Origin: Octopus vulgaris
Taxonomy: Eukaryota
Reading direction: 5' to 3'
DNA length: 64,000 nt
Assembly: GCA_951406725.2 (NCBI GenBank)
Contig: OX597818.1
Span: forward strand, 11,780,001 to 11,844,000
Shown: positions 1 to 64,000 of the stretch, piece by piece
Layout of the letters: the number at the start of each line of letters is the position of its first letter
Position numbering within the stretch: the stretch's first letter is position 1
Position numbers and translations under genes: made by a program
Notes under the pieces: model-generated
Seen by the model: the letters and a program-made list of their open reading frames with translations, nothing else
What the model was told of the DNA's origin: nothing
Databases searched by the model: none

Positions 1-2
1 CA

Positions 3-997
3 TGATATAAAGATAAAGTGCCAAAAGAAATAATGAGGACGACAAAACCGTTCTACTGTTTGAGAGAGAAGAAAACTTTATTTACAGATCTGTACAATAA
101 GATAAAGTATGGGTGCTAGCAAAGTGAAGTGTCCGTGTCTGTGTGTTCGTGTGTGTGCAGAATGCAATACAGAGAGTAGAAGAAAAGAGCTTGTCATGTT
201 ATTTTAGACAAAACTGAGTTAATTTACCAGCTCGTAGTAAGGTTACACAAAAGTAATAGTTCTGTAACAGGATGTTGGAGTCACAAGTGCAGAATGCCGG
301 TTGAACACATGTTGTGTAGCGGTTAGGGCTTCAATGCTGTGCCAGGTCTCTTGATACAGGAATTCTTGCAGATTGAGTTAAGCTGTTAACCTTGGTGAAA
401 ATCACAACAGCGAGAAAGCTAAACCTGAGCGAGTGCTGCGTACGTATTGCTGAAGTCGACGGTGGTGGACACGACGTGAAATTGAAGGACGACGATGGTG
501 ATGGCGATGGCAGAGAAAGGCGTCGTCGAAATGCAGGCGACGGATGTGGAGAGCGTTCTGCGTTGCTGGTGTATGTTAGCGTCGTCACAGCTGGAGATGG
601 AACATGGCTGGCTGGCTGGCTGGCTGGTCTGGTCGTCTGTCGCTGGAACTGGAATTGGCTGAGTAGGTCTGTGGTCAGAAGTTAGTCCTGAAAAGGACTA
701 GAAACAAAGACGGGTATTGCTGGAGCATGGTTGAGTCGCTCTGTGGTCAGAGGTTAGTCCTGAAAAGGACTAGATCCCAAGACGAGATATCGTGAATGCT
801 GGGGCCTTTTTATAACCTGCTAAAGGCTCCAGTGAGACCTCAAGAGACTGTGTCATGGGACCTTATCCGAAGGCCGTGAGTGGTTGGCTTACACACTGGC
901 GCGAAATAAGTCAAGAGACAAACTGCGCTAAATGCCAACTAATCAGGGCAGTGGACACCACAGGGTCAAAATAGCCGAAGATGGTTGCTATCTAACA
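3..997 (-). mobile_element. Putative solo LTR-like repeat
   Basis: Minus strand starts TGTTAGA at 997 and ends ...ATCA near 3. It has a TATAAAA box (about 808-814) and AATAAA (about 78-83) in LTR order, is GC-richer than its surroundings, and has no credible ORF. The TSD cannot be checked at the window edge. Confidence 0.35.
668..790. repeat. 72-bp-period direct duplication containing a 7-bp hairpin
   Basis: tctgtggtcagaRgttagtcctgaaaaggactaga occurs at 668-702 and 740-774; each copy contains tagtcct-GAAA-aggacta. Confidence 0.85.
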
Positions 998-1374
998 CGA
1001 GATCATTTCTAATATATCTCTCAAACAGTGAGAGTATCACCCACGCTACAGGTGAAAAGCAAAATAAAAATTTTGAAAGAAGCTTCTATAAAACTAGTTT
1101 TTAAACATCGAATGGCTATGGGGGTCCACCAGAATAAAATAGTAATCAAAGGGGTCCATAGATAAAAATGGGTAAGAACCCTTGGTCTAAACGGTGAAAT
1201 AAATGGAAATATCTTTAAAACAAAACCTACTTTATTTTCCATCCCCCATGCGGAGTAGACATTCAAAAATCTTTAATATTACTACCTGTCTTAAAATGTC
1301 TGTCGTCAAACTTGAAAAAACATTGAACATAATGAACGTGTCACTGGATAATAATGATAATAATTATAATCCAA

Positions 1375-1600
1375 TCTACTATAGGCGCAAGCCGGGAATT
1401 TTGGCGGTGGTGTGGAATGGATTTGTAGATTGCATCAACACCACGGCTTAACTGAAACTTAACTGGTACTCGGCTTAACTGGTACTCGAAAGGTTGAAAG
1501 CGAAATCGGCCTCGGCGAAATTTTAAGTCAAATCGTAAATCCGGAAGAAATGCCGCTAAGCGTATTGTCCTGCGTGCTAATAATTCTGCCAGCTTGCCGC
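1375..1600 (-). mobile_element. SINE-like dispersed repeat (family A)
   Basis: Same motif order (tactataggc.caag...aactggtact...gaaagg.tgaaag...gacctcggcgga/aattt...gctaa...ctgccagct) as copies at about 5000-5180, 31800-32085 and 39940-42340. Confidence 0.7.
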
Positions 1601-1601
1601 C

Positions 1602-1698
<97 letters not shown>

Positions 1699-1699
1699 C

Positions 1700-1778
<79 letters not shown>

Positions 1779-1798
1779 TTAATAATAATAATAATGAC

Positions 1799-1860
<62 letters not shown>

Positions 1861-1871
1861 TAATAATAATA
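1602..1871. repeat. (AAT)n microsatellite
   Basis: Read directly; it explains the poly-N, poly-I and poly-L ORFs. Confidence 0.98.
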
Positions 1872-2637
<766 letters not shown>

Positions 2638-2649
2638 TAATAATAATAA

Positions 2650-4410
2650 CTCTCTCCACTCCTTTTCTGCTTGGCACTGTCACCTCTATCTGATATGCTA
2701 AATAGAACTGGATGCGGATATAAATGTTACGGCAAAACGATCAGCCACCTTTTATATATGGATGACCTAAAACTATACGCTGCAAATGACAAACAGCTGG
2801 AAACACTATTAAAGACAGTTCATGGATTTACCAAAGAAATAGATATGAAATTTGGATTAGAAAAATGCGCCAAAGTAACCATGAAAAGAGGAAAACTAGT
2901 TAAGAGTAACAACATCACACTACATAAAACCAATGAAATAAAAGAATTAGACCAAAGCCAAACTTACAAATACTCAGGAATCCATGAACTAGATAAGACA
3001 CAACACACACAAATGAAAGAGAAAATAAAAAAAGAATATTATAGACGAGTTAGATCAATACTAAAAACAGAGCTCAATGCTAAAAACAAGATAATAGGTA
3101 TCAACACTTTAGCTGTCCCAGTTATAAGTTACAGCTACAATATCCTTAACTGGACACGAAATGAACTGTCCAAAATAGATAGGAAAACAAGAAAAATACT
3201 GACAGGATCTAGGATGCATCACCCAAAATCTGACATAGAAAGACTATATATACAACATATAGAAGGTGGTAGAGACCTTATACAGCTGGAAAACTACTAT
3301 AAAATAACCACCATAGGACTGCAAAAATACCTACTTCAGAAGGAAGGAAAACTGATCCAGATAGCAGCAAAACACGAGCAAAACAAAAAACTGTTCTCAG
3401 TATTTAAGGAAGCTGACAAATACAAACAAGAAATCATACCACCTAATAAACACAAAGAAGAAGAAGAAGATGATGAAGAAACAACAAAAGCTATAAAACA
3501 AATGAAATCCAAACTAAAAATAGAACAGCAACGAGCCATGATAAAACGATGGCAAGAAAAACCCCTTCATGGTAAATACTGCACTAAACTAAACGCAAAA
3601 GAAATAGACAAAGAAAAATCCCAGCAATGGTTGAGAAGCTCAGGACTCAAAGCAGAAACAGAGGGATTTTTAATTGCAGCACAAGACCAAAGCCTCCCCA
3701 CCAGAAATTACCAAAAACATGTAATGAAAAGAAATATTACAAGTAACTGCAGAATATGTGGAGATGGACAAGAAACAATAAATCATATTATCTCTAGCTG
3801 CCCAGTCCTGGCTAAGAAGGAATATATTCACAGACATGACAGAGTTGGAACCTACATACATTGGAAGCTATGCCAACATTATGGAATAACAACAGAAAAA
3901 AGATGGTATAGGCATACACCAGAAAAGGTCACAGAAAACGAGAAAGCAACCATACTCTGGGATATGCCGATACACACAGATAGAGAAATTAAGGCCAACA
4001 GACCAGATATAGTTGTCAGAGATCTTGAAGAAAAAAATGCTTTCTAATTGATGTATCAATACCGGCAGATGACAACGTGTCTCTAAAAGAAATGGAGAAA
4101 CTCTCAGAATACAAAGACCTGGAAATAGAGGTAACTAGAATGTGGAACCTGAAAACAGAAACAATTCCTATCATAGTAGGTGCATTAGGCATGATAAAAA
4201 AATATTCAGACAAATACATAACAAAAACACCAGGACTTACAAACACATATAACATACAGAAAATTGCACTACTAGGCACTGCACACATCCTACACAGAAC
4301 ACTTTCCATACAATAACCATCAGAGCATCGCAACAAATCACAGCACATACCCAAGGCACACAGAGCTGCGCTCGGTAGTGAAGTGAAAGCACGCTATAAA
4401 AATAAAACTA

Positions 4411-4413
<3 letters not shown>
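2650..4413 (+). mobile_element. 5'-truncated R4/Dong-clade non-LTR retrotransposon (RT, CCHC knuckle, restriction-like endonuclease)
   Basis: HLLYMDDLKLY (RT active site), CRICGDGQETINHIISSC zinc knuckle, RHD, RPDIV and IDVSIP...K (PD-D/ExK endonuclease). One frameshift in the A-run at about 4031-4037; stop about 4316. Inserted in (TAA)n, as known for Dong elements. Confidence 0.92.
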
Positions 4414-4482
<69 letters not shown>

Positions 4483-4528
4483 TATAATGATAATAATAAT
4501 AATAATAATAATGATGATAATAATAATG

Positions 4529-4568
<40 letters not shown>

Positions 4569-4603
4569 CAACAATAATAATAATAATGATAATAATAATG
4601 ATG

Positions 4604-4636
<33 letters not shown>

Positions 4637-4683
4637 TAATAATAATAACAACAACAACAATAATAATGATAATAATAATAATG

Positions 4684-4720
<37 letters not shown>

Positions 4721-4805
4721 TGATGATGATGATGATGATAATAATAATAATAACAACAATAATAATAATAATGATAATAATGATGATGATGATGATGATA
4801 ATAAT

Positions 4806-4894
<89 letters not shown>

Positions 4895-4920
4895 TAATAA
4901 TAATAATAATAATAATAATA

Positions 4921-4997
<77 letters not shown>
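4414..4997. repeat. Compound (AAT/AAC/GAT)n microsatellite switching to (TTA)n at about 4921
   Basis: Read directly. Confidence 0.97.
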
Positions 4998-4998
<1 letters not shown>

Positions 4999-5180
4999 TC
5001 TTTATTACCCACAAGGGGCTAAACACAGAGGGGACAAACAAGGACAGATATCGACCCCAGTGCGTAACTGGTACTTAATTTATCGACCCCGAAAGGATAA
5101 AAGGCAAAGTCGACCTCGGCGGAATTTGAACTCATAACGGCAGACGAAATACGGCTACGCATTTCGCCCAGCGTGCTAAC
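4998..5180 (-). mobile_element. SINE-like repeat (family A)
   Basis: Near-identical to 42117-42320. Confidence 0.75.
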
Positions 5181-5288
5181 AATAATAATAATGATAATAA
5201 TGATGATGATGATGATGATGAGGAGGAGGAGGAGGAGGAGGAGGACGACGACGACGAGGAGGAGGAGGACGAGGAGAAGAAGAAGAAG

Positions 5289-5320
<32 letters not shown>

Positions 5321-5357
5321 GTAGAAGAAGAAGAAGAAGAAGAAGAAGAAGAAGAAG

Positions 5358-5876
5358 ATCAGGTGCTAGAGCACTACAAACCGGACCTAGTGATGGTCGA
5401 CAAGGTGCACCACGTGCTATATAATTGATGTGCGTGCCCCTTTGATCCACAAATAGTTAATAAGGGATGCAAAAAAATTGATAGATACAGTCTTCTTAAT
5501 CACGAAATAGCCCGGCTATGGAAAATGAAAGTGAAGATATTGCCAATTATTGTTGGGTCCTTGGGGACAGTATCAAAAGGCATCAAGAGAATACAAAGGA
5601 AATCGGAATACTGTGCCAAGTAAAACTGTTACAAATGGTTTGCCTCCTTGGCACGGCCAAAATAATCAAGAAAGTATTGGATAGTTGAAAAGAACTGGGC
5701 CCCACCTGCAAGGTCATCCGTTGTTTATCTTGAGGTAAGATCACCATGTCGCCCATATATGGTTGTGATGCATGTGCATGGTGCACCCTTATCAGACGGG
5801 TAGTCATGATGTGTATATTGGGCTTCGTATATTTGACCCTAGTGTCACTTTGATGGCAAGCACTGCTCTCTTACTC

Positions 5877-5877
<1 letters not shown>
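5358..5877 (+). mobile_element. 3' fragment of a second R4/Dong-like LINE family
   Basis: Degenerate endonuclease region (EHYKPDLVMVDK...IID...LWKMKVKILPIIVGSLGTVSKG) homologous to 4000-4316, then a 3' UTR ending in (TAA)n. The same UTR recurs at 37364-37547. Confidence 0.75.
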
Positions 5878-5935
<58 letters not shown>

Positions 5936-7624
5936 TAATAATAATCCTTTCTACTACAGGCACAAGGGAGGTGCCCCTCTCCTATCTGTTCTCACCATCT
6001 TCCAGGGGCCAGCTTGGAGACGGCACGCTCACTCGTCTTTCAACAAAATTACTGATTTAGCACCTAACTGTGAAACCTCACTTACCTTTTCAAATAAAAG
6101 CTGTCGATGAGGTCTTGAGTGAAAAGGAAAATGCCTGTCTTCAGTCCTTTCATTCTCGTCAACCACACAACCTCTCCTTCATTAATCTTCACAGTGAAAC
6201 ACGGAACACATACTCGCGCGCACACTGCTTATCATCTTCGCAGTTATCCTGTATGCCATTATCTTGTGTGGGTGCTTTTCATACTCACATTGGGAATTTA
6301 TTCTCTGAGGCAGATTCGAAAGCTCGACCTTTGATCTGGGAGTACTGGACGAGACAGAATCCAAATGTGCCGTAGAAGCTACTCGATTGGAGATAACTTT
6401 ATAATTTCGTAATTATTATTGTCATTCTAAGTAACAGGGCAATAGTTATTAGCATGGTATTTCATCTTTTATAATTACACAGCATTTACCATATTTTCTT
6501 GTTTAGCAGTCACTTCTGACCACAGACACGCCTACGCAGATGCTAATAACCTTCATTTCTCTTAAACATTCCGCACATATACGCTATCGAATTGCGATAT
6601 AAAGTCAAGGATAGGGTTGCTAGATCCGCTAGAAATGACTGCTAAATCACCCTCAAATGGCACATATCTGTCTCAAAATACAAAAAATTCTTATTCAGCA
6701 AAAATATGGAATATGATCACGACCAGAATGGTTTTAAAACGTTTGTCTGGTGAATCAGGGTTCATCTGCGTGCTTAACAACAACAACCGCAAAATGCGCT
6801 TTAGCGTCAATATGGTCACTTAGAGTGCTAGAAATAACAGCCAAATCTGTTTGAAATTACACCCTATTGCCTTAAAAAAAGGACCCTAAAACTGACCCTA
6901 GGCACTATGTGGTATGGTTATGGGTGAAACGCTTTTCACTGGGGATTTTTTGGGTTAAGCCTGAGTTTACACAACAACTACCTAGACCGGTTAACGTACG
7001 ATTTGATCTGAATCCCAGAGAAGGAAAAAAATATCGTCTGTAGGTTGCCAAGTCTCCATTGAGACTTAGCAACATACTGACGCTATATTATCAAGGTTTA
7101 AATATGGATCATAGGTCTGCTGGATCGAACTGTCTTGGGGATACACAAATGCAACAGCAACCACTACCTTACAGATGCGTTGTTTCATTTCCCTATCTTT
7201 TCTACTACTACTCTGAAATAGCAAGCAGCATATTTCCTTTACCCACGGACAACCGACACTCCATCACTCATAAAAACTCACAAAGCCGGTTTCCCCGTTT
7301 CTGTGCCATATATATTTCCCTCTCCACGGGACGCCGGTCCGTCGCAGGATTATTAATTTTTGCAAGCTGAGTGAACTGGGGCAGCGTGAAATGAAGTGTT
7401 TTGCTTAAAGAACACAGCGCGTCGACCGGTCCAGGTATCGAAACCACAATATTACGATCATGAGTCCAATACCTAGCTCTAAGCAACGTGCCACCACTTA
7501 CTCCATCATTACCTCTTTTTGTCATCCTCTCTCTACATTATACTACCCAGTTTTTTGGGGTTTTTTTACTAGCTGACCCCGTGCCGTCAAAAATGACGGT
7601 GAATTGTAGTATTTTATATATAGT

Positions 7625-7895
7625 AGTTAGAGCAGTAGACTCGCGGGTTCGAATCTCAGACCGAGCGATGTGTGTGTTTATGAGCGAAGCACCTAAGCTC
7701 CACGCGGCTCCGGCAGAAGGTAATGGCAAACTTCTGCTGACGCTTTCGCCACAACTTTTTTTCTCACTCTTTCCTCCCGCATCTTGCAGCTCACCTGCGA
7801 CGGACCGGCGTCCCGCCCAGGTGGGGAACCTATACACCAAGGAAACCGGAAAACCGGCCCCTATGAGCCAGGCGTGGCTCGAGAAGGAAATTACA
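7625..7895 (+). mobile_element. tRNA-derived SINE (family C-related)
   Basis: Box-B-like GGTTCGAATC followed by cacctaagctccacg...cacaact, shared with 52800-52950. Confidence 0.65.
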
Positions 7896-8825
7896 ACACT
7901 ATATAAATAAGGTAGAAAACGAAGTTTTTAGTTTAGTAATTCTTTTATTACAAAATTTATTATATACTTTCAACTGCAGTCGATTTATATTGTTGGTACA
8001 CTCAGGCAATAATTATTTTCTCTAATGAGTTTGTATATGCATGTTTGTGTAGATGTGTGTTATTGTAATAATTATTTTTAACAAAATAGATAGAATATGG
8101 ATGGTAAATCAAATTAATACACTTGTCAATGTTACCTAGTGGTTGTCTTTTGAGATGCGACAACGGTCATCGTTTGTTACTGAAAGAAAGCTAGTTCACA
8201 CATATATTCACATACTGCCCTTGTACACGCACACACAAGCACATATATACTCACACAGAGTTGAAACGCTGTTTAATTTTACTTTTCAGCGTTGTGTGTT
8301 CACCATTCCACTTCCATTGCACACGCGCGCGCGCATACCTCCCTTTTACATACACACACATATACTCACGCAAAGTTGAAACGCTGCTTGAGTTTCTTTT
8401 CCCGTAGAATTTCCATCATCCCACTACCAGTTTACCATTACTGCTTCCTTTCACATTCATATGTTGTGATGATGGAAAAAACACAAGAATATCATTATAG
8501 TAGATTCTTTTACTTGTTTCAGTCATTTGACTGCGACCATGCTGGAGCACCGCCATTAGTCGAACAAATCAACCCTAGGACTTATTCTTTATAACATTAC
8601 TTACATTATTTACATTTGACGGATATTCGGGCTTGTATTAGGAGACTTTTCATAGATCACTACTATTACTACCACAACAGGTCATTTATAGGTCACTTGA
8701 CCATTTAAGAAGATTCTTATGTCTTCTTCTTCTTCTTCTTCTTCTTCTTCTTCTTCTTCTTCTTCTTCTTCTTCTTCTTCTTCTTCTTCTTCTTCTTCAG
8801 AAAAAGGTAATTAAAATTCATTAAA

Positions 8826-9888
8826 ATGACAGATCTATCGAACTTTCAAAGCGGTCAAATTGTTGGTTATCGTATGGCAGGCGCTAGCGTAACGAAAACA
8901 GTCGAAATGTTTGGTGTATCAAGAAGTACTGTCTCGACAGTAATGGCAACCTTTAAGAAAGAGGGAAAAGCCTCCTCGTCGAAACAAAATTCCGGAAGAA
9001 AGCCAAAACTTTCAGATAGGGACCGTAAAACTCTGACGCGAATTGTTAGAAGAGTTCACAAAAGTATAGCTCACAAAATTACTGCAGAGTTTGATGACCA
9101 CCTCGAGAACCCAGTTTCCACAAAAACCGCTCGCGGGAGCTGCACAAAGCCGGATTTCACGGAGGGCTGCAATCAGAAAACCACTACTTTCAAAAACAAA
9201 CGTTGCAAAACGTTTAGAGTGGAGTAAAAGCCTATGGAAGAATGCTATTTTCTGGGACGAGTTGTTTTTTACCTTATTTCCGACCACTGGCCGAGTATAC
9301 GGGCGGAGACAGTCAAACGAAACATTTGACCCAGGCTGCCTTCTTCCAACTGTTAAACATGGAGGAGGATGTGTGATGATCTGGGGCGGGGGGGGGACTA
9401 TATCTTGGAAATCCGCCGACCCAATGGTTTCCCTTCATAGCAGAATTAATAGTCAAGACTATTTAAGCATTTTATTTGATCAAATTCATCCTATGGTTGC
9501 GGAACTCTTTCCGGAGGGAAACGCAATCTTTCAGAATGATAACGTACCAATTCATACAGCTAAGCTTGTTACTGAATAACACGAGGAACATTCTAGTGAA
9601 GTTGAACATCTTATCTAGCCACCACATTCTGCAGATCTCAATACTATTGAACATTCATGGTGCATTTTAGAAAAACAAGTAAGGAATCGATATCCTCAAC
9701 CATCATCACTACAAGAATTGGAGACTGTTTTAGCTGAAGAATGGACAAAAATTCTTTGGAAACAATTCAAACTTTGTACGAGTCCATACCTCATAAAATT
9801 CAGGGGTAATTATTGCCAAAAGCAGTCCTACCCCATATTAAGATAAATTTGCTTGAAATGTTAAGGTGTTTCCATTTTGTCCAAGCCC

Positions 9889-9890
<2 letters not shown>
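8826..9890 (+). pseudogene. Tc1/mariner transposase relic
   Basis: MTDLSNFQSGQIVG...HTH, IFWDE, PTVKHGGGCVMIWG, FQNDNVPIH, PHSADLNTIEHSW. Has frameshifts and stops; right end ...gtccaagccctg abuts (TA)n. Confidence 0.9.
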
Positions 9891-9961
<71 letters not shown>

Positions 9962-10033
9962 TTATATATATATATGTAAAAGGAAAATCAGACAAGGTAC
10001 AAAATGCTAAAATAATTTTATTATGGGGAACAT

Positions 10034-10073
10034 TTTAGTATCGGTTTCAATCTTGGCGACTTTTTCAACTGAA
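10034..10073 (-). ncRNA. Degenerate minimal hammerhead-ribozyme-like motif
   Basis: Minus strand reads ttcag-TTGAAAA-agtc gccaa gatt-GAAA-ccga-TA-ctaaa. Several core mismatches; lies next to a (TA)n array. Confidence 0.3.
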
Positions 10074-10476
10074 GGTAAAGCATGAAAAACAATTAAATTG
10101 TGGGAAAATTAATGAAATACATCTTAAAAAATATTTCCATAGTTTTCAAATGCAAGAGGCGTTTTCCTTTTTTTTCTGTCCGTCCCTCTCTCTTTTTTAC
10201 TCTTGTGAAGGTTTGGTAGCAGGTAGTAGCTGTCCTAATATTTTATATGAGTTCTTGGTTTTGATTTAAGAAGTAGCAGAGGAAGGAGAAAGCGAAGAAG
10301 AAGAAGAAGAAGAATCCTTTTAAATGGTCAAGTGACCTATAAATGACCTGTTGTGGTAGTAATAGTAGTGATCTATGAAAAGTCTCCTAACACAAACCCA
10401 AGTACGCTCGACAACACTGAAGCCGTCATGAAAAAATGCAGAAGATCTAACTGTGGTATATGCGTCAACCAAATTG

Positions 10477-10526
<50 letters not shown>

Positions 10527-12768
10527 ATGTATATATATATATAAACATGTATATAAATACATAGTGAAAGTATTGCATCACATTACAATAGAGATGCCAT
10601 TGTTTCACCATTGACACGTAATACCGATACAGCCTAAGAAATAAGAGATTGCTCCGGGCTCGCATTAGGCAAAAAGTTGAAAATTTTGTTTGGCCCATGA
10701 CACTCCATTGACTCTAAGTAAGACGTGTAAAATTTGAATGAAATCGGTTTGGTAGATCTCGAGTTTTAGCGATGCACACCTACATATATATATAGATTAC
10801 ATACGTATATTACATATATTTATTTCCTTTACCCTGTTTCAGTCATTAGACTGCGGTCATGCTGGGGCACCACCGCCTTGATGAATTTATATGTGTGTAT
10901 GTGTGTGCGTGTGTATGTGTGTGTGTACATGTAATAATTTGCACTTAAATAGAACGTACTGTCAGTAAAGGGACGTGTTTTTGTTTCCTTTTATAACCTA
11001 GTCATGTGTAACATAACATATTTAACTGCTAATCAGATAGCGAAGTTTAGTGATCCATCGCCTGTTTAGTGAATTCGGTTTATTGCATATTCCGTTTAAT
11101 TGCTTGAGAATTTCAATCGCTGAAAGCATGAAATTAAGCAGAATCAACTGGAACCGCTTGAATACAATAATTTTGTTCAAACCTAAAGAAATGCTCGTCG
11201 AAGTTTACAATATTGTTGTTTTTCAACCGATACAAATGGGAGTTTCATTCTACTTGAACTTCGGACGTGGGAGACACCGATGCAGGTCTACCGTAGCCGT
11301 TTACGGACTCCACTCGTTGTCATGCCGTCTCAACACCGGTCGCTTCCCTTGGCATACTGCCCACGATGACATTTTAACGGCTGAAGTTGTGCTGATAGAT
11401 AAAGCAGGTTTGAGTAAGGCTGCGTGTATAGATAAAAGAAGGACAAGGAAACCAGGATTAAATTCAACCCGTTACAAAGCATTGACATGGCAAAGCTATT
11501 GAGATACATCTTGAAGGAATATATACACAATGATTTAACATGCAGTTGGTACATAATTATTATGTATGCGATATAGAATAGGAAAAACAAATACGAGACA
11601 TAACTTCTGTTGGAAGATAAGAACAAACGGACACTTCAAAGAATAGCCGAGGCTGCCTGCGGAATAAAACTTGTTCTCAGCCGATGATCCGAACTCCATC
11701 GTGCAAACCCACTTCCCTGAAAAAATAGCATGAGATACGTCCAGACATAAATTTCCTAATCTCGGCTGGTCTGTCACGGGACTAGACCAAAACGTGATGA
11801 GCCAAAATGTGGGTGCTTAAAGGTAAAGAGCCAAACTGTGAGCATTCTTCTGCTACAATATCGTCAAATGTGGTTTTCCGTCGCAACTTAAATCGGCGGG
11901 GTTAGAAACCAACAGATTAGGCACAGCCTTCCTGTTCCAAGACAAGTCCCTTAACTGGGATGCGACTTAAAGGTGATATTTTTTTCCTGCGACAACCTAG
12001 TGAAATTGGTATCAGACCTTGTTTTTTCTCCGATCTGCTGAGGATCGCAAGCTTTGAAAACGTCCGACGTTTTGGGAACCCAAACTACCTCCACACTAGG
12101 TCAGACAAGGGTAGAGATGTTTATACGCATGAACAAGTCCCACAAGGTAACTGGCACTTTCAGCATATCTCCTTCGCCAACCTTCAAAGCAACGCATTCA
12201 CCATTTTATCTTTCGAGAATACGGAACTTGCATGACGGCTGTTTAATATTCCTCAGTAAATTTATTTCAAAATTGTAAAACAGGATTGATTGTGGCCTGT
12301 CTAAAAAAGAAAAAAAATTAAAACAGAATTACGGTAAAAAGGCGTAGTTTATGAAAAGCCCAAACGTATTAACAATAGATGTTTTAGAGCTAAACAAATC
12401 AAACATCACGGATTGTATGTATGACATCATTAAAAATATAAAACCACACAATTTTGTGGCTTAGCTTTTGATGTTGATTGTATTTTTTCGTGAAAAAAAA
12501 AACGACTGTTGGCACAAAATATCAAAATGTTCCAAATTTAAAAAGACGAGAAACTTTATATTTACTTGACATTCCACGGTCCGCTAACAATCCTATTCAC
12601 AATGTTGTTCTATTGTATGGTGAGAGTCAAAATATTTGAGAAATTTAGGTTGTATCAAAAAAAATTACGATGAATCTGAGTGTGTGTTTTGTGTGTGTGT
12701 GTGTGTGTGTGTTTTTATAATATGCGTTGCATTCTTATATTTCTATAGTACGGGGTGGAGAGAATGCC

Positions 12769-12826
<58 letters not shown>

Positions 12827-13307
12827 GCATGTATTCAGGTAGCTAGGTGCGTCATTGTGAGTTATGAGGACTGAGTGGGCAATGCTCTATGATGTGTCTT
12901 AAACTGACTAAAGTAATGAAATGTCAGTTGATTTAACGCATATTTTGAAGGGGAAACTCCATATATTAACTAGAAATAATCATGTACCAAAGAAAACCAA
13001 AAAAAAAAGAACAATTTTAGTCATTGGCCAAACTGTTCTAAAGCCATTTTGAAAGATCGGCAACTTCATCAGACCTTTTCATAACATAGGAAGTAATTCG
13101 AGTTTTATTACTAAATACATTACGTGAAGTCACAAGTAAAGGTCCGCAGATGCTTACTGTAAAATACCAGATAAATTATATGTTTATTAATGAGAACTGT
13201 CGCTTCTCTGAATTTGTTTCTACTGAATTCCAAGAAATGCTTACTAATACTTTACAAATTTGCAAATGCCAGACAGAAGGTCTCTATTGTTATTTTGTTG
13301 TTTTTGT

Positions 13308-13376
<69 letters not shown>

Positions 13377-13432
13377 TGTTGTTGCTCTTCGTTTTCTTCT
13401 TCTTTAACAAATAATCAGCCCTTATCAATTAG

Positions 13433-13594
13433 CAGGGGCAGACCCAAGGGGAGGGGGGCTGAGAGGCACGTGCCTCTCACATCACTCAAGAAAAGAAGTG
13501 CGCCCTTCTCTTCTAAATAATCTTATTATGGCCTTTTCTCCTGCAATTTCTGACCTTGTGCCCTCCCTTTAAAAAATTCCTGGGACCGCGCCTA
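13433..13594. mobile_element. Short GC-rich MITE-like element
   Basis: Imperfect terminal inverted repeats caggggcagacccaagg ... cctgggaccgcgcct. Confidence 0.45.
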
Positions 13595-13741
13595 ATCAGA
13601 TCTAACAAGAAAGACATTCAAGATGTGATACCTTTTTAGGAATATGCGCAAGACTGCTCTTATCTAATGTATCATTTTATAACTTCTTATGGCGGGATGA
13701 AATTTAAGGGAGATTTGTATAAATATATTTTTATACATAAG

Positions 13742-13901
13742 CGCAGAAGTGGCTGTGTGGTAAGACGCTTGCTTCCCAACTACATGGTTTCAGGCTCAGT
13801 CCAACTGCGTGGAACCTTGGGCAAGTGTCTTCTACTAAAGCCTCAAGCCGACGAAAGCCCTCTGAGTGGATTTGGTAGACGGAAACTGAAAGAAACACGT
13901 C

Positions 13902-13905
<4 letters not shown>
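13742..13905 (+). mobile_element. tRNA-derived SINE (family B), 5' half
   Basis: gtggctgtgtggtaag...ggcaagtgtcttctact...gtggatttggtagacggaaactgaaagaa; many copies in the window. Confidence 0.8.
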
Positions 13906-13940
<35 letters not shown>

Positions 13941-14329
13941 CATGCAGGAAGTAAATAGACACCTTTAAATTTCAAAATCTTTTATTTGATATTAATTGGT
14001 TGAAGGATAGGTTTTCTTCTAACTACTCGTTATAATAACCAAGCTTATGCAGATATGTAATACACGTTCTTAGACTAACTTCTAGCTGTTTTGTAATGTC
14101 AGAAGCCTTCGAACTGGGTTCGTTTTCCACAATTCTTTTCAAATAACGAAGCTTCTTTTCCTAGAGCCAGGTTCCGCTGGGATGAGAATCTGTTGATTCT
14201 CTTCCTTGGGTTTTGAATTGCACTATAATTCTATTAACAGCAGCAAGAAGAATTTGAAGATTTTCGGCAATTTTTCGGTGGCTAAGACCAGCCTCAGGTT
14301 GCCCAACAATACGACCTCTTTGAAATATA

Positions 14330-15558
14330 AGGGGAATTCAAAATAACCCATTATTAGGTTCGCAAGAACAAGGGCTGCTTTCGTTTCCATCGCAATTCCG
14401 CATTTCTGACGATAGTATATGTCATCAAATAGAAAATAATTGTTCTGAAATATAAATTTTAAAGATTCAATGATAAAGATCTGATTTATGCGTTCCGTGA
14501 GCACTTCGGGGTACTTTTCCAACCAGAATTTAATTACTTTTATTCCATGGTCATGTGGAATGTTAGTGTAAAAATTGATAACATCGAAGGTAACCAATAT
14601 CGCCTCTTCATTAATTGTTTTTGGTAGGTGTTCTAGCATGTCTAAATCGTCTCTAATGAAACTTTTGATGTATTTCAGCAAGGATTTCAATAGGATATCA
14701 AGAAAATTGCTAGGGCGGTGGGTTTCACAGGCTGGCCCAGCTACAATGGGTCTTAAAGTTAAGTCTCCTGGGGTTTGGATATTTATGTATTTGTCTGGTG
14801 ATTGTTTGCAGGCTTCATTGATTATCTTGCTCTTGTGTATTTTATGAAGGCCGTAAAAAAAACTGGGTTTACATTTGAAGTTCGTGATGTAGTCTGTTTC
14901 TTTTTCTCTCAAGCCTTTTCCATGTAGAAGAATTAAGGATGCAAGATTTTTCATTGTTTTTTTTTATAGATTATAACTTTTTCGTAGAAGGCCTCGTTTT
15001 CTAGTATGGATAATACTAGGTTTTTATAGTGTTCTGTGTCCATCAGAACTACAGCACTTCTTTTGTCTGCTTCTTTAATTATCAGTTCTTCGTCGTTTTG
15101 TAGTTCAATTAGATTTCTTCATTCCAGATTGTTGAGGTTCGAATTAATTTTAATGGATGTATAAGGGAAATTTTGGATATGATCGCAGAAGTCATCCAGT
15201 GTTTTATTCCTACCCTTGTGTGGAAGGTAATTACATCTGTTTTTGACTAGTGATTCATCTTCGTGGTTGTAGTCAGTTAGTGCTTCTGCGAGTCGTAGTT
15301 TTCTGTACAATTCCGAAATACTGTCTTTAATTTCATTATGGTTAGATCTTCTTGGGATTGGAGTAAACTTTAAACCTTTGTTTAGAATGTTGATTTTTGT
15401 TATTGAGAGAGTTTTCTTTGATAAGTTAATTACTTTGAGTTTCTCCTGTAAGTTTTGTTCCAACGTGTGTCCCTGTTTCTCTCCACTTGGTCTAAAAAAT
15501 GTTTATTGTAATTTGGTTGGTCGAAGTTATTATTGGTGTTATTATTGTTATTAATTAA

Positions 15559-15640
<82 letters not shown>

Positions 15641-16380
15641 TGGGATTGCTGGGAGGCTGGTGTTGTTGCCTGGGTAAACTGGTTGGGAGCACGTGGTTAG
15701 GGTTTCTTCGTTGCAATGAATTGTTGGGGTGCTTAATTATGCTTGGAATGCTGGGGAGCTTGTTGTGCTGTCTGGGTAAATAGGATTAGGATCCGTAGGT
15801 TGAGTTTCTTCGTTGAGGAGTAAAGGGGATCTCTTGGATGTTTCTAGTTGCTAGGGAGAAAAAATGACTCCTAACTCTCGGTTGGTTTCTTCTGGTGTTT
15901 CTAATTGATGAGTAGTCTCTGTTATTAGATAGAGAATGGTTTACTTCTAGGCAATAAGTCAGTTTTCCGTGTTTGTGTTCTTTTGGATGTTGATTGTTTG
16001 ATCTAGGTGGACATGTATTTATTTCTGTAGATGTATTTGTTCTGGATTTTTTCTTCTGTTTTGGAAGAGGTTATCTGAAGTGGCTAAACGCAAATTACAA
16101 CTAAAAGACAAAATCACTGAAGTGACTAGGGTGCAAGTTTACTCCTGCATTGCTAGAAATAAGAGTAAAAGAACTATTACCCACACACAGAGCACAGTTT
16201 CTAGGATCTCACCTATGAGGATTAATTCTATCCGAAATCGACCGGTTCATATGGCGCCCTCACTTGCTGTGAGAGGTTGTTTGCTTCGTCAGTGAATTGA
16301 AACTGTGCTCTCTTCGGGGCTAAGAGTTCTTTGACTCTTATTTCTAGCAGTGCCAGTGCTGTCTTGCACCTTAGTAACAA
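14330..16380 (-). mobile_element. Penelope-like retroelement remnant (N-terminal region and RT, 3'-truncated)
   Basis: INLSKKTLS...LNKGLKFTP, FYGLHKIHK, LRPIVAG, LVTFDVINFYTNIPHD and [26 protein letters not shown] are PLE RT motifs. Frameshifted; breaks off before the catalytic DD and GIY-YIG domain. The upstream boundary is approximate. Confidence 0.85.
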
Positions 16381-16418
16381 TTAGATTATACATACATATA
16401 TATATATATATATATATG

Positions 16419-16471
<53 letters not shown>

Positions 16472-16508
16472 CATATGTATATATGTGTCGTGTGTATGTA
16501 TATACACC

Positions 16509-16541
<33 letters not shown>

Positions 16542-16646
16542 ATAAAGTTAATCCAAACAAGAAAGCACAAAAAAAACACAACAACGCGAGGACGTGGAAC
16601 AAATATAGTATTATTGGACGCTCAGGAGAGGAAACAAAGAAGGAGG

Positions 16647-16681
16647 GTTTAACGTTTCGAGCGGAGCTCTTCGTCGGAAAC
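16647..16681 (-). ncRNA. Minimal type-I hammerhead ribozyme motif (U4C variant)
   Basis: Minus strand reads gttt-CCGACGA-a-gagc tcc gctc-GAAA-cg-TT-aaac. Stems I and II pair perfectly, stem III is palindromic ACGT; it sits in a roughly 210-bp insert between TA/TG arrays. Confidence 0.6.
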
Positions 16682-16756
16682 ATAGGAGAAGGAAAGATCC
16701 AGAGAAGGGAAGACAGAGGAAAAAAAATCGCCAACGGTACACACGCGGTCACAATG

Positions 16757-16835
<79 letters not shown>

Positions 16836-16946
16836 GGGGAGAGATATGCATATTACGCATATGTATATCTACACAAACAATTATATATTATATATATACG
16901 CATATATATATATATATATGTGTGTGTATGTGTGTATATATATATG

Positions 16947-17054
<108 letters not shown>

Positions 17055-17261
17055 GATAGACAGAGACAGAGACAGACAGCCAGACAGATTTATGAATAAT
17101 ATTGGGCGTATGTCAAAATATTACATAAATAACTAAAAGCCTTTCAGTACAGAAGTCACTACCTGTTGAGTAAATTGTTATTACGAGTTTAAAGCTATTT
17201 CGATATTTAATGCCCAACAGGTTATATGCATTGCGATGCCCAAACGAAATCATTACATATA

Positions 17262-18268
17262 CACAGGCATGGCAGATGTAAATAGACACCACATAAACCG
17301 TCGTTTTATGTTTATTCTAACTTATTGACACTTTGGTAGACGGACAATTCATCGACAGACATTTTTGGCCGACAGCCAACTTACAGAGAGGACAATTGTG
17401 TGGTGTGGTGCAGAGTCCTGTTGCCAGACATAGGGTATTCCAGCAGCCACCCTCTTGGCCCAGGGCAGCACATCCTTCTCCAGGCACTTGTGTTGAGTTT
17501 GATGCCGTGTGGGAATTGACTGTCGGCGAATATTCTATCGACGAATTGTCTGCACACGGACATTTTTATGCTTCAGGTTCTGTATGTGACTGTTTAATCA
17601 TGTCACGTACAAAAGGAACCTTGGAACTGTCTGAATTTCAAAAAGGCCATATTGTGGGTCAATCTGAAGGTGGACACAGTCAATATTAAAAAGGCCATAT
17701 TGTAAGCCAATCTGAAGTCAGCGTAAAATCGCAGAAAAACCTGGGATCCCGCTTTCTACAGTTAATAGAGTGTGCAATTCATCAGAGAGGGGAAAGAGTC
17801 CACATCACCTCGCCCAGGTTGACCAGGGCTCTATGTCAGAACCCTTCTCTTTGTTAAGAGAAGTGTGGAGGATAATTCTTGTTGCAAGGCCTCAGACATA
17901 GCAGCACAAGTTGATGCCAGTCCCTGAACAGCTGTCAGGTATCTCCACAAACTTGGTTACTATGGCAGAGCAACAACAAAGAAGTCACTTCTTTGACCAG
18001 TCAATATCAAGTGGAGAAAAGATTGGGCCAGTGAGATGGTGGAGAGGCCACTAGCATTTTGGGAGGCTGTCATATTCTCCAATGAGTCCAGATTTGCTGT
18101 ATTTTATAACAGTGGCCGAGTGTGGGTCTAGAGACTCTGTGGTCAAGAATTTGACGTGAAAAGATTGCAGCCAACAATGAAACATAGCAGCTATTCTGTG
18201 ATGGTCTGGGGAGCAATTTGGAGCAATAGTCATTTAGAGCTGGTGGAGTGTGAAGGAAATATTGACAC
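17262..18268 (+). pseudogene. Tc1/mariner transposon relic (left end and truncated transposase)
   Basis: MSRTKGTLELSEFQKGHIVG, VIFSNESRF, PTMKHSSYSVMVWGAI. Left end cacaggcatggcagatgtaaatagacacc resembles 13936-13963. Confidence 0.8.
17335..17558. mobile_element. MITE nested in the Tc1 relic
   Basis: Roughly 40-bp imperfect TIRs: gacaattcatcgac...gccgacagccaa and ttgactgtcggcg...tcgacgaattgtc. Confidence 0.6.
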
Positions 18269-18278
18269 AAATAAAAAC

Positions 18279-19430
18279 GTGTGACCGTTTAAAGTTAAAG
18301 CCATTGCTTGTGTATCATGCATACAACCCCCGTGCCCCGAAGAACATACCCAAGGCATCTCTCCCTGTTATATGGATGGTTAATTCAAAAGCATGGATTA
18401 CTGCTGCTGTTTTTGAGGATTGGTTCTTCAATCATTTTATCCCAACAGCAGAGAATTACTGCAAGAAGGGAATTCCTTTTAAGGTTTTACTTATCTTAGA
18501 TAATGCTCCTGGCCACCCGCAAAACATCATAGATTTTGACCCCAACGTTACCGTCATATACCTCCCTCCGAACACCACGTCTCTTCTGCAGCCAATGGAT
18601 GAGGGAATAACTGCTATCTTCAAGAGTTACTATATGAAGCGTACGCTGCGGCAAGCAATAACTGCAACTGATCTTGAGTCCATCACACTTCGTGACTTTT
18701 GGAAGAGATACGTTATCTACAAGGCTGTACAGAACATAGCAGCAGCATGGAATGATGTACTGAGCACGGCTATGAATGGTGTATGAAGGAAGCTATGCCC
18801 GCAATTTGTGAATGACTTTAAGGGGTTTGATAATGTTGCCGCTAGCAAAACGTTGGTGACTACGAGCAAAGAACTGGAAATGGACTTGGAGGAGGAGGAT
18901 TCCAGATTTATTTGAAAAAGACAAGCAGCCCGTGACGAACGAGCATTTGATTGAGCTTCATGAGCAGCAAAATAATGGAGAAGAGGAAGTCGAACCTGAT
19001 CCACGTCACTTTACCATTAAGAAAACGCAGCAAGCACTTGCATATATCGAAAAAGGTCTATGTTCAAGGATATGGATCCAAATGCTCGACGCTTTTCCAA
19101 GATTATGGGGACTTGTCACGAAGCTTTTGCTCTTAATTGTGTAATCCTTGAGGAAAAGAAGACAATTCAAGGAACTCTCAACCTGTTTTTTAAGTGCATC
19201 GAACAACAAGAACAGCCAGAATCAGCTGTTAATGTTGATCCACAGCCATCTACATCCGCAGTGTAAACCGCCAAATTGTATGCACGTATTAGTAAATTTG
19301 AAATAATTTTGGGTTTTTTTTTATTATTGCAAAACAGTAATAAATACTGAATTTGTATTTTAAGCTTTAAAAAGGCTTTTATTTTACCATGTATTATTGC
19401 AAACCGCATTCATAAATAAACTATCCGCGA
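18279..19430 (+). pseudogene. pogo/Tigger-type DDE transposase relic
   Basis: KLKPLLVYH, NSKAWIT, FEDWF, VLLILDNAPGHP, YLPPNTTSLLQPMDEGI, acidic C-terminal tail; stops and frameshifts. Confidence 0.88.
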
Positions 19431-19464
19431 TGTACGGTAAACACCGTCAAATTGTATTCGTAGA

Positions 19465-19857
19465 CTAGTAGTATAGCCCGTCGTTGCTCGAGTTTGTTTT
19501 CTTTTCGACCCTTTAGAATTGGAATTTTTGAAAAGTCGAAATTTTGCATTATGTAGCTTGCTATATTCTTTAAGTGAACATTTTTCTGGTTGAAATACAC
19601 CGAAAAATGGCGACACAACAGTAAAAAAATCGTTAAAAATAGGGATTTTCATAGAAAAAAAGCACCTTTTTGATGTAAATAATTTTTGGTCTTGAAATGG
19701 TCCAATTTGAATTTTTTCTTCTACGGAATGAAGAGCAAGCCTTCTATCATACTCTCAATTTTGGTCAACTTGCGCCGCAGGATCTCGGAGGAGATAGTGT
19801 TAGTTGAAAGCTACCAAACCTGCCACACACAGACAACTTCAGCTTTATATATAAAGA
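19465..19857 (-). mobile_element. Non-autonomous Helitron
   Basis: Minus strand A|TCTTTATATATAAAG ... subterminal imperfect hairpin (ctcgagcaacgacggg) ... CTAG|T. Inserted at an AT dinucleotide without a TSD. Confidence 0.75.
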
Positions 19858-20133
19858 TTTAGATTACTCTTTTTTTTACTGTATTGTATCAAAAAAATAA
19901 AATTTATTTGTTTGTAAGCTTAAAATAGGTTTTTATTAACCATGCATTATTGAAAATGCATTCATAGAGTACAAAACTGGAAATAGTTATTATAGGTTTA
20001 GCCCAGAGACAAGTAAATTCGATTTAAGTCGTGTCTCCTGGAACCAATTAACGAGGTAGCGTGGGGTATGCCTGTGTATATATATACCTTGTGAGTGGAT
20101 TTGGTAGGTGGAAGCTGAAAGAAGCCTGTCGTG

Positions 20134-20207
<74 letters not shown>

Positions 20208-20529
20208 CATATGTATATATATGTATATGTACATATATATAATTATTATCATCATTATTATTATTATTATTATTTACCAAAGCCTATTCCCCATAGGAGT
20301 TGGTAGCCACAACAAGACACACACCAGGCATTCCATTCATTTCCCAGCTCAAAGAGGCGAGCTACGTCCTATACTCGGGTCGTGGCATAGAAAGCAACCC
20401 CCGATATCAGCAGCGGTTCCCGACAGCATACGCTGGTTTACCCCCTCCGCATCATGCTGGTTCCGAACCCATTTGATCAATATCAATTCACTCATCCGTC
20501 CACAAACACTCTCCAAGCTTTCCTATCTT

Positions 20530-20960
20530 AAATAAACTCTCTTGCCTCTCTCACTCAAAGTCCTCTAACCACCAAAGCTTTCCTCACTCCATCCATCTAC
20601 ACAAACCCAAGTCTACCTCTGGTTCTGCTGCCCACCACTTCTGTTTTCATCACACTCCATACCATCGGATCCATGTGACCAAACCACCTCAATCTTCGTC
20701 TGTCCATTCTGATACATAGATTTTCTCTCATTCCTGCTCGCCTTCACACCTCTTCATACCTCATACTGTTACACCAACCATTGCCCTCAAACATCTCATC
20801 TCAAACACATCTACTCGCCTCCTTTCCGTTTCTCTCAGACACCACGTCTTGGCACCATATAACATTGTCAGTAGAATCACGCCCTCATACACACCTCTTT
20901 TCGCTCTCATACTCAACCTTTTATCTCTTAGCATACCTTTCACAACTATAAGTATCTTAC
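20530..20960 (-). mobile_element. RTE-type LINE fragment (post-RT region)
   Basis: LSMRAKRGVYEGVILLTMLYGAKTW...VFEMRCLRAMVGVT, followed downstream by LRWFGHM. Confidence 0.75.
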
Positions 20961-20983
20961 TTATATATAGGTATAAGTCCGTC

Positions 20984-21046
<63 letters not shown>

Positions 21047-21096
21047 AAATGTTGAATTTCTAAATCTCTCATAGAGACATGTACGGTGGTGGGGCG

Positions 21097-21349
21097 ATAG
21101 AATGGTTGTATACTGTCAATCTAACAAGAACGTAACAGTAGGGGGTACACCACCGTTGTATAGCCCTAGGAGGCATCGAACGCCTCCTGACAGCTTCGAC
21201 ACATTTTTTCCCTTATATGTATATAAGGACACAGGGAAAAACTGTGTCGAAGCTGTCAGGAGGCGTTCGATGCCTCCTAGGGCTATACAACGGTGGTGTA
21301 CCCCATACTGTCACGTTCTTGTTAGATTGACAGTATACAACCATTCTAT
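21097..21349. repeat. Fold-back inverted repeat (about 117-bp arms, about 20-nt loop)
   Basis: 21097-21213 is a near-perfect reverse complement of 21234-21349; lies between (TA)n arrays. Confidence 0.92.
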
Positions 21350-21369
21350 ATATATATATATATATATAT

Positions 21370-21690
21370 TCTTTTCACTGCGGCCATGCTAGAGCAACGC
21401 CTTAAAGCGTTTTAATCGAGAAATCGACCCTAGGGCTTATTCTTTGTAAGCCTACTACTTATTCTATCGGTCTCCTTTCCCGAACCGCTAAGTTACAGGG
21501 ACATAAACACACCAGCATCGGTTGTCAAGCGATGGCGGGCGACAAACACAGACACATACACACACAAAATATATATATATATATATATATACGACGGGCT
21601 TCATCCAGTTTCCGTCTATCAAAAATCCACTCAGAAGGCTTTGGCACCCCGCGGCTATAGTAGAAGACACTTGCCCATGGTGTCACGCAT
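21370..21690 (-). mobile_element. SINE family B with internal TA/CA microsatellite
   Basis: Reverse complement of 31201-31600. Confidence 0.78.
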
Positions 21691-21748
21691 GTGGCCGATA
21701 AGCAAACATCTTATCACACAGTAACGCCTGTATATATTATTATTATTA

Positions 21749-21801
<53 letters not shown>

Positions 21802-22159
21802 GTCGTAGTCGTTGTTGTTGTTTAACACAGAGCCAATCTTGATGGCACAAACCAATGACTGAAGCCAGTTTGACGGTGCCCTTCTATCTTTTTCCATTAT
21901 TCAAGGAACTCAGAACCCGGTTATTTAAGATGCACATTTCTGAGAAAACGAGTGATTTGAAGAAGATTTAACTGCTATTTTTAGCTAGTCACTTACTTAA
22001 GACTCTCTCATTGGTTCAATATATAATATTGATAATTGATTATTGTGTAGTTATTATCACTGAATGGTTGATTGGTTGGTTGATGGTGAGGTTAGAAAAT
22101 ATATTCTGTGTTTACTTTGTTAGGTTTTAACTATTTCTCTTTCTCACACCATGACGAAG

Positions 22160-22555
<396 letters not shown>

Positions 22556-22690
22556 AGAGGAATGATTTGAAAAATATAGCCGGACACATATATATATATA
22601 GTTGGAATTTATAAAAAAAGCAAAAGAGGAAGACAGGTGTATAAACAACAAACAGGTGTATTAGTTTAACGCTCGGGAAGGTGAGAAAGT

Positions 22691-22726
22691 CTTTTACGTT
22701 TCGAGCCTACGCTCTTCAACAGAAAG
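22691..22726 (-). ncRNA. Minimal type-I hammerhead ribozyme motif (A6U variant)
   Basis: Minus strand reads cttt-CTGTTGA-a-gagc gtag gctc-GAAA-cg-TA-aaag. Same architecture as 16647-16681 with different but paired stem I. Confidence 0.6.
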
Positions 22727-22868
22727 GAACACGAGAAAATAAACAAAGAGAGAATTTTAAAAAAAGCTTTAGCGGAAGGGAAGAAAAACAGAGTAAGAAA
22801 AACAACAATAAGAAAAAGTAGAAAGTTCAAAAAGTTCCCAAAGAAAGTTCAAAATAAGTTCACTATAG

Positions 22869-22923
<55 letters not shown>

Positions 22924-23141
22924 CACACACATGCATACATATATATATCGTCAGTAAATTATAAATCCGAAAAAGAAGCACACTCTAAGTTATAGAGCAG
23001 TATAGTATTTAGAGAAAGGTAGTTATGGCCAGTTCATATGACCGGCGGCCATTCGGGTCTAACGAAACATATATAAAGCTAAGCGCTTTATGGGTGCAAA
23101 ACCCTGGGTAACTCTATGAAATGGGTATAACTATCCTTCTC

Positions 23142-23213
<72 letters not shown>

Positions 23214-23313
23214 ATGATGAGGGAGATAAATTAATATTAATTTTAATATCAATTTAAAACCAGTAGTCCAGCATACAAAAATCTGAGAAATCAGAGAAAA
23301 TTCTAATATATGT

Positions 23314-23705
23314 GTATATTGGCAGGGCTTACTGCTAGGGAGTCGGCCGTATGCTAGAAATAGACCATCAACGATCAAACTACAAGGAAATTCTCTAGAG
23401 GAAAAATACAGCGAACACCAGAACCAACTTTGGCGGGCATGACATATGAAAATTTATATTAAAAACAGAATTAAATGCATACCTCGGTTTCAGCCTTAAC
23501 AAAAGAATTATTTACGTAATTCAAATGTCCGTGCTTCTTCAGTGCATCCGTTAATTCTGTTCTTAATATAAATTTTCATATGTCATGCCCGCCAAAGTTG
23601 GTTCTGGTGTTCGGTGTATTTTTCCTCTAGAGAATTTCCTTGTAGTTTGATCGTTGATGGTCTATTTCTAGCATACGGCCGACTCCCTAGCAGTAAGCCC
23701 TGCCA

Positions 23706-23711
<6 letters not shown>
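23314..23711. repeat. Fold-back inverted repeat (about 160-bp arms) enclosing a hammerhead
   Basis: 23314-23474 is a near-perfect reverse complement of 23550-23711; flanked by TA-rich arrays. Confidence 0.93.
23475..23547 (-). ncRNA. Type-I hammerhead ribozyme with intact core
   Basis: Minus strand reads atgca-CTGAAGA-agc...gaatta cgtaaa taattc...gct-GAAA-cc ga gg-TA-tgcat. All core nucleotides are present and the cleavage triplet is GUA. Confidence 0.75.
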
Positions 23712-23748
<37 letters not shown>

Positions 23749-23750
23749 CG

Positions 23751-23811
23751 GATAACTGAAGAGATGGCGGCGTGGGTTTCCACCCCGGCATCCGAAACTC
23801 GGAGTTTTATC
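23751..23811 (+). ncRNA. Type-I hammerhead ribozyme motif
   Basis: gataa-CTGAAGA-gatggcgg...gtgg gttt ccac...ccggcatcc-GAAA-ctc g gag-TT-ttatc. Stem II has a 1-nt register defect. Confidence 0.62.
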
Positions 23812-23932
23812 ATGGCTACTGAATAATTGTCACATATTAGATTTACAGATAAATTCCTCTATTTACATAATATCGAGGTCTCTTTCATTCTTTGGTTGTC
23901 TTACCATTTTTATCAATATATATATATGTGTG

Positions 23933-23966
<34 letters not shown>

Positions 23967-24107
23967 TGTATGTATGTATGTATGTATGTATGTGTGTGTG
24001 TGTGCATGTGTGTATGTATGTATTTATATTTACACACACACATGCATACGTACATACACATGTGCACACGCACGTATGAAGAGAGGGGGAGAGAATGACA
24101 GAGAGAC

Positions 24108-24146
<39 letters not shown>

Positions 24147-24602
24147 AGGGTGAATGGATGAATGAATGAATGAAAATAGTGATGACATCAAAGAATATAG
24201 GAATGTATGGAATTTGTAAATGCCTATAAGTCTGTGTTTGCGTAAGTCTATGTATGTATGTATGTATGTATGTATGTATGTATGTATGTATGTATGTATG
24301 TATGCATTTGTGAGCGTACAATATATATACAAATTATTTTGTTTACAAATTAGTAGATAAAAATAAATTTTTAAAAATCAACCCATTCTACATTCATACA
24401 GGCACACAGACAGACACATATCCCACGACAATCCTCAACTGCATGGCCTTTTCAAGTTAAACTTTGATGGCCACCACCACCATCATCATCATCATTATCA
24501 TCATCATCTGCATCAATTTAATTTTAATTTTATATTTTTTTCAGCTCTTCTTTTGTTGAATGGTTATAGACCATCTTACATAATCCTTACATGAAATAAT
24601 GT

Positions 24603-24910
24603 GAGGGCGCATGGCTCAGTGGTTAGAGCGTCGGGCTCACAATCATGAGATTGTAAGTTCGATTCCCGGAACGGGTTTTGTGTTGCGTTCTTGAGCAAGA
24701 CACTTTATTTCACGTCTCTCCAGTTCACTCAGCTATAGAAATGAGTTGCGATGTCATCGGTGCTAAGCTGTATCGGCCTTTGCCTTTCCCTTGGATAACA
24801 TCGGTGGCGTAGAGAAGGTAGGTTGATATGCATTGCTTACTGCTGGTCTTTCACAAACAACTTTGCCCGGACTAGGTGCAATTCCATGGTTATTCGTGAC
24901 TGAAGTGAGT
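24603..24910 (+). mobile_element. tRNA-derived SINE (family C)
   Basis: Box A TGGCTCAGTGG and box B GTTCGATTCC head; 3' part shared with 53080-53275. Confidence 0.75.
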
Positions 24911-24939
24911 CATTTACACGAAACAGCTGTAGATGAGTG

Positions 24940-25716
24940 ATTCTATGGGTGGATAGAAATGAATGCCCTCATTACATTCAGATGTAACAGTACAGAAGTC
25001 AGATGATCCTTGTCGTCATCTACAGTTTCCCCGAGAATGTCGTCACGCTTTCCCATCATTAATTCGCTACAGAATGCTAACGTGAAAGTTCCCCCAGGTG
25101 CATTACCCGACTGGTAGAGGGCTGTGTGCACCCGACTATACTCCAGATGTCAAGATCCCGATCTTGAACTTCACTTGATCCAGGACCTCAATCAAAGGGG
25201 CGAACTGTGGCTGGAGCCCCAACGCATGTCTATGGAATGAAAAGGAGGAGTGAACCCAGTGTAGGTTCCGCGACTGTCTAGCAACAGCACAGTCACTCAG
25301 AAATTCCGGTTTGGTGTCTGGCGTGCTGAAAGACCACTGGATATGCAGTGAATGCGATTGGCCTTTTTGGAGATCTTTTGCTTGCGTCGCGCCTAAGATC
25401 ATGGCGCTTCCATATTCCTGAGCCTGTGACCCATATTGGCACTAGATAATGAAGCTCCAACGCATACACTTTCTGGAGCTCCAATAGACGTCTATGCAAC
25501 ATCTGCTCCACGAAGAGGATGTTGGCGGCAGATGACCCGGTTAACAAGTGGAGTGAGTCCATTCTTTAGGAAGCGAAGGAGCAGACACTCTAATTCAGTC
25601 TGGTGAGAACCGGAGCAAGGCACATCGATCAGGCGGTAATGTATAACGGAGGTGGTACACATGTTCGCTACTTCATCCCAGTTTCTGACAATCTTTAAGT
25701 TTGGGCCTAACCACAC
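24940..25716 (-). mobile_element. Degenerate LINE fragment (clade uncertain, L1/Tx1-like)
   Basis: GC-richer segment with broken minus-strand ORFs resembling post-RT LINE sequence; weak evidence. Confidence 0.35.
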
Positions 25717-27479
25717 TTAACAGATTATGAATCATGCATCTCACAATATTCCCCGGTTATATAGCCTTTTGCAAGATAATATTTGCTTATGTCGCCGCAT
25801 CGCAATCCTTTAGAATAATGCCGACCGCCTCAGTTTCGTGATATCTGATACTATTATAGTAATGTTATCTATATATACCGATACATTTTTCCCACATTCC
25901 GGTTCGAACAGGAAGCCCTTCAAAATTTTCTGTTACTGTTGCACCAGTTTGAACATATATAAGAAATGAGAAGGGATGTCCTTGACAGACAGAATGTTTG
26001 TTTCGAAACAATCCTGATAGCTAGCTGTTTTATCTGATCACTTCGCAAACACCGCTGCACATTGAAGCAATCCAGCCTCTAAAAACGGAACCGAAACCAT
26101 TTACTTTTAGGATAACCGTAAAGCAAAACTTCCGAGTAATCACAGCCCCATCGAAAGTAGGTTTGGTAAAGACTACGACGATTCGAATGTGGCACAAATT
26201 TTGGTTAGATCTGTAGTTTTCTGATCACATTACAGATATCAGGGGTCAACTTCTTTACTTACACCTTGGCCAAAAATTTTAACTCTGCACCCTTTCACAA
26301 CAGTGCTATCACTCCCCAGTTTTCAGAACTGAGAATTCTTCCTTTCTGCGGCCAAGACGTCAGCGAACAAGTCTGGTATGTTTACGTAAAGTTCGTAAGC
26401 AGACTAGCCTAACGTGGCGATTTGCTCCTCTCAGAACCACTTAATAACAACCGTAGCTCAGCTGCTTTTATGAACTTTTGGCAGCACCTAGTGTTACGTT
26501 AAGTTATCCAGCGAGACTAAGTTCATTCATCTCCGTCCGTCGCACAACTAAAACATGCGAGCAAATTGTTGCTGAAAAGCCGCACACATTTGACTGAAAT
26601 CGAATAACATTTGCTCGTCTCAGCCAATCAATGTCTGAATTATAACTTGGTCGCTACGACACACATCTACCAGCCGCATTCATCGATGGATTTCGTTCCT
26701 TCGTCTCTAAGAATACACGCTTTTAACTCCATCAAAACAACTTTCGTGTTTCGTATTTAAAAAAGCAATTGTCATCGTCAGAACGTTGATCACGATGCCT
26801 ATTGCAAATCTCCTTTCCTAATTTACTTATTTGCTTCCTCTTTTCTATTTTTCACTCTATCGCTACGTTTCTAAATGTTAATCGTAATACTCTAATCGTC
26901 CTCTTTAGTGCATGCCACCACCGCTTTTTTGACGATCAAGCGCCTGCTCAGTTGCAACGTCACTCATTTGCTAATACTCTGGTTGGAAGCTTACGTGCCG
27001 AAATGCATTCAACTTCCAGCATTGAACCCTTGTCATGCGTCCTATCAAAATGACCCATGCAAATAAGGAAATTCGGCAGAGTAGCTGATTGAAAATATGT
27101 ACAATATTTCTATTGTAGAAACTTCTCAAACATGCTTCCAACTTGATGATAAGTACCGACTGGATTTCCAGAATGCACCAAAATGGAAATGGGCAAGCAG
27201 AATTTGGTTATCCAGATCGTATCCTTACTATTGTCATTATCATTAGTTATTATTATTGTTGTTGTTGTTGCTGCTGCTTGTGTTGTTAAAAACATTGTCC
27301 TTACCGCTGTCGTTACTATTGCTGTTATTGTTATTGTTATTCTTTCATGAAGCTAATTGTGGTATGAGATTTTTCTGCTATCTCCTCGTTGAATCTGACA
27401 GTGTGCGTTACCGCCGCCATAATTTCAAACAAGAAAATAAAAACAGGCGAAAGTATGTAAAGGTTTTCTTGAGAACGTC

Positions 27480-28700
27480 CCTCTCTTTGGTGTTAATGGG
27501 CGATGGATACACCATCTTAGATGCAGATCTGTACTGGGTGGGACTAACTGGCAGGAGAGTGGGGTGTAAAACTCACTCAAACCTGCTCAGTCGTTTCCAA
27601 CTGACTCACAGGTACCAACTGGATTTCCTGGATGCTACAAACATTATCGGGTTATCCAGATCGTATCTAGAAAGAGCATTCTGTAGACCAGAAGACAGGG
27701 ATAGCATAGGTTATACACAATTCAAAATATTCGGCTACAGAGATCATAGATTTGTGAGTTGTACGTTCGACCTAGTTAAGTTGCATAGACTGGGGCCCAG
27801 TTACTAGAAACTGGGTGCGTCTTGACATACACACCAAGTTTATAGAAACCGGATTTGTGAATTGGCGAAGAGGAAGTTGACGGGGACAGTCGTCAACAAG
27901 TAATGGTGGTTAGCCTTGTAAAAGACTATTAGAGTTAATAAGGAAATAGGGATATAAAGTTCTATAGCTGAAGAAGATTTAGTTAGTAATCTAGAAAAGG
28001 TGCTTTGGAAGGGCATCGTGACTAACGTGCTGGGGGCAAGATTGGGCCTTGGTCGATTCTTCAATGCTAAACAAGAAGATTTTATTGTCAGAGCTTGGGC
28101 ACGTGCTCTAATGCACGAGGAAGCAAAAGTTGTTCGATGGGTCGCTACTCTATTCCAGCATTTTGGAGACAGGAACAGACTTTATTGCAGACCTCAACAG
28201 CTAGGCTCTAGGATAGGGATGTGGAGCTCTGCGAAAGTCCGTTAACAACTACAGAGAGTGATGACTGGTTGCACGAGAGAATGTCGCGTCGCCTTTTGTA
28301 CATCACTAATCCACTATAGAACGCCATGGTGGAACATCTACTGACCATATTGCCCGACGGCAGACTAGGTGTCTGCTGCTCTGTCTCGGTTCACATTTGA
28401 TTTGTCAAAATAAAATGAACCTCGGAAAAATGCGTCTGGTGAAGGGGAACTGCACCTGCTCACTGTCAAGGAAAATCTGGAGATGTTGCAACCTCAGTGC
28501 ATGGCATTTCTCAGTAAGACTGGCCATCTGTTCGTCACCTCGTCCAATTGGAGATCTGAAACAAACCAGACCCCGCTGTTCCGGGTCTGATTTGGTCCAG
28601 TGATCGTCTAGCGTCCAGTGTTAGCTAGCATGGACCTACCTCTCTAAGTACTGAGCTGCAGACCCAACGTTTTCAATTTAATTTATTGCTCCTGTCATCG
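27480..28700 (-). mobile_element. Degenerate CR1/L2/Jockey-type LINE RT fragment
   Basis: YIPISLL...NSQIRF resembles the YRPISLL...QxGF motif; heavily mutated. Confidence 0.45.
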
Positions 28701-29129
28701 CCTCACATTCCCTTAGAGTGATGCTGACTCTATTATAGCAACGTCATTTGCATATCTTACACATTCTAGTTCGTGCGGGATACCCTTCAACATTTCTAGT
28801 TTCCGCAGCACTAGCGCTAGAGCCAAGTCAAGCTGGAGAGACGAGAGTGGACAATCTTGGCAAATAGAGTACATGATACGGAACGGTTCTGATTGGTGGC
28901 CATTTACTCATTAACCAGCGAACAGATGTCGCTGTACATTACAATCAGCCCTTGAAAATGGGATCGAAACTGCCGCTTAGAAGATAGTTATACTCTTGAA
29001 CCGAGCATTTAGCAGAACTATGGACCGAAAATAAACTATGTAGTCCACTTTGCTCAAGTTCTTACTCAGCAGTGCCACCACTCCTCGGCTCACGGGATTA
29101 GGAATTCTACTATTCTGTTACCAGTTGCA

Positions 29130-30200
29130 GTAGACATCTGCTAAGAGATCGCCGAACAATTCTGGAGTATCGACATAAGACTCAGAGGTAAGTCTATCCA
29201 AACCAGACGATTTGCTACTCGTGCATCCAGGCATGGCTCCTTTTATTTCAGTGACTGTTTTGGCCGTTTTGCAACACTCTAATGCCATTGCCGAATGTCG
29301 CGGCAGACAACTAAGTCCATCCTGCGATCCACCCCCACCCCCATTCAGTCGAGCAAAATGCTGTACACATCTGCCTAGAATTTGAGCAGCACACGTTCAT
29401 CGTGGTCGGGCAAAGACAAATTGTGACTTTGTAATCACGCTGAATCTTTGCTACTCAGGCTATCGAACGGGTTTTCTTAATTAGAGCACGTACCTTAGCT
29501 CTGACTGCGCAGCCTTCATATCTCCTGTTAAATATTTGGTCAAGGGCCAGTCCCACTGCTAGCATGTCGATTACGATGCCTTTCCTAAGTATCGCTTCCA
29601 GATTTCTAAACCTCTCTTTAATCTAGTTTTCTCCGTTATTACGTGCTTGCTAAACCTTATCGACTCCATTCTAAACGCTCTTTCTAGAGCCAGTTATCTT
29701 CTGTTTGTCAATGATTGCTGCCGTCGACGTCCGCTTAACTAATTCGCTTATCCGGTCCCTGTAAGTATGACGCGCAGAATGAAATCTGTTCAGGTTGACC
29801 ATACAGGCCAGAAATTATTTATCTATGTAGCCGATCACTTTAAATTGTGGACAACATATGCTATCTCCATCTAATGGATAACAGAATACCCTATCTTGAT
29901 CAGATTAACCCGATACAGTTTGCCCATGCCCGCCCCTGGCCAGGCATAGACGGCTAGTAGTCTGAAGCCATGGCCTGCGCTACAGGTCATGTCAGCATTA
30001 CCGACTTACCATTTCCGAAACAACACAACTTTTCCGCCCCATTCCTGGCAGACCTGGTAATGCGTACAACAGTTGAAAATGGACGCAAATGCTCGTGCAT
30101 CGGAAATTCTGGTCTCACTAATGGCTACATCAACATCTGGTGGTCTGAGATCGTTCATCAGGTGGCCCTGCATCCAAGGTAATCCACAGGCCACATGTGT
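29130..30200 (-). mobile_element. Degenerate LINE fragment (AP-endonuclease region)
   Basis: DVDVAISETRI resembles the DIxxxxET motif of APE domains; otherwise decayed. Confidence 0.35.
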
Positions 30201-31200
30201 TCACACTACTTATTCAGAGTTCCACCATGTCCAACAACAGAGAGAAAAGCACGAACCACTTACTGTATTTCCGTGGAAGGATAGATGTTTCCGTCCTTCC
30301 AGCTATTTATAGTGTTTCCACAACATTTCTTTACAGAGATTTTATTTATAGTCCCTGTGATGTTGCTAATGGTATTATTACTGCTGTTGTTGGTTTCTTT
30401 TAGTGATGCTGCTTTGTGGTTGTGGTGAAGGCGTCAGCAGTAGAAAGAGGAGTCTTCCTACTCTTTCCTTTTGCAGTGGGCAGGAAACTCGCAGATGGTT
30501 AGTGTTTGATCAAATCTAAGATGGCTTCTATGCCCTCTTAATCTGTGTGTATTAATAATTCCATCCCAGTGCTTAACTAATATTTCTTTCCAAGTCTCAT
30601 AAAATGTGTCTTATTTTCTACGCCATATAATAAGGCTGCCATTAGTAAAGACATTACTTCTATTGTAACCTCAGCCACCTTTATTTTTGTGACTACCCAA
30701 TTGAAATATGTTGGAATCAGTAGTAGTTCATTACCTTTTTTAGGGTTGTTGTTGAATTTTCTTTTGCCTCTTCAGTTTCAAACCTCACTTCAACTGCACC
30801 AAAACATCTTCAAGTGATGTATATTTTTATGTTCCAGATTGGTTTAAGGCACTTTTCAATTAGAGCCTATGTTATTCTCTCAAGTTACCTCGTTTTGAGT
30901 GCAGCATATTTGTATAGTATTGTTTCCCATTAGGGGATTTCTCTTGGATTTCATATAGTGCGTTCTACCATTTTTAGTATGATGAGCTTTTGCATTCTTT
31001 AGTTCTTGTTCTAATAATTAAACTGCCTTTAGTTTTCCATATGCATTCAAGGAACCTTTTCCATTTTGTTTATTGTTAAAGTAGGTTGTTGTTGCTGTTA
31101 CCCTTAATAGTAGTGGTGTGGGAATACTGTTCCTTTCACATTTTTCATTTGCATTGTCTTTGTGGTTGTCACTGCCATTGTTATTCATATATTCTCTGTT

Positions 31201-31354
31201 AGGAGTGGCTGTGTGGAAGTAGCTTGCTTACCAGCCACATGGTTCCGGGTTCAGTCCCACTGCGTGGCACCTTGGGCAAGTGTCTTCTACTATAGCTTCG
31301 GGCTGACCAAAGCCTTGTGAGTGGATTTGGTAGACGGAAATTGAAAGGTGTATG

Positions 31355-31389
<35 letters not shown>

Positions 31390-31600
31390 ATGTATGTGTG
31401 TCTGTGTTTGTCCACCCAACATCGCTTGACAACCAATGCTGGTATGTTTACGTCCCCATAACTTAGCGGTTCAACAAAAAAGACCAATAGAATAAGTACT
31501 AGACTTACAAAGAATAAGTCCTGGGGTCGATTTGCTCAACTAAAGGCAGTGCTCCAGCATGGCTACAGTCAAATGACTAAAACAAGTAAAAGAGAAAAGA
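31201..31600 (+). mobile_element. Full-length SINE family B
   Basis: tRNA-like head (gtggctgtgtgg...ggttcagtccc), central TA/TG microsatellite, tail ...aaacaagtaaaagag. Confidence 0.82.
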
Positions 31601-34128
31601 GTTGTAGCAGGTGATGGTGGGAAACAGTTTTCATAATGGCTCTTCCAAGAATCATCTCCTCTCACAATTTGAGAAACTATATTTTTTTTAAATATGTACA
31701 TTAACCTTTTAAATGTGAAAATTTGTCCTAAAAAGACAGAAATTTCACAAATTAGCCTTAGAAGATGCTAGTTAGCTTAATAACAAAATGGTCTAACAAA
31801 ACTGGTATTTGTTTTACTGAAAAGATGAAAGGTGAAGTCAACCTTGGTGGAATTTGAACTCAGAACATAAAGACAAATTAAATGTTTGCTAAGAATTTTG
31901 CCCAGCATGCGAACAATTCTGCCAGCTCACCACTTTAACAACAATAATAATAATGATGATAATCCTTTCTACTAAAGGTACAAAGCCTGAAATTTTAGGG
32001 GAGGAAGCTAGTTGATTACATCGAGACAACTAGTACTTAATTTATCAACCCTGAAGGGATGACAGGCAAAGTTGACTTTGGCAAATAATATTAATTTTTG
32101 GCTTTCTTTTTCATTTTAAAAATAGCTCATGTAAAACTTTGAAGGTAAATGTTTGGTTATATATCAATTTCATAAAGATAAATAAAAAACACAGAAGTAA
32201 TTAAAAAAGAACAAAATACAAGTGCGTTTCATTAAGAAATTATATTTTTATACACTTCATACATATATATTTCTTTTCTTTTTTTAAATAAAGAATATTT
32301 TTAATTTGATGTTCAATAATAATTACAATGTTTTCTAGCAATGGCACAAGGCCACAAATTTCAGGGTAAGAGTATATATAATTGATTATATTGAACTTCG
32401 TAGTTGACTGGTACATATTTGATTGATGCTGAAAGGATGAAATGGAAAGTCGAAACTCGGTGGGATTTCAACTTCGAATGAAAGCAATATAACTAAACAA
32501 CCACCACCATGATTTTGATAATAACAATGGTTTCTGATTTAGCACAAGGCCAACCATTAAGGGAGAGTGTTAGCTGATACACTGTTCCCAGTTTTTGGCT
32601 TGATATTTTGCTTTATTGACTTCAGGGGGAGGAAAGGCAAAGTTAACCTCAGCAGGATTTGAACTCCGGATGTAAAGAGCCAGAACAAATACAAAGTAAT
32701 GCATTTTTTTGTTTTTGATGAACTTATAATTTCATCAGCTCACTGTTATTTATGCTTTAAATTTTAGAGTCAAGTTTTGTTGGAGGAAGAAGATATAGTC
32801 AACTGCATTGACCCTGATACATTATGGATATTTATTTCATGTATCCTGGACACATTTGAGGGGGCAGAAAAGGTATAAAGAGCCATGGTGGGATTTTAGT
32901 GCATATGTGTGTTTTAAGTTTTTGTCTAAAGTTTATGCCTCATGTGTGTAAAAAGATACAGGACCTACTATGTTAAAACATTCCTCCGTGGTTTGTCATC
33001 CATGGAGCACAAAAAAATTCAATCCTACATGTGAAATACTGACTTGATTATAAGGAGGAGATGAAAGAGGAGAACTAATTTGTGAATGCTGCTCACATTC
33101 CCATGATCAGTTTGACTACTGTGTAGTGGCAAATTATATTCACTCTCCATGTTAGTCCACATAAAAGGCTTTCAAACTTCCTTTTTATTTCTTGCTATTA
33201 AATCTGTGAACTTCATTAATTGTACACAAATTTGATTATAGAACAAATACAGTCTAGCTGCAAATACTGTGAGATGTGAAGAATTCTCTATGTGCCACAC
33301 AAACACCAGAGGAAGTGAGTCTACATGCAGTTGTCTAACCTTCTAGATGTAGCAGCCAAGTTTTCTCTAAATCATACCCTATAATGTTTAAAAAAAGGAC
33401 AAAAATTTTTGTAGATCTTACATATCTAAAATAAAAATAGAAGATAAGATGGACATGTATAGAATGACTTTAAACATAGGTCTGGTTGTTGAGGGCTGAT
33501 CTGGGGCTAAAACAAGTGATATGAAAACAAATTAACCTTTTACTGGATAACATATGAACCCCGCAACTAGCAACAGATGAACCCTACAAATGGCAACAGA
33601 TAAAAGTGTCTGTTTGATGGTGCCATGAGCAAGAAGAGTTATCAAAAACGTTCGTTCCATGCATAAATGAACCAATAGATGAGGGGAGCTTCAGTAATAA
33701 AAAAAAATGAATAAATAGAGAAAATTTCTAGGCCCCACCACACTTGGAACATTAAAAAACAATGAAATGAAGAAGCCTGTTGCATTGTCACTCAAGCAAC
33801 TAAAAATAACAGCTAAATCTCCCTCAAAATCACTCACTGTGTGTAGCCCTAGATTAAATAAAGACAGCGTGGTCATGACTGGAATGGCACTTAATATTGT
33901 CAGTTTTTTTTTCTTTCATATTTTTTTTTGTGGCAAAGCATGAGGTTGCACTGATTTGGAATTTGAAATGCAGAGTCATAAAAATCACTATCCTATTTCA
34001 ACCATTACGCATTAAATTAATTTGAGGCAGTTACTTCAGAGGTGGGACCAAAATCTTCATCAACAAACTATAAACAGTATTGTTTTGATATGTCTCATAC
34101 ATATGTGTGTGTGTGTGTATATACAAAT

Positions 34129-34424
34129 AGTATTAATAAAATAGGAGATGGAATGTGTAATAGATTTTATTGGGTACAGCACCTTTTGACCATTCTGGAT
34201 CTCTTCAGGTACATCAATAAAAAGTCTCACTAGAGATTTCTTGAGTTGGCTTAATTCTTGAGCCCGCTATAAGTCCATCAAATTAAAGAATTTGATGGAC
34301 ATATAGCAGTACGTAAGCCGACTCAAGAAATCTCTAGTGAGACTTGAAGAGATCCAGAACAGGTCAAAAGGTGCTGTACCCAATAAAATCTATTACACAT
34401 TCCATCTCCTATTCAATTAATACT
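34129..34424. repeat. About 300-nt rod-like inverted repeat
   Basis: The left half is the reverse complement of the right half, with two bulges and apex aatt-aaag-aatt. Confidence 0.92.
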
Positions 34425-34564
34425 GTTACCCCAACCATCACTATGAAGCTATGAAGTCCCTGCAGTAAATCTATGGATAACAACAGATAATCGAAACTGT
34501 GACAGTGCTTTACTCATCATCCATTTATACATTTTGTACAATTTCTCCATTATATATATACATA

Positions 34565-34598
<34 letters not shown>

Positions 34599-34946
34599 CA
34601 AGCAAGTATCTGCATGCAAACAAACATAGTGTGTGTGCATGTGTGTGTGTGTGTGTGTGTAAGTGCACGTGTCTCATGCATATGTGAATTCTTCTCAACT
34701 ATTAGAGGATCAGTTCACAAAAACTCCTGCCAATTCCCAGTATATTGTTGTTAACTAACTTATTTTGTTGACAGAAAGTGAGAGCAGATAAGAAGATGGG
34801 AATATATATATAAAAAAAAATCAAAAGGAAACACCAAGGATTTGAATTCAGAAAATGTGAAATATTACTGCCAAACTAAATGCCATAAAAAAATAAAACT
34901 AACCAAGTTCTTTACTAACAGAGCTAACTCCACTGCTCATACACAG

Positions 34947-34985
<39 letters not shown>

Positions 34986-34986
34986 G

Positions 34987-35034
<48 letters not shown>

Positions 35035-35530
35035 TGTGTGTGTGTGTGTGTTACTGATATTGATGATTATGATAATGATGAAGTTAATAAAGATGATATT
35101 GACAAAGGAAACAGCACAACATGGCCCTTGAATGGAGAGGATGGAAAGAAATAAGATGAGATAAGTGTGCTCCAATAGATGTGCATGAACAATAAACAAC
35201 AGCAGAGATGAACTGAGGGAAAAGCTGGGTATAAGAAGAATCCGATATAATGTACAAGAGAGAAGACTGCACTGGTAGAAGTGTGTAATGTGCAGAGGAA
35301 AAGGAGAACTGAGTAAACTATTGCCAAGCAATGCAAGTAGAGGGAACAGGTGGTAGAAAAAGAGTGAGGAAAATAGGGGAAGGAGTGGTGAATGTTGATG
35401 TCAAGAGGCTGAACTTCACATAGGAAATGACAAAGAACCATAACATGACAAACTGTGGTGGGGAACACCCATCCATCCCATACAGCATGGAAAAGGAGAC
35501 ATAAAAGTGATAATGATGATGATGATGGAA

Positions 35531-64000
<28,470 letters not shown>

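Follow-up and report, generated by a model that had tools for sequence, protein, structure and literature searches.

A hammerhead motif at the apex of a hairpin in octopus DNA, most likely a Penelope-like insertion pattern

A near-perfect hairpin with a hammerhead ribozyme motif in its spacer, found in 64,000 nucleotides (64 kb) of Octopus vulgaris DNA that we refer to as a whole as the window, very probably goes back to a single insertion event in which Penelope-like element (PLE) machinery mobilised a high-copy repeat that carries the hammerhead. The geometry of the locus, the membership of tail, arm and hammerhead in one repeat family, the family breakpoint at 23552 and the common template of the two arms are directly supported, while the PLE enzyme, the priming route and the timing are the parts of this reading that we infer. 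Hairpin and motif most likely represent a known PLE insertion pattern rather than a new viroid-like element, and the window copy appears as a non-coding stub that is probably a poor cutter.

The inverted repeat has arms of 169 nt each (23306-23474 and 23551-23719) with three mismatches and a spacer of 76 nt; minus their TA-rich outer ends, the arms (23313-23474 and 23551-23712) measure 162 nt and are 98.8% identical, with two mismatches. The minus strand of the hairpin folds at -316 kcal/mol, a value reached by none of 100 shuffles, and the near-perfect inverted repeat around a hammerhead spacer that the first-pass annotation had described is borne out. On the minus strand, the main copy runs from 23552 through the hammerhead and the left arm (23313-23474), which in this copy is the element sequence downstream of the hammerhead, to about 23212, and it closes with a one-sided 3' extension (the tail, 23212-23312) identified as family sequence by contig depth and bridging contigs. 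The right arm (23551-23712, plus strand) is an inverted 5'-truncated copy without the tail, set head to head with the main copy with a 2-nt overlap; it mirrors 23474-23313 and starts 5 nt past the predicted cut site. The hairpin unit is asymmetric, with about 100 bp more element (23212-23312) between the left arm and an (AT)33 microsatellite that forms the left target flank (23145-23210, no strand assigned), while the right target flank, a (TA)20 microsatellite (23706-23745, likewise without strand), merges into the TA-rich arm end. The description of the hairpin as embedded in (TA)n consequently holds for the right arm, which touches such a tract; the left arm is separated from it by the roughly 100 bp of element, so that (TA)n borders a larger unit and not the hairpin itself. 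The two microsatellites bracket the whole unit as a microsatellite target would, although the 59 tandem-repeat rows of the window are a weak point of this argument. No target-site duplication is readable, both flanks being (TA)n, and neither a second element copy in the 64-kb window nor head-to-tail tandem units at the hairpin locus were found.

On the minus strand the spacer reads atgca CUGAAGA, a stem II of 44 nt, then GAAA ccgagg UA ugcau, with the GUA triplet at plus-strand positions 23480-23482; the letters confirm both the complete type I core and the triplet position given in the first-pass annotation, and all conserved core bases are present (C3-U4-G5-A6-N7-G8-A9, G12-A13-A14, A15.1-U16.1 and the NUH triplet). 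In minus-strand order, the motif comprises the 5' strand of stem I (23543-23552), at whose outer end, 10 nt before the core, the main copy has its 5' end and family contigs cease matching (23552); the CUGAAGA core (23536-23542); the 44-nt stem II (23492-23535), with a base of 3 bp (AGC/GCU), a middle part of 4 bp and a distal stem; the GAAA core, a palindromic helix III (A-CCGAGG-U) and the GUA triplet (23480-23491), with the predicted cut between 23480 and 23479; and the 3' strand of stem I (UGCAU, 23475-23479), which two G-U pairs can lengthen to 23473, giving a stem I of 5 bp, or of 7 counting the G-U pairs. A strict hammerhead pattern matched once in the window, as it also did in one of 30 first-order Markov copies. 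With a looser descriptor, the window gave five matches, one of them with a perfect core, and eight third-order Markov copies gave 0-2, none with a perfect core.

The term 'intact', which had been applied to this hammerhead, suits its core letters but not its structure. Stem II of the window copy opens with A-U and not with the G-C pair described as highly conserved (PMC4209133), and its distal part has lost the closing pair through a rare change at 23511; helix III in the monomer consists of 2 bp and four further bases, and the predicted minimum-energy fold leaves the hammerhead core unformed. Secondary-structure prediction places the active fold 3.1 kcal/mol above the minimum and assigns it about 0.3% of the ensemble, whether or not the arms are included. 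The palindromic helix III is predicted to form a homodimer at -8.6 kcal/mol with tandem G-A, and the hammerhead of the window copy probably needs a dimer or a protein. Similar properties are on record for PLE hammerheads, which are described as slow type I motifs with a short palindromic helix III and low activity that act as dimers (PMC4209133; review PMC6765202), and the anole PLE hammerhead is reported to cleave only in the presence of protein (PMC11167929). An Rfam search, proposed in the first-pass annotation as a check, returned no hammerhead match at the gathering score nor at E values up to 10, for which the long stem II is a likely cause.

The family was traced in contigs from four of 24 listed public sequencing runs (X1, X2, X8 and X13), aligned to 23212-23705 at a likeness threshold of 80% (860, 780, 288 and 59 contigs, respectively). 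Twenty of the 24 listed runs share part of the window, at most 55% of the sampled words, and may come from other individuals or species; none of them is recorded as an RNA run, and X13, which we guess to be one, served solely as a source of family copies. Of 2002 pieces, 32 were read individually, as were 24 of the 222 loose ends, and the contigs drop rare variants. Summed contig depth over 23212-23534 rises to 364,000 in X1 and 453,000 in X2, the single contigs listed having depths of 5-236, and the hammerhead-bearing family is plainly abundant, though summed depth does not equal copy number. The tail shares in this abundance (summed depth of 38,000-364,000 over 23212-23313 in X1), and contigs bridge from tail to arm in X1 (record 4, 23252-23375) and X2 (record 19, 23281-23439). 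The true 3' end of the family may lie beyond 23212, where the aligned stretch began.

At the other end, the family parts from the window sequence at 23552. Depth in the bin 23552-23568 amounts to 1.0%, 0.9%, 0.3% and 5.2% of that in the bin 23518-23534 in the four runs, and in X8 and X13 it comes wholly from contigs ending at 23552 or 23556 (13.86 vs 13.9 and 4.75 vs 4.75); in X1, X8 and X13 depth is zero over 23569-23602. No contig bridges into the right arm in these three of the four runs, while in X2 a bridge is possible; right-arm depth is uninformative because arm contigs fit two places. Readable family copies run past 23552 into different sequence and not into a second arm: X8 record 32 and X13 record 15 go on for 26 and 116 nt, respectively, into unlike sequence, and the native sequence upstream of 23552 continues for at least 116-187 nt. 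Both contigs show five differences, which match five listed variant sites outside the stem II base, and they therefore share the AGC/GCU base of the window copy. Of three listed joints, each seen in one contig, one reads as a deletion and two as fold-backs with other breakpoints, namely 23556 to 23628 in X13, with 35 letters between (mirror position 23397), and 23305 to 23661 in X1 (mirror position 23364); the fold-back joints have sides of 30 and 23 letters and are of a type that carries a tool warning. At all five arm sites checked, both arms carry the window letter, which is the minority letter in all four runs (the other letter reaching 69-100%), and the arms therefore derive from one template. 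Such a common template is expected of inversion at insertion; later gene conversion could give the same outcome.

Pairing within the family points to conservation of the ribozyme fold. The majority 3' side of stem II is GACC (82-96% at 23492 and 73-88% at 23494), and GGUC, which follows CUGAUGA at the end of two X13 contigs, would in the phase we infer pair with it over 4 bp beginning with G-C. The subfamily of the window keeps the stem II pairing with other letters (AGC/GCU), two A-to-G changes in the distal stem retain G-U pairs, and 98-100% of the depth at 23511 shows a base, lost from the window copy, through which a distal stem of 7 bp with a GUAA cap is closed. Three hammerhead helices with pairing maintained across variants are found in the family contigs, and judging from these letters the family seems to have kept the motif up, with slight damage in the window copy.

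The layout of the locus is that of PLE insertions as far as the cited passages describe them. At their 5' end these frequently have a 5'-truncated copy in inverted orientation, together with a tail at one end only, and microsatellites are favoured as targets (Craig et al. 2021, 10.1101/2021.04.23.441226). Head-to-head arrangement with a short overlap predominates among the inverted copies, which were attributed to self-priming on the antisense strand (Arkhipova et al. 2013, PMC3846280), and the tail was interpreted as the stretch between two reverse transcriptase (RT) start sites, both target strands being cut and extended (Frangieh et al. 2024, PMC11167929). With the endonuclease-bearing PLE insertions described there, the window locus shares the head-to-head inverted 5'-truncated copy, the short overlap, the extension at one end, the AT-rich or microsatellite target and a hammerhead about 100-270 nt from the 3' ends. 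It differs from them in being a stub without an ORF for which no autonomous partner was found, in the register of its junction with stem I, and in a one-sided tail of about 100 bp compared with the published 30-40 bp (10.1101/2021.04.23.441226; PMC3846280). The first-pass annotation was thus right to link the hammerhead to Penelope-like elements, but its view of fold-back as unusual for them does not agree with these sources, in which an inverted 5'-truncated copy is the described layout (10.1101/2021.04.23.441226; PMC3846280). At the level of the motif, what is described of PLE hammerheads (Cervera and de la Pena 2014, PMC4209133) agrees in the type I fold, the 5-bp helix I, the long helix II and the small palindromic, dimer-suited helix III, and opposite-strand motif pairs 100-700 bp apart are described there, like the hairpin and its neighbour at 23756 in the window. 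Unlike those hammerheads, the window copy has no extra base between A9 and stem II, opens stem II with A-U and has a 44-nt stem II with two internal loops; helix III is kept, so that it is not a strict minimal motif.

In the insertion we propose, a PLE RT/GIY-YIG protein would have cut a (TA)n tract and copied the element RNA, beginning at its 3' end (23212) and stopping at 23552, 10 nt beyond the hammerhead core on the upstream side. The same template would also have given a shorter second DNA (the mirror of 23313-23474), linked to the first in head-to-head orientation. This could have come about through fold-back on the first cDNA or because two cDNAs begun about 100 nt apart annealed, and the one-sided tail would be the leftover of two start sites separated by that distance. 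The hammerhead occupies the apex because no other part is carried by one copy and missing from its partner: the main copy reaches 10 nt past the core on the upstream side, and the inverted one begins just downstream of the motif. In the parent element, the ribozyme would most likely be slow and dimeric or protein-assisted and trim precursor RNA. Membership in PLEs proper is rated only as likely because the tail is about 100 bp long and no RT frame is linked. Starting from the stub, no RT/GIY-YIG frame tied to the element was found, and an RT fragment of the window (14223-14963) shares no sequence with it (Pfam gave 0 matches and PDB nothing useful). An 80-aa open frame at 23214-23453 was considered as a PLE N-terminus and rejected; its one match in 1.84 billion proteins was a spurious one to an FG-GAP repeat protein.

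The arms continue stem I, as had been annotated, and the junction lies exactly in its register: in the cDNA, the 23552 end pairs with 23473-23479 through 5 bp and 2 bp separated by a 3-nt bulge. This raises the tentative and on balance unlikely idea that the ribozyme shapes the insertion, in which the inverted copy would be a run-off cDNA made on hammerhead-cleaved RNA, with two cDNA ends aligned for head-to-head joining by the DNA complement of stem I. The exact register speaks for it, as does the fact that the window copy and the neighbouring hammerhead both stop 10 nt upstream of their core. Against it, this is one copy, chosen for the register feature; neither of the two other fold-back joints is at the cut site; hammerhead-free Naiads also produce inversions (10.1101/2021.04.23.441226); and cleavage was dispensable in vitro for PAc (PMC11167929). 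In equilibrium folding of the DNA, cDNA snap-back at 23552 ranks 166th of 253 (p 0.037) and is not favoured; among duplex sites, the stem I partner comes second (-5.8 vs -6.5 kcal/mol), and snap-back priming by this route is unsupported. A literature search, with thin coverage of subscription journals, found no publication on hammerhead-guided inversion. If ribozyme-guided joining were true, PLE hammerheads would act in the making of inverted pseudo-LTRs (pLTRs), and ribozyme-capped hairpins would be a recurring product.

The main alternative to a PLE proper, which we hold to be improbable, is a parent family of tandem non-coding retrozymes with a monomer of >450 nt, and not the pLTR of an autonomous PLE, the fold-back having been made by PLE enzymes in trans at insertion. 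The 2-bp helix III plus tetraloop does resemble invertebrate retrozyme hammerheads (PMC7229834), no ORF link was found, the native sequence extends at least 116-187 nt upstream, and retrozymes have been proposed to be non-autonomous PLE derivatives (Li et al. 2026, 10.64898/2026.07.22.740005). The locus and the metazoan non-LTR retrozymes described in two papers (Cervera and de la Pena 2020, PMC7229834; Li et al. 2026, 10.64898/2026.07.22.740005) are also alike in being non-coding and of low GC (39%), with a type I motif and a 2-bp helix III; the locus departs from them in being non-tandem, with one ribozyme per strand and without the canonical loop contacts of helices I and II. Further points against such a parent are that there is no tandem copy at the locus and none of the three listed joints goes back, that the 44-nt stem II misfits the canonical 4-bp helix II with loop contacts (PMC4209133), and that 340 + 116 nt exceeds the 150-450 bp range given for retrozymes (PMC7229834).

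That the 400-nt rod-like RNA with its apical hammerhead is itself the mobile unit, a fixed non-autonomous hairpin retroelement as the first-pass annotation supposed, now seems very improbable. The in-register extension of stem I by arms that are 98.8% identical would suit it, and a subfamily too rare for the simplified contigs, or private to the species of the window, is possible. The annotation had named other genomic copies lacking the second arm as evidence against itself, and this is in part what the contigs of other copies show: they leave the window sequence at 23552, the junction is unbridged in X1, X8 and X13, even copies sharing the stem II base go on into other sequence, and the tail stands on one side only. 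Viroids and viroid-like RNAs are similar in the rod-like fold, the length and the hammerhead; the present case is genomic DNA, linear, a near-perfect palindrome by duplication, with the ribozyme in one polarity only. A single copy cannot yield a circle or an RNA of unit length, since this chromosomal DNA offers just one cut site on each strand. A 19-nt arm pattern had 0 matches in viral contigs, and a single metagenome match to a 20-nt core pattern was dismissed as a chance 22-nt match inside an apparent bacterial coding region.

An assembly or library fold-back artefact on a simple stub would account for near-perfect arms and for a junction that no contig bridges in three runs; we regard it as highly improbable in view of the two arm mismatches, the 76-nt unique spacer, the one-sided tail, the older diverged fold-backs elsewhere in the window (79% and 71%) and the fold-back joints that independent runs show at other points. 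A MITE (DNA transposon) with 162-bp terminal inverted repeats, a TA target and a captured hammerhead, which the long TA-ended repeats and the Tc1-like and DDE_1 remnants of the window might suggest, is extremely improbable and largely refuted by the contig-bridged tail, since its left 'terminus' continues into 100 bp of the same family and arm plus hammerhead form contiguous family sequence in one orientation only.

Read as a PLE-type insertion, the locus is ordinary retroelement debris from one more hammerhead-bearing family, and thousands of similar stubs are to be expected. The role of PLE hammerheads in transposition has been called unclear (10.1101/2021.04.23.441226), and it could be tested directly across the genome with this young, high-copy family, whose breakpoints can be read. 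If the locus is transcribed, it would yield a near-perfect dsRNA of 162 bp, a plausible ADAR or Dicer substrate. The long dsRNA anticipated in the first-pass annotation thus stands on that condition, but not as a consequence of cleavage: it exists because of the inversion and not because of the ribozyme, forms with or without cleavage, and would only be nicked by it.

The window as a whole is microsatellite-rich animal DNA with several further fold-backs. A second, unrelated type I hammerhead at 23746-23915 (plus strand; core at 23756) has a GUU triplet, one bulged C in stem II and a palindromic helix III with a predicted homodimer at -11.5 kcal/mol; it begins directly after the (TA)20, 10 nt upstream of its own core, faces away from the first and lacks an inverted arm, and Rfam gave no hammerhead match for it either. 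Two related minimal hammerhead-like motifs at 22722 and 16677 (both minus strand), with one core mismatch each and an ACGU-type helix III, are likely ends of another PLE family. An older fold-back at 34126-34427 carries a hammerhead-like remnant in both arms (CUGAAGA, a GAUC stem and AAAA replacing GAAA) and a second palindrome nested at its centre, and another at 21097-21349 has 117-nt arms, 97% complementary, a 19-nt spacer and a (TA)n end, in which scans found no hammerhead. More fold-back or inverted-end repeats lie at 53298-53502, 23001-23151 and 47641-48512, and one 500-bp element, MITE-like and with inverted ends that have diverged, is present twice (49296-49807 and 61869-62369), at 81% identity.

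Exons of a P1B-type ATPase, presumably a copper-transporting, ATP7-like enzyme by its motifs, extend over 62500-38200 on the minus strand, the same strand as the hammerhead; its terminal exon was not found by motif. Broken RT frames at 14223-15502 (minus strand), which we take to be PLE-like in appearance, have Atlas neighbours in eukaryotic clusters with DUF8422 and RVT_1 in 15-41% of members. The remaining mobile-element traces, all on the plus strand, are a LINE-type RT with zf-RVT (2650-4047), a Tc1-like transposase remnant recognised by HTH matches only (8811-9579) and a DDE_1 transposase remnant (18238-18786).
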